Shown: positions 1 to 64,000 of the stretch, piece by piece
How positions within the stretch are numbered: position 1 is the first letter of the stretch
How the letters are laid out: each line of letters opens with the position of its first letter
The notes under the pieces: generated by a model
What the model was told of the DNA's origin: nothing
Seen by the model: only the letters and a program-made list of their open reading frames with translations
Databases searched by the model: none
From: a virus
Taxonomy: Duplodnaviria; Caudoviricetes
Length of the DNA: 64,000 bases
IMG/VR virus record: IMGVR_UViG_3300031775_000001
Coordinates: 1-64,000 of that record
Direction: 5' to 3' (one strand)
Program-made: the position numbers and the translations under genes

Positions 1-131
1 ATTTTATTTAGATTATTTTATTTAGATTATTTTATTTTGTATTGTTTCGCCTCTGGTCTTACAAGTGCCTTGAGAAATTTTAGGTCTTACAAATGCCAGT
101 TTGACGAAACAACAACAACAACAACAACAAA

Positions 132-692
132 TTATTTTAGAATGTATTTGGTTTTCTGGTGATTCATTTCAACAATGCCTGTTAAAGCATAGTCACGCAA
201 GTAAATTTTCTTTGTTAGTCCATCCTGCGTTGAGGATTCGCTCTTCGGGTTTCTATATGAATTCAAGTAAGGCTTTACTTCGTCCAAGTGAAAATCCTTA
301 CCTGTAATGTCGCAACTGTACGTTGCCGGAGAAAGAACCTTTTCAACCTTTGCTTCAATATACCATTTTTCAATCTGATTTTTATCAATATGATGAACCA
401 ATGGAGTACCAAAAATCCTTTTGCCCCATTTGCGAGGTTTGATTTCAAATTGGATTTCTTTTCCTTCTCTTTTGGCTTGAGCCTCTAATGCTGAACCATA
501 GCGCCATGATCCCCAATTTACGAGAACATTGCTTTTCTTGATTATAGTACCTGGACTAGGCGAACCAGTCTTGACTTGGCTAGGCTTGCCAACGTGAACA
601 AGGCTTGCGAAACCAGTTCCGGCGAAACCCTTTGCCAATAGCAATAGATCATTAAGAGCGATAGATTTTGTTTGTAATGTTGTTAGATTCAT
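132..692 (-). CDS. hypothetical phage protein (186 aa)
   Basis: Long ORF on the dominant coding strand with protein-like composition; no family recognised. Confidence 0.7.
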   Translation of the reverse strand: MNLTTLQTKSIALNDLLLLAKGFAGTGFASLVHVGKPSQVKTGSPSPGTIIKKSNVLVNWGSWRYGSALEAQAKREGKEIQFEIKPRKWGKRIFGTPLVHHIDKNQIEKWYIEAKVEKVLSPATYSCDITGKDFHLDEVKPYLNSYRNPKSESSTQDGLTKKIYLRDYALTGIVEMNHQKTKYILK

Positions 693-805
693 TTTTCTTT
701 TAGTGATTTGTGATTTAATAAACTAGGGTCACATTACCGCCGTTGCCAATCAAAGTCAAATAAAAGTTTCATGCAGTAGTAAATCTAATAGAGCTAAAAG
801 TTAAT

Positions 806-970
806 CTAATTATAAACAAAATCCATGCTTCCCTTTAACTGAACGGCAAGCAAGCCTTCTTGATTCTTTTTTACTCCTAGTAATTCAATTGCCTTTTGCT
901 TAGCGCCCCAAAGTGAATTGGCTTTAACTGTTATTTTGATTCCCTTAAAAAATGCTTCAAATTCTTTCAT
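806..970 (-). CDS. small phage protein (54 aa, MKEFEAFFKGIKITVKANSLWGAKQKAIELLG...), below the ORF-track cutoff
   Basis: Translated by hand, ATG at 970 to TAG at 806. Preceded by the ATCTAAATAAAATAAC motif that also precedes the ATG at 2071. Confidence 0.6.
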   Translation of the reverse strand: MKEFEAFFKGIKITVKANSLWGAKQKAIELLGVKKNQEGLLAVQLKGSMDFVYN

Positions 971-990
971 GTTATTTTATTTAGATTTAT

Positions 991-1812
991 TTATGCTATT
1001 TGGATTTGTTTCCCATTTATTGGCGAATATCCATTACCTTGTTCATCTATGTAGATTAACCCATTTCCTTTATCTTTCTTATCCGAGGATGTTTCGTAAT
1101 CTTTTAATTCAATTTGATTACAATCGTTGCCGTAGAAATTATATCCGTCATCTGTCGTCCATCCGTGGGAATTATCTTGCGTGACTTCTGTTTCCGGAAT
1201 TGTCATTTGATTTGTATCCAAGCTATTTTCTACATATAGGCTTGCTGAGGCATTGTCCATTAAGATGTATTTACCTTCATCTATTGCGCGAAAAATTCTA
1301 GGCGAAGTATATCCCCCACGAACATCACAACCTTGGTGAATTTGCAAGGCAATGAATGAGCCTCTTAAATCTTCGCCAGTTTCTTCATCATAAAAATCTG
1401 AATCAAATGCAACGTATTGTAAAACCTGCGAGAGTAAGTCCTCATTGTTGTAAGTGTTTACAGTGATTTTATCTGAATCAAATTTTTCTGCAAATGCTTC
1501 CATGTCTGCAAAATCATGCTCATTGCTTTCTGCGGTGAATTCCGTGAACTTGTCGTCCATTTCCGGAGAATATTCAAGCCGGTCTGCCAGAAAATGAAAT
1601 ACATTCAAAGTGATTTCTATTTCGGGAGAATTCTTATGAGATGAAAACTTAACCCCTGCAACCGGAAGTGAATCAAAATAAGATACTGGATCATTTCCGG
1701 CTAGTTCTTTGTTTTTCTCCCAGTGTCTGCCGTAATGGTCTCCACTGTCTAAAAGGTGACGTCCAGTCCCTTGCGTGAGCATTGATGCGAGAATTTTTCG
1801 AGTTTCGTTCAT
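991..1812 (-). CDS. hypothetical phage protein (273 aa; LDSGDHYGRHW motif)
   Basis: Long acidic ORF with its own promoter upstream. Confidence 0.8.
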   Translation of the reverse strand: MNETRKILASMLTQGTGRHLLDSGDHYGRHWEKNKELAGNDPVSYFDSLPVAGVKFSSHKNSPEIEITLNVFHFLADRLEYSPEMDDKFTEFTAESNEHDFADMEAFAEKFDSDKITVNTYNNEDLLSQVLQYVAFDSDFYDEETGEDLRGSFIALQIHQGCDVRGGYTSPRIFRAIDEGKYILMDNASASLYVENSLDTNQMTIPETEVTQDNSHGWTTDDGYNFYGNDCNQIELKDYETSSDKKDKGNGLIYIDEQGNGYSPINGKQIQIA

Positions 1813-1845
1813 GTCTGTTGTGGTTTGAATTGTAAAACTGAAAAC

Positions 1846-1874
1846 AATCTATACCGGTTTGCTCCTATTGTCAA
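1846..1874 (-). promoter_or_regulatory. sigma70-type promoter TTGACA-17-TAGATT
   Basis: Minus strand TTGACA ataggagcaaaccggta TAGATT. Confidence 0.7.
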
Positions 1875-2335
1875 ATTCAATCGACAAAAGCTGAAAATTT
1901 AGTTGGTTCCGGCTGATTTGCTAAAGGGCAAGCTTTATCTAATTCATTTAAAGCTTTCCGGTACCTGGTCGTAATCCATTTGACTTCCGGATGTCTAGAC
2001 CAATAGCCTAAGAATATTCCAATTGAAATAGAAACTGTCGCAGTCAAAACAATCAAAGATAATGTATTCATGTTATTTTATTTAGATATTTGTGCTGAAG
2101 TTATTTGAATCCGGATGTATTGAAAAGTTTATTCTATTATTGGAGATATAAACTGGTTTCCAATCTCTCGACCATACTGTTACCTTGTCGGGTTGCGAGT
2201 CGGCAAACTTACGAGCAGATTTGAAGCGCCAAAAGTATTTTCTAATCCAATCACGATTTTCGCTGAATCCAACATGAAAGCGAGAACGGAAAAGAGTTTT
2301 ACAAAAGAATTCCTTTATCATTGTTTTTATTTTGT

Positions 2336-2686
2336 TTAGATTTTAGTTGCAGAAATTACCTTGGTACATTGCCAAACCCAAGTGCCTCCGTCCATGCCCT
2401 TGTAATATCTCAAAACCGCTTGCCAAACATTCTTGCCGTTAGACTGTACGCGGAAAGAGTGGGAGCAAGTGCGATTCTGTACTTGTAGCATATAGGTGTC
2501 GCCGGTAGTGTGAGCTTTCCACCTACGTTGAGCCTTGCGTTGATCGTTGATTTGATCCTTAGTCAAGACTAGCTTTGCTTTCGGAGCAGTATCCTTTGCG
2601 TGTATCCTTGCAAGGTTTGCCGGAGTAGTCGCATCCAGAACTATCTTCAGCACGTCCAAATTTATGGTAGTCGGGCAATCGTTCAT
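2336..2686 (-). CDS. hypothetical protein (116 aa)
   Basis: ATG lies 6 nt after a promoter -10 box. Confidence 0.7.
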   Translation of the reverse strand: MNDCPTTINLDVLKIVLDATTPANLARIHAKDTAPKAKLVLTKDQINDQRKAQRRWKAHTTGDTYMLQVQNRTCSHSFRVQSNGKNVWQAVLRYYKGMDGGTWVWQCTKVISATKI

Positions 2687-2692
2687 GTTAGC

Positions 2693-2721
2693 ACTCTATA
2701 CCAGTTTTACTTAGATTGCAA
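2693..2721 (-). promoter_or_regulatory. sigma70-type promoter TTGCAA-17-TAGAGT, probably leaderless
   Basis: TTGCAA tctaagtaaaactggta TAGAGT gctaac ATG; A-rich UP-like tract upstream. Confidence 0.7.
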
Positions 2722-2797
2722 ATTTTATTTTACAATACAAAAGTTAAGTAGATTATTCCAGCAAATAAAATTAATTCCATTATTGTTTCTATTTGGG

Positions 2798-3142
2798 TTA
2801 AAGTCTCAAGGTGACGTCTTCACGAAAACCTAATTTATTCAAGACTGTTGCTATTATTGGCGCCGAGTCTAAACTTATTTCGGTTATTGTCTTTATTGTT
2901 TCCGCTTTTCTTCCGGTTCCGGAGTTATCGGAAAACACTCTCATGTCAACGCAAAACCAGCATTGCTTTCTTTCCAAGTAATAATTATAAAGACCTTCAT
3001 ATTTAATACTTGTTTCGTTATTTAAGCTTATTGATTTCATTTTATCTTCTATTTGCGCACCAGTCCCAAAAGTTGCAGACCATGACGCCTTTCTTTCCTT
3101 TGTTAACAACGTAGTCATCCCAAAAGTTAGGGCAGTTGTCAC
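2798..3142 (-). CDS. hypothetical protein (114 aa)
   Basis: ORF on the dominant strand. Confidence 0.6.
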   Translation of the reverse strand: MTTALTFGMTTLLTKERKASWSATFGTGAQIEDKMKSISLNNETSIKYEGLYNYYLERKQCWFCVDMRVFSDNSGTGRKAETIKTITEISLDSAPIIATVLNKLGFREDVTLRL

Positions 3143-3349
3143 GCAGATAACGCATAAACTTTAGCATTAGTTTTTTCATTGTCCTTACTCCTGGGTTAAT
3201 TTAACCAATTGATTTTTCCTGCCGTTCTTCTCTTGCAACCTTTGCTTATTGCGAAATTTGCGGTATTGAGCTTTCCCCAGTTCATTTCTTTTATTTTTCA
3301 TTTTATACTCGTTTCGTTATTTTGATTCTATTCTATCGATTTTGTTTAT

Positions 3350-4069
3350 TTATGAATTTATTCCCTCTTGCACAAATCCTTCTTCATCCTTCTTTGCAAG
3401 ACCTTTTTCGATAAGACCAACAATAAATCCACCTTGTTTATCTAGAAAGCGCAAATCGTTTTCATCTCCATTGATCACTTCAAAACCTTTCCATGTATCC
3501 GGAATTTGATCACGAAAAACTACTGCGACATTTCCACCGATATCTAAAACCTTCAACGCATCCTCTTCATTGTCCTCGGAAAGAGAAAAAGTTAAATGAT
3601 AATTTTCGGGCATTTCGCCATTAATGAATTTCTCCATGCGACTATAATGCTTAGTATAATCATAAAATTGCGTTGCAGGAAACTTTTGCATTAGGGTTTG
3701 CTCTTCTGCATCTTTGATATTCTCCCATGGTAAATCGCTTGTAAGGTTGGGGCGAAAGACTGCTTCCATCTCTTTCTTGATTGCTGACTTTATACCTAAA
3801 GCAATTTCCTTGGTTAACTTCTCCATGAAAGGCAACTTGTTCTTAAAGAAAAGAATTGTTTTTGCAATGCGTGAATCTTGGATTGAATCCATTTGACCTC
3901 GTCCTGCCGTATTCAAGCAAGCCTTGGTGCAACCTTTAGACCTTGAACCGCAAACCTCGTATCCGGACAGATTCGCCGGAGCAAAATGAATTCCCTTGGT
4001 AATATAACCAAGTTTTTCGCCTTTAATAATCTTGGCATTGCCTGCCGTTAATAGAGTTTGCTTAATCAT
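3350..4069 (-). CDS. Gp88-like conserved phage protein (239 aa)
   Basis: CGSRSKGCTKACLNTAGRG Cys motif, RPNLTSDLPWE, FYDYTK, YHLTFS and GDENDLRFLD motifs typical of this phage family (recognised by eye). Confidence 0.65.
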   Translation of the reverse strand: MIKQTLLTAGNAKIIKGEKLGYITKGIHFAPANLSGYEVCGSRSKGCTKACLNTAGRGQMDSIQDSRIAKTILFFKNKLPFMEKLTKEIALGIKSAIKKEMEAVFRPNLTSDLPWENIKDAEEQTLMQKFPATQFYDYTKHYSRMEKFINGEMPENYHLTFSLSEDNEEDALKVLDIGGNVAVVFRDQIPDTWKGFEVINGDENDLRFLDKQGGFIVGLIEKGLAKKDEEGFVQEGINS

Positions 4070-4075
4070 GGTAAC

Positions 4076-4104
4076 AATAAATCACGGTTTGCATCATATG
4101 TCAA
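4076..4104 (-). promoter_or_regulatory. sigma70-type promoter TTGACA-17-TTTATT, probably leaderless
   Basis: TTGACA tatgatgcaaaccgtga TTTATT gttacc ATG. Confidence 0.6.
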
Positions 4105-4105
4105 A

Positions 4106-4360
4106 TCAATCTTGCAAGTTTATATCTTTTTTTCCTTGCTCGTAATACCATTTAGCTAAATCTAAAAGTTTTAACGATTTAATTTGAATCTGGCAAATAT
4201 CATGGAAAAATGGCTCACCACGCAAACCCATTTCATTTGCAAGAGCAAAAACCTTATCCTCTTCGCCTCTCATGTAATACAAGCGCCATTGCTTGTCAAA
4301 CCAGTTTGGAGTCATATCAGCCATGCAAGGGCCAAATTCGAGTGCTATTTTTTCTTTCAT
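4106..4360 (-). CDS. hypothetical protein (84 aa)
   Basis: ATG lies 6 nt after a -10 box. Confidence 0.65.
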   Translation of the reverse strand: MKEKIALEFGPCMADMTPNWFDKQWRLYYMRGEEDKVFALANEMGLRGEPFFHDICQIQIKSLKLLDLAKWYYEQGKKDINLQD

Positions 4361-4366
4361 GCAAAC

Positions 4367-4395
4367 AACATATATCTATTTTGCTTAGATTGCAA
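4367..4395 (-). promoter_or_regulatory. sigma70-type promoter TTGCAA-17-TATGTT, probably leaderless
   Basis: TTGCAA tctaagcaaaatagata TATGTT gtttgc ATG; the -35 region is nearly identical to that at 2711-2730. Confidence 0.7.
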
Positions 4396-5145
4396 ATTTT
4401 ATTTCAAAAAAGATTTACTCAACATGATTTCCCCTATGCTTTCTCTTTCTATCTAGAATCTTGTTTCGCCTTTTCATGGGGCGAGACTTAGTGAAAAGAA
4501 TTGGTTTCCTAATCTTTATTTTTCTTCCTTTTTTCATGCCACCGGTTCATTGCTTGTTCAACTGTTTTGAATTGACTTAATAATCGCTTGAACCCTTCCC
4601 ATGAAGGTTTCGGCTCATTAAGCTCTTTCCATGCTTTCATTCTCTCTTCTCCTGTAATCATGGTGCAATATACTCCGGCTTTACTAAAAAAGCAAATTAT
4701 TTATTCAACCTCTTTACTAAAGAAGTAGCTTCGTTTTCCGTAACCCAGCCATATATTTTAGCTCCCTGGATAATCTGATTGTATTTCCAGCCTCTCGTTT
4801 GGAGGATAACCGGAACATCGTTATTGGCTTTTACTTCTTTTGTTATTCTATTTAGTTTTTTAATATTCATATCTATTTATTATTTTCAGTTAATTGTTCT
4901 TTGATTGCTTCTATTTCTTCCTTGTTGCCACCTTCCATAGCGACAATCAGTGCATCTAATAATTTATCCGCTATTTCTTTTCTTGAGAGTCTCTCTTCCG
5001 GAGGAGCCGGATACACGTCTTCCTTCCCTCCCCAACCTTCAAAAGGATTATCCATTCTTAAATTCCTTTTCCAATTTCCATATTAAATAAAACATTACCA
5101 CCCATGTGGATAATAAACAAATTGCTTCTATTATTTCTGAATTCA

Positions 5146-5334
5146 TTATTTAATATTTTGTATTTGTTCTTCTATCTTTGTGGCAAACTCAAGGTATTCA
5201 TCTGCCTTAATATTCCGGCGATTCATTACTTCCGTGTCTCCTCTATTTTCGGCAGACCTTGCAAGCATCCTCCATTCAAATTCTAATGTCTTCCAAACGG
5301 TGTGTTCTATTTCTAGTTGTTTTATTTTGTTCAT
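5146..5334 (-). CDS. hypothetical protein (62 aa)
   Basis: ATG lies 6 nt after a -10 box. Confidence 0.6.
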   Translation of the reverse strand: MNKIKQLEIEHTVWKTLEFEWRMLARSAENRGDTEVMNRRNIKADEYLEFATKIEEQIQNIK

Positions 5335-5340
5335 GCCGAC

Positions 5341-5369
5341 AATATAGTCCGGTTTTTATCTAATGTCAA
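5341..5369 (-). promoter_or_regulatory. sigma70-type promoter TTGACA-17-TATATT, probably leaderless
   Basis: TTGACA ttagataaaaaccggac TATATT gtcggc ATG. Confidence 0.75.
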
Positions 5370-5380
5370 ATTAAAAATAA

Positions 5381-5486
5381 TGAGAGTCGAGTCGCCACAC
5401 CCGATAAATCCTAAAGTGTCTTACCACTCATGTACCTTGCCCGCATACGCAGTTTTAGTCTAATAAGGCGTTGTAATGGACTCTCA
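5381..5486 (-). ncRNA. putative structured RNA element C
   Basis: Enclosed by a perfect 8-bp stem TGAGAGTC/GACTCTCA and followed by TTATTTTT. Contains a 16-nt motif shared with 7636-7651. Confidence 0.45.
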
Positions 5487-5493
5487 AATTGAA

Positions 5494-5581
5494 GAGGCGG
5501 TTAAGAATCGAACTTAACATGGTATCTTAACGAATCTTGCCCAACCTTTCTGTGGGAGGATACCTACCATCCTTTCACCTC
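5494..5581 (-). ncRNA. tRNA-like RNA B (acceptor stem and T-arm, no D-stem)
   Basis: GAGGTG/CGCCTC acceptor-like stem, GTTAAG-TTCGATT-CTTAAC T-arm, GGTATC/GATACC central stem. Confidence 0.55.
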
Positions 5582-5678
5582 GTAAATTGTGTTTTGTACC
5601 TCTTTCTCTCTCCCCGAAGGGTTGTAGGCGTGTTCTGACGCCTCGTTGTTCAATGCTTTCGCATCTACTGAAAGAGCA

Positions 5679-5827
5679 GGGAGTGGGAGGAATCGAACCT
5701 CCATGTCTCCAGTTCTTAGTCGCTTTCCCTCATCCTGCTCCACTCTAGAAATGAAACTAGCAAGTTGCGAGGAGATCAACCCTCTGGCGGAACTGGCGCA
5801 TTTTACCGCATTATGCTATGCACCCCC
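5679..5827 (-). ncRNA. tRNA-like RNA A with a 74-nt insert in place of the anticodon loop
   Basis: GGGGGTG/CACTCCC acceptor, GCAT/ATGC D-stem, CCAGTTC/GAACTGG stem, GGAGG-TTCGATT-CCTCC T-arm. Confidence 0.6.
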
Positions 5828-5833
5828 ACAATG

Positions 5834-5848
5834 AAATTTAAAAGAACA
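5834..5848 (-). promoter_or_regulatory. boxA-like antitermination element
   Basis: TGTTCTTTTAAATTT just upstream of RNA A; resembles rrn boxA TGCTCTTTAACA. Confidence 0.45.
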
Positions 5849-5881
5849 ATAAAAAGTATACTCTAATATACTTTATCCGAC

Positions 5882-5910
5882 ACTATAAACCAATTCTGAA
5901 TGGATTGCAA
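5882..5910 (-). promoter_or_regulatory. sigma70-type promoter TTGCAA-17-TATAGT for the non-coding unit
   Basis: TTGCAA tccattcagaattggtt TATAGT. Confidence 0.7.
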
Positions 5911-5919
5911 ATTTTATTT

Positions 5920-6228
5920 TCACTTTCTTTCATCCACCTCTCCGTATAGGCTCTTTAACTCGTATGATCTTTCCGTCATGTTGACTTCATTCTCTTCTTC
6001 TAAAGAATCGAATTCATTTACATTTGAATCTAAGAGAGAAAGTTCGTCCTCCGAGTCGCTTTCTTCCAAGTCTACGCTCAACCCCTTATCTTCAAGGGAT
6101 GAAGAAAACCCTGCGAATTCTTCATCTTGCCTAATTGCTTTTTCCAAATTGTGATATGCCGGATCAAGTGGCGAATTTGGATTGAATTTATTTCTATGAA
6201 ACTCTTTTATTTTTTCTTCGTTTGTCAT
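5920..6228 (-). CDS. acidic hypothetical protein (102 aa)
   Basis: ORF on the dominant strand. Confidence 0.6.
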   Translation of the reverse strand: MTNEEKIKEFHRNKFNPNSPLDPAYHNLEKAIRQDEEFAGFSSSLEDKGLSVDLEESDSEDELSLLDSNVNEFDSLEEENEVNMTERSYELKSLYGEVDERK

Positions 6229-6274
6229 AATATTATTGCTAAGTAGATAATTCCTGCGAAAAGTATAGCCTCCA

Positions 6275-6574
6275 CTATGCGACCTCCTCTTTAGAAGTCA
6301 AGGCTTTTTCAACTTGAACTCTTGATTCTTCTATTTTGGCGATAACCGAATGGCATTCTGCCTCAGTAGCGATGGGAACTGGAACATCATTCTCGAAATT
6401 AACTTGATGATCTAAATCTTTAGGGTCAACGACCTCATCATCCACCTTGAACCATAAGTCCCAAGAGTCTGAGTCCTTATCGTATAGAGGCTCTTCCACC
6501 GGAGGTAGAGTGCCGAGTTTATCTTTGGCGCAGAACAAGTCTACGTATTCTAAGGTTTCGTTTATTGTATACAT
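6275..6574 (-). CDS. hypothetical protein (99 aa)
   Basis: Start overlaps the stop of the upstream ORF at 6574. Confidence 0.65.
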   Translation of the reverse strand: MYTINETLEYVDLFCAKDKLGTLPPVEEPLYDKDSDSWDLWFKVDDEVVDPKDLDHQVNFENDVPVPIATEAECHSVIAKIEESRVQVEKALTSKEEVA

Positions 6575-6909
6575 TATACTAATTGTTTTGATTCTATTTC
6601 TTTTCTGACCAGTTCTACAACCCTATCCGCAATATCCAGACTTTTAGCCCCAATATTCCAAATAGAATTTAATCCGACAGGTTTATGTTGTTTCCAGTCA
6701 TAAATCGTGGCGACCTCTCCGTCTTCAAACATTAGTTGCCATTCGACTTGAGTTTTGTATCCATCTCCGTCCATAGGGACTTGGAATAAATCCATTAAGA
6801 TGTGATAGGGCGCGTTCAATATAGTTTGGAAGAATGTTCCCTCCGCTATCCAGTATGAGTTTTCTGTTTCAAATTTCATGGGTTCAATATCGCATAGATT
6901 GCCATTCAT
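6574..6909 (-). CDS. hypothetical phage protein (111 aa; DGYKTQVEW...ATIYDWK motif)
   Basis: Motif pattern seen in common small phage proteins. Confidence 0.7.
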   Translation of the reverse strand: MNGNLCDIEPMKFETENSYWIAEGTFFQTILNAPYHILMDLFQVPMDGDGYKTQVEWQLMFEDGEVATIYDWKQHKPVGLNSIWNIGAKSLDIADRVVELVRKEIESKQLV

Positions 6910-6922
6910 GTCAAATTCTTTT

Positions 6923-7114
6923 TTATGCCGAAGCTCTTTTTAATTGAATTAAGCGGAGTCTTTCGTCTGCCTCTCTTTGTTGGGCAAATAAACTATCCTC
7001 TACGACAGAACCATAATTCCTAAAGTTAGCTCTTGGAATGCTCGCCCTAGCTTTATTCTTCCGGTTGTGATCTGATTGTTTTGAAACCGCTTTCGCTTTT
7101 CTTGATATGCTCAT
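6923..7114 (-). CDS. small basic protein (63 aa)
   Basis: ORF downstream of a TTGACA-17-TATAGT promoter near 7157-7185. Confidence 0.6.
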   Translation of the reverse strand: MSISRKAKAVSKQSDHNRKNKARASIPRANFRNYGSVVEDSLFAQQREADERLRLIQLKRASA

Positions 7115-7200
7115 ATTTTTTCTTGGGTTTGTACCTTAATTTTAAAACTTGAAACACTATAATCCACCTTCCGGCGAATGTCAAATCGATATTGAATTTT

Positions 7201-7239
7201 TTCAAAATAAAAACCCTCCCCGATTTCTCAGGGAGGGTT
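7201..7239 (-). terminator. Rho-independent terminator
   Basis: AACCCTCCC / GGGAGGGTT stem followed by TTTATTTT on the minus strand. Confidence 0.8.
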
Positions 7240-7720
7240 CTAATCATAGAATGCTCGCGAACATAAGCGAACATAAGGAAAAAAATGTGTGGGGAGGGAC
7301 TACTGTATACCCTCGACTTTTCGGTGTGAACATCAGTTCAATGTTCCTACTTCGCACCACGAATAAGACTGGAAGTCTCTGGCTCATCCGATTGGACTCT
7401 ACCACCCCCACCACAGGGGAATCGTGTACCTTAGCCCGCTCACAACAGGCTTGCTCAGTCACCCACAGGAAGGATTATAAGCCCTTCCAAAGACTCTACA
7501 AATAAGGAATTCCATTAGAACTTCCACGAAATTTAAGGTTAAACCTTATTTGCAGATAAAATCGTTTGCGAGTGGGTTGACTAAGTTATGACCAGCTTCT
7601 TAACTCAACCACAATATATTTATTGTAATTATAATTAAAGTGTCTTACCACCCGCAAACTAAACTGTAAAAGATCAAAGCTCTATTTGTTTTATTTGAGT
7701 TAAGCCTTCTCAAGTTTGAA
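7240..7720 (-). ncRNA. putative ~500-nt structured non-coding RNA of unknown family
   Basis: Bounded by its own promoter and terminator. Multiple helices (7648-7659/7564-7575, 7544-7554/7497-7507, 7468-7488, 7433-7451). No credible ORF. Confidence 0.65.
7661..7676 (-). promoter_or_regulatory. boxA-like antitermination element
   Basis: TGATCTTTTACAGTTT; 15/16 identical to 40658-40673. Confidence 0.55.
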
Positions 7721-7727
7721 TATAAAT

Positions 7728-7756
7728 ACTATACTATAATGAATATTATTTGTCAA
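7728..7756 (-). promoter_or_regulatory. sigma70-type promoter TTGACA-17-TATAGT
   Basis: TTGACA aataatattcattatag TATAGT. Confidence 0.75.
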
Positions 7757-7983
7757 GTATTATTTTGCATAATTTGTATTAAATTCGATTTTATTTCTTG
7801 GGGACTCATCTCATGTATAGACCCTAATAGTCTTAGTATATCACAATTCGTATCATTTGGCTCTATGTCGTGATACTGCGTAAGCAACCATTCCGCAAGA
7901 GGGTTATCTGAATTAAAGCAACTCGGATACTTTTTTTCGTAGTCTCTTTGCTTTTTGGAGAATGGAAGTGTTGGTGTCGTCAT
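7753..7983 (-). CDS. hypothetical protein (76 aa)
   Basis: ORF on the dominant strand. Confidence 0.6.
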   Translation of the reverse strand: MTTPTLPFSKKQRDYEKKYPSCFNSDNPLAEWLLTQYHDIEPNDTNCDILRLLGSIHEMSPQEIKSNLIQIMQNNT

Positions 7984-8103
7984 AATATTATTGTTTTTTC
8001 GTTCCCTGGGAGAATTTTATTGTAAAATTTAGAGGTTTTGAGGCGTTACCGGTGTGACGCCCATCCGTAGATATAGCTGAGAACCCCCGAAACTCAGGGA
8101 AAT

Positions 8104-8259
8104 TCATCGATTCCGTTTCCCTTCTTGGGCTTTTCTGACCTTTTGGGTCACCATTACATTTGAATCAGAAAGAGACTCTACCAAAGGCTTATTTCCGGTG
8201 TGAGAGGTCTTCTTTCCTAATTTACTTCCTGCTCTTTGAACTATATTTGTTTTACTCAT
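8104..8259 (-). CDS. small basic protein (51 aa, MSKTNIVQRAGSKLGKK...), below the ORF-track cutoff
   Basis: Translated by hand; ATG lies 6 nt after TTGACT-17-TATCTT (8266-8294). Confidence 0.55.
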   Translation of the reverse strand: MSKTNIVQRAGSKLGKKTSHTGNKPLVESLSDSNVMVTQKVRKAQEGKRNR

Positions 8260-8290
8260 TGTATTAAGATAATCTAGAATTTATGAAAAG

Positions 8291-8650
8291 TCAAATTAAT
8301 TTTTCATAATCAACGAAAAAACCTTGATCCGAAGCAGAAGTAGAGGCTCCGGCAAAAACTGGATTGTTATTCTCTTCATAACATTTCGTATGATAAATGG
8401 TCGCCCTGTTCTCAAAATGCAGGGCAAGTTGCTCATCCCCTGTATATTGATTCAATTCTTCATCTTCCCATGATTCGGCATATTTGTCGGTGCGACCACC
8501 AAGTCCACCATACCCATCGTACTCCCCTTGGAGAACTTCTCCTGTCTTCAAGACCATAGTCATCTTGTTCATCCAATCTACTTCCGGTGGGCAATAAGGA
8601 GATAAAACACTCTTATTGCAACACTTACAATTCCAACTAAAAAATCCCAT
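8291..8650 (-). CDS. hypothetical phage protein (119 aa; MGFFSWxCxCC, YDGYG motifs)
   Basis: Cys-rich N-terminus, possibly Zn-binding. Confidence 0.7.
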   Translation of the reverse strand: MGFFSWNCKCCNKSVLSPYCPPEVDWMNKMTMVLKTGEVLQGEYDGYGGLGGRTDKYAESWEDEELNQYTGDEQLALHFENRATIYHTKCYEENNNPVFAGASTSASDQGFFVDYEKLI

Positions 8651-8809
8651 CTTATTATTTCCTTATTTTATTTAATTTAATTCTTACTTCGGCGCGAATC
8701 TTTTCATCAATCGGCCCTTGCCAAGCGCATTCTTTGATTATACCAAAGTCATATTCATTTAAAGCATTTATTAGCACCCGAACTTCTTCTTTACTTAGAT
8801 TTATTTCAT

Positions 8810-9217
8810 TCATGTCGATATTAACACTTTGTGTGGTTTAAAACGAGTTAGGCAAGAAAACCACCTTGGCTCATTAAGTTTATTTACAAAAGATGTGTTC
8901 TTATATGGATTGTAGGTGATTTCATCAAGGGAATCATCTGAACAGTCGTCCCAACAAGCATATTCCGGCTCCGGATGAACAATATAACCACAAATTCCCG
9001 CGTGGACGTTCTTTCTCTTCTCCTTTAGGACTCTCTTTCTGCCCTTGGGATTAATCTTGAAGTTGCAATTATATAAATTAATTTCCGTGGCATGGACTTT
9101 TACCAAACCATCTTGTTTAATAGACCAACAGTCTTGATGTAGGTTTTTATAAACAAACACCTTCTTGGTGCGATCTATTTTATACCGAGGGTCTTCTGGA
9201 TTTCTTTGTCTTATCAT
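8810..9217 (-). CDS. hypothetical phage protein (135 aa; VYKNLH...RKNVHAG motif)
   Basis: Motif pattern typical of a widespread phage family. Confidence 0.75.
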   Translation of the reverse strand: MIRQRNPEDPRYKIDRTKKVFVYKNLHQDCWSIKQDGLVKVHATEINLYNCNFKINPKGRKRVLKEKRKNVHAGICGYIVHPEPEYACWDDCSDDSLDEITYNPYKNTSFVNKLNEPRWFSCLTRFKPHKVLIST

Positions 9218-9232
9218 TTTATCTTTATTTAA

Positions 9233-9628
9233 TTAGATTCCTAATCTTAATTCTTCATAATGATCTTTAATCCTTCTCATTACATCTCCGGTATCATCCT
9301 CACGAGTCTGCAATGCTTCTTTAATCTTCTCCTCCCAAATTTCTTCAAATTCCTTTATCTTGTCTTTGTTTTTCTTCCAAGTATATTTAATTACTTCTTC
9401 ACCACTATTGGTTGTCTTTTCAATCATAACAAACCCAATACTGATTTCCTCGACTACTGCGTAATCCGGCAACTCGCAAGTTCCCGACATTCCTCCTGTA
9501 CAATGAGTCCCTGCATAATCAAAGGAATCGTTTTCAATATCCCATTTTGCTTCTCCTTCCACCCAGAAGGTGAAGTGAGTGCTATCCGTTTCTTCCTCAA
9601 ACTCTAATTCAAAGTCTTTCGTTTCCAT
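9233..9628 (-). CDS. acidic hypothetical protein (131 aa)
   Basis: ATG lies 6 nt after TTGACA-17-TAAGGT (9635-9663). Confidence 0.7.
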   Translation of the reverse strand: METKDFELEFEEETDSTHFTFWVEGEAKWDIENDSFDYAGTHCTGGMSGTCELPDYAVVEEISIGFVMIEKTTNSGEEVIKYTWKKNKDKIKEFEEIWEEKIKEALQTREDDTGDVMRRIKDHYEELRLGI

Positions 9629-9666
9629 GCCAATACCTTACTCCGGTTTTTTAAAGATGTCAAATT

Positions 9667-10188
9667 TTATTTTGAATAACCATAAATTTCTGCCAAGATC
9701 GGCTCTTTCTCTAGTAACTTAGAGTACCTGTCCTTCACATATAATTCCTGTCGGCACTTTGGGCATCTATATAAAGAGTGTTGCCTCACCCTATGTCTCC
9801 TGTAGGTTATTCCGCACCCACAGGTGTCGACGTACTTGTAATGGTTATTTGGTTTAGTTGTATTTTCAGAGTAACTTTTCGGCGCACAACCTATCCTCAC
9901 GCAATGTTTTTTCCAATTCTTTCCGTGATCCGAAGTTCCTCTGTCGTAAAAATCAAGGGCATGGGCAATCTCATGTAGAATTGTGTCTATTATTTCTTCT
10001 TTAGAATTATTTAGAACAAACCACCTAGATAAGAATATTACCCTATGATTACCATACCGGCATTTACCCAAGGATGTCTTGCTATTATTGAACTGGAAAT
10101 CAAAATCATATATTCCATGTTCTTCCATTAAATCCCACGCTAATTCTTCTGCTTCATCGAGTGTCATGCTAATACTATCGCACAACAC
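9667..10188 (-). CDS. SprT-like zinc metalloprotease (likely start MTLDEAEE at 10167)
   Basis: HEIAH zincin motif, HGxxWK motif and C-terminal CxC/CxxC ribbon. Confidence 0.85.
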   Translation of the reverse strand: MLCDSISMTLDEAEELAWDLMEEHGIYDFDFQFNNSKTSLGKCRYGNHRVIFLSRWFVLNNSKEEIIDTILHEIAHALDFYDRGTSDHGKNWKKHCVRIGCAPKSYSENTTKPNNHYKYVDTCGCGITYRRHRVRQHSLYRCPKCRQELYVKDRYSKLLEKEPILAEIYGYSK

Positions 10189-10215
10189 AGGGGTTATGTC
10201 AAACTTTATTTGAGG

Positions 10216-10222
10216 GTGTATT
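10216..10222 (+). promoter_or_regulatory. candidate phage-sigma promoter motif GTGTATT
   Basis: 7 nt before the ATG of the plus-strand ORF at 10230; recurring motif. Confidence 0.35.
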
Positions 10223-10229
10223 TATTAAT

Positions 10230-10412
10230 ATGAATAAAGAAAGAATTATAGATTATTTGACAATACAGATAATGAAAGATAAAAATTTCACAGGGAATCA
10301 TCATTGCCGAGTAAGAGTTGCATGGATACTAGCTAAGAAGCAATATGAATTAATGTCTCTACAAGAAAAAGAAAACCTACTTAGAAAAATTGGTACGGAA
10401 GGTGAGACTTGA
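10230..10412 (+). CDS. hypothetical protein (60 aa), rare plus-strand gene
   Basis: Fills an otherwise empty gap, has protein-like sequence and is preceded by the GTGTA motif. Confidence 0.5.
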   Translation: MNKERIIDYLTIQIMKDKNFTGNHHCRVRVAWILAKKQYELMSLQEKENLLRKIGTEGET

Positions 10413-10467
10413 ACTCACGACCCTCTGCTTAGAAGGCAGATGCTCTATCCGACTGAGCTACTTCCGC
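10391..10467 (-). tRNA. tRNA-Arg (anticodon TCT) with encoded CCA
   Basis: GCGGAAG TA GCTC..GAGC A TCTGC CTTCTAA GCAGA GGGTC GTGAG TTCAAGT CTCAC CTTCCGT ACCA gives a canonical cloverleaf. Confidence 0.97.
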
Positions 10468-10620
10468 ATTTGTTTTTTCGGCAGGAGTGCTATAAAATCT
10501 AACAACTGTATCCGGATCATTTCCGGCATCTTCTATTAAATCTTCATATTTGGGATAATCATCTCCGGAGTCAGAGGTAAATAAATCAAAATCGTACTCA
10601 CCTAAGTATTTCATCTTCAT
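10429..10620 (-). CDS. acidic hypothetical protein (63 aa) whose 3' end runs into the tRNA
   Basis: Stop codon TAA lies in the anticodon loop. Confidence 0.5.
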   Translation of the reverse strand: MKMKYLGEYDFDLFTSDSGDDYPKYEDLIEDAGNDPDTVVRFYSTPAEKTNAEVAQSDRASAF

Positions 10621-11291
10621 TTAGCTTTATTATTTCTGGTACGTATTTGACTTCCGGAACAATCCTTTCTTTCTGTTCATATTTCTTTTCATATATTTCG
10701 CCTAAATTGCTTTTCCCTTTTTCCCAGTCATTCAATTCCTTTTTCGTAAACAAAGAGAAGAGATTTATTAGACTCCCCTCCAGTCCTTTTATTTCATTTG
10801 TTTTTAATGACATATTTATTAAGGGTAAATCAAGTGTTCAATGAAGGGGAAATAAAACTAAGTCGAATAGAAAACTTAGCCACAGAAACCCTTGTCCGAG
10901 AACATCTCTCGACTCTATGCCTTAATTTACCACAAATACTCATAAAACAATATTATATAACGATCAATAGTACATTGTCAAGTCATTTTCACATATTTCT
11001 TGTGTCAAAATCTGCTTATTTGCCCGAAATACCCTTGAAATTCAATTAAATTGACCAAATAGCGTGAGAAAATACGAAAAACACTAGGAATCATCTTTTG
11101 TTAATCCCTCCGGATAACCATGATTATTTCGATTAGCTTTATTTAACCTTTTAGATTCCCTTTTCTCCTTCACTTTATTTCCAATTGATTTAATCTTCCC
11201 ATTGACCCAAGGTAACGATTCTTTTATCTGATTTATTTTATCTTTTATTTGAGTTGGAATATTCATCGCATTTTAAGTGTCCTTTTTTTAC

Positions 11292-11321
11292 TTGACTCCC
11301 CCTAGTAATCCGTGATATAAT
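11292..11321 (+). promoter_or_regulatory. plus-strand promoter TTGACT-18-TATAAT with extended -10 TG
   Basis: TTGACT ccccctagtaatccgTGa TATAAT. Confidence 0.55.
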
Positions 11322-11593
11322 AGATATTGGCGAGCATTGTAAGTCTGGCATTCTCTAATCCTATCTTTTTCACACTTTCTTTCTTTATCTTTTTCTTTAT
11401 ATATCTTTATTGTATTCTATAGTATATGATATTCTATATATGGGGGTAATGTATTTGTGTGTGGTTACGCAAGGATTGGGTTCTTGTTGGGAATACTGAA
11501 TCTCCTTATGATATTAAGCATCATTTGCAAGCCCAAGGAGGCATCTAAAAGGCTCTTTAAACATTCGGGTGAGGTTGTATGTACAAAGCATAT

Positions 11594-14251
11594 TCAAGAC
11601 TCCTTCTTGTTCCTGCTTCCAATATACCGATTTGTATGTACTACTTTTTCATCTCCATCCAAGGAAATTGCAATAACTCTTCCCCTCACTAAATGATGAT
11701 CCGCAGTTGCTTTTGCCCACTTTAACGCAGTCTTTGCCGTCCATGCCGGACTATTTGCACTATAAGCAGATTGATATGTGTTATCTCCATTGATAACCTT
11801 ATAACTAACCACTCTTCCTAATGATTGTCTTAAATTCATGTTTCTTTCTATATGCTTTAAAGTTATATGTTTGTAACTTGAAAGAGATTAAATTGATTTT
11901 TATTAGAACTTGCCACTAATAAGATATAGACTTTCCACCACATTTTCTAATGTTTTATTTAATTGCCTTAAATTAATTGATATATTAATTAGGTTGTCAT
12001 TGATTTGAATTAGATCGTTGTTCCCTTCTTCATTCTTTGAGTCCGGCGAAACAATCCTTTTCCCTTCTCTATATCCGGTCATATAATTCGCCAACTTCTC
12101 CTCAAAGCATTCATCTGACAATCTTTGATCGTCCTCATAAACTGTTCCCTCTGAATCAATATTATTCATCCTGTTTGAAAATTCTCCTCTCTGGAGTTGT
12201 AATTATGCACTTGCTCTTTACTTAGATAATTTTGACTCTCATCGTTGTAAAATTGATTCTCATTCGTTTTATCAATACAAGTTATTGTTACCATGTTTCC
12301 CATTAGAGACTCATCGCAACAGTTTGTCAAGACTTTTTTTACGCCTTCTTCGTCTAAATTTGCAACGTCTAATATAAATCTTGCCATCTTTCAATCCTCA
12401 ATTCTAATGATACAACTCTTCATGCCTCTCTAGGTTGTCTATAATGTCATGTAAATATTCGCACATTGTTTCACGATGATATTCCCTTCCCCCCTCCTCT
12501 GTCAAGGAAAAAAGAACAGGAATCTCTATTTTGTCGGCAAAATCTTGACCAAGAACCTTATGCACCACAATTCCGCGAATGTTATTTCGCTTGCTATTAT
12601 TTACTTCTTTAATTATTTCCATTGTCTTTATTCCCTATTTGACCATGCTTCGCATTCATCCTCGTTGCATCCATTGAAGATTGGCGCTTGCTCTAACATC
12701 TTATTTAATTGATTAATAGCTTGGCTCAAGTGAACAAATGGTTCATCCCATTCAACTCCATGCTCCCCGACAATCCAATACCCACTACTTCTTTCTACTA
12801 TTTCTAAATTCATACTTTATACCTTATGTTATTAATATGATCCTGTCAACACTAAATCCCCTGCTTCCCACATATCCCAATGAGATTCATAAGCATGATC
12901 CCAATCATCATACTCTCCATTTGCTACGGAAATCGTTGCCTCTCGCTTAATTAATTCGTTATCAAATTCTTGCCAATCAAAATCGAGAATCATTTGACCT
13001 CTGTGATAAACTACTTCTTCTATTTCTAAATTCATCTTATATTTTCTCCAAATTAAGTTGAAACACCCCTTCATCTTCAAGCATTTCACCATAAATTTCA
13101 TCATAAACAAAAGCCTTTAATTCTTCTAATGACATATTGTTGACAATTTCCTCCGCAACTTGGTCGATGCTTTCTGACGTATATTCCATTACCTTGAACC
13201 CCCATTGATTTCATCCGCAAGGTTTTGTTCGTGTTGTCTGCGACCTCCTGCGATAATTTCCTCATCAACCAAGTTGTTGATTCTGCTCATGTCCTCGATT
13301 TCGATGACTTCGGGAAAATGCTTCTCTAATACCTTAGCCATTTCTTCCGTACAGTTATTAAATGATTCTGAATACCCTAATTGAGGAGGAGTGTCCGGCT
13401 TTTCTTGATTCTCCATTCTTGATCTTAATTTTAATTCATTTATTCTCTCAATGGCATCTTTGATATTTTCATACGAATTCGGAAATTCAACTCCATCGTT
13501 CTCGATAGCCCAACTTCCGTCTTTTTTTTCAATTAATTTAAACATTTTGTTTCTTTCTTGTTTTCTTTTAATATTCTTCTTCGTTTTCTATGTATTTATA
13601 TCCGCTTTCTTTTAATAAAGATGTGAATTGTAAAAAACTTCCGTAATCTTTGCAAGAAAAAAGTTGTCCTGCGTTTTTCCCTGTTCCATCATCGTAATGT
13701 GCTTGATAGAAATTGCCTATACCATTATGGCAATGTTTAACAAAATACCTTTTTCTTTCATTCATGTCAACTATCTAAGATTGTCGATATTGCCAACTTC
13801 CCCTTTATGAAATTTTTTTCCATCCCACTCAATTCCATATTCCAACAGAAGGTGATGTTCAATTACAATAAGCTCATTATCTGTCTTGGGTTTATCCATC
13901 GGAGGCATCACTTGCATTAAAAGTCTTATTGCCCTATGCAACGCTCTCCACTTTTTCGCACTAACATCTTCTCCCATTTCATAAAGATCAGCAATGTCTG
14001 AAATGTTTTTAAACTCACAAAAACTCATAAATACAATGTACCGGAGTTTTGTTAAAAAGTCAAGAACCTAATATAAGTTTCTCTCGTTTGTTCAAAATAT
14101 CTTCTACTTTAGCCAAACGACACAAAAGGAATTCAATTCTGCCAACATCATCTGTTGAGACGATCTGACTTTCTATGCGATCAAGAATAACTTCAACCCT
14201 GTTTAAATAAGATTCAGTTAATGCCAATGTTTCTTTTTTATTTTTATTCAT
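11594..14251 (-). other. cluster of about 9 short hypothetical ORFs (60-120 aa)
   Basis: Tightly packed minus-strand ORFs; the one starting at 14028 follows TTGACT-17-TACATT by 6 nt. Confidence 0.6.
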
Positions 14252-14257
14252 ATCTAT

Positions 14258-14512
14258 TTATCTTTCTAATTGTTTTGTATTGTGAGGTTGACGACATTTG
14301 ATTAAAGCCTTTGCCTCTACTTGCCTAACATATTCCCTAGATGTACCAACCGCATCACCTATCTGCTTGAGCGTCATGCTAGTGCCATCTCTTAGGTTTT
14401 CTGACCTCCACACCATGAGATTTGCCAGTTTCTCATCGAAATTACTTCCACTCATAACCGGAGTATCAATAACATTCCCATTCTTGTCTTCTATTTGATT
14501 TGCTTTTATCAT
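14258..14512 (-). CDS. stand-alone sigma70 region-4 HTH protein (84 aa)
   Basis: MTLKQIGDAVGTSREYVRQVEAKALIKCR closely matches RpoD region 4.2 (TLEEVGxxFxVTRERIRQIEAKALRKLR). Confidence 0.8.
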   Translation of the reverse strand: MIKANQIEDKNGNVIDTPVMSGSNFDEKLANLMVWRSENLRDGTSMTLKQIGDAVGTSREYVRQVEAKALIKCRQPHNTKQLER

Positions 14513-15428
14513 TTTAATTTATTTTAGCTTATTCTATAACTTGTGTATTTTTTTCCTTTGTAATTAAACGTGAGAATGTCTCGCCCTTGGTAATCTTCTT
14601 CTATGTTCAAGAACTCAACTTCTCTTTCATTAACCCTATCTCCATTAACAATGACGTAGATTGGATTTTCTGTCAAGAACTTATCGTAAGTTTCTTCGAC
14701 ATACTGACAATGTTCTTCAAATTCTTTTTCTTTTTTCTCTTTAGCATAATTTTCGATGTATTCAAAAAAGTCTTCGTGATTTACTTGCTTCATGCCTAAA
14801 TGTTCTCAAATAATTTAAGAGAAGTCAAGGTTTTATTTTTTTATATTTCAAGCACAAAAAACATTAAATAAAATATGCAAACAACAACCATTAATTCCAT
14901 AATTTAAGATTCCGTAGTCAAGTCGATTAAAAAGTCCCTTAGTATCTGACTTTCGTAAAAAGATTTTTCAATATTACCTTTTTCGAGATGGAAAATCATT
15001 GATTTGTGCATGAGTATTACCTCTTCATCATCATCAATTTCATCCATTAAAGCATCTATTGATCTAAGGTTTTGTCCAAATTCAAATGCCCTTCTTAAAG
15101 AGATCATTCAAATCCATCATAATCGTTTATATGAATCTTAGACGCTTTTTTAAGATTAGAATGCAAAAGGTGTCTGGTTGCTGAATCCAAAAGCCTATCC
15201 GGAATCTCATCATCCTTGGGCAACTCATCCATTACGGAATCAACATTCAAGTTCAACGCCAAGCAGAATCCTTTGACTTTTCGATAAATACCAATTCTTT
15301 GGTTTGTTAGTAAAGACCAACATATATCTAATTCAGTTTCTCCTGCTGATTTAATTGATTCAAATAATTCTGTTTCTGTTTCTGTTTTACTCATATATTT
15401 AGTTTATTTATGGTATTAATGACTCATC

Positions 15429-16592
15429 TCACACGGAATGCTTCTTCAGAATTCGAGATTGAGACAACGAAATGTTTTCATCTTCTTCTACGTTAAAACC
15501 TTGGCTTAGAACTATGTACTTGATCTGCTGACAGGTCAAGCCAGAACCAACCATTCGACTCAAGACTTGCTTGATTGTCGGCTCAACCCCATCATCGTGT
15601 TTATTCTCGATGTAGTTTCTGATTGCCATTTCTTCTGGATTATACTCGACATCATCACAATCGTCTTCACAATCGTCTTCATAGTAAGACTCGAAATCTT
15701 CGTCCTCATAGTCATCAGAATAATCTTCCTCGCATTCATCTCCGGCATAAGGTTCGTCATCGTCACTACGCCTTACGACAATAACATTTTTCTTCAATTC
15801 CTTTTGAGCCTCCGTAATGTCCCTAATGACCTTGTACTTGCAGACCCTAAGTTTTTGAAAGTCGCAATCAGTAGGAACACTAACTGCATCTTTAGGATCA
15901 AACTCAACTACAAGGAGTTTTCCAGAATGTCCAGACCAACTGTTTGCATAATCATAAGAACCCACATGAAGTCCATTGGAGCAATGATTGTCCTTATTGT
16001 CATCAACTGAATGCCTAGCGACCTCGATAGTCTCCCCTACTCCATTAAAGATTTGACCACTCTCATTTGTCTTCCCTTGGATTACTACAGTATTCGTATT
16101 TCCGGTGCTAGACCAATAATCGTCACGAACTCCCTTATATCCCCAAATTTTACCATCTTCAGTAATCGGAAGAGACTTATACCCTAGAAAAGTATAAAGT
16201 TCATTAACTGAATTATTAGAAGGATTACTTTGGAGTCTCTTGATATAGTTGACGATAGGAGAAGAATCCTTCAATCCCATCTTCAATAATTGAATCAATT
16301 TTTCAACGACAACCCCATGAAGTTCATGCCCACGGAAAAATAAGCATTCATCCTTTACCTCAAGATCACCATCGACAAAATCCTTCACAACGCTCATCAC
16401 ATCAACATACTGAGATACATCATCGTACCTAGCTTCAATTAATGCCCTTTGCAAGGGTTTAAAGTTTGGATGATCCTCTCTGACAGTATAAGGCTTGCCT
16501 TCGCAAAATACTGTGATGGAATCTTCGCTCATGTTGTATGGTATCTTATTCATAATTTTTTCTATTAATGGTTTCCTAATGTTCAAATCCAA
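15429..16592 (-). CDS. rIIB: RIIB-like protein
   Basis: LPITEDG...YKGV and VDDNKDNHCSNGLHVG motifs; adjacent to rIIA. Confidence 0.85.
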   Translation of the reverse strand: MDLNIRKPLIEKIMNKIPYNMSEDSITVFCEGKPYTVREDHPNFKPLQRALIEARYDDVSQYVDVMSVVKDFVDGDLEVKDECLFFRGHELHGVVVEKLIQLLKMGLKDSSPIVNYIKRLQSNPSNNSVNELYTFLGYKSLPITEDGKIWGYKGVRDDYWSSTGNTNTVVIQGKTNESGQIFNGVGETIEVARHSVDDNKDNHCSNGLHVGSYDYANSWSGHSGKLLVVEFDPKDAVSVPTDCDFQKLRVCKYKVIRDITEAQKELKKNVIVVRRSDDDEPYAGDECEEDYSDDYEDEDFESYYEDDCEDDCDDVEYNPEEMAIRNYIENKHDDGVEPTIKQVLSRMVGSGLTCQQIKYIVLSQGFNVEEDENISLSQSRILKKHSV

Positions 16593-16616
16593 TATTACTA
16601 AATCTTTATACGTGAG

Positions 16617-18950
16617 TCAAGAGTTATTTTCATCATTCTTTGTTTCTTTTACGGAATCGCAAAAGTTTACATAATCCAGAATACCCTTGCCTGTCTTGCT
16701 CGCCTCTCCCCAATGAATATAAATATGCTCAAGAACAGGGTAATCCCTAACCACCTCATTCAACATAGACCTTAATCCTCCAAGAGAAAGGTTTGATGAA
16801 ATATCAAAATTAGGATTGAACTGTTCGTTAAAACTTAAAAGCAATTCATCGTTACGAGAATCATTGGAATACTTGCTATAGTCACAAGAGAATATTTTCA
16901 CACTCTTAACCAAAATATGATCCTTCCCTAAAGATTTAATTGAGTTGTATATGTCATCGTTTTCCAAAATATCATAAATCTTAGAATAAGAACCATTCAC
17001 TTTCTCATCCGATTTTAATTTTTTGAGAATATTTAAATTCTGATAAGATTGGACTGATTCTTCTGCAAAAGAATCTTTTGTTTGTTCTATCACCCAATCT
17101 AATCCATTTTTCCAAACGGATTTCTGAAGTTTCTTGCATTGCTTCTCTTGGACTCCATAAATGACCGGAAATGTCTTATCCTCTTCCTCAAATTTATCTT
17201 TAAGTGCTTTTAATACGCTTTTCATTCTAACGATAGACACAACTTCTTCGCAAGGATCATCACCCTCCCTCACTATGCGATTGCCCAATGTAGCAAAATA
17301 AACACATTCGGTTGAATTATTAGTTAAATCATCAGAATCGTGATCGGAATGATTCCAATTCGCAGAAGGATTATCCTTCCAACTGTGAATGTTGAATTCC
17401 TTTAGTCCCACTCGACCCTTCAAGGTCTTCGATTTTGTTTTGGAGGCAAGAATTGCCTTTTCTACTGTAGATAAATAAACAACTCGATCAGAACTAATTA
17501 AATCGAAACTATGATGCTTATTGAACGCATCTTGATCCTCCGGAGAATCAAAACTCAGAACTTGAATATCGGATAAATCTTCGTTCTCCAAGAATAAGGT
17601 TCTCGCCTTCAGAGAAAGACCATGAGATGGACAATCCGCAATAGCTATTACAGTACCTTCCGTGCAATATATCTTGTCTGCCTTTTTGTTTACCACTCGA
17701 AAACCATCTGATACATCAGAATCTTCATCTTTCGCATACTTGAAAACCCTAATCCTTCGATAGTCATTATCATAAGAAAAATTACAATCAAATGAAGGAG
17801 AGGTGATCTTCACCCCTTTCCAACTAAATGAACTTTCCAATAACCTTTTTAAATTATGTGGAATTGAGTTATAGATTTGAGAGTATTTAATCTTTGCCTC
17901 CCAAAGATCATTAGCCTCTGCCAGTTTTGCTTGAGCAATAGTCTCGACTTCAGAAATAACCTCGTTGGCGCGATTAATTAAAATAGCTTGAGTGGGTTTA
18001 TTGTACTCAATTGATTCTCTACTATGATGTAGCTTTAGAGAACCTATTTCAAATTCAATATGAAGATTATCTTGTTGGAGAAGTTCCCTAATCATGTCTC
18101 CATTTTTTTCATTATCTAAATTCATGGAGTCCACATTGATTGGATAGCGAATTCTTCCCATAACGGCATGGGCATTATAGTGCCTTCCATAATGATAACT
18201 ATTATCGCTTTCCTCCAAAAACCATCCATTCCCATCCAATGTCCTTGAAACCTTTTCTATTTCAGAAGGCAAGCCAAAGAAAGCAGGAAGATCATCTTCG
18301 TTGAAGTATTTGAAAAAAGAGACTATTTTCCCATTAAAACTATTAATGTCATCCGTTGCAATAGCTACTGACACTTCAAGACCAGAATCCTCATCCGAAG
18401 ACTCCGAATGCAATTTAACGATTTTCGTATCATCGTTTTCATCTACATAGATATTATACGAATTCTTTACTCCTCCATTGCGAGACACAACAGTAAAACT
18501 ATCTCCGTAAGAGAGAGGAGCAAATTTTCCTATTCCAAACGCACCAATATAATTATTAGATGACCTCTTGGTACTCTTTCCATACTTGGAGTACAGATCA
18601 AATATTTCTTTATCACTCAATCCGTTTCCGAAATCTCTTACGTAAAAATTAGGATTAGTTTGAGATGGAGCATGAACCTCTACCTTCTTACCGGACTTAG
18701 CCTCAATGTTTGCATCAAGTGCATTTGCCGTAATCTCCCGAATGATAGCAAGTTGCGAATCAGAATAATTGTTACGCAATAAAGATGCAACATAACGCAT
18801 ATCTTCGGCATCAATAGTGCAATTAACTTGATCGAAATCGTGAGACTGCACAACCAATTTTTTATCTTTTTCTATAATCATAACTTTATTTTTTTCTTGT
18901 TTTAATTTTGAAACTCCAATCACTATACATCCGAAAGGATTTAGAGTCAA
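16617..18950 (-). CDS. rIIA: RIIA-like protein with N-terminal GHKL/HSP90-type ATPase (likely start at 18881)
   Basis: IIREITANALDA, VRDFGNG, STKRSSNNYIGAFGIGKF motifs; own TTGACT-17-TATAGT promoter. Confidence 0.88.
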   Translation of the reverse strand: MTLNPFGCIVIGVSKLKQEKNKVMIIEKDKKLVVQSHDFDQVNCTIDAEDMRYVASLLRNNYSDSQLAIIREITANALDANIEAKSGKKVEVHAPSQTNPNFYVRDFGNGLSDKEIFDLYSKYGKSTKRSSNNYIGAFGIGKFAPLSYGDSFTVVSRNGGVKNSYNIYVDENDDTKIVKLHSESSDEDSGLEVSVAIATDDINSFNGKIVSFFKYFNEDDLPAFFGLPSEIEKVSRTLDGNGWFLEESDNSYHYGRHYNAHAVMGRIRYPINVDSMNLDNEKNGDMIRELLQQDNLHIEFEIGSLKLHHSRESIEYNKPTQAILINRANEVISEVETIAQAKLAEANDLWEAKIKYSQIYNSIPHNLKRLLESSFSWKGVKITSPSFDCNFSYDNDYRRIRVFKYAKDEDSDVSDGFRVVNKKADKIYCTEGTVIAIADCPSHGLSLKARTLFLENEDLSDIQVLSFDSPEDQDAFNKHHSFDLISSDRVVYLSTVEKAILASKTKSKTLKGRVGLKEFNIHSWKDNPSANWNHSDHDSDDLTNNSTECVYFATLGNRIVREGDDPCEEVVSIVRMKSVLKALKDKFEEEDKTFPVIYGVQEKQCKKLQKSVWKNGLDWVIEQTKDSFAEESVQSYQNLNILKKLKSDEKVNGSYSKIYDILENDDIYNSIKSLGKDHILVKSVKIFSCDYSKYSNDSRNDELLLSFNEQFNPNFDISSNLSLGGLRSMLNEVVRDYPVLEHIYIHWGEASKTGKGILDYVNFCDSVKETKNDENNS

Positions 18951-19101
18951 GTCTTTTTTTACTGTTGTTCTCTTTTTTCTTTAATATACCTAATAATATC
19001 TGCAATAGCGTCTTCTGGTCTTTCCTTCTTAAATGTCATCCAATCAAAGCTAAGGCATTCTTCCAGAGAAGTCAAGACAGTATTTAAAATTTCTTTATCG
19101 C

Positions 19102-19737
19102 TCATGCAACCATTACCTTCTCGCCAAGTTCCCATTCTTCTACAAGAGTACCATTCTTTAATGGCAAAACTCTATTCACTAGAAAATTAATAACTGATTG
19201 GGAAATGTCCACCACTTCAATAAACTCCTTGTACGAAAAAGGATTGCAACTACCTTGCCCACCATAGGAAATTCGATACCCTTCAGCATCGGGGAGAGGA
19301 ATGTCGGACTCCTTGACGCTATCCCAATTCCCATTGGAATCCTTTTCCCATTTATGAACAAAATGATAAGATGAAATATAAACTAAAGCATCTATACTAG
19401 GTTTTTTAGCACCAGAACTTTCATGTCTTTCTGTATAATTAACAATGTCGATAGTGGCACAAGGGAAATCGCTAGTAACGTTAGTGAGTTTTACATGAAT
19501 TGCTTTGTATTTGTCCCTGCTCCAGTAAACATGGTCTTGACCATTCCATCTTTTGGTTTTCTTTCTCTCTCCCCCAGATAGTTTGCACATTTTATCGTTA
19601 CGATCCGTTTTGGTCGTATAGGAAAGAATATTTTCCGCAGGTAACAATTTCTTTATTGTGTTATTGCTCTTGAATATAATATCCTTTGGGGAAAAGGAAG
19701 ACCAATTAATTCTTTGTGTTTCAAAGTAATTTTTCAT
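19102..19737 (-). CDS. hypothetical protein (211 aa)
   Basis: Long ORF on the dominant strand. Confidence 0.7.
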   Translation of the reverse strand: MKNYFETQRINWSSFSPKDIIFKSNNTIKKLLPAENILSYTTKTDRNDKMCKLSGGERKKTKRWNGQDHVYWSRDKYKAIHVKLTNVTSDFPCATIDIVNYTERHESSGAKKPSIDALVYISSYHFVHKWEKDSNGNWDSVKESDIPLPDAEGYRISYGGQGSCNPFSYKEFIEVVDISQSVINFLVNRVLPLKNGTLVEEWELGEKVMVA

Positions 19738-20613
19738 ATTTTTTATTTCTTATTTTTAGGATGAGAAACTACACTATGGGTAGATTCTCTTGAATAGTCA
19801 AGACTTTTCTTTCTTTCTCCTCAAGTAACCACTATCTTCAAGAGTCCATGCCCAAGGAACAGAATTTTTTTTCGATTTTAAGGACTCGATATACTCATAG
19901 ACAAAGTGAAGGGCAACTACATAATCGTCACTCAATTCGCAATATCCCTCATTGTCAAGTTGGTTCATGTGCAGTTTGCAACCCTCGCAAACCTTTCCTA
20001 AATGATCTAGGATGTTTTCTTTCATTATTTGGGGTCGTAGTGGTAATCGTTCTCGTAGTTTTTGAATTGATAACCATATTCATCATAAAAACATTTAACC
20101 ATCTTAACTGCTTCCATAACGTTCTCGTTGCCATCTCCAAGTGCAGATGACTCTGCCTCGTCCATAACTAAATCCATTGCTTCTTCAAGAGTCATTATTT
20201 GAATCTCCAAAAAGATTGTTCCACTCGTCACGAACATCAATGTCATCCATGTTCTCAAGCCCTTCAAATCCATTAAGAAGTAACTCCATAATATCAGAAT
20301 GTTGCAAAGTGTCTGCTTCTTGCTCTGCCAAATCTTGACGCATTTCATCAATGGTTATAGGTCGGAGGGGAGAATCGGGATACTCTCCTCGTCTTAGGTG
20401 TCTATTAGTTGTTCTCATTATATAAGTCTCCTTTTCTGTAGTGGGCTATAGCTTCAAGAGTTTCTTGTGCAATTCCTATTGCGGTATGGGCGCTATATTT
20501 GTCATCTCCAGTAACCTCTACAATAGTCTCAAGACCATCTTGCAGGATTGCCGAAAGTTTAGCTTCGTTATTAAGTTTTTCTGTGAGAAATTCTATCTCT
20601 TTATTTGTGTCCA

Positions 20614-20910
20614 TTATAGTGTGTTCCCATGTTCATCATCGCAAATTGTGCTTTCATCTAATGTCCCATCACTTTGATATATAGAATATTTTGTGTGATG
20701 TTCTCCCCTTGCTTGAGCCAAAAGGTCTTGGCTCATTTCATTTGGAATGTCCCTGCCTTTTACTTCATCAACATGAGTGATATTGAAATCACAATCCATT
20801 AAAGTATCATACACATCCAACTCTCTTACTTTTTCTTCTGCCTCTTCTTCAGAATTAGCCTCGACTTCAAAGCTATTGTAAATTTTTACTCCTACTTTAT
20901 ATTTATTCAT
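20614..20910 (-). CDS. DpnD/PcfM-like small protein
   Basis: YKV...FEVEANSEEEAEEKV motif. Confidence 0.6.
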   Translation of the reverse strand: MNKYKVGVKIYNSFEVEANSEEEAEEKVRELDVYDTLMDCDFNITHVDEVKGRDIPNEMSQDLLAQARGEHHTKYSIYQSDGTLDESTICDDEHGNTL

Positions 20911-20912
20911 AA

Positions 20913-21245
20913 TTAATTTTTATTAAATCCCCAATTGTCGGAAGGGCGAGGATTATAATTTAAAAATTCTTCCTCATTGAATGGGTTTTCTCTGATTTTA
21001 TCCACATCCCCTTTGGTGAACAACTCTGAATTTTCGTTTTGGAATTTACCTAAATCTTCTTTCGTCTTTATCCAATCTACTTCGATTGCATTGAACTCGT
21101 CCACTTGAGTGGATATTTCTCCATACTTCATCATTGTTTCTAAACTTTGATTGTCAAATTTTTCCCTTGCACCCTCTTCGGACTCAGCTTCAATGTAATG
21201 TATATTTGACATTTTAACTGCCACTTGATATTTTTTCATACGCAT
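20913..21245 (-). CDS. DpnD/PcfM-like small protein
   Basis: YQV...YIEAESEEGAREK motif. Confidence 0.6.
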   Translation of the reverse strand: MRMKKYQVAVKMSNIHYIEAESEEGAREKFDNQSLETMMKYGEISTQVDEFNAIEVDWIKTKEDLGKFQNENSELFTKGDVDKIRENPFNEEEFLNYNPRPSDNWGFNKN

Positions 21246-22186
21246 TCTCCCCTAATAAATTTACCGAATTCATTGTTATCCATTTGGGAAGTATCAACAG
21301 TCTTTTTCGCTTTCTTTCTTCCAGTAACATCCACGAATAAAGTCTCTCCGGTCTTGGAAGCACCAAATATTACCCCTCCTCCATTACCTTCATAATCGCA
21401 ACTAGGGAATAGCGTTCCTCCGCAATCAAGTTCAAGAACTAAAATCGGGGAATTTGGATTTTGATACCAACCTTCTCGATCACATTCTGATTGATTCATA
21501 TATCTGATCTTAACTATTTTCTTTCCTATTATTTCCATTTTGAATTTTCCTCTATTATTTTTTCATCATTTTTTCTGCTTCCATAAGAATATCGCACACT
21601 TCTCGGATATTGTCAACCGGAATCTGAAAGAATTTATTATGACTCAACCCATGACTTGTAATCGCAGTAACTCCAACGAAATCACTAAAATCAAAAGCCT
21701 TGATACTGAATCCGCTCAAGCCACTCCAATCTTTTGAGCTAGACCAAGAGGTTTGTTTCTTAATTTCTTCATTTGTTCTCCCTTTAGACCAAACAACTTC
21801 CTTTTCCAACGATTTATGTTTATCTGAATTCATTTTATTATCATACATATTTATATAACCTCTAATTTGTAATACCCATGAGAAAGCAAAGCATCAGTAG
21901 AAAGTTCTTTAAGACCATTATAGTCTTCATAGATTTCCCTTAGCTTACCTAAGTTCATTCCAATGTAATATGATGCTCCTTCTATACTAGGGTCTTGCCT
22001 TCTATTTTGTCTATCCACCTCAAGGCAATACTCAAGCATTTTTTGGGAATCGACATTCCAAACAAATTTAACTTTGCGATTCCTGTCATCGCTAATTGTT
22101 TTTCCACAAGTATTTTTTTTAATTATTTCTTCCTTAGAGGTCGAACTATCTATCATTTCTATTCTTTTCATACTATCACTCTATTA

Positions 22187-22420
22187 TCAGTTCTCGGACT
22201 TGTCAAGAATTTTTGACACCAGATCAAAAGTTTTTGGATTTTCTATCTCCTCCTCTATTATTGAATGGTCAACTTGAAATGATCCCTCTATGTATTCTCC
22301 TTCCGGTAATGAACATTCAGAACTCTCTGCTATCTCAATAGCCTCATCCCACGAATCTGCTTCTACTTCTGCATGACCATACAACTCCCACGAACATGGT
22401 ACTTTATAATAATTTTTCAT
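22187..22420 (-). CDS. DpnD/PcfM-like small protein
   Basis: YKV...EVEADSWDEAIEIA motif. Confidence 0.6.
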   Translation of the reverse strand: MKNYYKVPCSWELYGHAEVEADSWDEAIEIAESSECSLPEGEYIEGSFQVDHSIIEEEIENPKTFDLVSKILDKSEN

Positions 22421-22752
22421 TGATCTTCTTTAAATAATTTAATGGTTATTTGTACATACTCGTTTTCTTCGGCAGGAAAAACCCACTCAAACGACTTGTC
22501 CTCATGGAGCATTGCTTGAAGCTCTTGCTCATCAAAGGGAACTGTAATGGTGTAATCTTCGCTCATTGTTATTATTTACCTTCTAATTAAATCGTTTTTG
22601 TAATCTAATACAATCTCAAACGCTTCCTTGAGTTTGTCAAGATAAGGGCTTTCGCACTTCCCTTCCGTATGATGCCAATTATCAAAATATTCATCAATAT
22701 CTATTTCGACTCTCTGCAACACAATATCAAATGCTTCTTTGGTAGTCATTAT

Positions 22753-23055
22753 TTATTCCTCGTACATATAAATTGGCGTATATTCACCTACATAAGCACC
22801 TGCAATATTGAAATCAAAAAATTCATAAGCCTCCTCGTAGGTCATGCCATCTCTTTGCATAAGAGTCCCAATAATTGCATCGACAAAGTAGATTGCCCTG
22901 CCTTGAGTGTCGTAACCCGCTAAAGCGTCATCGTGACCATCGACTAGCATTGCCATCTCATTGGATGCTACAATAGAATCCTTGAGTTCTTCAAGGCGTT
23001 TCTTTCGTCTAGCCATTATTTCTTGGTAAACATCTTCTCTTTTTTCTTCAATCAT
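22753..23055 (-). CDS. hypothetical phage protein (DGHDDAL...EEAYEFFDFNI..AYVGE motif)
   Basis: Motif pattern of a widespread phage family. Confidence 0.7.
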   Translation of the reverse strand: MIEEKREDVYQEIMARRKKRLEELKDSIVASNEMAMLVDGHDDALAGYDTQGRAIYFVDAIIGTLMQRDGMTYEEAYEFFDFNIAGAYVGEYTPIYMYEE

Positions 23056-23279
23056 AATATTTCCTTACATTCTTCTACTGATTGTGTGGCACTCCAAAGG
23101 TCGCCTTTATACGAGTAAAGATGGTCGTCCACTCCGCTTACAGGATAAAACAATCTATCGCCACCATTTTCAGCAAGCATTCTTTTCGCTATGTAATACG
23201 CTTGAGCCTCATCTTCTGCTTGAACTTGAATAGTTCCACGAAGTTTCTCTACGATTTCCATTTGAAATTTTTTAATCAT
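23052..23279 (-). CDS. DpnD/PcfM-like small protein
   Basis: KFQMEIVE...IQVQAEDEAQAYYIA motif. Confidence 0.6.
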   Translation of the reverse strand: MIKKFQMEIVEKLRGTIQVQAEDEAQAYYIAKRMLAENGGDRLFYPVSGVDDHLYSYKGDLWSATQSVEECKEIL

Positions 23280-23508
23280 TTAATTTCCCACAATATACTA
23301 CCGCTCTGTCTCCATGCTTCTGGTTGCCATGATATTTGGCTAAACTTTCGTAGGAAGCCTCCGCATTCCATTCGGGGTAGAAAAGTTTATCACAACCATA
23401 TTCATTAAGCAATTCTGCCCCAATCTCTTCCGCTTTTTCAGCACTCTCTGCTTCAATATCAATGCAACCTGCGATTTCCTCGTATAATCCGACTCTGTAT
23501 TTTTTCAT
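23272..23508 (-). CDS. DpnD/PcfM-like small protein
   Basis: YRV...IDIEAESAEKAEEI motif. Confidence 0.6.
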   Translation of the reverse strand: MKKYRVGLYEEIAGCIDIEAESAEKAEEIGAELLNEYGCDKLFYPEWNAEASYESLAKYHGNQKHGDRAVVYCGKLND

Positions 23509-26030
23509 GTTATTTCCTCTATAAAATCTAAAACTTTTTTGTACTTCCTATGCACCAATCTTAACTTAACTTCCTTCGCTTTGTCAAGGTTTTTCGTCTT
23601 GTAATAAACAGATTGTGACGAGGGAAGATGTGGGTTCATTAATATTTGATAATATTTTTGCCCATTTTTCATCCCATATTTAGAGTAGGGGATCAATTCT
23701 TTTTTGCGATTGGGGAGAAGTAGTGCATAACTGCCCCCTTTTAATTTGTTCCACCCGACTTTTAATTCAGCATTCATTATCCCAACATATTAGAGGGATC
23801 ATGGCAACTCGTCAAGTATTTATTTATTAAAAATCATTTTGTATTTCTTCCACGTAATTACGTAACCAAGATAAAAATTTCTTCAAATCATAACAGAATC
23901 TTTTAGCATCATTCCTTTTAAGCCAGAATTCCGTCTGAGATAAAAGAGAAGCCATTTTCTCTTGAATCATTGATAATTCCTCTTCATTGAAGAATCCAGA
24001 ACATAAATCCGATTCCACAATAGCACTAAGACTCTTAATGTCTTTATCTATTTCCGGTTCATATTTGACCCAATCCTCAAGGTCTTCATCTCTTGCGTCC
24101 ATTCTAGTCCCTGTTGCTACAAATGATTCTTTCTACAATATCTAAGAAATATTTATTTAACTCCGTTTCTAATTCATTTAAGATTAAGTCTGTAGAATCT
24201 TCAGAGAGAGAATATTTATTCAAAACTTTTAGTATTATTTCCTTCATTGATTTTTTTTAGAACATTATTAGCTTCCTCTATAGCCTTCTTGTAATCTTTT
24301 TGATTCATAAAAAATAAAATAGAATCATACATCGTTACTAATTCCTCATTCAAATCTTCTTCCATAATAAAATCTGGCGAACCTACAGTCTTTATTATTT
24401 GCTGAGAAAGGTCAAGCAATTTCTTTTCTTCATCCTCCATATTTGTTTATTCTTTCGTTCTATTTGTTTTCGTTGTCCATCTGGTCTTGACTATTTTTTG
24501 CCGACTATTTTCATTTCAACCGGCTGATATACTATCATTTCATCAACAGGATCATTAAACTCATCACCAAGTTCCCATACTCTGATTGACATAGTATCAG
24601 TTGAATTATTAATTTTTACCGAAAGATTGCCGACTGTAATCCATGCGTGTTTGCCCGATAGGATAAAGTCCTCCCCATCACTCCCATGAGGTTTAATATT
24701 CATTATTATTTGCCTCTATTTCTTCTGCAATTAATTCTATTGCTTCTTCGAGTTTTTTCCACTCAAGCCTTCTATCTATTATTAAATCTTGAATGCGAGC
24801 ATTCTTGGGGACGATTGCTTGTTGTAAATGACCAATCAAGGATATTGACTTAATAAGCCCTTGTTGATAACCTTCTTGCCAATCGGGAGTATTTGCACGA
24901 ATACTCTTTGGGTTTATTACGCCTAATTCTTCTGCTCCGTATTTCTTATTTTCATTTGTGTATATTTGTGCTTGTCGTTCATTGCGAACCCCATCCTCAT
25001 AACCTGCATTGTAGTCACTTCCACTCATGTTATTTGTTCCTTCTCTATGATAAATTTATTTAAAGTTCCTTCTTCTATATGTAATTCGGATTCTATCATG
25101 GGAATTAAGGTTTCCCCTATTTCTATTTGATTGTCAACGCAAGACAGGGACTCAAGTAATGATACTAGACTTTTCCCTGTATTAGTCCTACTCTCTTGCC
25201 CACTAAGAAATAAATTATCAGCAGTTACAAGCATAAGATCATCAAGTTTAATAATGATTGCATTTACTGCATCTGAACTACCTCTTATTCCTAGTTTAAC
25301 CTTCATGGCACTTTTCGTTTTCTATAACCTCTTTAATATAATCTGTATCATAAGTGTTATAAATATATTCTTCCATTACTTGAGAACACTCCGAAAGCCT
25401 TTCCGGTATGCAAACCCATTCGTCTTCATAAGACTCTATAAAATCTTCGCGTTTCCAATTCTTTCTTATTGAACATAATTCTTCTACTAATTCTCCATGC
25501 GTTTTCATAATTCTATATGGGTTATTTAAAGTTTGTCTGATTATTCCTGCTATTGTACTCATAATTAATTCCAATCAAAATCTATCGAATAAGCAAATGC
25601 CATTCTATCTTTCCAAGGTTCTCCATATTTATCTTCTTTAGTAGGATCGGTAATCCTTACTATAATACCCATACCTTCATACAATTCCTCACCATCGGTA
25701 GAGAATATGCAGTCTATATTTAGAGTGTCTGTTTGGAATACATGAACATCCTCTTTGTAATCAAGAAAATGAACAGGCACTCCCAAGTCATCTGCCACTA
25801 AATCATTTCTGATAGTTAAGTGACTGCCATCATGCTCTAAGGTCTCTGTGTTTACCGCTCTCATTTCTTTTTCTTTTTTTTGTTATTCTTACAATACTGA
25901 AGGAAAGTCATCTTTTTGTCAAGTCCTAATCGCACCCATTCTTTATACAAATTCATTCTTTGAGACCGGTGCTTGCCTGTACCCTTTGAAAACTCTCTTG
26001 ATGTCTTATTGTCAAACCCTCCCATATCGT

Positions 26031-26213
26031 TTACTCCTGTTCCCCCCAAGACTCTACCCAAGGAGGATTGTCGGGGTCATATTCCATGCTACCCTCATAG
26101 TCTCCTATGTTATTTTCAGCAATCTTTAATGCCTCATCTTCGCTTTCAGCTTTAATGAGTTCTGTACCTGTTGCATGGTAGTTTTTGACCCATGCTATCT
26201 CGTATGTTTTCAT
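26031..26213 (-). CDS. DpnD/PcfM-like small protein
   Basis: YEI...LIKAESEDEALKIA motif. Confidence 0.55.
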   Translation of the reverse strand: MKTYEIAWVKNYHATGTELIKAESEDEALKIAENNIGDYEGSMEYDPDNPPWVESWGEQE

Positions 26214-26832
26214 GTATTCACTATATGCGAATAGTTATTTGATGTCAAGAACTAATTCTGGATAAATCGCTTTAATGAAATCTTCAGAGGCAAACCAACC
26301 ATCGGGTACATAGAAATCTTTATTTGATTGTTTTTTCATTGCAATATACTTTTCCCACAATCTGGGATTCGATACTCTACAATCTAATTCGACCAAGTGT
26401 TTGGCGTTAGGGAATTCTAGGTCTTCTTCTGTATCACTCATGCCACTAAAGGGAACTCCTATCTCTTTAAATAGTTCGTATTTGGCATCTAATGGTTCAC
26501 TCACTTAAATGAGGTGAAGAGTATTGCACAAAATAATATTACCAATACAATTCCCATCCCTACGCTATTTGCTATAAGTATATCCGAAAAACTCATATTA
26601 CAAATTTAAGTTTTCTTTCTTTTCTTAGATGTCTTTTTGGAATCTTGCTTCCAGTCAGCCTCCACCCAATCTTCGCCCTTTTTTTGAGACGCATAGAAAC
26701 GATTCAAGACCCCGGCATCTTCATAAGTGATATATTTAGAACTTAAAACTTTTTTAGTTTTATGATCTATTAGGTTGTACCTAGATACATTTTTATTCCA
26801 AACTTCTTTGTTAAACATCATATATTTAATTT

Positions 26833-27408
26833 TTAGATCGAGTAATCATAATTGTCGTGATGCTCCATCAATTCTTTAATTTTATTTCTTGCTTTATACC
26901 AAATCTCTTTAGAGTCATCTTTAATTTGAGCTAGACCATAATCATGCCATACTTTGCATATCTTGTCAATATTTTTATCATTGGCGTAAACAACGAAGTG
27001 ATTCCAATTCTTTTCTCCGTCTATTACTTCTTGTTCAATCCATTCGGCAGGATACCCTTCTGAGAAATACAACACGGCATTATCTTCCGCAAACTTTCTA
27101 GCGAGAGACACGAAACTATCTTCTATATCATGTGACTCGTAGAGGTCGGCATCTTCATGCCAAGACTCATAAACGCTAATGGTGAATTTAAAAGTATCTT
27201 TGATAGCAACTGCTTCTCGTTGCCACTTCGCTAATTCTTCGTCACCATGCTCCATCATCTCAACGCTATGATCGTTGCCGTACCGCTTCATTTGCTTTGT
27301 GACAGGACTCGCATAGATAATCTTTTGAAACTCTCTAAGGAGTTGCTCGTTAGACTTTGTAGTCTCTGGTGTCCTTCTAAAACTTACTGATAATCCTTCT
27401 CCGCTCAT
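26833..27408 (-). CDS. hypothetical protein (191 aa)
   Basis: Long ORF on the dominant strand. Confidence 0.7.
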   Translation of the reverse strand: MSGEGLSVSFRRTPETTKSNEQLLREFQKIIYASPVTKQMKRYGNDHSVEMMEHGDEELAKWQREAVAIKDTFKFTISVYESWHEDADLYESHDIEDSFVSLARKFAEDNAVLYFSEGYPAEWIEQEVIDGEKNWNHFVVYANDKNIDKICKVWHDYGLAQIKDDSKEIWYKARNKIKELMEHHDNYDYSI

Positions 27409-27646
27409 TATTTTAACCCCACTTCTATTTTTGATTCTATTTTCTTTTTGGTTATTAAATGCAAGTAGTCCACATACCTTATATTTAGTGCTTTAGCTTG
27501 AGCTTTTAGATACTCTTCGTTCTCGATGGCTCTCTCGGCGGTAATCGGGCAATCATCTCCCATCATAGGGTAGTTATGAAGCGTGTCAACACTTTTATTT
27601 GACGAACATCCTACCCCAAAGGTCATAACTGTAAAAAGTATTTTGT

Positions 27647-27883
27647 TCATTTAGCGCTCTCCCAAGTTTCTTTGAGGGTAGCCTTGCGATAGTCTTGAGA
27701 ACTCATATCTAAATCCCCAAGAATATCTGCCCCTCCTCTCTCCTCTAAAATTTCTCTTGCTTCTTCTTCCGTATCCGCATCTATCTGATAAACATAAGTC
27801 GCAGGAACGCTAAAAATATAACTGTTCTTTTTGCTTAAATCCCAATCGTAATCCATATTGTAATACATCTCGCAATCAGTCAT
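27647..27883 (-). CDS. DpnD/PcfM-like small protein, close paralog of 32351..32533
   Basis: YIFSVPATYVYQIDADTEEEAREIL. Confidence 0.6.
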   Translation of the reverse strand: MTDCEMYYNMDYDWDLSKKNSYIFSVPATYVYQIDADTEEEAREILEERGGADILGDLDMSSQDYRKATLKETWESAK

Positions 27884-28108
27884 TCTTTATTCTTTCTCCT
27901 AATTTAATAAGCATTTCTTCCACATCTGTCATGGTATCTCTAAAATGACGAGAGCGATATTCCGAAGGCGTGTCTTGGTCTGCCTGTTCAAAAAGATCAT
28001 GCAAAAGATTGACAACCTTATCGAATGTTTTCTTTTTTATTTTTTTATTCATAATGCCATAACATTAAAACCTTTCCCCGGAATTGTCAAGGCTTTTTTT
28101 TGTTTTAA

Positions 28109-28874
28109 TTAAAAAGGCGTATATCCATCGTCATCAATCTTCCACATTTCCTCTCTAGCTTTTTTATTTTCATTACAATATTTGGCAAAACCTTTAGATT
28201 GAGCTTTCGTCATTAAATCTTCTACATCTTTACGGGAGAACCATCTACCAACATCATCCTCTTTAGTTAAAGCAAAGAAATTATCATTATCACCAATAAT
28301 TGCAACCTCGTAAGTATCATCTTCGATTTTGCCTCCAAAGTCATTAGTACCCCCTTCTTGGCGTGAAATGACGGATATTGTACGATTTCTGCCTAGACTA
28401 AGTTTTGCCACAAACCCTTCTTTGCGACTATCGAGGGAAAACTTTAAGTCTTCAAATTTTTTCATTTTCAGAATCCGGAAATACTCGTCCCCCAAACAAA
28501 CAATATTGAAGCAATATATTTGCATCCTCTTCATTCCACTTATTTAAGACAAATTTAAAATATCTTTTAAAGTCTTTTGATTTTAATTGTTTTAACCCAT
28601 CTATAAACAATCCAAGGGTTAAAATCCAAGGGTTTTTTAAAGAACCTGTAGCTCCGAATCTGTTTTTATATGTTTTTTTTCCGTATATTAAATACCCCGG
28701 AACTGTAGTTGAATCGTCATGGAAAAGAATTTCCTCCATCGGAACATCTTTTCTTGACCCATTAGTCTTGTAGTCTTTAATCCAATCTAAATTAGCCTCC
28801 ATCAAGGCAACCGCAAGAATTTCTGAAAGATTCCCTCTCTGGAAGGAACAATCTCCTAAATCAAATTTTTCCAT
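28109..28874 (-). other. two hypothetical ORFs (about 140 aa each)
   Basis: Adjacent minus-strand ORFs; their annotated overlap probably reflects over-extended starts. Confidence 0.55.
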
Positions 28875-28934
28875 ATTTTATATCCTTAATATCTATACAG
28901 TAAGCCCAAGAAACTTAAATGTCAAGAAAAAACT

Positions 28935-29369
28935 TTAAATCAAGATTTCCGGTTCTTCCTCAAATTCGTGCATACAAGACCAACTTACTCCCGACTCTTG
29001 CTCCGAATCATCTGAAGTTGTTAAATCAATAGAGAACTCCCGGATTGCCTTGGCGATAGGTCTAGGAGCGTCCCAAGCGGTATCAAAAATATATTCAATG
29101 TGATTGCCGGACTCAGAACTTATTTCCGATCTTACGGAATTCCATTTAGTACCCCAATTGTCTGAACTCCAACGATACCAATTATTAATACTGTCTAGTT
29201 GTTCGGAACTAATATTTCCTGTAGCCTTAAAGTCTTTTGAATTAGGAGGCATAGGAATGATTTTATTAAAATCAAAAACATTATCTTTGGATTCAAATTT
29301 CTTTTTGAGTTCTTTTATTTTGTTTTTAGACCCTTCAAATCTTACTATGTTATGTGTCCAGTTCGGCAT
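28935..29369 (-). CDS. YubB/Api92-like ferredoxin-fold protein
   Basis: MPNW.HN, FDFNKIIPMP, WYRW..NWGTKWN and FDTAW motifs. Confidence 0.75.
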   Translation of the reverse strand: MPNWTHNIVRFEGSKNKIKELKKKFESKDNVFDFNKIIPMPPNSKDFKATGNISSEQLDSINNWYRWSSDNWGTKWNSVRSEISSESGNHIEYIFDTAWDAPRPIAKAIREFSIDLTTSDDSEQESGVSWSCMHEFEEEPEILI

Positions 29370-29390
29370 TGTATTATAGGTTAATATTTA

Positions 29391-30155
29391 TTATTTAGAC
29401 ATTTCAAGTGCGAAATCAACTTGATCGTTCCATTCTTTTATTTCTTCTAAAGCTATTTCTTCTGCCCTCTTAACTTTTACTTCGGGAGGTTGGAAAGGAT
29501 GATAATCATGGTAAAGAGAGTAGACATCACAAAGCCTATCTTTTATTTTAAAAGGAAAATTTTGAGCTATGTTGTCGCACCTTGTGCGAACTCCAATACA
29601 ATGAGCGAAAAGCCTTTTGCTTATTTTACCATTATGTAATTTTTTTGCATAAAACTTCATTATTTTATGATTAGCGCCCTTTATGTAAGTAGCTTCCTTG
29701 TTTTTTGACCATGAAGTTCCTTCGTTACCCTTGATTTTGGAGCATGATGGTTTTTCCTTTTTAGTATGATCTGCAACCTTACCCCCTTTGACATCAAAAT
29801 AATAATTAGTTGACATGATAAGTCTGCCCTCTAGGTCTTCAAGAAGGTCAACCCCCACTCCATCATCTTCGCCTTGGGCATAATAATAATAAATAGTTTT
29901 TACTTGTTTATTTTCCAAACAAGCGGTTTGAATATAATACTCGTAATACCTGCCATTTGGCAAGTCTCTGTATGCAAAAGTAGAGGTATTCCGATCAAGC
30001 AAAGTGATAGCTTTGCCCCTCTCTTTTTTTATTCCTCTTGAGTTGTGGAGGTTGGGGCGAGAACTGCAAAGGTATAAACGATGACCGGCATCTCTGGCAC
30101 TCCAACGAAACTTATGAGTCTTCGATCTTTTTAACTTATTTGACAAGTCTTTCAT
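29391..30155 (-). CDS. basic hypothetical protein (254 aa)
   Basis: Long ORF; no family recognised. Confidence 0.6.
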   Translation of the reverse strand: MKDLSNKLKRSKTHKFRWSARDAGHRLYLCSSRPNLHNSRGIKKERGKAITLLDRNTSTFAYRDLPNGRYYEYYIQTACLENKQVKTIYYYYAQGEDDGVGVDLLEDLEGRLIMSTNYYFDVKGGKVADHTKKEKPSCSKIKGNEGTSWSKNKEATYIKGANHKIMKFYAKKLHNGKISKRLFAHCIGVRTRCDNIAQNFPFKIKDRLCDVYSLYHDYHPFQPPEVKVKRAEEIALEEIKEWNDQVDFALEMSK

Positions 30156-30343
30156 CCTCTGCCTAATACTCTAGCTTTTTCGGATTCGGGTATAGTTCCA
30201 TCATGGACATATCCCGAAGCATCTTCGGCTTTCTTTAGCCCAAGAGGACGAACTATCCAATAAACAATTTCGCTCAAAGGATGAGCAACCATATTGTGAA
30301 TAAACCAATTTTTATATAACTTTTTCATGAAGTGATTGATATT

Positions 30344-30646
30344 TTATTCATCTAACAATTTATCTAAGTCGTCTATGTCAATAGACTCCAACTTTTCATT
30401 AGGGTCAAACAAATCTTTGAACTCTATTTTGTCTTTTTCTAAAACCAAGATGTTATCCATTTTATTTGAGCCTTGATGTTTCTTTGCGTCACCAAGCATA
30501 AGTTCTAGGGATTTAGTGATCTCATCTACGCTTTCTCCGATAACATCGGGGTTTTCAGAATGAAGGGCTATTTCGCCTTTTTCATTATAGAAGACTTCGT
30601 GTAAACCATAAGTATCACCATCTTTGATTATCCTATAATTCCACAT
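30344..30646 (-). CDS. hypothetical phage protein (MWNYRII...YGLHEVFY motif)
   Basis: Motif pattern of a common phage family. Confidence 0.7.
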   Translation of the reverse strand: MWNYRIIKDGDTYGLHEVFYNEKGEIALHSENPDVIGESVDEITKSLELMLGDAKKHQGSNKMDNILVLEKDKIEFKDLFDPNEKLESIDIDDLDKLLDE

Positions 30647-30955
30647 CTTAATCCTCGAATTCTGTTATAATTAGACTTCCGTCAGAATTTTCTGATACTT
30701 TCCCTTTCGAGCTTCTATAGTAATAATCATCTCGATTGTCCTTTGTAGGGGTTTCTGCCGACATCATTTCGGTTTTTTCTTCTAAATCTGGAAACCACTC
30801 CCCTTCAGCACCCACAAAGTAATCGTCAACGGAACTAGGGTGGAATCCAACGGAGACCATCATACCTTTAATGATGCTGACCATCTCTGCGATGTCTTGA
30901 TCGTCCCTCTCTGTCTCGTAAGAGGTTGTATTGCCATAGTGTGTTATTGATATTT

Positions 30956-31123
30956 TCATTTTTCCCAATTTATTTTATCGTAATTTTTTTTAAAAACAAG
31001 AGATATATTCCGGGGGGAATCTCCCTTGCCATTTCTTGATGCAGTTTTCTTGCTACCCGATTCTTTTTTATTCCCCGATTCTTTTTTGCTAGGAGGAGAA
31101 ACTTTCTTTTCTTTCTTTTCCAT
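30956..31123 (-). CDS. small basic protein (55 aa; GKGDSPRN...NYDKINW), below the ORF-track cutoff
   Basis: Translated by hand; its TGA overlaps the ATG of the next gene (ATGA). Confidence 0.6.
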   Translation of the reverse strand: MEKKEKKVSPPSKKESGNKKESGSKKTASRNGKGDSPRNISLVFKKNYDKINWEK

Positions 31124-31154
31124 AAGATAATCTTAAGTCTAGTATTAAGGGTCG

Positions 31155-31188
31155 TAAAGCCTCCCGATAGAAGAATCGGGAGGCTTTA
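31155..31188. terminator. intrinsic terminator-like hairpin (perfect 14-bp stem)
   Basis: TAAAGCCTCCCGAT-agaaga-ATCGGGAGGCTTTA just after the stop of 31203..32270. Confidence 0.8.
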
Positions 31189-31202
31189 ACAAATTCCCTT
31201 TC

Positions 31203-32270
31203 TCAGCTATACTTCTCAATTAGTTCGATTTTATCGTAGGTCTCGAAAAAGTGCTTTCGCACAAGATGGTAGTCCTGCTTTTTCTGACCCGTACCACTAT
31301 CTACAACCGGAGCATTATAAAGAGCCAATGCGAGATTATTAAAGTCTGCCTTTTCTTTTTCCTTAGTAGTTTCCAAGAGTAAATTTTTAGCTTCATCTGG
31401 ATACAATTTGAGGAGTTCTACAAAAGCACAAGACATCCCTTTTCTGGATAGCGACCTATGATTCTTAGGGTGTGTTTCCGAATCGGGCAAAACACTAGCG
31501 ACATACTTGATTTGGGATTCATACTTATTATAAGCCAATCGTGAAGAAGAAGTGGAAACACCCTTCCCCCATTGAATAGAAACCTTTCCTGTCTTTTTGC
31601 AATTTCTTTCTCTGGCTAATTCTACTTTGGCTAAATTTTCCGCAATTTCATTCACTTCCCTATCGGAACAAACACCATCAAGAGAATTGATATGATTAAA
31701 GGTTCTCTTTCTTCCTGTATCAATTTGAACCTTATGGTCAGACGAAACACCCAATTTAAATTCAACTGGAATTTTGAGGTCTTTATTATTCTTTAAAGCC
31801 CTCTTTAAAGCCCTTAAAGCCCCTTCTCCCCTATGTTGCATATCAGCCAGAGTTCCATCTTCTTCAAAATCTCCAGAACTGACGCTGGATTCCCAGTTGC
31901 CATCATACATATCTTTGGCATATTTGGCAACATAAGCCATATTCAATGGTCTATTACTAATATTCCATCCCCCTTCTGAGGCATCGGTACTCACAAGCCT
32001 CTCAAGCAGATGAATATCATGGGAACTTGTTGTGAAAATGTAATTTACGCAAGACAAGTATACACATGAAGCGAAAGGATTTCCTTCCAAGTCTGTCGTG
32101 TCGAAATTACGAATTCTTTCTGATGCTTCGGCTTCCAAAATGGCAGTCACCACTTTATTTGAAAACCTTGACTGTTCATCGGTACTTAATGTTTCATTAA
32201 GACAGTTCTCTACTGATTTAAGAATCGCAGACGATTCTGAGTTGTTACTCATTGCATTTGTATCGCTCAT
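31203..32270 (-). CDS. ParB/sulfiredoxin-like N-domain protein (355 aa)
   Basis: NRPLN...VAKYAKDM..G.W and DGTLADMQHR (DGQHR-like) motifs. Confidence 0.6.
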   Translation of the reverse strand: MSDTNAMSNNSESSAILKSVENCLNETLSTDEQSRFSNKVVTAILEAEASERIRNFDTTDLEGNPFASCVYLSCVNYIFTTSSHDIHLLERLVSTDASEGGWNISNRPLNMAYVAKYAKDMYDGNWESSVSSGDFEEDGTLADMQHRGEGALRALKRALKNNKDLKIPVEFKLGVSSDHKVQIDTGRKRTFNHINSLDGVCSDREVNEIAENLAKVELARERNCKKTGKVSIQWGKGVSTSSSRLAYNKYESQIKYVASVLPDSETHPKNHRSLSRKGMSCAFVELLKLYPDEAKNLLLETTKEKEKADFNNLALALYNAPVVDSGTGQKKQDYHLVRKHFFETYDKIELIEKYS

Positions 32271-32350
32271 AATTAATTATATTTTGTTTTAAAATTGGCG
32301 TAATTGCCATTATTCTTATATTATCTTACATAAAGTAAGAGAAGTCAAGT

Positions 32351-32533
32351 TTATTTCGTAATTTTTTCTTCTAATTCTGCATTTAGATAATCTTTATGAG
32401 TCATTTCGCAAAGATTACCATCTATTGCTGTTCCACCTTCTTCTTCAAGAATGGCTCTGGCTTCATCTTCTGATTTAGCCTCGACCTCATAAATGTAAGT
32501 GGCGGGAACTGAAAAAATATATATATCAGTCAT
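32351..32533 (-). CDS. DpnD/PcfM-like small protein
   Basis: YIFSVPATYIYEVEAKSEDEARAIL. Confidence 0.6.
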   Translation of the reverse strand: MTDIYIFSVPATYIYEVEAKSEDEARAILEEEGGTAIDGNLCEMTHKDYLNAELEEKITK

Positions 32534-33519
32534 GGAATTTCACATCTCCATTTTTATAAGTAAACAAACTAACCATGTGGTCAGTATTGATTCTCGCAAA
32601 CTCCTTATCATCTAATTCAACCGCATAAGCGGAGCAGTTCCACTCCATTGGCTCGTCTTCTTCCCTCCACTCATCATTGCCGAAATTAGCCTCGCTTACA
32701 TTAATGTCAACACGATCATTGAAAGCCAACCAAGCGTCATAAGGGTCTGTATGGTCAAACTCAATGTCAGGATCAGTCTCAACCATTTTAATATGAGTTA
32801 AAGCCTCATCAATGATCTTTAATTTTTCTTCATTCTTTAATTTTAGTAACATTATTATATTATCCCCCATTCCTTTTTCTTTTGTTCTCTCTCTTCGTCA
32901 GTATAATTATCCCATTCTTCTTGAGTCTTCTCCTCGCACCCTGCTAGAGTATCCTCTCCGAAGTCTTCTACAGACCTACCTTCGGGCATTAAGGATTGAA
33001 TGGTTTCCAAAACCTTCTTTCCCACAATATCGTGAACTGCCCCGAAATCATAAGTCCACATATCTTTGTCGCTACCATAACCAAATTGAATATTAATGTA
33101 GCAATCGTCAATGAAGTCGGTTCTATTTGTTACAGGGCATCTAGGAACGCCATCATCGCTTATTAGGGTGTCTTTGTATTTCGTCATTTTCAAAAATCCA
33201 TTCGTAAATTTTTATTCCAATATAATAACCTATGCAAAATGCAACGATATAATCCACATAAACTATTCGCCACGATGTACTTCTGCACTATTGATAACTT
33301 CGCTAAAGTCTTCCCAATCATCGGAATACGGATTTTTTCTTTCTATAGAAATTAATTCTATATCCCAATTTTTATGTTCAATCATTTCTTTCTGAAATTC
33401 CAATGCTTGCTCTGCTGATTCGCAATTATAGTAATGATAATTGGTCATGATAGAATCTTCGGAACTATACTTTATCCGAAAATCATAGAGTCTAGGGGTT
33501 TTGTTTTTCTTGCTTTTTT

Positions 33520-33837
33520 TCATCCGCACTCCTTTTCAAAATCTGATTTAATCAAAAAATCTTTCACGGACTCTTCTACTAATTCATTAAAGGTTATACC
33601 CTTTTCATGGGCGTATGTCATATATCTTAAAAGCTCATCATCACTAAAGTCAAGTTCAATAGTTGAATATTTCGATTTCAGATCTTTCTTTATCGTGAAG
33701 CTACCATTTTTATTGTCAATAAACTTAAGATTATCTCCTTTTTTACAACCTATAGATTCAAGAAGATCACTATGCAACTCAAAGCATAGTTCACCCCCTG
33801 AATTCTCTAGTATTTCAACTATAGAATGAACTTTCAT
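33520..33837 (-). CDS. AbrB/MazE-like DNA-binding protein
   Basis: ELCFELHSDLLESIGCKKGDNLKF...GSFTIKK pattern. Confidence 0.65.
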   Translation of the reverse strand: MKVHSIVEILENSGGELCFELHSDLLESIGCKKGDNLKFIDNKNGSFTIKKDLKSKYSTIELDFSDDELLRYMTYAHEKGITFNELVEESVKDFLIKSDFEKECG

Positions 33838-34053
33838 TTTAAATTCCCTTGTTTTATTAACTCCTCAAAGGTAGACCACATTTTTTGGTATCTAGTCTCA
33901 TGTAATTGCTTCATCCCGATAAGCATATTCAACAACTCATCTTCTGTTGCAGGTTCGGGAGCATCTCCAACGGCATAAATAACTGTATCAATATCATTCG
34001 GAAATTGAGCCATCTGCCCTATCGCTTCTTCTAAATCATGTCTGTTTTTCATT

Positions 34054-34662
34054 TTATATTACTCTTTCAAAGGATGACTTTTGCCAATCAGCAGGAGAAT
34101 CTTTCCCTAGATCATCATATTTCACTATATAGCATTCAATCATAGAGTCAAGGAAAATATCTTCTATTATCGCTTTTATTATCTTCCAGTTGCCTCCTGC
34201 AAGCCCACAGGAGATGCCGTAAGGCAAGCCTACCACTTGTCGGATATTAAGCTCATGTTGGTTGAAAAGCAAGTCTTCTTGCATTGCTTTCAATGCTTTC
34301 CAGAAATATTCATAGTTGACTTGCCTCTCCTTTGTTGAATATCCCGATTGGGTGTAGAGATTATAGATGGTTGCATGAGGCAAATGAGTCCATTGAGTCT
34401 CTATCACCGCTTTAGAATAATCTCCTATTTGGCATCTCCAATTCCCGCCATCATTGTATTCATTGCTCCAACGCTCTGCATCCGCTTCAAAGGCTTGAGG
34501 ATAGCGATCCTTTATTTGCTTGGCGATACCTGCACCCATAACATTCTGACAGTTACAAGAGTGTGCAATATTATTTATACCAAGAAAGGTATCCGGATCG
34601 GTTGTACAATGGGTGGGAAAGTCTAAAAGATTTCCACCAATAACTGGAATTTCACTCAACAT
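34054..34662 (-). CDS. macro-domain (ADP-ribose binding/hydrolase) protein
   Basis: GNLLD, IAHSCNCQNVMGAGIAKQIK..YP and LPYGISCGLAGGNW motifs. Confidence 0.88.
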   Translation of the reverse strand: MLSEIPVIGGNLLDFPTHCTTDPDTFLGINNIAHSCNCQNVMGAGIAKQIKDRYPQAFEADAERWSNEYNDGGNWRCQIGDYSKAVIETQWTHLPHATIYNLYTQSGYSTKERQVNYEYFWKALKAMQEDLLFNQHELNIRQVVGLPYGISCGLAGGNWKIIKAIIEDIFLDSMIECYIVKYDDLGKDSPADWQKSSFERVI

Positions 34663-35159
34663 AATACCACTATATTATATAATAAGTGGCGCGTCAAGCT
34701 TTTTATTTAAGAATACTTAATCAAAATAAAATAGTTAAGACGAATCCTAGCGCCTTGCAAACTTTAAGCTCAGGCAAAGAAGCAAACTTAAAAAAACGTT
34801 TACAGGTCTCTTGGGAAAGGAGTTTTCCTCTATAAAGGCTATATTTAGAAGATAAATATTTCATACTTTAATTAAGCTACCAACTATTGATGGTTGTGTT
34901 TTCTCTATTAGATAAATGACTTTCAAGCTCTTGGGATATTTCGGTCAAAGCGGTTATCTTGAACTGATAGGCATGATACATCTTACCTTGAGTTCTTAAT
35001 TTGCCTTGTCTTTCTTTGTATCTTTCAATAGCTTGGGAAATAATTTCCCTATCAAACCTACCTTTATAAGACCAACCTAAGTCAAAACCTCGGCGCAAAC
35101 CTTTTTGGTGAGCCTCTTCAAACTCGTTGGATACTCCGTCATCATACATAGGATACTCT

Positions 35160-35666
35160 TTATTTTTGGTTCGATTTTACAATTTCTTTAGCCACATTAG
35201 CCTCATGCCAGTCAAATACTTCTACTGTTTTATTATTTAAATCCTTATAGTGAGCAAAAAAGTTTTGGCATATTTTTAAAAAGTTAGGATCAATGTCAGC
35301 TAATGACCTATATTCTTTAATATGAGAAATTGGAGTGGCTAATATCTTGTAATCTTTAAAGCCCTCGTCCTCCATATCAAGGACGCCAATAACTCTGGAC
35401 TCCACTAAAGTTCCTGTATTTATTGGTGTCGCATTATATATCATAACATCTAGCGCGTCTCCGTCTTCTGCTAAGGTTTGAGGTATAAAACCATAACTCG
35501 CAGGGTAGACCATAGCGCTCAGCAGACTTCTATCATAAGTAAAAACTCCTAGTTCGGAGCTATATTCATATTTTACATTAGTATCTTTCGGTATCTCAAT
35601 AATCGCATTAACTCTCTGAGGGCTTTGAGGGTGGGAGGGGATATTATATAAATTCATTTCTTCCAT
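35160..35666 (-). CDS. ppa: family I inorganic pyrophosphatase
   Basis: IEIP...KYEY, DR, YPASYGFIPQTLAEDGDALDV and DEGFKDYKIL motifs. Confidence 0.93.
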   Translation of the reverse strand: MEEMNLYNIPSHPQSPQRVNAIIEIPKDTNVKYEYSSELGVFTYDRSLLSAMVYPASYGFIPQTLAEDGDALDVMIYNATPINTGTLVESRVIGVLDMEDEGFKDYKILATPISHIKEYRSLADIDPNFLKICQNFFAHYKDLNNKTVEVFDWHEANVAKEIVKSNQK

Positions 35667-35986
35667 AAACTACAAATTATATCATAAGTAAAGCATAGAA
35701 ACACTACAACTGCAACATAAAAAAAAGGATCAGAGATTATTGAGTTATGTAGATTCATCCCCCGGTTTCCAATTTATGCACCATTTGTAACTCCGAACCT
35801 CTGTTATACTGCTCTTTTTGTCCTTCGGCAAGGCAGATGCGGTAGATTTAAGGTTGGTTTGTAATGTGTCTATAAGCACATATAGCTCGTTTATTTGTTT
35901 TTTTAATTCGTGTATTTCTAAGTCTTTATTTTTCATGTTGAGAGTATTAATTAATCGCTCTCTTTTAATACACCCTAAACTAAAGC

Positions 35987-36379
35987 CTAAGACCTTTCAT
36001 AATCATCTTCTATTCTTGTAATATCATCCTCGCCAAAGTAAGACCCTGTTTGAACTTCTATAAGAATCATGTCACTACTAGTGCTTGGATTAGCCATCCG
36101 ATGCTTATCGCCAAGAGCTATCAGCACAGTCTCTCCTTCATGGTAATTTCTTGTTACATCATTTAATGTAACCTTTGCCACTCCCTTTACTACAGTCCAA
36201 GCTTCTCGGCGTTTGTTATGATATTGATAACTGAGCCTTTGTTTCGGTTTTACGCATATTATTTTTACCTTACAGTATTCTTCGTCTAATAAGACTTCGT
36301 AATGACCCCAAGGTTTATTTCCAATCATTGTTCTTTTGAATGTATTAGAAATAGATTCTCGTTCATTGTTTTCGTTCAT
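35987..36379 (-). CDS. mannose-6-phosphate isomerase type II-like cupin
   Basis: KPWGHYEVL, VKPKQRLSYQYH, EVQTGSYFGEDDITRIEDDYER. Confidence 0.85.
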   Translation of the reverse strand: MNENNERESISNTFKRTMIGNKPWGHYEVLLDEEYCKVKIICVKPKQRLSYQYHNKRREAWTVVKGVAKVTLNDVTRNYHEGETVLIALGDKHRMANPSTSSDMILIEVQTGSYFGEDDITRIEDDYERS

Positions 36380-37083
36380 TATCGCATTATTGTAAAAGGT
36401 CTATATTGAATGTCAAGGCAAAATTTCAGGATGATAACGGGAAATTATTTCACGAAAAATATGAGCAAGCATTTTATCATTCTCTAACTTAAAATTATTA
36501 TTACAAGGGCTTTCGTATGCCACCTCGATACCGGCATCCATCAACTTTCCCAAAGAATCAAAATTAGAAATGATTTCGTTTTTAGTGATATTGGAATAAA
36601 AAGATATATTTATTTCCTGTTCTTTTTTTATTAAAATTATAATCCTAGCATCTTTATTTGGCTCAAAAGATTTTGATATTAAATTATTCCATATATTCAA
36701 ACATAAAAAATCTATAGATTGAATTTTTGAAAGAGATTCCTCCTTGTAGTATTCTTTGTATAAAATATTAAATACTGGCTTATACCTGCATTCCTTGATT
36801 AAATCACGAAGGGTCATCACGATTTAATGTATATAGAAAAGACCTGTAATTCTCAATCGTTACGGAAATTTCTAACCCCGAAGAAATGTCTTCGCATAAA
36901 TCAATATATAAATCTCCCTGCCGGATGATTTCTTTGATCGTAGAAATATACGCCTTATTTAAGCCCCTAACCTTTTCTGGGTAATATTCCGTGGGATGTC
37001 TTTTTAGGTCTTGGCGAATAAGCCTAGCTCTAGTTATTCCTTCTTGAATGGCGTCATAATGAAGTTGTATGTTCACCAACTAC

Positions 37084-37090
37084 ATTACAC
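37084..37090 (-). promoter_or_regulatory. candidate phage-sigma promoter motif GTGTAAT
   Basis: A few nt upstream of the start of 36804..37079. Confidence 0.35.
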
Positions 37091-38070
37091 ATTAAATACC
37101 ATTACCAAATAATTCATCCCGAACCAAAGAAAAAGAATTAAAGTCAGGGATTATTATATGTTTGTCATTTTTTAATACAATTTTAAAAATTGATTTTGAG
37201 GAATTATCTGGACAATTTTGCTTTAAATATGCAATATTATTTTTATTTATATAATAAATTTCTCCAATATTGTCTGTAATCTTTATGAAATCCGAATTAT
37301 TCATTATCTAGATATTCTCCTATACTTAATATCATTTTTTCTTTGTTATGTTTGTGCTTGTGGAGCAACTTTAAAATGCTTTTCTTTAATGAATGTAAAG
37401 GTTTTCTCTTAATTCTTCTATTCTTTGGAATGCTATAAGGGTTTTCTGAATAGAAGTCCAATATTTCCCCTATGACATTAATATGCTTTTTATAAAATTC
37501 CAAGAGATTATCACTTATCTTGTTAATGCTAGAAATTAATTCTTCCTTATTTACGGGAGTATTTCCCTCATCGTATTCGCCCAATAAACTTTCTATCTCC
37601 TTAATTTGTTCTAAAGGGAGAGACTTAGAAAATTCCGGGTCTTTTTGCATTAATATAAAACTATCAATAACAGGCTGAATAAAATATTGTTGGGTTCTAC
37701 CGCACAAGAATTCATACTCCCCTTCAAGGGTTTTAATATTATTTGCATAAAAATCAAAAGTATTCCACAACAATTCAACCTGATCTTCTTTTTTCATTCC
37801 AATTAAAATGCTCCATGAATTACTGCCGAATCTGATTCGCAAAAGCCCCAATTATCCTGATCTAGAGAATGAAAAGATTGGTATCTTGCATCTATATTAT
37901 AACAAAAATCGCTCAAAGTAGTATCTTCTAAGTTGTGCTTCTCCATATATTCCGACACTCCTTCTGCTATGATCTTGGCTCTAAAGGGGTCTCCATCCAA
38001 TTTTAAGTGATGTTCTGATATTGTAATATGATCTATTTTCATAATATTTTTTGGTTTTGGAAATAACTTT

Positions 38071-38490
38071 TTACCACCAAGAATTATAGTAAACCTTTTG
38101 CCCATCAGTAATTGCTTCTCTTGCCTCTCTGATGAACTCTAGGTCAGTTTCCTTGTGGAAATAGTTATTACCCTCATAAGGCTTGCCATCTTCGTTTTCC
38201 CAATCGAAAGAATCATCTCCAAAAAAGAACCCACCTGTTTCGGGCATAGTCTTGTTTGATACATGAGCCTCAAGTTGCTCAAGGTCTGACAAAGTAATCT
38301 CCAACTCAACGCAATTGAAATCTCCCATTGCTTGAGAATCAGCTTCCTCGAAGTTAGGTCTGCCCTTGTCCTCCCAAAGTTGTTCCATCCAACCTTGAAG
38401 CCGGTTGTGTTTTCTCCATTCGGAGATAGTTATGTTGCTCTCACTATCTTCATCTGGCAATCTCCTATATGCGTATTGATCTAACCCCAT
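38071..38490 (-). CDS. hypothetical phage protein (MGLDQYAY...WRKHNRLQGWM motif)
   Basis: Motif pattern of a common phage family. Confidence 0.75.
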   Translation of the reverse strand: MGLDQYAYRRLPDEDSESNITISEWRKHNRLQGWMEQLWEDKGRPNFEEADSQAMGDFNCVELEITLSDLEQLEAHVSNKTMPETGGFFFGDDSFDWENEDGKPYEGNNYFHKETDLEFIREAREAITDGQKVYYNSWW

Positions 38491-39011
38491 GACATTTCCT
38501 CCTTGCTAGTAAATTTTTCTTCATTATCTATCTCGTCTTCCCATCGTTTGGCATTTAACCATGAACTTGCATGAGGAATGAATCTCCTCTCTTGCCCACC
38601 CCAAAATTCTAAATGATCTTCTAATACAGAAAAAATATCATCTATTTCTTTTTTGGTCAATCTTAAAAACGCCATCCTGCTTTTTTGCTTGGACTTTTTT
38701 AAGGGATAGTCTCGCCAAAACCTATCGAAACTCTCCTCTTTAGAATTTTGGGGAATATCATCAGAACCGGAGTGGTCTGGTTCAAGGATGGAAAGCAAAT
38801 ATTTATTCCTGCTAACACCCCTTTCTTTCGCTAAGTTCATCCATTTCTTGGACAACTCAGTAGGAACGCTAATTCTTACTATGCTCATATTTTTTTTGAT
38901 TTTATTCATAACTACGCTTCTGTTTGGTTTCTTTAAAAGTTCTAGTATTGTGGTGAATGTAAACCTTATTGCCGTATTGGTCAAGAGTATTATTGCAAAC
39001 TGCATAACCAA
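38481..39011 (-). CDS. DNA-binding protein: RHH/CopG-like N-part plus replication-initiator-like C-part
   Basis: VRISVPTELSKKW..LAKERGVSRN, then FDRFWRDYPLKK and IPHASSWLNAKRWEDE. Confidence 0.6.
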   Translation of the reverse strand: MVMQFAIILLTNTAIRFTFTTILELLKKPNRSVVMNKIKKNMSIVRISVPTELSKKWMNLAKERGVSRNKYLLSILEPDHSGSDDIPQNSKEESFDRFWRDYPLKKSKQKSRMAFLRLTKKEIDDIFSVLEDHLEFWGGQERRFIPHASSWLNAKRWEDEIDNEEKFTSKEEMSWG

Positions 39012-39641
39012 GTTTACGCAATGCCTCTAAATTAGTAGAGGTGTAAACAGTTTGACCTGTTAATTCCGCAAGGTGTTTGGTGTGAGGATGACTGGTGATC
39101 TCCCATCTTCGATCCAAAGTTTCATGGCAAAGACCATCAACTGGAGTGACCAGAATTTCATCAACCATGTATGATTTTAAATCCATTATTATTTTCTTGC
39201 ACTTAAATTGCCACTCCACCAAGATGGCTTAACCATAACTTCTCCACCTCTGACCTTGACCAATCGTCTTGGTGCATCATTCAAAACATATTGTTTGTTA
39301 TGTTCTTTGGCGGTTTTCGGCTGAAAGAAATATCTTTTTGAAGCATCTATTTCCTCATCGTTAGTTGAGGTCAACTTGTACTCGTAATATTTTATTGTAT
39401 CACTCATTGTTAATCAGTATCATATCTCATTGTTAATACTATTACAATACTTAAGGAACTCAAAGGAGTCAAGAAAATAATGAGAAACAATTAAGAATTA
39501 TCAATTTTTTCTTCCAATAAAGAGGAAATGAATTCTTCTGACTTTTGAAATACTTCCGGGTGATATTCCTTCACCCACTCTAGAACCCATTCGCGGACAT
39601 AAGAGTTCACTACTTCCTCTTTTGATAAGTCTAAACGGTAT

Positions 39642-39953
39642 TTATTTAACTCTTGATTGTTTTCTATTTTCTTCTGATTCATTCCCATAGTAAGGCATTA
39701 ACCATCCCAAATGAATATCTTCTGCGGAAACAGGCTTAATATTCTCCGCTCCTATTTTATTAACGAAATAAACAATTTCTTTTTGATTTAAATCTACCCT
39801 CTTGCCGTTAACCCAAACAACATAAGCCCTTCTTCCATTTATATCAAAAGGAGGAGGAATGCTATTTATTTCAATCATTGCGTTTTCTGGAAAATTACTA
39901 CCAGAAAAACAAGAAGAACAAAACAAGCAAAGTAGAAAATATGAAGATCTCAT
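39642..39953 (-). CDS. putative lipoprotein/exported protein
   Basis: Hydrophobic N-terminus with LFCSSC lipobox-like motif. Confidence 0.45.
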   Translation of the reverse strand: MRSSYFLLCLFCSSCFSGSNFPENAMIEINSIPPPFDINGRRAYVVWVNGKRVDLNQKEIVYFVNKIGAENIKPVSAEDIHLGWLMPYYGNESEENRKQSRVK

Positions 39954-40400
39954 TTTATTTCTTTTTCTTCAATTTCTCTTCTATAACTTCTATTAACTTT
40001 TCCATCTTCTTTTTAGGCAATCTTTTATACCCTAATAGGAAGTCAATTATTTTATCTACAGATTTTTCTCCAAAAACCAACTCATCATTAAACGCTTTTC
40101 CTTTTGACAATACCTCCCAGCAGTATCTAATCCTATCCCTCCAAGATAAAGGTCGATTAGAAAGCCCGGAACTCCAGTAGGAAAAATAATACAGGCGATC
40201 TTCTACATCATAATCAATGCCCATCCCTTCTCCTTGGCATTCGCATTTAATAAATATTGACCTGTCTTTATTTTCATTCATTATTTTTGCCTCCCATAAC
40301 TGTTCTTAGTACATTCATTATAAATAAATAAAAAACAAAGTCAAGATTAATCGACAAGGGTTGTCTCGTTATCCTCTATATTTTGGAAATTGATCAAGTA

Positions 40401-40569
40401 GTTTCGTTCTCCCTCCTTATTTGAAGGAGTGGAAACCCATTACTGGCAATGGATTGCCTCTCAATTAGTTTCGCTCCCCTTCGTATTTGAAGGAGTGGAA
40501 ACCAGAGGAGTACTGCATCAGCATTTCCTATGCGTTTCGCTCCCCTTCGTATTTGAAGGAGTGGAAACC
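40401..40569 (-). CRISPR. CRISPR mini-array: 3 repeats (36 nt; distal one degenerate, 37 nt) and 2 spacers of 30 nt
   Basis: Repeats at 40534-40569 and 40468-40503 are identical (minus: GGTTTCCACTCCTTCAAATACGAAGGGGAGCGAAAC); 40401-40437 is degenerate. The repeat is palindromic and ends in GAAAC. Confidence 0.9.
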
Positions 40570-40675
40570 CGAAGCTCCTAACCCCTTAATATGAAAGGAG
40601 ATGCCCCTCGATAAAATCTAAGGGCTTTTAGTTCCCCACCGAACATGGAAGAACATCAAACTGTAAAAGAACAAA
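40570..40675 (-). ncRNA. structured leader / tracr- or omegaRNA-like scaffold
   Basis: boxA-like start, two to three hairpins, and an anti-repeat-like AAGGGGT-TA-GGAG joined to repeat 1 by a cUUCGg loop. Confidence 0.65.
40658..40673 (-). promoter_or_regulatory. boxA-like antitermination element upstream of the array
   Basis: TGTTCTTTTACAGTTT begins 2-3 nt after the tnpB stop. Confidence 0.55.
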
Positions 40676-41887
40676 TTAGCCAAATGCCCTCTGGCGTACA
40701 ACCTCGGCGGCATTAGGGTCTCGAAAAAGATGAGTGCCACATTCCGGGCAATCCCATTCCCTTTCGTCTAGAGTGAGGTTTCTATTAATGAAACCACAAC
40801 AAGAACAAGTCATAGAGGTATATTTAGGATCAACCATCTTACAGGTTTTTCCCTCAAGCTCTGATTTATATTGAATTTGTGAAATAATTTCTGCCAGCCC
40901 ACCGCCGACAAGTTTTTTGTTTGTGGCTTTCTTCACTCGCCTTAATGTTTTCTTATCTTCCTCTGTCTTTTCTACTATTTTCTTAACTTCAAAATCTTCA
41001 ACGGCGATGCCATCATTTTCGGAAACTATCTGACGGCTAATGGCATGTCTTGCATGTTTTTTCTTATTTGCTTCATAATGTTTTAGCCTTGCAATCTTAG
41101 ACTTTATTTTTCTAAAATTCTTTGACCCCTTTTTGCAAAGAGCCAATTTCTGATTAAGTCTAGCCTGACGAGCTTCAACATCTTTATAGGTCGGAATATG
41201 GAACGTATTGCCCTTATTGTCCGTAACATGATCCTTAATTCCAAAATCTAAACCGATTGTTTTTTTAATTTTAACCTTCTTCTGTATGGTTTGGGATTCT
41301 CCAACTATACATACATACCATTTTCCGGCTTGATGTTTAATAGTTGCGATTTTGGGCTTTCTTCCATCAAGAGAACGATGCATAATAAGTTTGACCTTAT
41401 GAGGCTTCACTCTGTTTGCAGGGTTAGATAAGAAAATATGGCTTTTCTTCAACTTGTCTTCATTTATTTCTAATTTATATGAATCAGTTTGAAAACTATT
41501 TGCCAACCTCAAAGGTTTAGGTTTCAGTCGAGAACCACCACCCTTGGTAAAGAAATTACCTCTGAGTTGATTAGCAATATGATTTAGATCTCTTGAGGGG
41601 CATTTTCTTAAAAGCTCAATACCCCAATTGTTTCCTTCTTCATCCAAATACCTATCCTCAAATCCTTCACCATAAGTTCTCCATCTCGTTATATTCCTAT
41701 TATAAGCAGTAAAATTAGGCTTTTTTTCTTCCTCATTGTCCGCTTCAGCCAGAAAGATATACTCATTCTTAACTAATTGAGAAGCTCTGCAACAATCATA
41801 TAGATATTCTTCCTGCTCCTTGTTTGGCTTAATTGCGAACTTGAAGGTTTTCAAATTCTTATTGTTTTTCTCTTTGGATTTCATCAA
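40676..41887 (-). CDS. tnpB: TnpB/Cas12f-like RNA-guided RuvC nuclease (403 aa), CRISPR-associated
   Basis: N-terminal TFKFAIKPNKEQ (OrfB HTH), RuvC-I IGLDFG, RuvC-II IAVEDF, Zn finger TSMTCSCCG...WDCPECG, RuvC-III RDPNAA. Confidence 0.93.
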   Translation of the reverse strand: MMKSKEKNNKNLKTFKFAIKPNKEQEEYLYDCCRASQLVKNEYIFLAEADNEEEKKPNFTAYNRNITRWRTYGEGFEDRYLDEEGNNWGIELLRKCPSRDLNHIANQLRGNFFTKGGGSRLKPKPLRLANSFQTDSYKLEINEDKLKKSHIFLSNPANRVKPHKVKLIMHRSLDGRKPKIATIKHQAGKWYVCIVGESQTIQKKVKIKKTIGLDFGIKDHVTDNKGNTFHIPTYKDVEARQARLNQKLALCKKGSKNFRKIKSKIARLKHYEANKKKHARHAISRQIVSENDGIAVEDFEVKKIVEKTEEDKKTLRRVKKATNKKLVGGGLAEIISQIQYKSELEGKTCKMVDPKYTSMTCSCCGFINRNLTLDEREWDCPECGTHLFRDPNAAEVVRQRAFG

Positions 41888-41894
41888 AGAACTC

Positions 41895-41992
41895 TAGTTT
41901 CGTTCTTAAGACCACATGTCGTTGTTTCGTTCATTTGGTATAGATGCCTATTTGAATTAAGCTTTGACTTCCCCTCCGAACAAGGAAGAAGC
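41895..41992 (-). repeat. second copy of the CRISPR leader scaffold upstream of tnpB
   Basis: 41961-41990 vs 40624-40653 is 26/30 identical; shared GGCATCT; two GAACGAAAC repeat-end motifs at 41897-41905 and 41924-41932. Confidence 0.7.
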
Positions 41993-42554
41993 AAGGGTAA
42001 ACCTTGATTTTGAAAAAAAATCATTCTTGAGGACTCCAATAAATCCCCTTAAATAAAACCAATTTAACATTGTCGCCATCGTCCACATCAATCCCTATAA
42101 GCTCACCCTCTGGAACGACAGATTTTGTGCTTTCATAAAAGAACTCCTTGGATTCAGAAGCATAGACTACTTGATCTGAGTGATATGGTAGCTTATCGAA
42201 GAAATCCGGATTATCCTTTTCCCATTTCTTAAAGTTTTCATATTGACTCGCTTTAGAAGGAAAATAACTACCGGACTCTAATTTGCCCACAGTCTTTTTT
42301 TGTTGTTTGCTCATTTTATTTAAAAATCTATGGATTCGGAAAAAGAAGTTCTAATGTCATTCACTAATTGAGACCGAGAATCACCCAAGGAACATTCGTC
42401 CCCTTCAATATAAAAAGAACTACATATATCGCTTATAGGGTCACCCCTAGATTCCCACCAATCCGGATTTTCTTCCATTGTTGAGAGCAAGACTTCTTCT
42501 ATAAAACTTGATATTTCTTCTATCCTGCTAAAATTGATTTCTTTATTTGTATCA

Positions 42555-42989
42555 CTATTGATTAACTTCATTTAAACCCTTTTCGTTTGAATTATCTTTA
42601 GATAAAATTTCCATCAACAAACTCACCGCTTCATCATCGCTCATTGTCGCAATAAAAGGATTGTCATTCCCCCATTGGCTAAGAGCCGCATGGTAACCAT
42701 CTCCATAATCCTGCAAGGAACCATCATAAAGGAAAGCTATTCCAGCTTGTGTCCTTCCATCCTCGAAGCCTTTTTGGTAACTTTGTGACGACCTAACTTC
42801 TGTTTCATTAATCACATCAGCCAACTGAGCTTCTAATATATTAGTTTCTGCATCGTAAGTTCTCAATAAAAATTGAAAATCCTTAATCCTGCTCTCTTGG
42901 TAGTTGTAAAAATATACGCCACCAAAAAAGCACAATACAAGCAAATTAACCATCGTTAATGTCCAAATAATTCTCTCTTTATGATTCAT
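42555..42989 (-). CDS. single-pass membrane protein with coiled-coil region
   Basis: N-terminal TM helix (IIWTLTMVNLLVLCFFGGVYFY). Confidence 0.65.
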   Translation of the reverse strand: MNHKERIIWTLTMVNLLVLCFFGGVYFYNYQESRIKDFQFLLRTYDAETNILEAQLADVINETEVRSSQSYQKGFEDGRTQAGIAFLYDGSLQDYGDGYHAALSQWGNDNPFIATMSDDEAVSLLMEILSKDNSNEKGLNEVNQ

Positions 42990-42992
42990 AAG

Positions 42993-43553
42993 TTATGCTG
43001 ATTTTGAAAAATCTTCAGAAGATACATGTAGCGACTCCAAAGCTTCGACGGATGCGGTCATAGAGCCGTAATAACCACTGGAATCTAATTTTTCATAAAT
43101 TTTCATAAGAAAATCCACGCATTCATCATAATCCATCTTTCTGCAGTTACTCAATATATTAACCCAAAATCCATATGTAATTCGTTTTCTTATTATTTTT
43201 CTGTTATCGCTTTTTACATCTTGCAAATTAAAAGATAGTTCTTTTTCGATTTGGTCAATACACCGGGAGTCAATCACGGTCTCTCCGTCCTTATTAATGC
43301 CAGAAGACAAATATGTTCTCTTTAAAATATTAATTAATCTGCGACATAATGTTTTGGGCGTCCTATTAATTGAAAGCTCTGAGTCCTTTTTCTTGGGGAA
43401 CGACCCGATTTTGAGTCTAACTCCGTGAGCTAAACAATTCCTGACTCCTTTTGTTTTCCTAAAAGAAAAATTGTTGCGAGATGCCCCGAAACCGGCTTTA
43501 TATCTTGAAGTATTATAGTTCATTTTGGATTTTTGGATCGATATTCCTAGCAA
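42993..43553 (-). CDS. hypothetical protein (186 aa)
   Basis: Long ORF on the dominant strand. Confidence 0.6.
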   Translation of the reverse strand: MLGISIQKSKMNYNTSRYKAGFGASRNNFSFRKTKGVRNCLAHGVRLKIGSFPKKKDSELSINRTPKTLCRRLINILKRTYLSSGINKDGETVIDSRCIDQIEKELSFNLQDVKSDNRKIIRKRITYGFWVNILSNCRKMDYDECVDFLMKIYEKLDSSGYYGSMTASVEALESLHVSSEDFSKSA

Positions 43554-44046
43554 TCTCAGACAATTCTACGAAATTTATTTCCGCTTGGTCTCTATTGGCA
43601 AGAGATTTACTTTCTTGTTCTTTTTTTAAAAGGGTTGGCTTTTTTTGAGGTTTTCCTCGTAACCAGTTACGTTGCATAATTCTAGTGAAAAACCTATGCA
43701 AAGAAAATGAATAAATTTTATTTAAATTAACTGTATTGCCATCGGAGTCAGTAATTGACAAGACGGCAGTTTCATCGTCATATGCAAACGATCCATGCAT
43801 TAATATTTTTTCTATTTTCACTCTTTGATTGATTTACTATAAATGTTAAAGAAATGCAGAAAGGAAGTCAAGATCATTTTTGGTATCTTTCGAGGAAAGT
43901 GCATAATGAACAATACATAGCCATCAAAAAAGAAAAAAAGAATAAAATACTATCATTTAGACCAAAAAATATTGAAACCGACAAATTTACAAACACCAAT
44001 ACGAAAAGGAGTTTCCCTTTGTTATTTAAACGATGCCAAGAAACAA

Positions 44047-44781
44047 TCATTCCGGAACGTAATGGTTTTTATTTAAATTTATTTCTTTCGGAAGTCGGGA
44101 AGTTTTTTTTATTTGTTTTATTCTGCATTTGTCTGCCTTATTGAAAATCCCGGCCAAATATTTAGCCGACTCATTTGCTTCTGAAATATCATTTTTATTC
44201 TCATCCTCAACTGTCATGCCTTTATAATGATGTCTTAATTTTTCAAAAATTCTAATTTTGCAGATATTAACTGCTTGTCTAGTTATTGAATGTTTGGTTG
44301 CTATTTCTTTTTCGCTCTTACCTTTTAACATCATTCCAAAGGTATCCTTTTCAATTTCCGTCAATATATGAGAATATTTTTTAATAATATCAACAATAAC
44401 CTTCAGTTTTGCACCTTCATCAAAGAATGCAACATCTTCCTCTACTCCTATTTGATCGCATATCCAATCAAACAAAGAAACTTGCCCATCATCAGTTTCA
44501 TATGTCCCGTCAGCAAGATTTTTAGAATAATGAAATTCTTTTATGCCCTGCCAGTTCGTTACATTCCTTGCATACGCATATGCCCATTTAGTGAAGTCTG
44601 CCTTAGAGAAATCATAGCCTAATTTATCAAAAAACTTTTGTTTCGTTTTTATTAAATTAAAATTAACTTGACCTACCATATCATCAACGGTAGAACTCGC
44701 ATTTTGGGAAATATGCTTTCCTACTATTTTCCTAAGGTCTTCCTGATACTCTACTAAAAAATCATCAAATCTAGATTTCAT
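44047..44781 (-). CDS. ECF-like RNA polymerase sigma factor (sigma2 + sigma4)
   Basis: VDDMVGQVNFNL...FTKWAYAYARN (region 2); LTEIEKDTFGMMLKGKSEKEIATKHSITRQAVNICKIRIFEKLR (region 4). Confidence 0.8.
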   Translation of the reverse strand: MKSRFDDFLVEYQEDLRKIVGKHISQNASSTVDDMVGQVNFNLIKTKQKFFDKLGYDFSKADFTKWAYAYARNVTNWQGIKEFHYSKNLADGTYETDDGQVSLFDWICDQIGVEEDVAFFDEGAKLKVIVDIIKKYSHILTEIEKDTFGMMLKGKSEKEIATKHSITRQAVNICKIRIFEKLRHHYKGMTVEDENKNDISEANESAKYLAGIFNKADKCRIKQIKKTSRLPKEINLNKNHYVPE

Positions 44782-46000
44782 TTTCTTTTATAAATTTAAA
44801 TAACCTAACGTAATTGGAAATTGGCATATTAAGATACTTCGCCGCCTGTAGGGCGACTTTATTATTTTGATGATAGGCTTCCAATATTGAGCTTTTCATC
44901 TCTTTTGCATATTTAATTCTATTTCTTTTCCTCGCAGACAACCTATTGGCGAGCCTAATCTCATCAACACTATCCAAAAAATCTCTTTTAAAATCAGGAT
45001 AAGCCCTACCCATTTGATTCATTGTTCTTCTTAGGGTGTTTACCGCCAATCCGAATTCTTTTGCAACAGATTTTAATAAGTGATTATTCCTTTTTAAGCT
45101 TTCCTCTAATTTAGGTTTTAGCTTCTCCAGCCTTAAAGAAAGCCTTATTTTGTTATTCTTTTTTCGAGTTTCTAGCATCTTCTTTCTAACTTCGGGGTCT
45201 TTTAGGTTGGACGGAATTAAGTTCCCATTCTTTTTCCTTGTCTCCAAGGCTTTAATCTTCCCCATCTCTAATTTCTCCGGATCATAAACAGGGTCTCTAG
45301 CGGGAGGATTTGGGTATCTTTTTTTCCAATTAATTCCTTCAAAAAAAATCATCCTGTTCATCAAGGATCTATGACTAATGCGAAGTATATCTTTCGCGTG
45401 ATTAACATTTCCTTTGGTTCCATCCATTACAAAGAGTATTGATTCTAATTCTTTTTCTGCGACCTCAGAATCATTATAGTTCGTCCTCCCTCTCTTGTCC
45501 GAATGGGATTTCCCGTATTTGCTTAAAGCGGAAAACCAATTTTTTGTTTTATTTTTGTTGTGTTCTCTTCCGGCTTCTATGAAAATCCTTATCTCTTCAT
45601 CGCTTTTTTTATAATTTTTGGGGGGAGACCAATTTCTTCGACCTACCTGACCTTCAAACCTCTTTTTTTCGATTTTAAAGAGCTTATCAAATTCATTGGG
45701 GAACGCCGTACTTCTTACCGCATCCCAGAACGCAATTCTACTTGAGCCTACAGAATTTTTTCCATATTCTTTATGTAGGATGTATATATGAGACGCTTTC
45801 CTTTTTGAGAAATTTTTATTTTCTGAAAGTTTTAAATCTAATATATTAAGAGCTAATTTAGCTGATTTAGCCTTAAGAAAAACTTTAAAATCTCTTTCGC
45901 TTTTATCTTTATAACATTCAGTATAATGAAGCACCCAATATTGATTATGAGCAAATTTCTTCCTAAACGATCTAAACTGAATATTTTTTCCTTTTCTCAT
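44771..46000 (-). CDS. basic protein with three Fis-type HTH motifs (409 aa), paralog of 45997..47214
   Basis: GNVNHAKDILRISHRSL, LKSVAKEFGLAVNTLRR and ALQAAKYLNMPISNY helices. Confidence 0.7.
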   Translation of the reverse strand: MRKGKNIQFRSFRKKFAHNQYWVLHYTECYKDKSERDFKVFLKAKSAKLALNILDLKLSENKNFSKRKASHIYILHKEYGKNSVGSSRIAFWDAVRSTAFPNEFDKLFKIEKKRFEGQVGRRNWSPPKNYKKSDEEIRIFIEAGREHNKNKTKNWFSALSKYGKSHSDKRGRTNYNDSEVAEKELESILFVMDGTKGNVNHAKDILRISHRSLMNRMIFFEGINWKKRYPNPPARDPVYDPEKLEMGKIKALETRKKNGNLIPSNLKDPEVRKKMLETRKKNNKIRLSLRLEKLKPKLEESLKRNNHLLKSVAKEFGLAVNTLRRTMNQMGRAYPDFKRDFLDSVDEIRLANRLSARKRNRIKYAKEMKSSILEAYHQNNKVALQAAKYLNMPISNYVRLFKFIKENEI

Positions 46001-47214
46001 TGAAGCCCCTCCCTAATGTCTTTAACGAAATTGCGAAAAGTACCTGGGCTCATGCCTAAATACTTAGAAGCTTGGCGAGAATTTCCGTCAAATTGATGAT
46101 AAGCCTCAAGGATATTATGCTTGCAGGAATTCAATTGATGCTCCCTCCTCTTTTTTTTGGCAAAAGAATGATTTTCATTTCTTTTTTTATCCTTCACTTC
46201 GTCAAATTCTTTTTTAAAATTGGGGTAGAAAATCTTTAAGTCTCTGATTACATTAGAAACCCATGCGACACTCATGCCCAACTCCTCGCTTGTCCTGATT
46301 TGATGAAAATTATTTTTTCTTAGAGCATCCAAAAAAGGAGTTTTTATCTTTTTTAAATTTTCCTCTTTCTTTTTTCTCCATGTCTTTGCTCTTGTTTTTT
46401 TAGCTTTATTCAATACCTCTTCTTTGTTCTTGAAATTAAAAAACTTATGCCCACGAGACTTAAGTGTTTTGACCGCCTCTATATGACCGATCCTTTGGGC
46501 TTCAGTATTCTTTTTTCTCTCTCTGGTTCCGGTTAAAGGATATTCTTTATTCCAATCAACTCCGTCAAACTTTTGCAAATAACGCCTGAAGGCAGATGAA
46601 CCAATGCCTAACTCGTCACCGCAAGCACTTTTATTCCCCTTGTTTTTTTTCATTAACCCTTTAAGGAATTTAGTTTCCATTCCTTTGAAGGTAAGATCCT
46701 TTAAAGAAACATAAGAATTTTCTCCAAATCGTTTTTTTGCTTCTGGGCTTTTGGGCAAAACACAACCTCTCTTTTTGTCAGAAAACTTTTTTAATCTGGC
46801 AATTCTCTCATTATTTAATTCTTTGGAAGGGCGCTGTTCCCCCCTTCCCATTGGATGCAAATAACTATATTTCTTATCTTTTTTAAGTTTGAATATTTTA
46901 TTAAATTCATTTGGGAAGCTTATCTTCCTTATGTGATCCCAAGTCGAAATAGAGGAACTTAATTTAACCCCGGAAAATCGACTAAATCCCTTATGAAAAA
47001 AATAAAATAATATTGAGATTAACTTGATATTCTCATTCTCTTCTGAGATTCTTTTTAGCAGAATTTCTTTAGCCATCTCCCCGGACCTAGCCTTAATGAC
47101 AGTTCGGTAATTCCCTAATAATTTCCCACCGAGCATTTCCGAAAAATGCACAACCCAATATTGGTTGCTAGAAAATTTCTTAAATCTATATTTGTTTTGA
47201 ATGTTGGATTTCAT
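45997..47214 (-). CDS. basic protein with three Fis-type HTH motifs (405 aa)
   Basis: KNKGNKSACGDELGIGSSAFRRYL, HQIRTSEELGMSVAWV and DGNSRQASKYLGMSPGTF. Confidence 0.7.
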   Translation of the reverse strand: MKSNIQNKYRFKKFSSNQYWVVHFSEMLGGKLLGNYRTVIKARSGEMAKEILLKRISEENENIKLISILFYFFHKGFSRFSGVKLSSSISTWDHIRKISFPNEFNKIFKLKKDKKYSYLHPMGRGEQRPSKELNNERIARLKKFSDKKRGCVLPKSPEAKKRFGENSYVSLKDLTFKGMETKFLKGLMKKNKGNKSACGDELGIGSSAFRRYLQKFDGVDWNKEYPLTGTRERKKNTEAQRIGHIEAVKTLKSRGHKFFNFKNKEEVLNKAKKTRAKTWRKKKEENLKKIKTPFLDALRKNNFHQIRTSEELGMSVAWVSNVIRDLKIFYPNFKKEFDEVKDKKRNENHSFAKKKRREHQLNSCKHNILEAYHQFDGNSRQASKYLGMSPGTFRNFVKDIREGLQ

Positions 47215-47237
47215 TAAGTCATCAATGAAGATAACTT

Positions 47238-47266
47238 ATTATCGCAAAAAACAATATCTTAGTCAA
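47238..47266 (-). promoter_or_regulatory. sigma70-type promoter TTGACT-17-GATAAT for the HTH/sigma operon
   Basis: TTGACT aagatattgttttttgc GATAAT. Confidence 0.65.
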
Positions 47267-47470
47267 GTTTATAAACCATCATCAGCAAAAAAATCTTCTC
47301 CCGGATCAAAATCAATTTCCCCTCTTTCCGAAAGTTCTGTCATTTTCTCATGCAACGCGCCCACAATAGTGAAAGTGTTAATATCGAACTCTCTTAGATA
47401 CCTTTCTATAAGGTTCTCCAAGTCAAACCTAAATGCGTCTGTTTGTTCATCGAAGTCCATGCCTTATATA

Positions 47471-47477
47471 ATTACAC
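47471..47477 (-). promoter_or_regulatory. candidate phage-sigma promoter motif GTGTAAT
   Basis: GTTTTATGGTGTAAT, 10 nt before the ATG at 47460. Confidence 0.4.
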
Positions 47478-47485
47478 CATAAAAC

Positions 47486-47515
47486 AAAAAAGCCGCCCCC
47501 TAGAGGACGGCTTTT
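47486..47515 (-). terminator. Rho-independent terminator
   Basis: AAAAGCCGTCC...GGGCGGCTTTTTTGTTTT after the porin/membrane-protein pair. Confidence 0.8.
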
Positions 47516-47570
47516 GTTTCTGATCCGATGTTAACCCTTATTACTAATAAGAGAACAACTTCAGCAATGA

Positions 47571-47816
47571 CTACTTGCCTGCCGAATCAGATTGCTTCTG
47601 AAGCAATGCAACAACAAGGAGCAAGGTAATTAAACCTGCAAGACTTGCCGACTCCCCGACGAAGCCATTGACAATTCCTTGAATGTTAGCAATAACATTC
47701 ATTCCGGCTTCTTCACCGAACACAACTTGTGAAAGAACAAGGAGTCCGATGATTGACGTTAATACTGCAAAAAGGCCACCAACGGCGCCTTTGACTGTTT
47801 TTACTACGTTATCCAT
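47571..47816 (-). CDS. small integral membrane protein (81 aa)
   Basis: Two long hydrophobic segments. Confidence 0.8.
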   Translation of the reverse strand: MDNVVKTVKGAVGGLFAVLTSIIGLLVLSQVVFGEEAGMNVIANIQGIVNGFVGESASLAGLITLLLVVALLQKQSDSAGK

Positions 47817-47840
47817 AATAATTATTTGTTTTATTTATAT

Positions 47841-48509
47841 TTAGAATTTAACACTCAAGCCAACTCCCCAAAGAGTCTCGCTATCCCTGTCGTCTGTATC
47901 AGACAGGGAAACATCGGCATAAATGTCAACATTTTCACCAATAGTCTTTGAGGCTGTAACCTTTGCCCCAAGGTAGGTACTGTCATTGGTGGCGCTAGAA
48001 TCGGTATTTCCAAGAATACCGGCGATCTCAAGCCCAACCAAATCAATATCTACATCGTAGCTCAATTGGCCCTCGAATGTATAAAGAGCATCCTCTGTAT
48101 CCCTAAAGACGCTAATCCTTGGGGACAATGGGAGATTTGCCTGAAGAGACACAAATGCTTCCAAAGAAGATTCCTTTCCGTCAGTATCCGTATTGTACAC
48201 CCCTAGATAAGCATCAAAAGAGCTATCAAAAAGAGATGTAGCAACCCCAACAGTGACTTCGCTAGTATCAGAAGCTCCAGTATCGGTGCCATGATTCTTG
48301 AGGAAGTCCCCGAAGACATCCGCCCCCAAAACTTGGGTTGAGAAGCCTATTTGGGCTTGGATTGCTTCTGCAGACAAAACCTCTCCTCTTCGGTGATAAT
48401 CGGAAGCAAATTTAGTTCCGACATTCCCATTGAGAGAAGGCACTTCTGCTGAAGCGGCGTTAACTAATATGGCCCCAAAAAGGGCCGCTGTCATTATGAT
48501 CTTGTTCAT
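47841..48509 (-). CDS. outer-membrane beta-barrel, TorF-like putative porin
   Basis: Signal peptide ending AASA, GNVG...SDYHRRG motif, amphipathic strands and C-terminal VGLSVKF. Confidence 0.75.
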   Translation of the reverse strand: MNKIIMTAALFGAILVNAASAEVPSLNGNVGTKFASDYHRRGEVLSAEAIQAQIGFSTQVLGADVFGDFLKNHGTDTGASDTSEVTVGVATSLFDSSFDAYLGVYNTDTDGKESSLEAFVSLQANLPLSPRISVFRDTEDALYTFEGQLSYDVDIDLVGLEIAGILGNTDSSATNDSTYLGAKVTASKTIGENVDIYADVSLSDTDDRDSETLWGVGLSVKF

Positions 48510-49343
48510 AAGTTTTTATTTAAAACAAAAATTCAAATAATCAATTTTGCAATTCCTGTATAATGCCGTCCCATATAATAACACAAAAAATAAAAAAATT
48601 TAACTTTTTTATTAAAAAATAATAAATAGAAGTTGTAAAGGGTTGACTGTTAATGTTTAAGAGAAAGGATATTTATCAATTAAAGTCAGAATTTAATTCA
48701 GGATCATGTACTCCAACCGCATGACCTACATTAAAATTAAATCTATCAATAAAATAAATCATAAATAAAATTGCTATCTCGCACCCAGGAATGACACCTA
48801 TACCAAGAAACAATAAAAGACCAATAACTATATATGGGCAAAATTTATTTAATATGTAATCTAAAACTGGTTGGAAATTATTCATGTTTAGGTATAATGA
48901 TAGCAGATTAAGAAAGCGAGTCAAGTCTTTTTACTCCCGGTACATTATTATAATGTTATTCCCTATTATTCCAGAATGCACTTTTTTCCCTTTTAAGAGG
49001 AGAGATAATTCAAAATCATTTAGTTCTTCAGAATCTACCCCGATAATTCCATCATAAAATTTTTTAATTTCCCTTTTGATGACAAAGTCGTCATTATCGA
49101 TGACAGATGCGATGAATATATGCAACGTTTCCTTCCGCTATGTGTATGAACAAGAGCTTTATCTGTTAATTGTTGGAATAAGTCGCCTCTCTTGCAACAT
49201 TGGTTCTACCAGAGATCGCAGTCCTGCCTTCTCTCAACCGATTTATCCAATAAAAAGGCATGGACGCACTCCAGCCAAATGAAAGTATAAGAATATGAAA
49301 ACCAATAAATACCCAAAAATCACTAAAAATAAACTGCAAAACC

Positions 49344-49835
49344 TCAATCATTATTAGCCTCCGAATTCCTGAGCCATTCCAGTGGATTTCTAATTATATT
49401 TATAATGTTACTATAAGGCTCAAGGGAATATTTTAAAATCTCCAATACTATAGGCCAATGCCCTCCAGCTTCTCCGCATCCAATTTTATAAGGAATGGCA
49501 ATCTTAGGCGGGGAAGAGAGGGTTTCTAGGTAAGCGAGGGCAGAAGAATAGGATTTAAGGAAATGTTCATAATCTAATTTTCTACTCATAGTTTCCTTTT
49601 CGCAATATAAGGAAACTATTAATCCTAATTCAGTCTTATGGCAAAAAAAACCACCTAAAAGAGAATCCCCTCCTTCTGCTACTATTTTTTCGTGTTCAGT
49701 GTGCAAAGCGGGAAATCTATAAGATATTTGTTTCGTAGTATTATTATTTTTCATTTCTCCTGATATGTCACAAGAATGCAAAATAGCACCGGAACCCAAA
49801 GGAAATGTTAAAATATCTCCATCTATTATATCCAT
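49344..49835 (-). CDS. divergent macro-domain protein
   Basis: IIDGDIL, ILHSCD...KQISYRFP and IAIPYKIGCGEAGGHW; the NC/GAG loop is altered. Confidence 0.75.
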   Translation of the reverse strand: MDIIDGDILTFPLGSGAILHSCDISGEMKNNNTTKQISYRFPALHTEHEKIVAEGGDSLLGGFFCHKTELGLIVSLYCEKETMSRKLDYEHFLKSYSSALAYLETLSSPPKIAIPYKIGCGEAGGHWPIVLEILKYSLEPYSNIINIIRNPLEWLRNSEANND

Positions 49836-49879
49836 GATATACTCATATTAAGAAAAAGAACCAAAAAATCAAAAAAAAC

Positions 49880-50152
49880 TCACTCATACGCCCAATCTGG
49901 CAGTATTAATGTTGGAGTATTTATGAATTCATGCAAAAAAAACCTATATGCATCATAATCTTGATTCTCTTTTGCCGATTTTATTTCTTGAATATAAATT
50001 TTTTGCCATTTTTTATTATCTTCGGCTTTTTCTATCAAGTTATCTATTCTATCTTGAAGGTCTTTTGATCTTGAGGGCAAAGTATCCTTAGGGGCAGGGT
50101 TATGTGTGGATATACATCCACAAAGCAAAAGAAAGGGTAATACTCTAAGCAC
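49880..50152 (-). CDS. putative lipoprotein
   Basis: LLLCGC lipobox-like N-terminus; GTGTAAT motif at 50161-50167. Confidence 0.55.
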   Translation of the reverse strand: MLRVLPFLLLCGCISTHNPAPKDTLPSRSKDLQDRIDNLIEKAEDNKKWQKIYIQEIKSAKENQDYDAYRFFLHEFINTPTLILPDWAYE

Positions 50153-50788
50153 ATAATAATATTACACCCATAAAACTTGGTTCAAAATTCAATCGAGACT
50201 CATGGGCTCGAACCACGCAAAGCATTTTTCCTTATGAATATCATTTTGTACTTGAGTGCAACAATACCCTATTTCAAGCATTCTTTCTACCAATCCAGTA
50301 AAATGATCGATATTCATAGAGCATTTTAATTCCTCCACTTCGCATAAAGTATAATCATTAAGCTCTTTTATTTTACTAGAAACAGAAATGTCATCACAAA
50401 ATTCCTGACAAATAGATTGAGCGCTACTCATTGCTTCTTGGAGTTAGGGCAATCGCAATCAACACAAGATCCAAGGTTGCATTCTGAACACCTACAAATC
50501 CGGTCCCCATTGCACTTGAAGTCCATTTTTGTGTGTTGGCACCCCGAAAATATCAAAAACATTAGAGTCGAAAAATATATTTTACTCATAAATTATTTGG
50601 TTTGTTCATGGTTTAGCGGATTAATATAAAAAGAATCTTTCAGTGATTTGATTTCTTTTGATTTCTTTTTCGGTTTCCATTCTTTCATTATTTTATTCCC
50701 ATTATGAGGATTCCTTTTCGACCCTTCGGCAAACATATTCATGTCTGCTAACTTTCTTTTATTCTTCATGGAGAAATGATTAAAATAC

Positions 50789-51796
50789 TTAGGAGTCGCT
50801 ATTTAAAGCTACAATTAATCTTTTTCCCTTCGTGGTTATTTTTCGCTTCGTATCAATTTCCATAAGATTTTGACGAATGAGGTATTTTTCATGATCGCAA
50901 CGCAAAGCAGTTGAACTTAATCCAGTCTTAGCCGCCAACATACTCAAAGTACAAGCACCCTTCTCATTGAGAATTTCTAAAACTTCCCTTTCTGTACATG
51001 TAATACCTTTTGGTAAAACACCCAAAGTGTCACGAAATTCATCGTATTGCTTCATGCCGAATCTTCTAATACCCTTTGAAACGCAATAAAGAATAACATT
51101 CTTTGCTGTCATGACCGCATTGCGAGCATTGCCTCTAACCGTGTCACTCAAGAGTTCTAGAGCTTCACTATTGTATTGAACCTCTTCAGAGCTTTTACGT
51201 AAGATTTGTGCTAAATGATGCCCTTTGTAAGGCTCAAAATCAATAGGAGTCAACCTATCTTTAAGGGGAGGGAATAATTTGTCGCTTTCTGTCGTAGCAA
51301 AGAAGAAAGTATTTTTCCTCATATCAAATACATAGTTGTCTCCTTGCCAATTATAAGAAACCGTCTGTTTTGCACCGGTATCCAGTATTGTCAATAATGC
51401 CATCATTATATCCCTAGGAAGCTCATGAGCCTCATCGAAAAATATAGTAACACTATTATCAAGTACTACAGGCAAAATAATTTGCTCAAAGAATTGATTT
51501 ACATTCTTCAAGCTAGAGCAATTGATCTCCACCATCGCCCTTTGACTGCCATCCACATTCTTTAATGAAGCTGCGAATTTTCTAGCGAAAATTGTCTTCC
51601 CTAACCCCTTTGCACCGACAAACAATAAATACGGAGCGGAACTCGTTTTATTAAAAGCATCCAAATAGAAATTAAGTTTCTTTTTGACATTTGACTGCCC
51701 AACTAACCCCTTAAATATATTATTTTTCATATTATTCTTCTCCGTTAAATATTTTAAAATCAACCTTGTCTTCAGGCACAGAAGGATCATCCTCAT
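50789..51796 (-). CDS. ruvB: RuvB-like Holliday-junction branch-migration AAA+ ATPase
   Basis: Walker A GAKGLGKT, Walker B FFDEAH, PLKDRL, RGNAR and C-terminal winged helix EKYLIRQNL. Confidence 0.8.
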   Translation of the reverse strand: MRMILLCLKTRLILKYLTEKNNMKNNIFKGLVGQSNVKKKLNFYLDAFNKTSSAPYLLFVGAKGLGKTIFARKFAASLKNVDGSQRAMVEINCSSLKNVNQFFEQIILPVVLDNSVTIFFDEAHELPRDIMMALLTILDTGAKQTVSYNWQGDNYVFDMRKNTFFFATTESDKLFPPLKDRLTPIDFEPYKGHHLAQILRKSSEEVQYNSEALELLSDTVRGNARNAVMTAKNVILYCVSKGIRRFGMKQYDEFRDTLGVLPKGITCTEREVLEILNEKGACTLSMLAAKTGLSSTALRCDHEKYLIRQNLMEIDTKRKITTKGKRLIVALNSDS

Positions 51797-52077
51797 GGGA
51801 CTTAAGGGGTATATCAGGGCATGAGCTCAACGAATTGAGATCAGGAGCCTCGATTTTGAAACCCAAAGACTCTAGCCATACTCGGCTGATAGTCATTGGG
51901 ACTTGTTCGCTTATATATCCTTTAAGGTCTGAGAAGCGAACCTTGACGAAAGAATTCGCACCCTTCTTTTTTCCGCCTCTTTTGCGAGGGGACTCATTTT
52001 TTTTAATAACTGCTTGATTCATAACCCATATTATTATTCAATATGGTTCACTAGTCAAGAAGTTTTTTAAAGAAAAT

Positions 52078-52329
52078 TTAGTCTATTTCAATGCCGTCGC
52101 CCTTACTGGGAGACTCCATTTCCTCGGACTTATAAACGACAAGATCTGGAGCCCTATCATTTGCTTTGTTCTTATTGGAAAAAATAATGACCTTTGAGCC
52201 ATCAATATGACCAGAGTAAAACTTCATTCCTGCCTTACTCTCCTTGAGCCACAATGCCCCAAGCTCTCTTTTCTTCCATTCGGATTCTTGCTCCGTACTT
52301 TCTGAATCTTTATCACTCATGATTATCAC
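52078..52329 (-). CDS. DUF736-like small protein
   Basis: ELGALW.KESKAG..FYSG...NKNK.NDRAPDLVVY. Confidence 0.6.
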   Translation of the reverse strand: MIIMSDKDSESTEQESEWKKRELGALWLKESKAGMKFYSGHIDGSKVIIFSNKNKANDRAPDLVVYKSEEMESPSKGDGIEID

Positions 52330-52785
52330 CCTTTGTTTGTTTGGTTATTAGAATAAAATTTTTCAAGAAGGTCGAGAAAATCCTTTCTCCCTTCTTCGCT
52401 AAGTTTTTTGTATTGATTCTTCGCCCTATCGTAATCGCGTTTTACAAAACCCAATTCTGCATTTGACGTGATTATCTTTCTGATTTTTTTTGAAACCCTT
52501 GCGTTCACTTTTCGTTGCTCTTATTATAAGATATTGATACTAAAATGTCAACTAAATTATCTGCCATAATATGGGTCTTTTCTTCTTTTTCTGCGCATGT
52601 AATCCCTTTTCTGCTTGCGCCTTCTTTCCGGGTCTCTATCGTCATAAGCCTTACGCGCGCGCACAAGAGCTTCTTTACCTTTGTCTGTCTGAAAGTAATC
52701 TTTTTGATGTTTATCATTCATATATCGTCCACCCCCAGTGGAAAACCTGTCGAATATTTTTTTTTGAAATTGAAGTATTCAAGGT

Positions 52786-53349
52786 TTAGCGAAATTCCTT
52801 TTGAAGTAATCTCCAGCGATCACTGTCGATCTCTTTCTCTCCAGAATCTATATCTTTAATCATTCCCACCACTTCTTCAATGGAATCATAAATATATTTA
52901 TGGGGGAACATTGCAAGCATCCATAAAGGAGTTTTATCCTTCCCCCCTTCCATACTAACAAAAATAGGCTTCTTCATGCGAACTGCTGTTGTAATTTCTT
53001 CTGCACTCCCCCAGCTTGCAACCTCCGGAACTAAATGAGCTATAATAAAATCAGAACGGTCCACCAGATTTAAATCATAAGATCTGACCGTCTTCATTCT
53101 TTTGGTAGCCTCATCATAGTAACCCTTTTCCATCATTTTTAGAAGCTCCACCCGGACTGCCTCATCTTCGTCAACATCCTTTACGAAGGGTTTTTTATAA
53201 GGATCAAACACTGTTATATTAATACCCTCTAATTCTTCCCCCACATAATCCCTCCAATTTCTTCCACTTGCATACTGCATGTGACCAACTAAGTAAGTTT
53301 TAGTCTTACTTAGAAGGTTGGGATGCTTTTTCTTGATGTATTTATCCAT
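52786..53349 (-). CDS. nucleoside 2-deoxyribosyltransferase-like protein
   Basis: YLVGHM, WR..V, VFDP, DL..VDRSDFII, SWGSAEE and KPIFV motifs. Confidence 0.75.
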   Translation of the reverse strand: MDKYIKKKHPNLLSKTKTYLVGHMQYASGRNWRDYVGEELEGINITVFDPYKKPFVKDVDEDEAVRVELLKMMEKGYYDEATKRMKTVRSYDLNLVDRSDFIIAHLVPEVASWGSAEEITTAVRMKKPIFVSMEGGKDKTPLWMLAMFPHKYIYDSIEEVVGMIKDIDSGEKEIDSDRWRLLQKEFR

Positions 53350-53539
53350 CCACCTCGGGAGTATGCCAAAGCCTTATTATGCACCATATCGTTAGCCCTA
53401 TGGATGCGAGTTGGATTGCCCAACTGTACAATCCGGTCATCGGAATTTGATTATAGCCATGCCAAAAACCCCAGCAGAATGTGAATACAAACCAAACTGT
53501 CCATAGTTTGGCGAGTTGTTTATTTGTTAATTTTGCCAT
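53342..53539 (-). CDS. small two-TM membrane protein
   Basis: Two Trp-rich hydrophobic helices. Confidence 0.6.
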   Translation of the reverse strand: MAKLTNKQLAKLWTVWFVFTFCWGFWHGYNQIPMTGLYSWAIQLASIGLTIWCIIRLWHTPEVDG

Positions 53540-53543
53540 ATTA

Positions 53544-54287
53544 TTATTTTTGTTTTAAAGTTGCAAGAATCTTTCTCACATCCTTAGGATCAATAGATTT
53601 GAAATTCGCCCATTCTCCTTGGTCTAAGTTATTTAACTTTCCATTGGATTGTAGCTCAGAAATTTTTATTTTAAAATCATCAAAAGAACAAACACCGATA
53701 TTATTACAAAATAACTCTAAAGTCCCATGAGGGTCAATCATCTTATTGCTTGTTGAGATTGGCTCTGATCGAGATACTGGAGCCTTACCCCTTAAGGAGG
53801 CGAGTTCATCTTTCCCTACGATATTAATATTCAAGAAATTTCTAACAGCCCTAACGAATGCCCTGTTCTCTGCTATGGGGGCCAAATAATGAACACCTCC
53901 TATAGCTGATGTATTGCCGAAAGAGGCATCCGCGATAGAAGAAAAGCTTATCTCTTGTTCTGCTGTCTCAAAGTTAGGAATCCACTTGATTGTACAGGTA
54001 ACTACTACGTATTCTTGAGAAGGGGCCGATACTGAATAATCAATTGAGCTATACCCTCTGATGCGAGCCAATTCCTTTATTCCTCCCAGTAAAATACATA
54101 AATCCCTATCTTCCATCTTGGAAACATCTGTTTCTGTAATACCTTTTCCAGGATTAGGGTATAGCCATTTGTCTTTGACCATTTTTCTCCAATCAATCAA
54201 GCCATCTTGGCTAAAGATATACTTTGTCCCGATAAGCAATCCTTTCTTGTCTCTCCTTGGGGAGTTATTATCGTTTTCAAGTATCAT
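53544..54287 (-). CDS. Rad52/Sak-like ssDNA-annealing protein (putative)
   Basis: ILLGGIKELA, VVVTCTI and APIAENRAFVRAVRNFL...GKDEL motifs. Confidence 0.5.
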   Translation of the reverse strand: MILENDNNSPRRDKKGLLIGTKYIFSQDGLIDWRKMVKDKWLYPNPGKGITETDVSKMEDRDLCILLGGIKELARIRGYSSIDYSVSAPSQEYVVVTCTIKWIPNFETAEQEISFSSIADASFGNTSAIGGVHYLAPIAENRAFVRAVRNFLNINIVGKDELASLRGKAPVSRSEPISTSNKMIDPHGTLELFCNNIGVCSFDDFKIKISELQSNGKLNNLDQGEWANFKSIDPKDVRKILATLKQK

Positions 54288-55449
54288 TTTTCGTATATAT
54301 TATGTAGTAATCGAGATCTTCCCAAAAGTCTACAGTATCAATGACCTTTTGCTCCGAACCATCGAAGTCAACCCCCGTGATCCAGTTAGCTTTTGATTGA
54401 AACTTTTTTCCATTTGAAAGAATTAATTTGCCCGACTTAAAGAAAGTATTATCTCCTATTTCTACATCAGGGTCAAGATCTTTCTTCGATTTTTTTTCTA
54501 TCAAAGGAACTTCGAGGTCTATATTGAGCAACCTAACTTTATCCACAATATTTTCATCATCACAGAAAAAATTAGGAGAAATTCCAACCCTCCTAAGAGC
54601 TGTAAGATAATTCTTGTCAAATTCCCCCGTCAAATTAAAGAAAACAGATTTTAAGGAACTTCTTATTTTTAAAAGAGCCGAAGGATCAATAGGTTTATCT
54701 TGGGGCAAAAATAAAGATAAGTTTTTACCCTTAGCCCATGCAAATAAAAATTTATAATCTGGATGATAATCAAACCTAAGATTAAGTACTGACTTGGGCA
54801 AAAAATGATCAGAGGGGACAAAGTCCGGTATTACTTCAATAACTTTAGATGAATACAGGGATCCCATATGAAGGTAACTTAAATTATTAAGGTCATTCTC
54901 TATTTTTAATAAACTTAAAATAGATTTAGCTACATCCAGTGGGCTTATTTCGTTTATGGTTTTGGGGAATTCAACATAAGAATGAGAGGGGATATTATCT
55001 ATGTCTGGAGTTATATTTAGACGTTTAGATTCGTCCCCCCAATAGCATACATCTTCATCTGGATGTATGTCAGAATACAAAGTAACGCATGGGACATCAT
55101 AGACGCCAGACAAAACAGAAAATAAACCCGTGGAGCAACATACTAACTCTGCATTTTTCATTAAAAAACAACGATGACCAAACTGAGTACCGCTTTTGAA
55201 ATCCAAAGTTCCCTCTATTCCCGGAGCACCTGATTCACTTATGTCCAATATAGAAATGTCGTGATCCCTTAAAAAGGGAGTTATTAATGATACGACTTCA
55301 GATAAATAATTGTACTTTCGACTATCAATAATATGTTCAGAAAAAATACAAATATATTTATTCGAAACGACAGGGAAAAATAACTCATTAACTATTGGTT
55401 CTTTTATTTTAAGAGCCGAATGCAAACTAAGCTTTTCTAATTTATTCAT
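54277..55449 (-). CDS. glycosyltransferase-related protein; N-half resembles the C-terminal Rossmann domain of GT9
   Basis: KYICI..SRKYNY..EV...AELVCCSTG..VLSGVYDVPCVTLYS pattern. Confidence 0.55.
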   Translation of the reverse strand: MNKLEKLSLHSALKIKEPIVNELFFPVVSNKYICIFSEHIIDSRKYNYLSEVVSLITPFLRDHDISILDISESGAPGIEGTLDFKSGTQFGHRCFLMKNAELVCCSTGLFSVLSGVYDVPCVTLYSDIHPDEDVCYWGDESKRLNITPDIDNIPSHSYVEFPKTINEISPLDVAKSILSLLKIENDLNNLSYLHMGSLYSSKVIEVIPDFVPSDHFLPKSVLNLRFDYHPDYKFLFAWAKGKNLSLFLPQDKPIDPSALLKIRSSLKSVFFNLTGEFDKNYLTALRRVGISPNFFCDDENIVDKVRLLNIDLEVPLIEKKSKKDLDPDVEIGDNTFFKSGKLILSNGKKFQSKANWITGVDFDGSEQKVIDTVDFWEDLDYYIIYTKNDT

Positions 55450-57341
55450 AAAATAGAAAATTGATTATTAATTGTACCATAACAAGAAGAGTCTCTATCA
55501 AATACGTCAGTTACATCGCAAAAATAATCAAAATAAGGGTCTTTAGATCCAAACCCCAACATAAGTGATTCCTTTCTAATGCTCTCCCGAAACGGAAGCA
55601 GCTTATGCACTGAAGGGTGGCCTGATATTAAATGATGATAATCATTTTTGCAGGAAACATATAAATCATAATTTGGATGGGATTCAGTGAAAGATTTAAA
55701 TATTGTTGTACATAAAATCAAATCAGAAGCTGAACCACCAAAAACCAAAAGAGCTCTCTTGTTTCCTGTGTCATCTAGGAATTCATCAAACTCAATTTGC
55801 TTAGAGGATTCATTCTGAGACGCGATCTTCTTGAAGTAATTTAACACCTCTCCCCTATCTAAGTCTGACTCCAGCCTAGCGATCCAATGTTTTACCCCTT
55901 CGTCGTCTGGCCCGACCTTTCTGAGCAAAATGTTCTTATACAAATCAGTCACCCATTCAATATCCGAAGTTATTTCGGGGGGATTGTAATTAGGGTTTCC
56001 TTTCGGGGCTGAGAAATTAAAATCCCAATCAACCGCTGGCATGGAATCTATAATACCTTCCAGCTCTTTACCTACAGCTTGAATCGAATAATTTTCAAGA
56101 ATATATTTTCTCGCCTTCTTTCCTAGAGCTTTCCTCTTGGCTTGAGGCATCTTTAAAATTTTCTCAAGATACTTTGCTATGGAATTTTTATCCGTGCTCG
56201 CCTTGATGAACTGGGTTCCTGGTTCTCGATATTCAGACCATTTAAGTGGAAACCCAGCACTATCAGAAGAACTAGAGTCCGTCCCACATGCATAGTCCGT
56301 AACCAGAGTTATTAGTTCTGTTAATTTAGCCTCTTGAATAGGTAATTCCTGACCGCCAGATGTAAACGGGTGGCAGTACACATCCATTAGGTTATAAACT
56401 TCGTTCAGTTGTAGCTCATCCACCCCGGCGGAGACGGAAACGGTTGATTGAGACCCTTTTGATCCACAAAACCTGCAATCGTTTTCATTTGAAGTGAAAG
56501 GCTTAACCTCATACGAGTTACATTTAGAGCAAAAGTAAGTAGCAAGAACATCTTCCTTGTCAATACTCTTCTCCTCTATTAATCTTGGAATGTCCCACCC
56601 TTCTGTCCAATTCGTATGAAGTAATAGTTTTGCTTTGCTTTTCGGGTTTCTTTTTTTAAATATAGAAAATCCATCTAACAGATACGGAACAGACTTCCTT
56701 AATTGATTCCTAAAGACAAACCCAATAACAAAATCATCCAAGTCTATCCCATTTGCTTGCCTAAGAGAGCTCCTCTTTTCATCCTCTAGTCTGTAAAAAT
56801 TAGAAGGGTCTGTTGAGCCGTGCAATTTCTTGACATGACCAAACCCTTTTTCTGCCAAGGCTTTCTGAGCAAAAGACGCCCACACATAATAGTTTTTAAT
56901 CTCAGAGGCAACCCTTAAAGCTTCCGGTAAAATAGGCAGACTATCTAAGGTCGTCCAGACCATACAGTTTATCTTATTCCACCAAGGCTTTTCATAATAT
57001 CCAGAAAAAGCCCAAATATCCTCAACTCCTATGTATACATCTGGTTTGACTTCTTCTATTACCTTATCTATAACAAGACCTCCATACCCTGCGGATCTTT
57101 TAAGAGCAGGATCTTTTGAAGCGGAATCCAATTCGGCCTGTGTATTGGGCAAACCACCGAGGGTTCGCCAAGGCATAGTTTTTAATTCTGAATGAGAATG
57201 GGATATTCCATTCGCGAGTTCTATAACTTCATATTTCCCAGTGTCCGATAAATATTTTAAAATATTTTTAGAATTTTTACCAAAACCAGTTAAAAGCCTA
57301 GAATGATTGCTATGTATTAATACTTTTTTCTTTTCCATCAA
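55446..57341 (-). CDS. GT4-like glycosyltransferase fused to DUF4214-like and GT9 N-domain-like modules (631 aa)
   Basis: TGFG, IGFVFRNQLRK, VYNLMDVYCHPFTSGGQELPIQEA; LYKNILLR..DDEGVKHW; ASDLILCTTIFKSFTESHPNYDLYV. Confidence 0.8.
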   Translation of the reverse strand: MMEKKKVLIHSNHSRLLTGFGKNSKNILKYLSDTGKYEVIELANGISHSHSELKTMPWRTLGGLPNTQAELDSASKDPALKRSAGYGGLVIDKVIEEVKPDVYIGVEDIWAFSGYYEKPWWNKINCMVWTTLDSLPILPEALRVASEIKNYYVWASFAQKALAEKGFGHVKKLHGSTDPSNFYRLEDEKRSSLRQANGIDLDDFVIGFVFRNQLRKSVPYLLDGFSIFKKRNPKSKAKLLLHTNWTEGWDIPRLIEEKSIDKEDVLATYFCSKCNSYEVKPFTSNENDCRFCGSKGSQSTVSVSAGVDELQLNEVYNLMDVYCHPFTSGGQELPIQEAKLTELITLVTDYACGTDSSSSDSAGFPLKWSEYREPGTQFIKASTDKNSIAKYLEKILKMPQAKRKALGKKARKYILENYSIQAVGKELEGIIDSMPAVDWDFNFSAPKGNPNYNPPEITSDIEWVTDLYKNILLRKVGPDDEGVKHWIARLESDLDRGEVLNYFKKIASQNESSKQIEFDEFLDDTGNKRALLVFGGSASDLILCTTIFKSFTESHPNYDLYVSCKNDYHHLISGHPSVHKLLPFRESIRKESLMLGFGSKDPYFDYFCDVTDVFDRDSSCYGTINNQFSIL

Positions 57342-58024
57342 TAATATGAAGACTCGTCATCAACAACCTTGTCATCTTCTTTGTTGTCTTTTTTTTGCTT
57401 TTTGTCTTTTTTTGGAGAAGAAACTTTTGGAAAGGAGTCTATGTCCAAAAACAAATCATCATTTTTCTGATCCTTTACATCATCCTTGGAGATTTCTCGG
57501 AAAGAATCTACAGAAACTGGAGAATCTATGTAATCAAAGTAGATAGATAGAAACCTTTTGAAGTAATGAAGCATGTTTTGGCATTCACCGGGGGACAAAG
57601 GTATCTTTATGGGGCTAAAACTACCCTTCTTCAAGGACAACCCAAAGCTTGGAAGTATATCCCCAGAGGGTTCCTGCTGTTTTGTAGAGGGATTATACTT
57701 GGAAGACCTAGAGGGTTGATCCCACGGTGAAAAATTCAATGTGGTAGAACTGTCGTTAAAGGTATGAAAAGCACTGAACTCATGTCGGTTTTCAATTGAA
57801 GAAATAATACTTCCACATTCAATATGATTAATTTTCATATTAACCGTATGTTCTGGTTGGTCTTTATTACCAGCAAAAGATCCTCTTTTGCCAGAAGAAC
57901 TCCAGCTGAACTGCCTGATCATATTGATGAACAGCGTCGGTTCCTTGTCGCCAGGATTGGATATGTTTATATTAAGGGCTGACCCTTGATTCTTGCTGTT
58001 TGGTTTGTAAAATGGTAAAGACAT
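57338..58024 (-). CDS. Whirly-like ssDNA-binding protein (putative) with acidic tail
   Basis: FYKP...SAL, IECGSIIS, AFH and IKIPLSPGE align by eye with Whirly motifs; DDKVVDDESSYY tail. Confidence 0.5.
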   Translation of the reverse strand: MSLPFYKPNSKNQGSALNINISNPGDKEPTLFINMIRQFSWSSSGKRGSFAGNKDQPEHTVNMKINHIECGSIISSIENRHEFSAFHTFNDSSTTLNFSPWDQPSRSSKYNPSTKQQEPSGDILPSFGLSLKKGSFSPIKIPLSPGECQNMLHYFKRFLSIYFDYIDSPVSVDSFREISKDDVKDQKNDDLFLDIDSFPKVSSPKKDKKQKKDNKEDDKVVDDESSYY

Positions 58025-58063
58025 GATTGTATATTTTTAATAGGAATAACCTATTGTAAAATA

Positions 58064-60508
58064 TCAATCGATATCTGTCAAGTCCAATTTGATCAAACCT
58101 TTCTTTTTTTTCAAAATCTTTTTCGATAATATATTTTCTATCTTATTTCGAATCAATCTATTTACTGGGCGAGCACCCATTTTCTCGGCAAAAGCTAAAT
58201 CACTAAGGTGACTCACAATGTCATCCCCAATAACCAATTTGATACCTTTTTTCTTTAATTTTAAAACCAAAGCTTTGATATGAGATTTTAAAATGAACTT
58301 AATATGATCTTTAGAGAAGGCTTTGAAGACAACAACCCCGTCAACCCTATTGATGAACTCTGGACTAAAAGTATCTTTTGCCTTTTCGGAAATTTTAGAA
58401 TCAATGTTAGACTTGTTATTGGAAAACCCTATAGAGGTCTCTTTGTCAAATAAATCAGCACCCAAATTACCGGTCATTATTATAATGCAATTCTTAAAGT
58501 CAGCAACCCTACCCAACCCGTCGGTAATTCTACCTTCCTCTAAGACCTGCAAGAGAGTGTGAATAACAGATGGGTGAGCTTTTTCTATTTCATCCAATAA
58601 AAGAACAGAATAAGGATTTTTTCTAATTTTTTCAGTCAATTGCCCTCCTTCTTCGTATCCAACATAACCCGGAGACGCCCCAACCAATCTAGATGTATTT
58701 GCTTTTTCGGAATACTCGCTCATGTCTACATGAATAAGATTCTTTTCGCTTCCGAAAAATAATTTCGCTAAAGCCTTGGCTGAGAAAGTTTTGCCAGTGC
58801 CTGTTTCCCCTAGCAAGAGAAACGATCCTATTGGCTTGGAGTCATCTTTTAAACCGCTTTTCGCCCTCAAGATAGATTTGGATATAGTGGAGACGGCCTC
58901 TTCTTGGAATAAAATAACCTTATTAAGGGATTTTTCTAATTTAAGAAGCATGTCCGACTCTTTTTGTGAAATATTATTAACAGGAACTCCTGTTTTAGAC
59001 GAAACCACATCATAAATATCTTTTTGCGTCACATAAAAAGATTTTGAGAGCAAATCTTCCGACCAATCATTTAATATTTTCTCATACTTAATTAGCAAAC
59101 CCTCTCTTTTTCTCTTTATTTGGGGATCAATTATTTCATTTTCGCCTTCTCGAACCAAAACTGCAATTTGATCTTCAATAACCAAGGCTTCAGGAGGCTT
59201 TACCAAGTTTCTCATTTTTACTCTAGCCCCAGCTTGATCTAAAATATCAATAGCCTTATCTGGCAAATACTTGTCGTTCATGTACTTAATGGACAAATCA
59301 ACAGCCAGTTTAAATATATTTTTTCTGTATTTCACATGGTGAAACTCTTCATATTTAGGAGCTACCCCTTCTAGTATTTTTACAGCCTCAACACCGGAAG
59401 GCTCCTCAACATTAACTTCCTGAAATCTTCGATCCAAAGCCCCATCTTTCATTATGGATCTGGAGTATTCTTTCGGAGTTGTCGCCCCAATACATCTAAT
59501 ATCACCTCGGGCCAAAGCAGGCTTTAATATATTCGCTGCATCCATACTCCCTTCGGCACTCCCGGCCCCTATCAGAGTGTGTATCTCATCTATAAATAAC
59601 ACCACATTGGAGGAAGACTTTGCCTCTTCTATTATCTGTTTCAGCCTTTGTTCAAATTGGCCTCTATATTTTGTGCCTGCTATCATCGAGGCCAAATCTA
59701 CTTCGTAGATAATTTTTGAACAAAGTAAATCAGAAGCTTTATTATTTACTATTCTCTCTGCTAAGCCTTCTACTAAGCTTGTTTTGCCCGTTCCGGGAAG
59801 GCCAATCAATATGGGATTATTCTTATTTCTTCTGCATAAAATTTCAGAAATCTTCTCAAGCTCCCCTTCCTTGCAAATAACTTTATCAAATTTTCCTTCA
59901 GAAGCCAAAACATTATAATTCTTCGCGAATTTCTGAAGAGCCGAACCCTTCTCTGACCTTTTGGGTCTGCTTTGGCCCGGATTAAAGGATTCTTCCTGAG
60001 TAGGCTCATCTATAGGCGCGGATGTTGATGGCAATAGGTGAGAATAATCACCTCCTATTAAAAACATTTTTAAAAACTCAGAAACATTGTCGCAATCCAC
60101 ACCTAATTCATCGAAGTATTTGCGAAGAGGAGAACTCTTATCAACCAGCATTATAAAGAAAATATGCTCTAGCCCTACATAGCCATGATTCAACTCATTG
60201 GCGAAATCATTTGACTTATTTAATATTAATTGAAAATCCTTGGAGTACTTTGCCGTCTGAACCTGAAGCTCAGAGTCATCATAGCTAGGGTCTAATATGA
60301 TATGATCTAAAACAAACTCTTTAAAATCATTTATATCTATATTGATTCTTGAAAATATTTCTAATATAGCAGTTTGATCTGTATCCAAAACAGATATAAG
60401 TAAATGATCTAGACTTACATCCGAAGATTGTAGTTGAATAGCCTTCTGTTTTGCTAACTTAATGACCTCCTTAGCTCTAGGAGTGAAATTTGGCTTTGTT
60501 GACATCAT
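58064..60508 (-). CDS. clpC: ClpC/ClpA-type HSP100 ATPase (814 aa)
   Basis: Clp N-domain, two AAA+ modules (GLPGTGKT, FIDEIH, GETGTGKT, LLDEIEKAH) and IGF ClpP-docking loop. Confidence 0.92.
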   Translation of the reverse strand: MMSTKPNFTPRAKEVIKLAKQKAIQLQSSDVSLDHLLISVLDTDQTAILEIFSRINIDINDFKEFVLDHIILDPSYDDSELQVQTAKYSKDFQLILNKSNDFANELNHGYVGLEHIFFIMLVDKSSPLRKYFDELGVDCDNVSEFLKMFLIGGDYSHLLPSTSAPIDEPTQEESFNPGQSRPKRSEKGSALQKFAKNYNVLASEGKFDKVICKEGELEKISEILCRRNKNNPILIGLPGTGKTSLVEGLAERIVNNKASDLLCSKIIYEVDLASMIAGTKYRGQFEQRLKQIIEEAKSSSNVVLFIDEIHTLIGAGSAEGSMDAANILKPALARGDIRCIGATTPKEYSRSIMKDGALDRRFQEVNVEEPSGVEAVKILEGVAPKYEEFHHVKYRKNIFKLAVDLSIKYMNDKYLPDKAIDILDQAGARVKMRNLVKPPEALVIEDQIAVLVREGENEIIDPQIKRKREGLLIKYEKILNDWSEDLLSKSFYVTQKDIYDVVSSKTGVPVNNISQKESDMLLKLEKSLNKVILFQEEAVSTISKSILRAKSGLKDDSKPIGSFLLLGETGTGKTFSAKALAKLFFGSEKNLIHVDMSEYSEKANTSRLVGASPGYVGYEEGGQLTEKIRKNPYSVLLLDEIEKAHPSVIHTLLQVLEEGRITDGLGRVADFKNCIIIMTGNLGADLFDKETSIGFSNNKSNIDSKISEKAKDTFSPEFINRVDGVVVFKAFSKDHIKFILKSHIKALVLKLKKKGIKLVIGDDIVSHLSDLAFAEKMGARPVNRLIRNKIENILSKKILKKKKGLIKLDLTDID

Positions 60509-60513
60509 AAATA

Positions 60514-60520
60514 ATTACAC
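60514..60520 (-). promoter_or_regulatory. candidate phage-sigma promoter motif GTGTAAT
   Basis: 5-8 nt before the clpC start codons; overlaps the dnaE stop. Confidence 0.35.
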
Positions 60521-63084
60521 TATTTTATATCTGATAATTTCATATAGATTTTTTCGTCCACAATAGAAAGCTTATCCAAGAACAAAATATCATCTCCTTT
60601 TTGCCCAGTAATGATCACTATATTATCCTTTTTAGGGATCTTCCCCCCATTATTTGTATATTTAGATAAAGCTTTTTCTCTGTTATCCATCATCATTGCA
60701 TCATAAGTACCATACTCATCCGATATGGTCATCTTGATATAGGGTATATCTTTTTTGCTTTTCCTCTTGATGCAGTCCTCTATGACTCCAATGAATTTTC
60801 CCCTTTCTTTTAACTCTAAACCGAAAAAATGAATAGAATTATTTAGGCTTTCATTTTCACCAAACGAATCTTTTAGCTCGGTGCTATGACTAAATCCTAA
60901 AAGCTTTCTTTCGAAATACCAATTAGCAAATTTTTCATAACTTTTATTCCTGTCATAAATTTCTTTATAAGGGTAATATTTCTTTTTAAATGTTTCAAGC
61001 CTGCCCTCTGAGAAGATTACTCTCCCGTCATCAGCAATTAATGATTCTTTTATACATCCATTGATAGTATTTAAGCAATCATACTCAAATCTTTCTCCGA
61101 GTTCTATAAAGTTTCTTTTCTCTCTGTCTGTTAATATATTGAAAGATTGAGCCTCTAGAACCAGTCTAGATCTTTTTGATTTAAAATCAGATAATGCTCC
61201 AGCCTGTATTAGGGAAGAAAGGATTCCTATGTTAAGCCCTGCTTGTTTGGCAGAAATGAAAATTTCATATTTATTTGTGTTCTCAGAATTTCTAAATGAA
61301 CGGAGGGCGTTTAATGACTTCTCGCTAATCCCCTTGACGCTGTTAAGGCCAAACCTTATGTTTTTATTGTCAAGAGAAAAGCCCATTTCTGATTGGATCA
61401 AGTCAGGAGGCAAGAGGGTTATATCAAAAAAGGAAAGCTCTTGGCTAATCTTATTGATTTCCTCTTGAGGAGAAGGTTCAAACTGAGTCATTTCCAGAAG
61501 AGACAAAAAGAACTCTTTTGGATGATTGAACTTTAGGTAAGTAGTCCATGCCGCGAGAATGGAGTAGCAAATCGAATGAGATTTATTAAAAGAATAATTA
61601 GCACTATCTTCGGCAACCTTCCATAAAATAGAACCAATATTTTCATCTAGCCCCAAATCTTTTATTTTGTTCTCTATTTTTTCTTTCCACTCTGGCATCT
61701 GAGCCACTTTCTTTTTCCCAACGATTCTCCTCAATTGCTCTGCTTCATCCAGAGTAAAGCCAACCTTTACGGCCATCTTCATCAATTGCTCTTGATACAA
61801 AGGTATGCCTCCTGTATAGCTAAGGACATCATCGAAAAAACTATGAACACTTTGGAAAGCTCCTGAAGATACATATCTTTCATAGTAATCCATGAATTCT
61901 ATAGCCCCTGGCCTCGCTATAGCAACCACAGCACTTAACTGGTCTAGATTTCTGGGTTTAATCTTTTTGCACACTCTAAAATCTGTATCCGCTTCAATCT
62001 GGAAAATTCCATGACGACTTTTTAAATTTTGCAATGGTTTATAAAGAGAATCCTTTGATAAATCAACATCATAAATATCCATTCCTACATACTTGCATGT
62101 ATTATAAATGACGCTTAAGGTTCTCAGCCCTAGAATATCGAACTTAACCATTAGCTCTGCGACCCAATTCATGTCATAGCCAGTGACTAAAGCCCCTTCT
62201 GATGTCTTTTGGACCGGGCAAATATCTGAAAGTTTTTCGAAGGATATGGCTATTCCAGAGGGATGCACTCCCACATTTTTATTTAACCCCTGAAGTTTTA
62301 AGGCTATTTTGTAAACTTTTTCATTAGAATCAGCCCACGATCTAAATTTTTCACTTTCTTCATAAGCCTCTGGCAAGGGAACTACTAACCCAAATTTCTT
62401 TGGGATACTGTCGCTTATTTCATTTACTTCTTGTTCGCTCATCCCCCCTACGAGTTTACCGCACTCTTTTGCGCATAATTTACCACTAAGAGTCGTAAGG
62501 GTTAATATCTTTGAGGTTCTGCCCGGATATTTAGACTCAATATATTCGATAACCTTATACCGATGTTCATAAGCAATATCATTGTCGACATCAGCCAAGA
62601 GGCTACCATCTAAATAAGAAATCCCATCTTTTTCTACTGTTTTTGCCCGGCTTTTAGATACAAACCTCTCGAAAAATAACTCGTATTTTATTGGATCTAC
62701 CTGTGTTACTCCTATCAGGAACAAAACAAGCGACCCAGCCGCCGAACCCCTCCCCGGGCCAGCAGGAATGCCTTCCTCCCTGCAGAAATTAAGAACATCC
62801 CAATTAAGAAGAATATAATCAATAAAACCCAGATCGGAAAGAATTGATAACTCCATGTCGAGCCTGTCAGTATACTCCTGCTTGTTGTGCTTCTCGTTGA
62901 TTTCATATTTATTTTCTCCAGATACGCATAGAGCCTTAAGGAAGTCCAAATTAGAAACTTCATTGGAAATACCAAGTCTTTTGTAATGCCTCTGCTCTAT
63001 GACGATCTTAGGCAATCTAACTCCCGGTGGGGAGCATCCTTCATAAGAAGAAAAGTTATTATAAAAAGAGTTTTTTGTCATCAA
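60520..63084 (-). CDS. dnaE: DNA polymerase III alpha subunit (family C) lacking the PHP domain (854 aa)
   Basis: GPGRGSAAGSL, LFFERF, ADVDND, HPSGI, KFDILGL, YSFNKSH, IRFGL..VKGI and C-terminal OB fold. Confidence 0.95.
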   Translation of the reverse strand: MMTKNSFYNNFSSYEGCSPPGVRLPKIVIEQRHYKRLGISNEVSNLDFLKALCVSGENKYEINEKHNKQEYTDRLDMELSILSDLGFIDYILLNWDVLNFCREEGIPAGPGRGSAAGSLVLFLIGVTQVDPIKYELFFERFVSKSRAKTVEKDGISYLDGSLLADVDNDIAYEHRYKVIEYIESKYPGRTSKILTLTTLSGKLCAKECGKLVGGMSEQEVNEISDSIPKKFGLVVPLPEAYEESEKFRSWADSNEKVYKIALKLQGLNKNVGVHPSGIAISFEKLSDICPVQKTSEGALVTGYDMNWVAELMVKFDILGLRTLSVIYNTCKYVGMDIYDVDLSKDSLYKPLQNLKSRHGIFQIEADTDFRVCKKIKPRNLDQLSAVVAIARPGAIEFMDYYERYVSSGAFQSVHSFFDDVLSYTGGIPLYQEQLMKMAVKVGFTLDEAEQLRRIVGKKKVAQMPEWKEKIENKIKDLGLDENIGSILWKVAEDSANYSFNKSHSICYSILAAWTTYLKFNHPKEFFLSLLEMTQFEPSPQEEINKISQELSFFDITLLPPDLIQSEMGFSLDNKNIRFGLNSVKGISEKSLNALRSFRNSENTNKYEIFISAKQAGLNIGILSSLIQAGALSDFKSKRSRLVLEAQSFNILTDREKRNFIELGERFEYDCLNTINGCIKESLIADDGRVIFSEGRLETFKKKYYPYKEIYDRNKSYEKFANWYFERKLLGFSHSTELKDSFGENESLNNSIHFFGLELKERGKFIGVIEDCIKRKSKKDIPYIKMTISDEYGTYDAMMMDNREKALSKYTNNGGKIPKKDNIVIITGQKGDDILFLDKLSIVDEKIYMKLSDIK

Positions 63085-63577
63085 TAGGTTTCCCCATAAC
63101 AGAAAGAGGGACTATATAGTTGATCGGCATCCCTTTTCCATATTGTTTTTCTATTTTAAATTGATCGAATGATTTTTTTGAAATCGTCCCAAGGATCTCA
63201 ACGGTATTATTAAGGCGCAATTGCTCTTTATTTATCCTAACCAATACATAAAGGGACGGATCTCTAGCTTCATATTCTGTTTTTTTAATCTTTAGTTCCG
63301 GCTCGCCCTTACCGATATAAGTAATCGCTTTTACTTCTACATTGGGGAAATCCTCCCCTGGGTCTCTGACTGGATATATGTTTTTATCTATTTCTTGATT
63401 GCTGTATTTAGCCCATGCAAGTTCCCCAAGAATACCTATTGTATGAGCAGCATACTCAGATTCGTGATTTCCCAACCGATAGGAATTCCTAAAAGAAATA
63501 TCTTTTGCATCATGCCTTTCTCTAGCAAGATCTCTTGCCTCGCGTAAGTCATCATCACTAAAGCATATCTTAATCAT
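63059..63577 (-). CDS. putative PD-(D/E)XK-family nuclease-like protein
   Basis: IGILGELAWAKY...DPGEDF..VEVKAI pattern. Confidence 0.45.
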   Translation of the reverse strand: MIKICFSDDDLREARDLARERHDAKDISFRNSYRLGNHESEYAAHTIGILGELAWAKYSNQEIDKNIYPVRDPGEDFPNVEVKAITYIGKGEPELKIKKTEYEARDPSLYVLVRINKEQLRLNNTVEILGTISKKSFDQFKIEKQYGKGMPINYIVPLSVMGKPIDDKKLFL

Positions 63578-63999
63578 ACTTCAAATGCCCAGATTAATTT
63601 CTGGAAAACCTCAAAGTTTTTCTCTATATCGTATAAGGCATCGTGGAGTTTTGAGGGGTCAAAATCTATATCATAATCCACGCATAGTTGTTTTAAATTA
63701 GTCTTTACCCCTCTTTGTCTAATGCCTACCATTCTGTATTGCCATGACAATAAGTCATCATCTTTATCTAAATTAATTCCCATTTTTATGCCCTTGGCGA
63801 TGCAATTTGTATCAACCAAGCGATTCACATAAGAAAAATCAGTATCTTTATTTAATAAATGACGGTTAATATTATGGATGTAAACATCAAATCCTAATAG
63901 ATTATGACCCACGCTCATATATTCTTCGTCGTAAAGATATTTCTCGAAAAGTTCAAGAGGTTTCTCTGGGGCAACCGCAAGTTTTTTATATTTAGATTT
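63574..63999 (-). CDS. DEDDh 3'-5' exonuclease (DnaQ/epsilon-like), 5' end outside the window
   Basis: VGHNLLGFDV (ExoII) and LHDALYDI (ExoIII); the frame stays open to the window edge. Confidence 0.85.
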   Translation of the reverse strand, partial: KSKYKKLAVAPEKPLELFEKYLYDEEYMSVGHNLLGFDVYIHNINRHLLNKDTDFSYVNRLVDTNCIAKGIKMGINLDKDDDLLSWQYRMVGIRQRGVKTNLKQLCVDYDIDFDPSKLHDALYDIEKNFEVFQKLIWAFEV

Positions 64000-64000
64000 A

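Follow-up and report, generated by a model that had tools for sequence, protein, structure and literature searches.

Weinberg et al. 2010 (PMC2864571) first described the manA RNA motif, which they had found in marine metagenomes, in T4-like cyanophages and in two gammaproteobacteria. It lay in potential 5′ UTRs and was rated as a riboswitch candidate. Rfam types the family (RF01745) as Cis-reg. In a July 2026 preprint, manA RNAs were seen by cryo-EM as a 60-subunit icosahedral-like cage, as decamers or as octamers, all of them built from pentamers that kissing loops hold together (10.64898/2026.07.01.735769). The cage was obtained in vitro from constructs shorter than 200 nt without a 5′ extension (10.64898/2026.07.01.735769). 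A second described system that bears on our locus is the leader of rRNA operons, where boxA recruits NusB/NusE and leads to a Rho-resistant rrn complex (review PMC12360218). The boxA-spacer of the E. coli rrn operons is ugcucuuuaacaauuua (PMC2724277, Table 1).

Here we describe a manA locus in a 64,000-nt stretch of IMGVR_UViG_3300031775_000001 (the window, by which we mean the whole stretch of DNA analysed). The window has 36% G+C, every large ORF lies on its minus strand, and its genes encode a DnaE-type polymerase, a ClpB-like ATPase, rIIA, rIIB, a clamp loader and a TnpB-like protein. Blastn (distant mode) with positions 7150-7800 found no match among 50,697 phage records, so no isolate in that set has a close relative of the locus. 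Protein searches against phages with DnaE and rIIA gave distant matches only (identity at most 33%). Together, these searches revealed no close cultured relative of the window phage. All features of the RNA unit are on the minus strand, which was assigned because the G-U pairs in the conserved helices fit that strand alone. We read the unit as a likely stand-alone gene of an uncultured, large marine phage. It would yield a non-coding RNA of about 520 nt, running from ~7722 to 7205 on the minus strand. The core of this RNA is a known family, manA, and the rrn-style 5′ leader with the two modules D1 and D2 is an additional variant architecture.

The transcription unit and its manA core

A sequence-only reading of this DNA had claimed a structured non-coding RNA equipped with a promoter, a boxA-like element and a terminator of its own. 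Consensus scanning, folding and comparison with relatives bore this out, and both the TTGACA-17-TATAGT promoter and the strong intrinsic terminator that it named were recovered (Table 1). Transcription is predicted to start near 7722-7720. Compared with shuffled sequences, the folding energy of the whole unit (7722-7205) gave z = -5.78 and that of the leader only gave z = -4.67.

Table 1. Features of the RNA unit and the promoter that follows it, in window positions
Feature	Position	Strand	Description
Sigma70-type promoter	7728-7756	-	-35 TTGACA 7756-7751, 17-nt spacer, -10 TATAGT 7733-7728; 11/12 consensus positions
H-type pseudoknot	7676-7713	-	Stem 1 UUGAG 7713-7709 / CUCAA 7699-7695; loop AGGCUU 7707-7702 / GAGCUU 7682-7677
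boxA-like element and spacer	7660-7676	-	UGAUCUUUUACAGUUUA; core GAUCUUUUACA 7675-7665
Module D1	7564-7659	-	Predicted by folding; ~96-nt domain, 12-13-bp closing helix 7659-7647/7576-7564, GUAAGA-loop hairpin inside
Module D2	7495-7556	-	Predicted by folding; long hairpin, 12 bp 7556-7545/7506-7495, conserved capping interior with UUCG(G)UGGAAGUUC
manA RNA core, Rfam RF01745	7284-7488	-	76.1 bits (gathering score 55.2); E = 1.4e-17; spans the whole model, positions 1-192
Pyrimidine-rich linker, manA to terminator	7242-7283	-	42 nt, read directly
Intrinsic terminator	7203-7241	-	14-bp stem (7 G-C) at 7241-7210, 4-nt loop, U-tract
Next promoter, TTGACA-17-TATAGT	7156-7184	-	Serves the 63-aa ORF 7114-6923; marks the end of the RNA unit

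The same reading had called the RNA unidentified and had proposed an Rfam search. That label did not hold. Cmscan of the whole window returned two matches, a tRNA-Arg at 10467-10394 and manA at 7488-7284, and the 3′ 205 nt of the unit are thus a full-length match to RF01745 above the gathering score. No other Rfam family was found in 6900-8100 at E up to 5, save for terminator-driven noise. The helices GGAAGG/CCUUCC, AGCCUG/CGGGCU and GUGGG/CCCAC, which had been assigned to the unidentified RNA, are indeed present, but they are the first hairpin, an inner hairpin and the long-range closing helix of the Rfam manA model.

We collected relatives of the locus with the pattern of the last hairpin as the search key. 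This gave 14 IMG/VR loci (contigs of up to 214 kb) and about 60 further marine metagenome loci, which make up 71 distinct sequences. All 20 relatives that were tested matched RF01745, at 68-90 bits. In an alignment of 68 subfamily sequences, 97.9% of the positions in the 56 pairs of the manA core were paired and 23 pairs had changed on both sides, compared with at most 53% paired in slid controls. A close relative is L001/L002 (one IMG/VR contig), which shares the promoter, is 100% identical in manA and terminator and is 84% identical in the leader. The promoter is also found at the equivalent place in most of the 71 distinct relatives. In L001, manA and the terminator are set apart by two additional inserts (L001:3555-3640), one of 65 nt that resembles a hairpin, with a C(UUCG)G loop and the ends GUCGG/CCGAC, and one of 12 nt. 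We considered a tRNA-like reading of the L001 insertion and rejected it, as ARAGORN found no tRNA there. Contigs of cellular genomes gave 46 pattern matches, only one of which was a true manA. This sole cellular subfamily match (L293:6900-7250) lies on a contig of 18.8 kb from the bin of a Candidatus Neomarinimicrobiota MAG. It may point to a host, or the contig may be phage DNA placed in the wrong bin, and it was left out of the evidence on the host.

The window locus shares with the described manA RNAs the conserved blocks GUGACUGA, UAAGG, GUGGUG and ACUGAUG, the closing GUGGG/CCCAC helix and the setting in marine phage DNA. It differs from them in several respects. The last hairpin is GAGGG-UAUACAGUAGU-CCCUC in the window subfamily and GUUGG...CCAAC in the classical cyanophage loci, and some peripheral helices are altered. 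The subfamily is found on large, non-T4-like phage contigs (up to 214 kb) with a DnaE-type polymerase and rIIA/rIIB. Its members have a leader of 45 to 400 nt with pseudoknot, boxA and inserted modules, whereas a consensus promoter directly abuts manA in 67 of 95 classical loci (98 loci of this cyanophage type were collected). Finally, the window locus is a terminated unit of its own, in contrast to the description of manA as a 5′-UTR element: the terminator (7241-7210) and then the promoter at 7184-7156 precede the next ORF. The placement in 5′ UTRs is an annotation habit and not a structural criterion, and membership in manA is unaffected by it. The locus belongs to a distinct manA subfamily.

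Most relatives have this arrangement too. A terminator follows within 170 nt 3′ of manA in at least 62 of 69 relatives, and our simple rule missed terminators in several of the remaining seven. In 58 of the 69, a TTGAC -35 box was found no more than 45 nt from where the terminator U-tract begins. Among the classical loci, a tRNA gene (tRNA-Asn, tRNA-Gly or tRNA-Tyr) lies 5-52 nt 3′ of manA in 10 of 95, and a conserved hairpin AGACCUAAGAUGCAACU...GGGCAGAUGGUCU with a U-tract follows manA in 19 of 95. Because of these terminators, new promoters, abutting promoters and downstream tRNA genes, we conclude that manA behaves as an RNA gene, often with RNA-only neighbours. In many classical loci (L016-L123), the -35 TTGACA was located inside the loop of the preceding terminator hairpin.

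The 5′ leader and its exchangeable modules

The 5′ 234 nt of the unit are kept in about 70 relatives of marine viral or metagenomic origin, and cmscan of 6900-8100 at E up to 5 found no Rfam match for them. They are an uncatalogued conserved structure, a modular leader joined to manA and not a separate large RNA class. Nearly all relatives with enough upstream sequence share the same order: promoter, UUGAG-loop-CUCAA hairpin, A-rich stretch, G[A/U]UCUUU[A/U]A[C/U]A, a variable insert and manA.

The hairpin is part of a larger fold. Its stem (stem 1) is invariant in 49 leaders, and its loop pairs with the bases immediately 5′ of the boxA-like element, from which CUCAA is separated by the A-rich linker 7694-7683. 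This pairing covaries across 19 distinct loop sequences, with matching partners such as GGGG/CCCC, GAGGC/GCCUC, GGAU/AUCC, GUCU/AGAC and AAGCUU/AAGCUU. The mean energy of the cognate loop duplex was -4.47 kcal/mol, compared with -1.84 ± 0.39 for permuted partners, and none of 2000 permutations was as good. The covariation of loop and tail therefore indicates an H-type pseudoknot (7713-7677).

The boxA-like element that follows is kept in 49 distinct leaders. The window sequence is identical to the E. coli rrn boxA-spacer at 14 of 17 positions and the subfamily consensus UGAUCUUUAACAUUUUA at 15 of 17, E. coli serving here as a reference that may not be the host's. It is also promoter-proximal, about 46 nt after the predicted start site of an untranslated transcript. 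We are inclined to think that it works as a boxA, and binding of Nus factors to it is predicted from the sequence. In common with the rrn leader, the window has a promoter-proximal, untranslated transcript in which a structured element precedes a boxA-like sequence. The two differ in that the upstream element is a covarying pseudoknot in the window and a simple boxB hairpin in rrn. Moreover, the window transcript is just ~0.5 kb long and ends at an intrinsic terminator. Two further untranslated units of the window begin with the boxA-like motif, in near-identical form at 40672-40662 and as a variant at ~5851-5838, so that all three sites are at the start of untranslated RNA.

Two modules, D1 and D2, lie between the boxA-like element and manA. 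The sequence-only reading had proposed a 12-bp helix (7659-7648/7575-7564) and an 11-bp helix (7544-7554/7497-7507); both were predicted by our folding as well, the second with 11-13 bp at ~7556-7545/7506-7495, and are kept in relatives. In an alignment of 11 sequences, helix 1 of D1 was 100% paired with three pairs changed on both sides, and helix 3 of D2 was 100% paired with five. Taken together, the 28 pairs of D1 and D2 were 99.7% paired and eight of them had changed on both sides, while slid controls reached at most 51%. Neither module had an Rfam match at E up to 5, and the interior pattern of D2 had no match in the IMG/VR scan. D1 and D2 recur in 10 other sequences (L001, L137, L139, L157, L162, L172, L179, L195, L203 and L247).

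Across the relatives, the slot from boxA to manA holds from 0 to ~340 nt of modules and falls into discrete length classes. Among 61 sequences, 24 had the basal slot of ~13 nt, 17 had ~60-76 nt, eight had ~100-126 nt, seven had ~160-176 nt (the class of the window), four had ~240-265 nt and one had 355 nt. Five of the longer leaders (L137, L139, L172, L179 and L203) contain a third module, D3 (GGGGCAACAGCAGAAGUGCUGGGUUGA...UCAACUGCCCC), and L139 has a fourth module 5′ of D1; no Rfam match was found for either at the loci tested. In five other leaders (L078, L129, L138, L142 and L217), the slot is filled by module X. In the window, module X is found at 5484-5378, 2 kb from the manA unit, where it closes a different RNA unit. 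The length classes and the presence of module X in another unit imply that the slot accepts exchangeable, independently folding modules.

The unit that harbours module X (5375-5910, minus strand) is a second RNA-only unit, with the boxA-like sequence UUGUUCUUUUAAAU near 5851-5838 and two tRNA-like elements that have canonical T-arms (GGAGGUUCGAUUCCUCC at 5702-5686 and UUAAGUUCGAUUCUUAA near 5515). Module X ends it and is followed by a U-tract and the next promoter. A permissive Rfam search of 5250-5950 gave a T-arm fragment match alone. Module X is homologous to the inserts of the five manA leaders mentioned above (E down to 2.6e-12), and its helices covary. On the minus strand, D1 (7651-7636) and module X (5427-5412) have an identical 16-nt stretch, GUGGUAAGACACUUUA, a GUAAGA-loop hairpin, and the D1 of L001 is without this stretch. 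The identity suggests a recent exchange of a patch between the manA unit and the module X unit. The third boxA-like site, UUGUUCUUUUACAGUUU (40662-40672, minus strand), lies directly 3′ of the stop of a TnpB-like ORF (41887-40676) and 5′ of a repeat array. It matches the boxA region of the manA leader at 16 of 17 positions.

RNA-library evidence and competing explanations

Six marine RNA libraries contain a small share of the window stretch. Contigs from four of them (four marine studies) cover 7268-7482, three at 100% identity and one at a depth of 45.6, and one further contig lies on 6903-7212. Such contigs give neither strand nor ends and the libraries may contain DNA, so they are a weak indication that the manA part is transcribed. 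No contig from the four libraries fell on the leader (7489-7722). As the contigs are ~150 nt and DNA carry-over is possible, this gap shows neither processing nor absence of the leader. In run X16, a 'joint' from 7402 to 7457 that encloses 78 other letters was considered as a splice and rejected; it represents a relative with a different peripheral helix.

Our preferred explanation is that of a stand-alone RNA gene and not a 5′-UTR switch, because at least 62 of 69 relatives are terminated, usually with a new promoter after the terminator. In the mechanism that we propose, host sigma70 RNA polymerase would start at the strong promoter, and the nascent boxA and spacer would bring in NusB/NusE of the host, together with NusA and NusG, in the manner of rRNA operons. 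The Nus complex would shield the untranslated transcript from Rho and may aid its folding. The manA core would then take its two-junction structure and probably self-associate through loop-loop contacts into closed oligomers, by analogy with the family members seen by cryo-EM. The product would act in trans as an RNA particle, and not as a switch for the downstream gene.

It is also conceivable, although we consider it unlikely, that D1, D2 and manA are independent small RNAs made from one precursor operon and cut apart by RNases, as in rRNA and tRNA operons, and that the 520-nt form is transient. The modules are exchangeable and number 0 to 4 per relative, module X is found in the manA leaders of five relatives but in a separate tRNA-like unit here, a boxA leader is typical of multi-RNA operons, and the spacers between the modules are short, AU-rich and single-stranded. 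All of these would fit a precursor. The RNA-library contigs on the manA part alone point weakly in the same direction, but this cover says little, given contigs of ~150 nt and the contribution of relatives of the most conserved part. Apart from the final form of the RNA, this explanation matches the preferred one.

The published view of manA as a riboswitch-type cis-regulator would mean that a ligand sets the formation of the terminator at 7241-7210 and hence the read-through downstream. It has the Cis-reg type of Rfam and the riboswitch candidacy of Weinberg et al. 2010 (PMC2864571) on its side, and an ORF is reached without a terminator, ~30 nt after manA, in just two relatives (L124/L141 and L127/L144). 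Furthermore, the 3′ strand of manA, CCCUCCCC, has the same sense as the 5′ arm of the terminator, and both could compete for the G-rich 3′ arm. However, the linker of L001 has grown by 65-nt and 12-nt insertions to 119 nt, compared with 42 nt in the window, while aptamer and terminator are identical. The terminator is therefore not tightly coupled to the manA fold and is without the overlap with the aptamer that is expected of an expression platform; an overlapping or competing terminator at a fixed short distance from the aptamer was not found. In addition, a separate consensus promoter precedes the downstream gene, an arrangement shared with 58 of 69 relatives, and the sequence after manA varies widely (tRNA genes, terminators and unrelated ORFs). 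For manA, no ligand has come to light in the 16 years since its description, and the RNA forms homo-oligomers in vitro free of ligand (10.64898/2026.07.01.735769). Taken together, a riboswitch seems very unlikely at this locus.

There is hardly any chance that a small protein is encoded here. Two frames are open in the window, one of 118 aa on the plus strand (7149-7505) and one of 72 aa on the minus strand (7462-7244), but neither has a Pfam match. By a count of stops in fixed frames of the manA alignment, which is a rough test given that indels shift the frame, relatives do not keep them open. The substitutions are of the compensatory kind that preserves base pairs, and the region fully matches an RNA covariance model. 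These two overlapping ORFs had already been suspected to be spurious in the sequence-only reading, rightly so by the Pfam search and the frames of the relatives. Within 7722-7489, no minus-strand ORF of at least 30 aa was found.

RNA-only assemblies and the natural form of manA

The earlier suggestion that the RNA belongs to a GOLLD- or ROOL-like class, or to a new one, fared less well. Neither GOLLD nor ROOL was matched by Rfam, in the window at the gathering threshold or in 6900-8100 at E up to 5. The comparison is apt solely through the RNA-only assemblies that the 2026 preprint reports for manA. The likeness is that these RNAs are phage-borne, highly structured, often near tRNA genes and stand-alone RNA genes, and that they form closed RNA-only assemblies, those of manA according to 10.64898/2026.07.01.735769. 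The manA core differs in being much smaller, and its cage consists of pentamers of a ~200-nt RNA. For the window RNA, the 234-nt 5′ extension could hinder the assembly of a cage.

The core family was already known, and the gain from this locus is in that sense incremental. The cage preprint is silent on how manA is produced naturally, and the locus supplies full-length natural transcripts for assembly tests. Together with its ~70 relatives, it represents a natural form of manA: a dedicated, terminated RNA gene with a strong promoter, an rRNA-like anti-termination leader and a slot for modules. The finding suggests that most manA members are mislabelled as cis-regulatory. The boxA-like leader may also point to a Nus-factor-dependent expression of a phage structural RNA. 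A bolder and quite unlikely idea is that the slot between boxA and manA is a natural cargo or adaptor position, whose modules (D1, D2, D3, X and others) remain joined to the manA core and are displayed on the manA cage or enclosed in it. If it were true, large marine phages would have RNA-only particles with swappable functional heads, which might serve, for example, as decoys for host RNA-binding factors.

Follow-up and report, generated by a model that had tools for sequence, protein, structure and literature searches.

The locus described here lies within a 64-kb stretch of phage DNA, referred to throughout as the window. It consists of a tnpB-family nuclease gene, a scaffold RNA sequence that begins just past the stop codon, a short array of repeats and spacers, and a second, eroded copy of the scaffold upstream of the gene (Table 1). 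All sizeable open reading frames (ORFs) in the window are on the minus strand. Given that the window encodes rIIA, rIIB, a DnaE-type polymerase, a clamp loader and a ClpB-like ATPase, we consider the genome to be that of a large phage, and these phage genes agree with the setting proposed in an earlier note on the same DNA.

Table 1. Features of the tnpB locus in the window, in the direction of the gene, and tRNA-like guide regions in related loci (L numbers).
Feature	Position	Strand	Basis or remark
Second, eroded scaffold copy upstream of tnpB	41889..42015	-	Covariance model match 41914-42015
Upstream copy, hairpin 1'	41968-41991	-	
Upstream copy, hairpin 2'	41946-41962	-	
Upstream copy, nine-base repeat tails	41924-41932 and 41897-41905	-	
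Upstream copy, 18-nt guide-like stretch	41906-41923	-	Between both tails
tnpB-family nuclease gene	40676..41884	-	402 aa from ATG; TTG one codon upstream (41887) gives 403 aa
Scaffold, conserved 5' box	40655..40674	-	Starts two bases past stop codon; aligned in relatives' modules
Scaffold, hairpin 1	40631..40654	-	G+C-rich stem, five-base loop; RNAalifold, compensatory pairs
Scaffold, hairpin 2	40603..40625	-	RNAalifold with compensatory pairs; also in single-sequence fold
Scaffold, hairpin 3 (40582-40600) and tail (40570-40581)	40570..40600	-	Repeat-like proto-repeat; abuts repeat 1
Repeat 1 (R1), 36 nt	40534..40569	-	Sequence, exact-repeat search, hairpin fold
Spacer 1, 30 nt	40504..40533	-	Sequence
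Repeat 2 (R2), 36 nt	40468..40503	-	Sequence; identical to repeat 1
Spacer 2, 30 nt	40438..40467	-	Sequence
Repeat 3 (R3), 37 nt, degenerate	40401..40437	-	Sequence; last in array, farthest from gene
Strong sigma-70-like promoter of next gene	40317..40344	-	11/12 consensus positions; downstream limit of locus
tRNA-like guide regions in relatives	L004:3233-3602; L005:2569-2948; L013:2764-2931 and 5066-5100; L101:1760-1830		

The nuclease gene is intact and its product is TnpB-shaped. The protein matches the Pfam families OrfB_IS605 (PF01385) and Cas12f1-like_TNB (PF07282) and scores 182.6 bits against the NCBIfam model guided_TnpB (NF040570, cut-off 100). An alignment of 12 members, the window TnpB and eleven relatives, shows no variation at the RuvC residues D214, E297 and D390 or at the zinc-finger cysteines C361, C364, C380 and C383. 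Together with the domain matches, these residues bear out the previous description of a TnpB-sized RuvC protein with three catalytic acids and a zinc finger. The 403-residue length given there is true of the TTG start, while the ATG start yields the 402 residues that are also the length in the closest relatives. An AlphaFold model of the protein (mean pLDDT of 79.6) was searched with Foldseek, and the best match was ISDra2 TnpB (8h1j, E 3e-19, TM 0.61/0.67), followed by IS607 TnpB, with Cas12f ranking after both. The NCBIfam Cas12f2 model scored 52 bits on the window TnpB, below its cut-off of 450, and the TM of the modelled structure was about 0.49 to Cas12f and 0.51 to Cas12p. With a model score under the cut-off and a TM below that of the TnpB match, the nuclease is predicted not to be a Cas12f.

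We found two exact copies of the repeat in the window, compared with none in 100 shuffles, and the repeat is predicted to fold into a hairpin (z = -3.6). The coordinates confirm three repeats of 36-37 nt with 30-nt spacers and a distal degenerate copy, all as first reported, and the gap of about 106 nt between gene and array measures exactly 106 nt from the stop codon to R1 (40570-40675). The array had also been read in the same direction as the gene, which holds up given that the eroded repeats of relatives conserve their 3' ends only. Since these eroded repeats retain just their last seven to nine bases, the guide would lie 3' of the repeat and transcription would run in the direction of the gene.

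The structure of the scaffold was predicted with RNAalifold from 16 scaffolds on different contigs, and compensatory changes were found in 5 of the 16 predicted pairs of hairpins 1 and 2. Across the 64 kb of the window, a covariance model made from the same alignment matches two copies and no others, the downstream one at 40571-40674 (97 bits) and the upstream one with 26 bits (E 0.002); likewise, the hairpin-1 motif occurs only twice in the window. The model also finds copies in all loci of the clade described below and no scaffold in loci of ordinary phage and bacterial TnpBs, and no known RNA family in Rfam matches the scaffold. The upstream copy is conserved in L001, L002 and L088, and its final unit runs into the start of tnpB. 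In L013 and L103 the equivalent of hairpin 3 still ends in the 3' tail of the repeat itself. Since the last scaffold hairpin keeps the repeat's 3' tail in several relatives, the repeat looks like a guide-adjacent omega-RNA end that was duplicated, and by sequence the array repeat looks copied from the final hairpin of the scaffold. A further stem, closing the 5' box onto the scaffold tail, is present in the fold of the window sequence but was rejected, as the relatives give it no support by eye.

We searched the genomic context for adaptation and mobility genes. Among the matches listed for the 98 window ORFs (best 25 families per scan), none was to Cas1, Cas2, Cas4, Cas6, a Y1 transposase or a recombinase, and the sole cas-type match was TnpB itself. 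Within the same matches, the reported absence of tnpA, recombinase, cas1, cas2 and cas4 therefore stands. In a 96.7-kb relative we found a single TnpB and neither Cas1 nor a Y1 transposase. The tnpB gene is syntenic in related phages and present as a single copy, and judged by sequence the TnpB locus would not be classed as a mobile IS. The window stretch was found in marine metagenomes from at least 15 studies. Several marine studies include RNA libraries with contigs that overlap parts of tnpB, and in two runs the coverage takes in the tnpB 3' end and the scaffold along with the first repeat-spacer unit of an array of the L088 type. These contigs are a weak hint that the locus is expressed, and only that since DNA carry-over is possible.

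A protein search recovered a tight group of relatives with 35-97% identity, all from metagenomes and on marine phage-like contigs, which is separated by a large score gap from ordinary IS605 TnpBs. The relatives form one monophyletic branch (SH-aLRT 100) in a tree obtained by a quick search with a midpoint root. Scaffold and arrays are present in almost every relative with enough flanking DNA, the exception being a variant represented by L002 and L003, while the nearest outgroup TnpBs contain no arrays. The arrangement of the modules, each a scaffold with its array, is diverse across the group. L004 and L005 (48-51% identity) contain two or three modules downstream of the gene, L007-L011 (35%) contain modules of two types on both sides of tnpB, L012 (35%) contains one module per side, and L013 contains one upstream and three downstream. 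A scaffold and array also lie beside the gene in L085, L088, L091, L095, L096, L098, L100, L101, L103 and L104. The two scaffold types are homologous, since the covariance model made from one type finds the other. A blind scan of metagenomes with the hairpin-1 motif returned 27 places, 17 of which are true modules; 11 of these 17 lie beside a clade TnpB and the others are on short or cut contigs. Since the same scaffold and arrays recur in the relatives with flanking DNA, we do not regard the association of nuclease and array as a chance one.

These data support the pairing of nuclease and array made in the earlier note, as scaffold and array accompany clade members down to 35% identity. That note had named repeats unrelated to the gene in relatives as grounds for giving up the pairing; we looked at this and found that the relatives keep scaffold and arrays, L002 and L003 excepted. 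Its view of a recent, independent transition from TnpB to Cas12 is not supported, since the association is common to a deep monophyletic clade. We also observed that in L007 (5200-8130), L008 (2700-5820) and L012 (1-2140) the protein is longer (448-468 aa) and two scaffold and repeat types lie beside a single tnpB. One repeat-spacer unit is exactly duplicated in L008.

The L002 and L003 genes, which are 97% identical and come from two samples, lack the downstream module and retain the upstream scaffold. Their homology to the window ends at 40666, 10 nt past the stop codon and within the 5' box. At this break (region L002:2102-2266, and likewise in L003), what follows is the N-terminal part of a glutamine-synthetase-like protein, encoded on the other strand. 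L002 and L003 may represent a rearrangement in a phage variant or a chimeric assembly, and we count their missing module against the main reading given below.

Arrays of closely related phages differ in their spacers. L088 belongs to the same phage lineage as the window, with a TnpB that is 96% identical and with a scaffold and both flanks identical to those of the window. Its array contains six repeats and five spacers, none of which is shared with the window, and its repeats differ among themselves by stem-preserving changes. L085, L089, L096 and L098 similarly have scaffolds and flanks in common and different spacers. Since near-identical phages contain the same scaffold with different spacers, our data suggest that the guides turn over fast.

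We asked whether the spacers match any available sequence. Fifty spacers were compared by blastn-short with the window and approximately 130 fetched loci, which returned only chance matches of 14-15 nt or the arrays themselves. The array regions of the window, L008, L013, L088, L095 and L096 gave no protospacer among 50,697 phage records, nor did exact 22-mers from four spacers in IMG/VR, and the window spacers have no match elsewhere in the 64-kb window. With no protospacer in the collections searched, guide function is proposed from the anatomy of the locus alone.

Our data suggest that the locus encodes a domesticated, phage-carried TnpB that acts as an RNA-guided DNA endonuclease, and that its guide-RNA region is of a TranC-like or type V-U-like kind, intermediate between transposon and CRISPR. 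We give this reading a probability of roughly 70%, with the cutting role being predicted. Transcription from the tnpB side would yield the scaffold and the repeat-guide units, and TnpB would bind a repeat-guide unit along with the scaffold, which would act as a tracr-like RNA or be joined to the first repeat; the guide of the unit would be positioned 3' of its repeat. The complex would then cut guide-matching DNA beside a short adjacent motif, most likely in rival phages, other mobile elements or host DNA. New guides might arise by recombination or duplication, or through adaptation proteins borrowed in trans. Besides the missing module of L002 and L003, the lack of protospacers in the collections searched and the possible DNA origin of the RNA-library contigs, two observations count against this reading. 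Pairing between scaffold and repeat is possible, yet it is absent from the minimum-energy fold. A strict repeat-spacer period is typical of Cas1-Cas2 integration, and many of the arrays keep a strict period of 36 + 30 nt though no adaptation genes were found in the phage.

The regular geometry of the window array (36-nt repeats, 30-nt spacers), its palindromic hairpin repeat, of a kind common in class 1 systems, and the lack of adaptation genes in the phage would also be expected if the phage had built the array from CRISPR repeats of an unsampled host, as a separate mini-array or RNA decoy that works with or against host Cas proteins, with TnpB as a mere neighbour using a single ordinary omega-RNA guide. 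We consider this unlikely, since the repeat copies the terminal hairpin of the scaffold, scaffold and array occur together in relatives (bar L002 and L003) with scaffolds restricted to this TnpB clade, and eroded repeats retain nothing but the 3' end next to the guide, as a handle of the type V or omega-RNA kind would. Furthermore, two degenerate patterns of the repeat array gave chance matches only in 185,579 cellular species genomes (one genome per species), which makes a borrowed host repeat improbable, with an unsampled host as a possible source. The degenerate pattern also returned an unrelated 36-nt palindromic repeat with similar ends on two contigs of a rumen Bacteroidales MAG (L109:5900-6010 and L123:4900-5020). 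It is very unlikely that the locus is instead an ordinary mobile tnpB-only element of the IS200/IS605 type, whose left and right ends are the hairpin copies and which landed beside the repeats by chance. Similar hairpins do flank the gene in the window, TnpB is typical by sequence and fold, and the homology of L002 and L003 breaks a few bases past the stop codon; against this, the hairpin modules of relatives are in tandem downstream or one-sided, each with its own array, the hairpins covary as RNA along with two further hairpins, and the gene is a single copy at a syntenic position in related phages, with no transposase among the matches listed.

We also considered whether the repeats lack any guide function, being copies of the omega-RNA end that are decaying or structural, or else hairpins for termination or processing, so that the first unit or none is used. 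The many eroded units of relatives with their irregular spacing of 9-37 nt, the short 'guides' that are in some cases small hairpins followed by T runs, and the lack of targets among the collections searched are all consistent with decay. Full-length repeats are retained, however, with compensatory changes in their stems, and near-identical phages swap all spacers yet keep repeats, scaffold and flanks. Such a pattern fits selection on guides and not decay, and we therefore hold this explanation to be improbable as well.

The eroded arrays of relatives contain short guides of 15-20 nt behind conserved repeat tails that resemble the T-arm or D-arm of tRNAs, in both orientations. One T-arm-like guide occupies the same module position in L004, L005/L083 and L013, which represent both subclades, and another, D-arm-like one is similar to the D-arm of the tRNA encoded in the window itself. 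Rfam returned no significant tRNA match for these guides. It is conceivable, and in our estimate rather unlikely, that guides are renewed without Cas1-Cas2 while tRNA-like guides are fixed clade-wide, such that TnpB would be aimed at rivals and also at host or competitor tRNA genes.

Systems of this general kind are known, and the proposal that the locus is undescribed is not sustained, since TranC clades, type V-U branches and the phage-borne, 414-aa CauTranC9 have already been described. Altae-Tran et al. (PNAS 2023, PMC10691335) reported 40 TnpB branches (V-U6 to V-U45) that are linked to arrays without adaptation genes, and proposed that arrays are born by serial duplication of omega-RNA segments. 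According to the account in PMC13565253, the name TranC for such systems goes back to Jin et al. (Cell 2025), who found the omega-RNA split into tracrRNA and crRNA. CauTranC9, of TranC clade 9 (clade average 414 aa), comes from a Caudoviricetes genome and has 38-bp repeats, a measured PAM and phage-matching spacers (bioRxiv 10.64898/2026.03.27.714800).

The association of a TnpB-derived effector with an array is conserved among the relatives, L002 and L003 excepted, as in type V and TranC-like intermediates. The window system resembles the V-U branches in the consistent link of a TnpB clade to a downstream array without adaptation genes, and its anatomy is that foreseen in the serial-duplication proposal, the branches being compared by description. 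It resembles TranC in that the effector is TnpB-derived and TnpB-sized without expanded REC or WED domains, with the omega-RNA apparently divided into a scaffold and a short CRISPR array and with no cas1, cas2 or cas4 among the matches listed; like CauTranC9, it is phage-borne. It differs from TranC clade 9 in its repeats (36 nt here and 38 bp there, by description only), and LaTranC (9jfo/9jfq) is a weak match to the window TnpB (E 7e-9 by sequence, TM about 0.5). Unlike in TranC, the loci of this group carry copies of whole scaffold-array modules upstream as well as downstream of the gene, and some relatives have two scaffold and repeat types serving one gene. ISDra2 TnpB (8h1j, 8exa) is the best structural and a close sequence match, with the same size, RuvC triad and zinc finger and with its guide RNA likewise encoded directly downstream of the gene; in contrast to ISDra2 TnpB, for which the insertion site sets a single guide, the window locus carries several guides in arrays, is a single copy and has neither transposon ends nor, among the matches listed, a transposase. 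Cas12f and phage type V effectors (the Cas12p 'hacker', Cas12r, Cas-lambda and Cas-phi) are also miniature RuvC effectors with an array; unlike the window TnpB, they are larger (about 420-800 aa) and have added domains. Some phage-encoded type V effectors are thought to target rivals.

Few intermediates between transposons and CRISPR systems are known, and the locus contributes a natural lineage that is well sampled. Its effector is no larger than TnpB, and the relatives display every stage of array growth and erosion, including full 36-nt repeats, nine-base handles and duplicated scaffolds. Its most interesting aspects are the conserved short guides that resemble tRNA and the way in which guides would be renewed in the absence of adaptation genes. 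The nuclease would be of interest as an editing tool only if activity and a short adjacent motif were demonstrated.

A sigma-factor-like gene (GerE / sigma-70 region 4) and two paralogs of approximately 405 aa with HTH_8 domains lie a few genes upstream of the locus (window 44047-47214), and sigma-like genes lie just upstream of the locus in distant relatives (L007:3635-5106 and L013:1800-2480). These neighbours prompted us to consider a sigma-coupled, RNA-guided role in transcription, which we did not adopt as the main reading, since all three catalytic residues are in place and the 64-kb window contains no match to a guide. Elsewhere in the window, a stretch of approximately 75 nt (30257-30333) is 80% identical to L005:87-161 and L013:2464-2539, where it directly adjoins the tnpB locus; the L013 copy is seemingly part of a small ORF. 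The window also contains, on the minus strand, a manA RNA motif (7284-7488, 76 bits) and a tRNA-Arg(TCT) gene (10391-10467), and a mannose-6-phosphate isomerase domain is encoded in it as well.

Follow-up and report, generated by a model that had tools for sequence, protein, structure and literature searches.

A predicted TnpB-family nuclease of a T4-like marine phage is followed by a guide-RNA scaffold that probably forms a natural single guide with the first CRISPR repeat

On the minus strand of a T4-like phage genome, about 105 nt separate the open reading frame of a TnpB-family nuclease from a three-repeat CRISPR array. Judged by its conservation among relatives, this leader is the predicted structured guide-RNA scaffold of the phage's own nuclease. 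We consider it probable that the segment next to the array is the 3' part of that scaffold, that its anti-repeat and repeat 1 together constitute a natural single guide, and that the same anti-repeat is used in trans by the later repeats. Since the last 32 bases of the scaffold mirror the repeat, the RNA bearing the first guide is probably produced as a single, already folded molecule. What the analysis shows is the sequence itself, a scaffold that is conserved and covaries, an anti-repeat that varies together with the repeat, and the TnpB fold of the modelled protein. The window, meaning the whole stretch of DNA analysed, comprises 64,000 nt (IMG/VR record IMGVR_UViG_3300031775_000001); loci of nuclease relatives are designated by L numbers (L001, L198, L203 etc.).

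Results

The nuclease gene and its phage context

The window belongs to a T4-like phage and encodes rIIA, rIIB, a DNA polymerase and a clamp loader, along with the nuclease.

40676 to 41887, minus strand: TnpB-family RNA-guided nuclease gene, 403 aa, ending in TAA (NCBIfam, Pfam, RuvC residues, AF2 model)

The true start of the 403-aa reading frame is probably the ATG at 41884. The protein scored 182.6 bits against the NCBIfam model guided_TnpB (NF040570; cut-off 100) and passed the cut-offs of PF01385 and PF07282, its Pfam domains being OrfB_IS605 and Cas12f1-like_TNB. The RuvC triad (D214, E297, D390) and the four cysteines of a CxxC..CxxC zinc-finger motif are invariant in 11 relatives. Its AlphaFold (AF2) model has a pLDDT of 81 and lies closest to the TnpB structures of ISFba1 and ISDra2, with Cas12f next and LaTranC and Cas12p further off; the top structural matches are 8iaz and 8h1j, at TM-scores of 0.65-0.73 (normalised to target length), and type V effector structures rank below TnpB. 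We therefore assign the protein, as a prediction, to the TnpB family, with an apparently intact RuvC site.

Scores against the curated Cas12f2 and C2c8 models (52.5 and 66.8 bits) fell far under the respective cut-offs of 450 and 350. Cas12p matched with an E value of 2e-4 and the Cas12n match was confined to RuvC, and for the named type V effectors (Cas12f, C2c8, Cas12n, Cas12p and Cas-lambda) the nuclease gave neither a subtype-model match nor a close structural one. LaTranC matched over the RuvC part only (38 bits; TM 0.53-0.62), and because of this limitation we place the nuclease outside the LaTranC clade.

No transposase was encoded by any of the 10 neighbouring reading frames in the window or among the called genes around the relatives, and cas genes, cas1 and cas2 included, were likewise absent from these 10 frames and from the surroundings of the relatives, a statement that concerns the locus only. 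Close relatives of the nuclease were found exclusively on marine metagenome and viral contigs. Among 185,579 prokaryote species, represented by one genome each, the best match was a 36%-identical TnpB of a Lachnospiraceae species, and no host was found. A first single-protein search of viral contigs gave zero matches, and loci collected by a loose DNA pattern search were rejected, being mostly chance hits.

A short and apparently live array

The array follows the leader on the same strand:

40534 to 40569, minus strand: repeat 1, 36 nt (sequence)
40504 to 40533, minus strand: spacer 1, 30 nt (sequence)
40468 to 40503, minus strand: repeat 2, 36 nt, identical to repeat 1 (sequence)
40438 to 40467, minus strand: spacer 2, 30 nt (sequence)
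40401 to 40437, minus strand: repeat 3, 37 nt, degenerate and distal (sequence)
40361 to 40400, minus strand: a stretch of about 26 nt, then one more decayed repeat end, in common with L198 (by eye)

With three repeats, two 30-nt spacers, a period of 66 nt and turnover of its spacers, it has the properties by which CRISPR arrays are recognised. The window and L198 have the scaffold and both flanks in common and zero spacers. The loci L008 (5066-5200) and L009 (4998-5000) encode an identical protein and have their distal spacers in common, while L008 holds two additional repeat-spacer units at the scaffold-proximal end. Because the spacers of the window and L198 differ, and because L008 gained two proximal spacers relative to L009, the arrays of this clade are to all appearances live. 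The polarised gain in L008 is the pattern that Cas1-Cas2 uptake produces; the locus itself contains no adaptation genes.

Searches with the spacers of the window and of its relatives yielded no protospacer: exact 20-mers of both window spacers had no match in viral contigs, BLAST with the window, L198 and L008 arrays as queries returned nothing credible from 50,697 phage records, and 228 guides of the clade compared with all relatives' loci and the window gave repeat artefacts only. Directly past the array, at 40317-40344 on the minus strand, lies a near-consensus sigma-70-type promoter (TTGACT, 16 nt, TATAAT; 11 of 12 positions matching) that reads into the next small gene, and similar promoters follow the arrays of relatives.

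The leader is a conserved, structured scaffold

The leader divides into the following parts, a second scaffold copy lying on the other side of the gene:

40655 to 40675, minus strand: conserved 5' motif with GTTCTTT, directly past the stop codon (kept in relatives about 35% identical in protein)
40631 to 40654, minus strand: hairpin 1, 9 bp with one bulged U and a GUUCG loop (covariation)
40603 to 40625, minus strand: hairpin 2, its base conserved and its length varying among relatives (covariation)
40570 to 40602, minus strand: anti-repeat, about 32 nt (folds, duplex matrix, covariation)
41939 to 42013, minus strand: a further, shorter copy of the scaffold, within the 5' untranslated region of the nuclease gene (44.6 bits with covariance model R1, E 1e-6)
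41897 to 41932, minus strand: two 9-nt repeat ends (GAACGAAAC) flanking an 18-nt guide-like stretch (sequence)

The two hairpins that the initial annotation had placed upstream of the anti-repeat are thus present. In every relative whose 3' flank is readable there, the same order recurs: the GTTCTTT motif, hairpin 1, a TAAAAGC-like linker, hairpin 2 and a CAUCUCCUU-like element. The covariance model R1, built on 16 copies of this scaffold, found 60 copies (40 of them distinct). Every one lies on the gene strand at a locus of a relative of the protein, and more distant TnpB loci yielded zero copies. The scaffold stands 3' of the nuclease gene in all relatives and often 5' of it too. The window holds two R1 copies, the one in the leader (40596-40673) scoring 80.8 bits. 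In the 5' untranslated region, the 18-mer between the two repeat ends is kept in L003, L198 and L001; the second repeat end abuts the start codon, so that the 'guide' behind it is made up of the gene's own first bases.

In the alignment of the 40 distinct copies, pairing holds in 99.1% of cells and compensatory changes occur in 10 of the 16 pairs; none of 500 shuffles performed as well, and slid structures paired in 41-57% of cells. These figures lean towards the model because the alignment was fitted to R1, the margin still being large. Hairpin 1 pairs in 99.7% of cells, with compensatory changes in 5 of 9 pairs, and hairpin 2 has them in 4 of 4 basal pairs. No Rfam family matches the scaffold, and the whole 147-nt stretch folds with a z-score of -2.2. 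The copy number and strong covariation bear out the earlier proposal of an omegaRNA-like scaffold contiguous with repeat 1, and the predicted RNA has the layout of an omegaRNA, namely a structured RNA from the 3' end of the gene with a guide at its own 3' end, which in the window follows repeat 1. A long-range helix of 7-9 bp between the scaffold 5' motif and the repeat end, seen in the best fold of the window, was rejected as unsupported, since a 13 x 13 duplex matrix showed no preference for partners of the same lineage.

It could be argued that the leader is an ordinary CRISPR leader, providing promoter and integration signals for an array taken over from a host CRISPR system, or that it serves the nuclease mRNA as a terminator or other 3' untranslated element, in either case outside any guide RNA. 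The new spacers of L008 do adjoin the scaffold; the array, with its 36-nt repeat, 30-nt spacers and GTTTC...GAAAC ends, resembles what we take to be class 1 repeats; and a weak terminator-like hairpin overlaps the nuclease stop codon. We nevertheless judge this reading very unlikely. The base-pair covariation denotes selection on RNA structure, in some relatives a guide follows immediately on this scaffold, and no sigma-70-like promoter was found on the minus strand between gene and array (40570-40700). A part in spacer uptake would, moreover, be compatible with the leader being a guide-RNA scaffold.

The anti-repeat and its pairing with repeat 1

The initial annotation had read the 3' part of the leader as an anti-repeat fused to repeat 1 through a cUUCGg tetraloop, and the minus strand from 40534 to 40675 reads exactly as it stated, every cited base being present. 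The hairpin motif that leader and repeats have in common, CTCCTT-N6-8-AAGGGG, occurs three times in 64 kb, in two repeats and in the leader, where 0.02 occurrences are expected. In our folds the two elements are joined by three helices. P1 pairs 40595-40602 (the AUCUCCUU element) with the guide-proximal 3' arm of the repeat (40540-40547); P2, which measures 7 + 4 bp in the window as compared with 8 bp in L203 and 12 in L204, pairs 40581-40591 with the 5' half of the repeat (40550-40562); and P3 pairs 40573-40578 with the first bases of the repeat, the UUCG region forming the cap. The junction with UUCG spans 40570-40581, its loop T40573-G40570 being closed by C40574 and G40569.

As to the exact base pairs originally put forward, the 7-bp pairing of 40582-40588 with 40558-40564 is possible and is kept in the ViennaRNA best fold. 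The pairing of GGAG with UUCC is possible as well, but the best fold lies one register off (GGAGCU with GGUUUC, leaving a 3-nt loop). Neither this register nor the cUUCGg tetraloop is conserved: the G:C pair of the stem occurs in the window only, and the apical loop is UUCA in L003, the nearest sequenced relative, AAG in L203 and AUCA in L204. The cUUCGg cap is thus, by comparison of these loci, apparently the window lineage's version of a variable apical loop.

The 72-nt element at 40534-40605 folds at -24.0 kcal/mol, compared with -15.5 +/- 2.8 for shuffles (z = -3.1), and, counted from GGCAT through repeat 1, the frame is 72 nt long in the window, L008, L203 and L204 alike. The long nested hairpin is the best fold in the window, L003, L008, L203 and L204, with z-scores of -3.1 to -5.1. 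Folding both halves jointly gains 4.7 kcal/mol over separate halves in the window and 4.7 to 7.6 kcal/mol across the window, L008b, L203, L204 and L207 (about 7.5 in the last three); the gain is small in L003 (1.5), L198 (0.0) and L206 (0.2 kcal/mol).

These last figures bear on a different reading, in which leader and repeats fold separately. A local proto-hairpin at 40582-40600 would then be the guide-adjacent stem of a scaffold lacking a guide, each repeat would form its own hairpin, the nested hairpin would be a by-product of palindromes, and scaffold and crRNAs would meet on the protein only, or through a guide-proximal helix of 7-8 bp. The almost absent gain in L206 suits this arrangement, as does L198, for which it is the best fold. 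In the window the alternative of two local hairpins is merely 4.7 kcal/mol worse, a result of the strongly palindromic nature of the repeat itself. Under an ungapped alignment, moreover, the local hairpins pair in 77% of cells, with 3 of 500 shuffles as good, and the scaffolds of L201, L132 and L013 have the short hairpin only, their full repeats having no long scaffold partner. Against separate folding stand the middle helices of 8 bp in L203 and 12 bp in L204, and L207, whose local hairpins come to merely about 4 bp where the joint fold offers three shorter stacked helices.

The comparison of lineages also argues for joint folding. An anti-repeat binds the repeats of its own lineage best in 4 of 5 lineage groups with different repeats: duplexes within a lineage reach -22 to -29 kcal/mol for the window type, -31.1 for L203 and -23.3 for L204, those with other lineages' repeats -5 to -25 kcal/mol. 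The exceptions are the L203 anti-repeat, which pairs with the L198 repeat at -24.8 kcal/mol, and that of L207, which reaches -16.9 with its own repeat and -19.8 kcal/mol with the related L206 repeat. In its left half, the segment also resembles the inverted rather than the direct repeat, by 14 vs 5 in L203, 13 vs 5 in L204, 11 vs 6 in L207 and 7 vs 4 in L206, the match to the inverted copy being clear in L203, L204 and L207. In the window lineage the two are equally similar (9 vs 9), which leaves room for separate folding there; the repeat is so strongly palindromic that its direct and inverted forms are indistinguishable.

Covariation points the same way. A second covariance model, of the nested structure on a structure-guided alignment, pairs 80.4% of cells vs 73.6% in shuffles (none of 500 as good) and 47-60% when slid, with compensatory changes in 12 of 26 pairs; such an alignment leans towards the model, and few independent lineages stand behind the figures. 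P1 keeps a fixed register relative to scaffold and guide, shows double changes from C:G to A:U and from U.G to A:U in L206/L207, and pairs better within than between lineages (6.18 vs 5.36; 10 of 20,000 permutations as good). When the exact pairs originally claimed were scored on an ungapped alignment of seven homologous 72-nt elements, 69% of cells paired vs 66% in controls, 58 of 500 shuffles did as well, and a +1 slide reached 68%. We regard this null result as an artefact because the middle helix shifts by 1-2 nt between lineages, a shift that per-sequence folding and structure-guided alignment correct. With binding kept within lineages in 4 of 5 groups, inverted likeness in four lineages and compensatory changes in the nested stem, the proposal of an anti-repeat fused to repeat 1 holds up, and we consider separate folding unlikely.

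The alternative raised at the outset, that the segment is nothing more than a fourth repeat, in decay at the array's leader end and without a role of its own, fares worse still, and we give it scarcely any credence. It is true that 40582-40600 resembles the repeat core, as had been noticed (about 15 of 20 positions, by eye), and that the L203 junction looks like a repeat end. The usual place of a decayed repeat, however, is the distal end of an array, where repeat 3 is found here; this segment sits beside the scaffold, with its position and length unchanged, among lineages that have about 35% protein identity. It is as an inverted copy that the segment co-varies with the repeat, and the conserved AUCUCCUU-type element that precedes it pairs with the repeat arm in one register. 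In sum, an anti-repeat that co-varies with a CRISPR repeat, a trait of tracrRNAs, is present here in contiguity with repeat 1.

Pairing with later repeats and signs of transcription

The anti-repeat forms predicted duplexes of -25.4 kcal/mol with repeat 2 and -26.9 kcal/mol with repeat 3. All three repeats of the window and five of the six in L198 fall between -23 and -29 kcal/mol, the degenerate distal repeat of L198 at -17.6. Shuffled repeats reach -13 +/- 3.4 kcal/mol and the repeats' own hairpins -3.5 to -19, the duplexes being about twice as stable as most of these hairpins. Since duplexes with the later repeats are this stable, a second scaffold molecule could serve them in trans, much like the split guide of TranC.

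Contigs from three RNA libraries cover 40551-40794, and one of them spans the gene's 3' end, the leader and repeat 1 and reaches into a spacer of an L198-type array. Such contigs record presence only, and the uncovered stretches 40200-40520 and 40968-42100 are uninformative. They give a weak hint of co-transcription of gene end, leader and repeat 1, as strand and ends are absent from the data and DNA carry-over may explain them. TnpB is reported to cut its own mRNA and thereby to yield its omegaRNA (PMC10278001).

Layouts among relatives

The scaffolds of L201, L132 and L013 terminate in P1 alone, as a short hairpin, with a repeat end and a guide behind it; this is the layout of an omegaRNA, and full repeats come only afterwards. 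This arrangement fits the birth of an array from the 3' end of an omegaRNA, as has been proposed (PMC10691335). The terminal hairpin of the scaffold may be ancestral to the repeat, as the initial annotation suggested; alternatively, a host array may have been captured and the scaffold then adapted to it.

L001 and L002, two loci assembled independently, match the window in their upstream genes and, at 97% identity, in the nuclease, and part from it exactly at the end of the GTTCTTT motif, at 40666; from position 2100 they are devoid of scaffold and array, and the DNA found instead is absent from the window. The scaffold-array unit therefore behaves as a separable cassette. In L008 (4409-5330 and 2219-2720), a 468-aa gene of a sister clade sits amid four scaffolds, not all of one type, and two kinds of repeat, and one of these scaffolds, with its array, is almost identical to that of the window and has no cognate nuclease gene beside it. 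Two or three complete scaffolds stand in tandem per array region in L132 (3865-4700), L004 (2033-2950) and L006 (2749-3610), each followed by short units of its own.

Many guides of 15-20 nt in relatives resemble fragments of tRNA genes (T arm, D arm, anticodon arm or 3' end), in sense or antisense orientation. They occur in L004 (2797-2950), L006 (3290-3600), L007 (1738-1756), L132 (2200-2250 and 4560-4620) and L214 (1040-1120). The guide GTTGACTCTTAATCAA is identical to the anticodon arm of tRNA-Lys(CTT), and 57 of its 84 exact matches, in 80 loci, lie inside tRNA-Lys genes called by ARAGORN, all in the same sense. Rfam gave no partial tRNA matches in the relatives' arrays, and the only tRNA that ARAGORN called in the window is a tRNA-Arg(TCT) at 10391-10467 on the minus strand. 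Such guides may be directed against tRNA genes of hosts or rival phages, or they may be relics of former flanks.

Discussion

From these features we infer a course of transcription, processing, protein binding, trans use and targeting. Gene, scaffold and array would be read in one direction on the minus strand. From the stop codon onwards, the RNA would present the 5' motif, the two hairpins and the 32-nt anti-repeat that mirrors the 36-nt repeat behind it, and anti-repeat and repeat 1 would fold into a long irregular hairpin of three stacked helices and about 26 bp, leaving CGAAAC and spacer 1 as a single-stranded 3' guide. The product would be a natural single-guide RNA, equivalent to an omegaRNA with a lengthened guide-adjacent stem. 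Repeats 2 and 3 would pair with the anti-repeat of another scaffold molecule in the manner of a tracrRNA, and one scaffold would serve the array both in cis and in trans. The RuvC-intact nuclease would then cut DNA that matches the 30-nt spacers, its targets most likely being rival phages or other mobile DNA.

A bolder conjecture, which we hold to be doubtful as a whole, is that a single phage RNA element acts as cis scaffold for spacer 1, as trans tracrRNA for the later repeats and as the leader at which new spacers are inserted, by the adaptation machinery of the host or another route; that the clade retains the omegaRNA, 9-nt-end and full-repeat stages; and that some of the 15-20-nt guides aim at tRNA genes of hosts or rival phages. 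If this were true, the clade would document, in living stages, how a CRISPR array is born, and its phages would possess a weapon aimed at conserved tRNA genes.

The nearest described counterpart is TranC (Jin et al., Cell 2025, doi 10.1016/j.cell.2025.09.004), in which the right-end RNA has reportedly been functionally split into tracrRNA and crRNA (as cited in PMC13565253 and 10.64898/2026.03.27.714800). As in those accounts, a TnpB-sized and TnpB-folded nuclease adjoins a short CRISPR array in a locus that contains no adaptation genes, and the guide RNA would correspond to transposon right-end RNA, a scaffold part of it pairing with the repeats. The window thus unites the features that mark TranC: a TnpB-like nuclease, an adjacent CRISPR array and a scaffold RNA able to pair with its repeat. 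Unlike in TranC as described there, the scaffold has no separate tracrRNA gene and is joined to repeat 1 by a loop of 3-4 nt, scaffold copies lie on both sides of the gene, and single arrays of relatives combine full 36-nt repeats with omegaRNA-like units, which have 9-nt ends and guides of 15-20 nt; for TranC clades other than LaTranC, the comparison goes by their published descriptions. CauTranC9 is a CRISPR-associated nuclease of about 414 aa borne by Caudoviricetes phages (bioRxiv 10.64898/2026.03.27.714800). It is similar in being phage-borne, in having no enlarged REC or WED domains and in its short array (10.64898/2026.03.27.714800), which has five repeats of 38 bp compared with 36 here, again by description only.

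The omegaRNA or reRNA of TnpB from ISDra2 and ISFba1 (PMC8612924, PMC10097598) is likewise a structured scaffold from the 3' end of the gene, on the same strand and with a 3' guide; the protein folds of these two are the closest, and the scaffold of relatives ends directly in a guide. The phage locus differs from them in that no TnpA was found among the neighbouring genes and no recognisable transposon ends were noticed, in that several guides are arranged as a repeat-spacer array, and in that the guide-adjacent stem is a full anti-repeat:repeat duplex. With Cas12f (type V-F) the locus has in common a small RuvC nuclease and an anti-repeat encoded between gene and array. In engineered sgRNAs of Cas12f, a small loop joins anti-repeat and repeat, a geometry that appears to be natural here; the phage nuclease, however, fails the Cas12f2 and C2c8 models and is without enlarged REC and WED domains. 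A natural RNA in which an anti-repeat and a repeat-like part fold together and present a guide is also known for Cas9: Workman and colleagues (Cell, 2021) reportedly recognised tracr-L of S. pyogenes as a 'natural single-guide RNA', whose guide is said to repress the cas operon. Unlike the RNA of the window, tracr-L is of type II and is not joined to the array.

Forty TnpB branches with a downstream CRISPR array and no other cas genes have been listed as type V-U* (PMC10691335), and such arrays were proposed there to have arisen by serial duplication of omegaRNA segments. The phage clade, as a TnpB lineage with a downstream array, is similar to these branches, with which it was compared by description only.

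The window locus is probably a natural case of the half-way stage from transposon guide RNA to CRISPR that has been described for TranC and type V-U. Its particular features are the covalent join of scaffold and repeat 1 through a 3-4-nt loop, the scaffold copies flanking the gene, the presence of omegaRNA-like and CRISPR-like units in one clade, and its setting in a T4-like marine phage.

The origin of CRISPR arrays and tracrRNAs from a transposon single guide has been addressed only recently, through TranC and functional RNA splitting. In the phage clade, the unsplit and the split state would be found in one locus, where the scaffold is joined to the first repeat and yet fits all of them. 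Since relatives carry shorter and longer versions of the stem, the order of events should be testable from natural sequences. In practical terms, a nuclease of 403 aa may offer a ready-made natural single-guide design. The locus further strengthens the case that large marine phages encode RNA-guided nucleases of their own.

What the first reader, a model, noticed from the sequence alone, without database searches (positions are those of the whole stretch)
41895..41992. Second scaffold copy in the tnpB 5' region with compensatory base changes and a mini repeat-spacer-repeat
Seen: 41961-41990 matches 40624-40653 at 26/30. The differences preserve the GTTCG-loop hairpin through two compensatory pairs (GTTC/GAAC to CTTC/GAAG; CAT/GTG to CTT/GAG). 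The second hairpin (GCTT/AGGC) and the following ATCT are kept in shortened form. Next comes GAACGAAAC-(18 nt AACGACATGTGGTCTTAA)-GAACGAAAC, matching the 3' end of the degenerate repeat, about 10 nt before the start codon. Known: some CRISPR loci carry short repeat-like RNAs that repress their own cas promoter. Inference: either a second short guide RNA or a 5'-UTR decoy through which the nuclease autoregulates its expression.
Basis: partly seen in the sequence, partly recalled or inferred. Interest (0 to 1): 0.8.

Follow-up and report, generated by a model that had tools for sequence, protein, structure and literature searches.

The report
Minimal fixed-guide RNA module before phage nuclease
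Just upstream of a small phage-encoded TnpB-like CRISPR nuclease sits a shortened, strongly conserved copy of its guide-RNA scaffold fused to one unchanging 18-base guide. It most likely acts as a natural single-guide RNA with a fixed, still unknown target, alongside the variable CRISPR array downstream.

Summary
The hairpin copy matches at 26/30 with two compensatory pairs. A shortened second stem and ATCT follow, then GAACGAAAC-18 nt-GAACGAAAC, ending 12 nt before the ATG of a 402-aa TnpB-family nuclease in a marine phage.

It is not a chance repeat or a decaying remnant. Between strains whose neutral sites are only 60% identical the module is about 93% identical. It is 136/136 identical in two strains whose nuclease genes differ at 29 and 47 codons. 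One of those strains has a completely different downstream array. The other lacks the downstream scaffold and array altogether.

Relatives at 35% identity carry full scaffold+array modules on both sides of the gene. A 51% relative has a short module of the same 67-nt length.

The hairpin loop (GTTnnn) is complementary to the repeat 3' tail (nnnAAAC) and covaries with it in five module types. This corresponds to the guide-adjacent pseudoknot of TnpB/Cas12 guide RNAs, and the short module keeps it.

Best reading: a natural minimal single-guide RNA with a fixed guide. CreR-like promoter autorepression is not supported, because the 64-kb window holds no complementary site. The target is unknown; an 18/18 match to a Sir2/CobB gene of a marine Crocinitomicaceae genome is only a lead. 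I rate it a new variant of a known kind.

The parts
41992..42006 (-). Small hairpin CAAGG-TTTAC-CCTTG directly 5' of the short scaffold. It sits where the full scaffolds have the leader GTTCTTTnnCAGTTTAA.
   Evidence: The stem is kept in L001 despite a loop insertion and a loop change. The leader is absent from the short copies.
41968..41991 (-). Scaffold hairpin 1: 9 pairs, one bulged T, loop GTTCG. The loop is complementary to the repeat tail CGAAAC, giving a candidate pseudoknot.
   Evidence: Two compensatory pairs relative to the downstream copy. The loop and tail covary in 5 module types.
41946..41962 (-). Shortened stem 2 (GCTTA / loop ATTCAAA / TAGGC).
   Evidence: In L001 the G-U pair becomes G-C (GCCTA/TAGGC).
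41933..41945 (-). ATCT plus a 9-nt linker. This replaces about 65 nt of the full scaffold (repeat-like stem 3, anti-repeat and most of repeat 1).
   Evidence: The distance from hairpin 1 to the tail is 67 nt, the same as in the short module of L004 at 2831-2897.
41924..41932 (-). First truncated repeat (tail GAACGAAAC) fused to the scaffold. This is the guide-adjacent handle.
   Evidence: It is identical to the 3' end of the array's degenerate third repeat.
41906..41923 (-). Fixed 18-nt guide AACGACATGTGGTCTTAA.
   Evidence: Identical in the window, L002, L003 and L020. L001 has the same first 17 nt. There is no other copy in the window at up to 3 mismatches.
41897..41905 (-). Second truncated repeat tail GAACGAAAC (GAGCGAAAC in L001).
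   Evidence: The L004 short module has the same tail-guide-tail layout.
41885..41896 (-). TAGAGTTCTTTG, the 12 nt before the ATG. It is probably the stump of an ancestral spacer. GTTC can pair with the preceding tail in the same way as the hairpin loop does.
   Evidence: AAACTAGAGTTC recurs only in the window clade and as the start of a 30-nt spacer in L024. L004 has tail-AGAGTTCG.
40676..41884 (-). 402-aa TnpB-family RNA-guided nuclease with an intact RuvC triad and zinc finger.
   Evidence: NF040570, 1.3e-53. (ISDra2 TnpB, 3.8e-17). D213, E296, D389 and four zinc-finger cysteines (C360, C363, C379, C382) are invariant in 13 homologues.
40569..40675 (-). Full-length scaffold: leader, hairpin 1, stem 2, repeat-like stem 3 and anti-repeat. 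It is contiguous with repeat 1.
   Evidence: fold z = -2.1. It is 96% identical to L001.
40401..40568 (-). CRISPR array: three repeats of 35-36 nt and two 31-nt spacers, with the last repeat degenerate.
   Evidence: family D1. The sister strain L020 has six repeats and none of the window's spacers.

Best explanation
The stretch 41991-41897 (minus strand) is a functional, shortened copy of the nuclease's guide-RNA scaffold fused to a half repeat and one fixed guide. In effect it is a natural minimal single-guide RNA, like an omegaRNA.

It keeps the parts that the family's comparative data mark as essential. These are hairpin 1, whose GTTCG loop pairs with the guide-adjacent tail CGAAAC to form the pseudoknot found in all TnpB/Cas12 guide RNAs; a short stem 2; the ATCT junction; and the repeat tail. 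It has lost the leader, the repeat-like stem 3 and the anti-repeat:repeat duplex.

It is the reduced counterpart of the full scaffold+CRISPR-array modules that more distant relatives carry upstream of the gene.

No promoter-like site lies between it and the ATG. It is therefore most likely made from the same transcript as the nuclease mRNA and released by processing. It would then load the nuclease with an invariant 18-nt guide against a conserved target that is not in this window, possibly in the host or elsewhere in the phage. The downstream array supplies changeable 31-nt guides.

Shown: homology, structure conservation, loop-tail covariation, purifying selection, guide invariance against array turnover, and the family-wide layout.

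Inferred: that the RNA is made, processed and bound; what it targets; and whether an 18-nt guide gives cutting or only binding.
For: 1. Real duplicate with structure kept: 26/30 identity, two compensatory pairs, the same fold.

2. Purifying selection. Window against L001: four-fold degenerate sites are 60% identical and the gene 85%, but the short module is about 93% and the downstream scaffold 96%. Window against L002 and L020: the 136-nt upstream intergenic region is 136/136 identical, while the gene differs at 29 and 47 codons.

3. Not coding: reading frames over the module are broken in L001.

4. Guide fixed, array changeable: L020 shares the upstream module exactly, but its six-repeat array has none of the window's spacers. 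L007 and L008 differ by scaffold-proximal spacers downstream and are invariant upstream.

5. Family layout: scaffold heads lie on both sides of the gene in L007-L013, L024-L026 and L028, and upstream in L032 and L035, where the downstream side is not held. The gene-proximal upstream module of L007 is also leaderless, with degenerate repeats and short guides.

6. An independent short module of the same 67-nt length, with the same tail-guide-tail layout, occurs in L004, a 51% relative.

7. Loop-tail complementarity covaries: GTTCG:CGAAAC, GTTCGC:GCGAAAC, GTTTAG:CTAAAAC, GTTGAGT:ACTCAAAC, GTTTGCTA:TAGCAAAAC and ATTCG:CGAAAT. The ISDra2 omegaRNA forms such a guide-adjacent pseudoknot, conserved in all Cas12 guide RNAs (PMC10097598).

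8. In L002 and L003 the downstream scaffold and array are absent, and the intact nuclease gene keeps only this upstream module.

9. Other short fixed guides (18-19 nt) sit between variable 30-nt spacers in L022 and L027.
Against: - No target was found, so the guide function is inferred only.
- No binding or processing data exist.
- The fold energy of the short module alone is not better than shuffled sequence (z = -0.3 to -0.8).
- No promoter is evident for it.
- Expression evidence is only contigs from RNA libraries, one of uncertain library type.
- Loss of the anti-repeat duplex might abolish binding in this family.
- The guide can partly pair with its own linker (ACCAAATG with CATGTGGT in the window; 10 bp in L004). 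That could mean a structural or regulatory role rather than targeting.
Confidence: 0.6

Rival explanations
1. Autoregulatory element. The nuclease, with or without the full scaffold supplied in trans, binds the scaffold and tails in its own 5' UTR. It then lowers its own expression by cutting or processing the mRNA leader, by masking the start region 12 nt after the second tail, or, as CreR does, by guiding itself to its own promoter.
For: The module lies in the presumed 5' UTR, and no promoter-like site separates it from the ATG. The second tail and the 12 nt before the ATG are 100% conserved in three strains. CreR mini-arrays of this shape repress cas promoters (10.1101/2023.03.10.532045). 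A 574-nt contig from a possible RNA library bridges the upstream ORF, the module and the gene start.
Against: The 18-mer has no complement in the window: none at up to 3 mismatches, no seed match, and a longest partial match of 7 nt in the 5.5 kb upstream, equalled by 297 of 300 shuffles. L001 has about 41 extra nt between the second tail and the ATG. The same short module in L004 is not in front of a nuclease gene. In the 35% clade a sigma-70-type promoter separates the upstream array from the gene.
Confidence: 0.17
2. Non-functional relic. It is the decayed stump of an ancestral upstream scaffold+array, kept only by linkage to the gene.
For: It is truncated relative to the upstream modules of distant relatives, and only 9-nt repeat pieces remain. 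TAGAGTTCTTTG looks like the stump of a spacer seen whole in L024.
Against: It is far more conserved than neutral sites and even than the coding sequence. Its changes are compensatory or wobble-to-pair. The same short form is kept in a 51% relative. It is the only guide module left in L002 and L003.
Confidence: 0.07
3. Transposon ends. The two hairpin copies are the left-end and right-end imperfect palindromes of an IS200/IS605-type element carrying tnpB.
For: Similar bulged hairpins flank a tnpB-like gene in the same orientation. IS605-family ends carry subterminal hairpins; I state this from general knowledge and did not check it here.
Against: Both copies are followed by a repeat tail plus guide. 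Copies occur in tandem downstream (three in L004, two in L023) and in pairs on each side in L007. The loop covaries with the repeat tail, not with a cleavage site. The locus sits between the same neighbours in the window, L020 and L001. None of the neighbouring ORFs scanned gave a transposase hit.
Confidence: 0.03
4. Small protein. The conserved stretch encodes the 51-residue ORF 41884-42039.
For: An open frame with a TTG start spans the module and ends by overlapping the ATG.
Against: In L001 three single-base indels break the frame, and no equivalent ORF exists.
Confidence: 0.02

Closest known systems
TnpB omegaRNA (ISDra2) and Cas12f tracrRNA:crRNA scaffolds
   Same: The scaffold is encoded next to a nuclease of about 400 aa in the same orientation, and the guide lies at its 3' end. 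The guide-adjacent nucleotides pair with a 5'-proximal element to form a pseudoknot (PMC10097598; here).
   Different: Here one locus holds three kinds of guide source: a full scaffold contiguous with a CRISPR array, further repeats that would need the scaffold in trans, and a second scaffold of only 67 nt with a fixed guide placed upstream of the gene. There is no transposon context. Rfam has no matching family.
Re-emerged omegaRNA of Sigma-TnpB / dCas12f-sigmaE systems (tracrRNA fused to a half direct repeat)
   Same: A scaffold fused to a half repeat carries a fixed, non-adaptive guide, and such modules are duplicated in tandem (PMC10691335 section 12; PMC13472631). A gene for a GerE-type HTH protein (sigma-like region 4) and Fis-type HTH genes lie a few genes upstream.
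   Different: The nuclease here keeps all RuvC residues and the zinc finger, the CRISPR array is retained, and the system is in a phage. By sequence the protein is closer to TnpB than to Cas12f. No target upstream of genes was found.
TranC, transposon-CRISPR intermediates
   Same: A TnpB-sized effector associated with both a CRISPR array and an omegaRNA-like contiguous guide. LaTranC is among the PDB sequence matches. The concept is described in PMC13565253.
   Different: Similarity to solved TranC is weak (E=7e-9, C-terminal part only). The flanking two-module layout and the minimal upstream module are not features that I found described for TranC in the papers read here.
CreR / crRNA-like regulatory mini-arrays, and Cas9 tracr-L
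   Same: A degenerate repeat, short spacer and degenerate repeat next to the effector gene, with the spacer conserved (10.1101/2023.03.10.532045; 10.1101/2024.10.29.618823).
   Different: The defining partial match to the effector's own promoter is absent in the 64 kb available. Here the first repeat piece is fused to a scaffold copy.

Membership tests
TnpB/Cas12 guide-RNA scaffold (omegaRNA-like single guide) | Guide-adjacent nucleotides pair with a 5'-proximal scaffold element (pseudoknot) | tested here: met
   The loop GTTCG is complementary to the tail CG-A-AAC. Loop and tail covary in five module types across 17 modules. The precedent is in PMC10097598.
TnpB/Cas12 guide-RNA scaffold (omegaRNA-like single guide) | Encoded beside the effector, on the same strand, with the guide at the 3' end of the scaffold | tested here: met
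   The order is scaffold, tail, 18-mer, tail, ATG.
TnpB/Cas12 guide-RNA scaffold (omegaRNA-like single guide) | Sequence and structure conserved beyond the neutral rate | tested here: met
   About 93% against 60% at four-fold sites. 136/136 identical in L002 and L020. Changes are compensatory.
TnpB/Cas12 guide-RNA scaffold (omegaRNA-like single guide) | Expressed as a stable small RNA and bound by the nuclease | tested here: inconclusive
   Only contigs from RNA libraries cover pieces of the locus, and they cannot show ends or strand. Binding is not testable with these tools.
CRISPR array | Full-length regularly spaced repeats with variable spacers | tested here: not met
   The upstream unit has two 9-nt repeat tails and one invariant 18-nt spacer. 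The downstream array at 40401-40568 does meet this feature.
CreR / crRNA-like regulatory RNA | Degenerate repeat-spacer-repeat next to the cas gene | tested here: met
CreR / crRNA-like regulatory RNA | Spacer partially complementary to the effector's promoter, with a PAM | tested here: not met
   There is no match at up to 3 mismatches in 64 kb and no seed match. The longest partial match in the 5.5 kb upstream is 7 nt, which is chance level. The promoter itself has not been located.
CreR / crRNA-like regulatory RNA | Effector-dependent repression | not testable with these tools
   This needs a reporter assay.
Sigma-TnpB / dCas12f-sigmaE RNA-guided transcription | Nuclease-dead effector lacking RuvC-III and the zinc finger | tested here: not met
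   D213, E296, D389 and four zinc-finger cysteines (C360, C363, C379, C382) are invariant in 13 homologues. The Pfam TNB domain is present.
Sigma-TnpB / dCas12f-sigmaE RNA-guided transcription | Operonic link to an ECF sigma factor with a C-terminal extension | tested here: inconclusive
   The ORF 44047-44781 hits only GerE (7.5e-6) and lies five ORFs upstream. Distant relatives have Sigma70_r2 genes nearby, but BLASTP detects no similarity between them and the window's ORF.
IS200/IS605 transposon ends | A unit bounded by end hairpins, mobile, with TnpA somewhere | tested here: not met
   The neighbours are the same in the window, L020 and L001. Both hairpin copies are followed by tail plus guide, and copies occur in tandem. 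None of the neighbours scanned gave a transposase hit.

The most novel reading that the evidence does not exclude
This phage family uses its nuclease in two modes. Changeable 30-nt spacers serve for interference. Hard-wired short guides of 13-19 nt on minimal scaffolds reach a conserved host or phage gene. The window's 18-mer would direct silencing or cutting of the host Sir2/CobB deacylase gene: it is antisense to the codons of the LRPHVV motif and matches 18/18 in a marine Crocinitomicaceae genome of the same G+C content. That would make it an RNA-guided host-takeover device carried by a virus, possibly working together with the neighbouring sigma-like/HTH operon.
Probability: 0.1. Interest if true: 0.9.

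Novelty: new variant of a known kind. Interest (0 to 1): 0.65.

Why it matters
1. It shows, in one locus and its relatives, several stages of the split between omegaRNA and tracrRNA+crRNA and of their re-fusion. A full scaffold joined to an array and a minimal fused single guide are both under selection next to a nuclease-active TnpB-sized effector.

2. The 67-nt natural scaffold and the loop-tail covariation rule (GTTnnn pairing with nnnAAAC) give a direct design hint for very small guide RNAs for this compact nuclease family.

3. The contrast between fixed short guides and changing long spacers suggests that a phage nuclease has a hard-wired task besides interference. Identifying the target would reveal that task.

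Tried and rejected
**Target searches for the 17- or 18-mer**
- Window: none.
- IMG/VR: one independent site, in an unknown ORF of a 52% G+C phage. I judged it to be chance.
- Representative genomes: five hits. Two are the homologous Sir2/CobB site in a Crocinitomicaceae genome and an Aliifodinibius genome.
- Within 201 genomes of that family, 24 have a match at up to 2 mismatches, and these differ at wobble positions. The reversed control pattern hit at least as often. The match is therefore not significant in itself.

**Other guides and spacers**
- The sister clade's fixed guide hits the same genome at 17/19, in a gene for a type IX secretion substrate, where about 0.05 matches are expected. 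I treated it as chance.
- The window's and L020's array spacers have no match in IMG/VR, in that genome or in any fetched locus. The TAM therefore remains unknown.

**Collections without relatives or matches**
- IMG/VR holds no relatives of the nuclease. Hairpin-motif hits there were chance matches in GC-rich coding regions.
- The GenBank phage collection has no DNA match.
- Rfam gave nothing.
- No whole genome is held for the window.

**Neighbouring genes across clades**
- BLASTP detects no similarity between the window's 186-aa ORF and GerE-type ORF and the same-position ORFs of L012 and L007.

**RNA-library contigs**
- They cover only parts of the locus. The uncovered parts say nothing.

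**Not run**
- Complex prediction of the nuclease with the sigma-like protein, because I make no binding claim.

Full report
**Setting.** All genes in the window lie on the minus strand. The window carries rIIA and rIIB, a DnaE-type polymerase, clamp-loader-like proteins and a Lon-like protease, at about 36% G+C. It is therefore a large marine phage with no close cultured relative. Marine metagenome runs from many studies hold the stretch.

The gene at 41884-40676 encodes a 402-aa TnpB-family RNA-guided nuclease (NF040570, 1.3e-53; Pfam OrfB_IS605 and the Cas12f1-like TNB domain; best solved relatives ISDra2 TnpB and a 540-aa 'transposase'). Its RuvC residues and zinc finger are invariant among 13 homologues.

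Directly after the stop codon comes a 107-nt scaffold. It is contiguous with a CRISPR array of three 35-36-nt repeats and two 31-nt spacers.

**The observation.**
- The 26/30 repeat.
- Two compensatory pairs. One partner of the outer pair lies at 41991, just outside the 30-mer.
- The shortened second stem followed by ATCT.
- Two GAACGAAAC copies enclosing an 18-mer, ending 12 nt before the ATG.

Chance does not explain the repeat. The degenerate 22-nt motif occurs only at these two places in 64 kb, and a profile of scaffold heads scores the upstream copy at E=3.8e-7.

**Relatives.** I obtained protein homologues from a 5.8-billion-protein collection and their contigs. A metagenome scan added more loci.
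- Close relatives L002, L003 and L020 (96-97% aa) have an upstream intergenic region identical to the window's at all 136 positions, while the nuclease genes differ at 29 and 47 codons.
- L001 (88% aa) has four-fold degenerate sites only 60% identical to the window. Its short module is nevertheless about 93% identical, and the 17 nt of its guide are identical. One change turns a G-U pair of stem 2 into G-C. Single-base indels in L001 break every reading frame across the module, so the conservation is not due to the 51-codon ORF.
- L020's downstream array has six repeats and none of the window's spacers.
- L002 and L003 lack the downstream scaffold and array altogether. The sequence after the gene has no match in the window, L020 or L001.

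The upstream module is therefore under purifying selection. Its guide is fixed while the array turns over. In one natural variant it is the only guide source left at the locus.

**Family-wide layout.** In relatives at about 35% identity, wherever both flanks are held (L007-L012, L024-L026, L028), the profile finds scaffold heads both upstream and downstream of the gene. L032 and L035 show the upstream head, and L013's upstream head is cut by the contig end.
- The upstream modules are complete scaffolds with arrays of up to seven repeats. In L012, L024, L025 and L026 a sigma-70-type promoter follows, in front of the gene.
- L007 has two module types on each side. Its gene-proximal upstream module, like the window's, lacks the leader and has degenerate repeats and short spacers. 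It is invariant in five contigs whose downstream arrays differ.
- L004, a 51% relative, has no upstream module. After its array it has a second full scaffold with a guide and then a short scaffold of exactly the same 67-nt length, with the same order: hairpin, AAAGCTT, short stem, GCATCT, linker, tail, guide, tail, AGAGTTC.
- That guide begins GTTGACTCTTAATCAA. The same sequence is also a 19-nt spacer in the arrays of L006, L022 and L027. There it and another 18-nt spacer are conserved while the neighbouring 30-nt spacers differ.

Short fixed guides next to variable long spacers are thus a property of the family. The window's upstream element is its clearest and most reduced case.

**How the short scaffold could work.** In all 17 distinct modules examined, hairpin 1 folds in the same way. 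Its loop is complementary to the 3' tail of the cognate repeat, with one extra A in the tail. The variable positions covary:
- GTTCG with CGAAAC
- GTTCGC with GCGAAAC
- GTTTAG with CTAAAAC
- GTTGAGT with ACTCAAAC
- GTTTGCTA with TAGCAAAAC
- ATTCG with tails ending in AAAT

In the ISDra2 TnpB structure the nucleotides just 5' of the guide pair with a 5'-proximal segment of the scaffold. This forms a pseudoknot that the authors find conserved in all Cas12 guide RNAs (PMC10097598). The short module keeps both partners of this pairing.

The short module has lost the leader, the repeat-like stem 3 and the 7-bp anti-repeat:repeat duplex. The 9-nt tails are therefore plausible minimal handles. The fold energies of the short module alone are unremarkable, so the case rests on covariation and conservation.

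**Regulation.** No promoter-like site lies between the module and the ATG. The module is therefore probably part of the transcript that carries the nuclease message, and processing could couple the two.

The specific CreR-type mechanism needs a partial match to the promoter, and none exists in the window. Masking of the start region by the second tail is not conserved either. L001 has about 41 extra nt there, and L004's short module precedes no nuclease gene. I keep autoregulation as the main rival, at about 0.17.

**Target.** No target was identified.
- The 17-mer has one independent exact match in IMG/VR and five in 185,579 representative genomes.
- Two of the five are the same site in Sir2/CobB genes, and both match all 18 nt. 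One is in a marine Crocinitomicaceae genome with 35% G+C, the same as the phage. The guide is antisense to the codons for LRPHVV.
- By simple counting such a match is expected by chance, and a reversed control pattern does as well within that family. I rate it as a lead, at about 10%.
- No protospacer was found for any array spacer, so the TAM is unknown.

**Expression.** Contigs from four RNA-labelled libraries cover parts of the locus.
- One bridges the gene's 3' end, the scaffold and the first repeat of an L020-type array.
- One, from a library of uncertain type, bridges the upstream ORF, the short module and the gene start.

This is compatible with transcription but proves neither RNA ends nor strand.

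**Comparison with known systems.** Fusion of a tracrRNA to a half repeat, re-creating an omegaRNA with a fixed guide and later duplicated, has been proposed for the nuclease-dead Sigma-TnpB/dCas12f systems of Bacteroidota (PMC10691335). There it was shown to drive RNA-guided transcription (PMC13472631). TranC proteins are described as intermediates between TnpB and Cas12 (PMC13565253).

The present case differs in four ways. The nuclease is intact. The array is retained and changing. The system is viral. The fused guide uses a much reduced scaffold placed in front of the gene. I therefore class it as a new variant of a known kind, not a member of the CreR or Sigma-TnpB families, each of which fails a defining test here.

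**Earlier notes of this scan.** They cover the same locus and come from first readers only; none had been followed up. They agree with what I found on the duplicated hairpin and the 9-mers.

Noticed in passing
window 40437-40467 (spacer 2) and 41771-41785: The first 12 nt of array spacer 2 (TAATTGAGAGGC) match the antisense of the nuclease gene itself at 11/12, and the 3 nt before the match are AAC, as in the repeat tail. About 0.02 such matches are expected in the locus. The spacer is absent from the sister strain L020, so it is probably chance or strain-specific.
   Followed up: partly
window 41885-41900; L024 1667-1699; L004 2926-2945: The motif tail-(T)AGAGTTC(G)TTTG recurs after a repeat tail in three divergent loci. 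In L024 it begins a normal 30-nt spacer. GTTCG here mimics the hairpin-1 loop and could pair with the preceding tail in cis.
   Followed up: partly
L002 2091-2266 and L003: A natural variant, seen in two independent assemblies, has the nuclease gene followed by unrelated sequence with an opposite-strand ORF. The scaffold and CRISPR array are missing, and only the upstream short module remains.
   Followed up: partly
L004 750-834; L006 240-320; L022 200-285: In the 46-51% clade the nuclease gene lies after a DHFR gene. It is preceded by a conserved non-coding element of about 80 nt (GGTATTGCGrCGGCTT...CGCATAAAAGCTGGGGC). This element is unrelated to the scaffold and has no Rfam match.
   Followed up: partly
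L012 1839-2438 and 3862-4103; L013 1-394 and 1806-2131: One nuclease gene is flanked by two modules with different repeats and matching different hairpin loops (GCGAAAC with GTTCGC; CTAAAAC with GTTTAG). A single effector may accept two scaffold/repeat dialects.
   Followed up: partly
L007 4110-4241 against L008 4110-4175; L007 4566-4697: The downstream arrays of contigs encoding the identical protein differ by a duplicated spacer unit and by two scaffold-proximal spacers. This fits polarised gain or loss next to the scaffold. No cas1 or cas2 was looked for.
   Followed up: no
L004 2880-2916: In the L004 short module the linker TTGATTGAGA is complementary (10 bp with one G-U) to positions 7-16 of its own guide. 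The window's linker pairs more weakly with its guide (ACCAAATG with CATGTGGT). This may be a guide-sequestering hairpin.
   Followed up: partly
window 44047-47214: Five ORFs upstream of the module lie a GerE-type HTH protein (sigma region 4-like) and two paralogues of about 405 aa, one with a weak Fis-type HTH hit. Distant relatives of the nuclease have Sigma70_r2 and HTH/HNH genes at a similar distance. This recalls the sigma association of dCas12f, although the proteins show no BLASTP similarity across clades.
   Followed up: partly
window 60520-63084: The phage replicative polymerase is DnaE-like (Pol III alpha type), at most 33% identical to any phage record, despite the rIIA/rIIB genes. 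The phage lineage has no cultured relative.
   Followed up: partly
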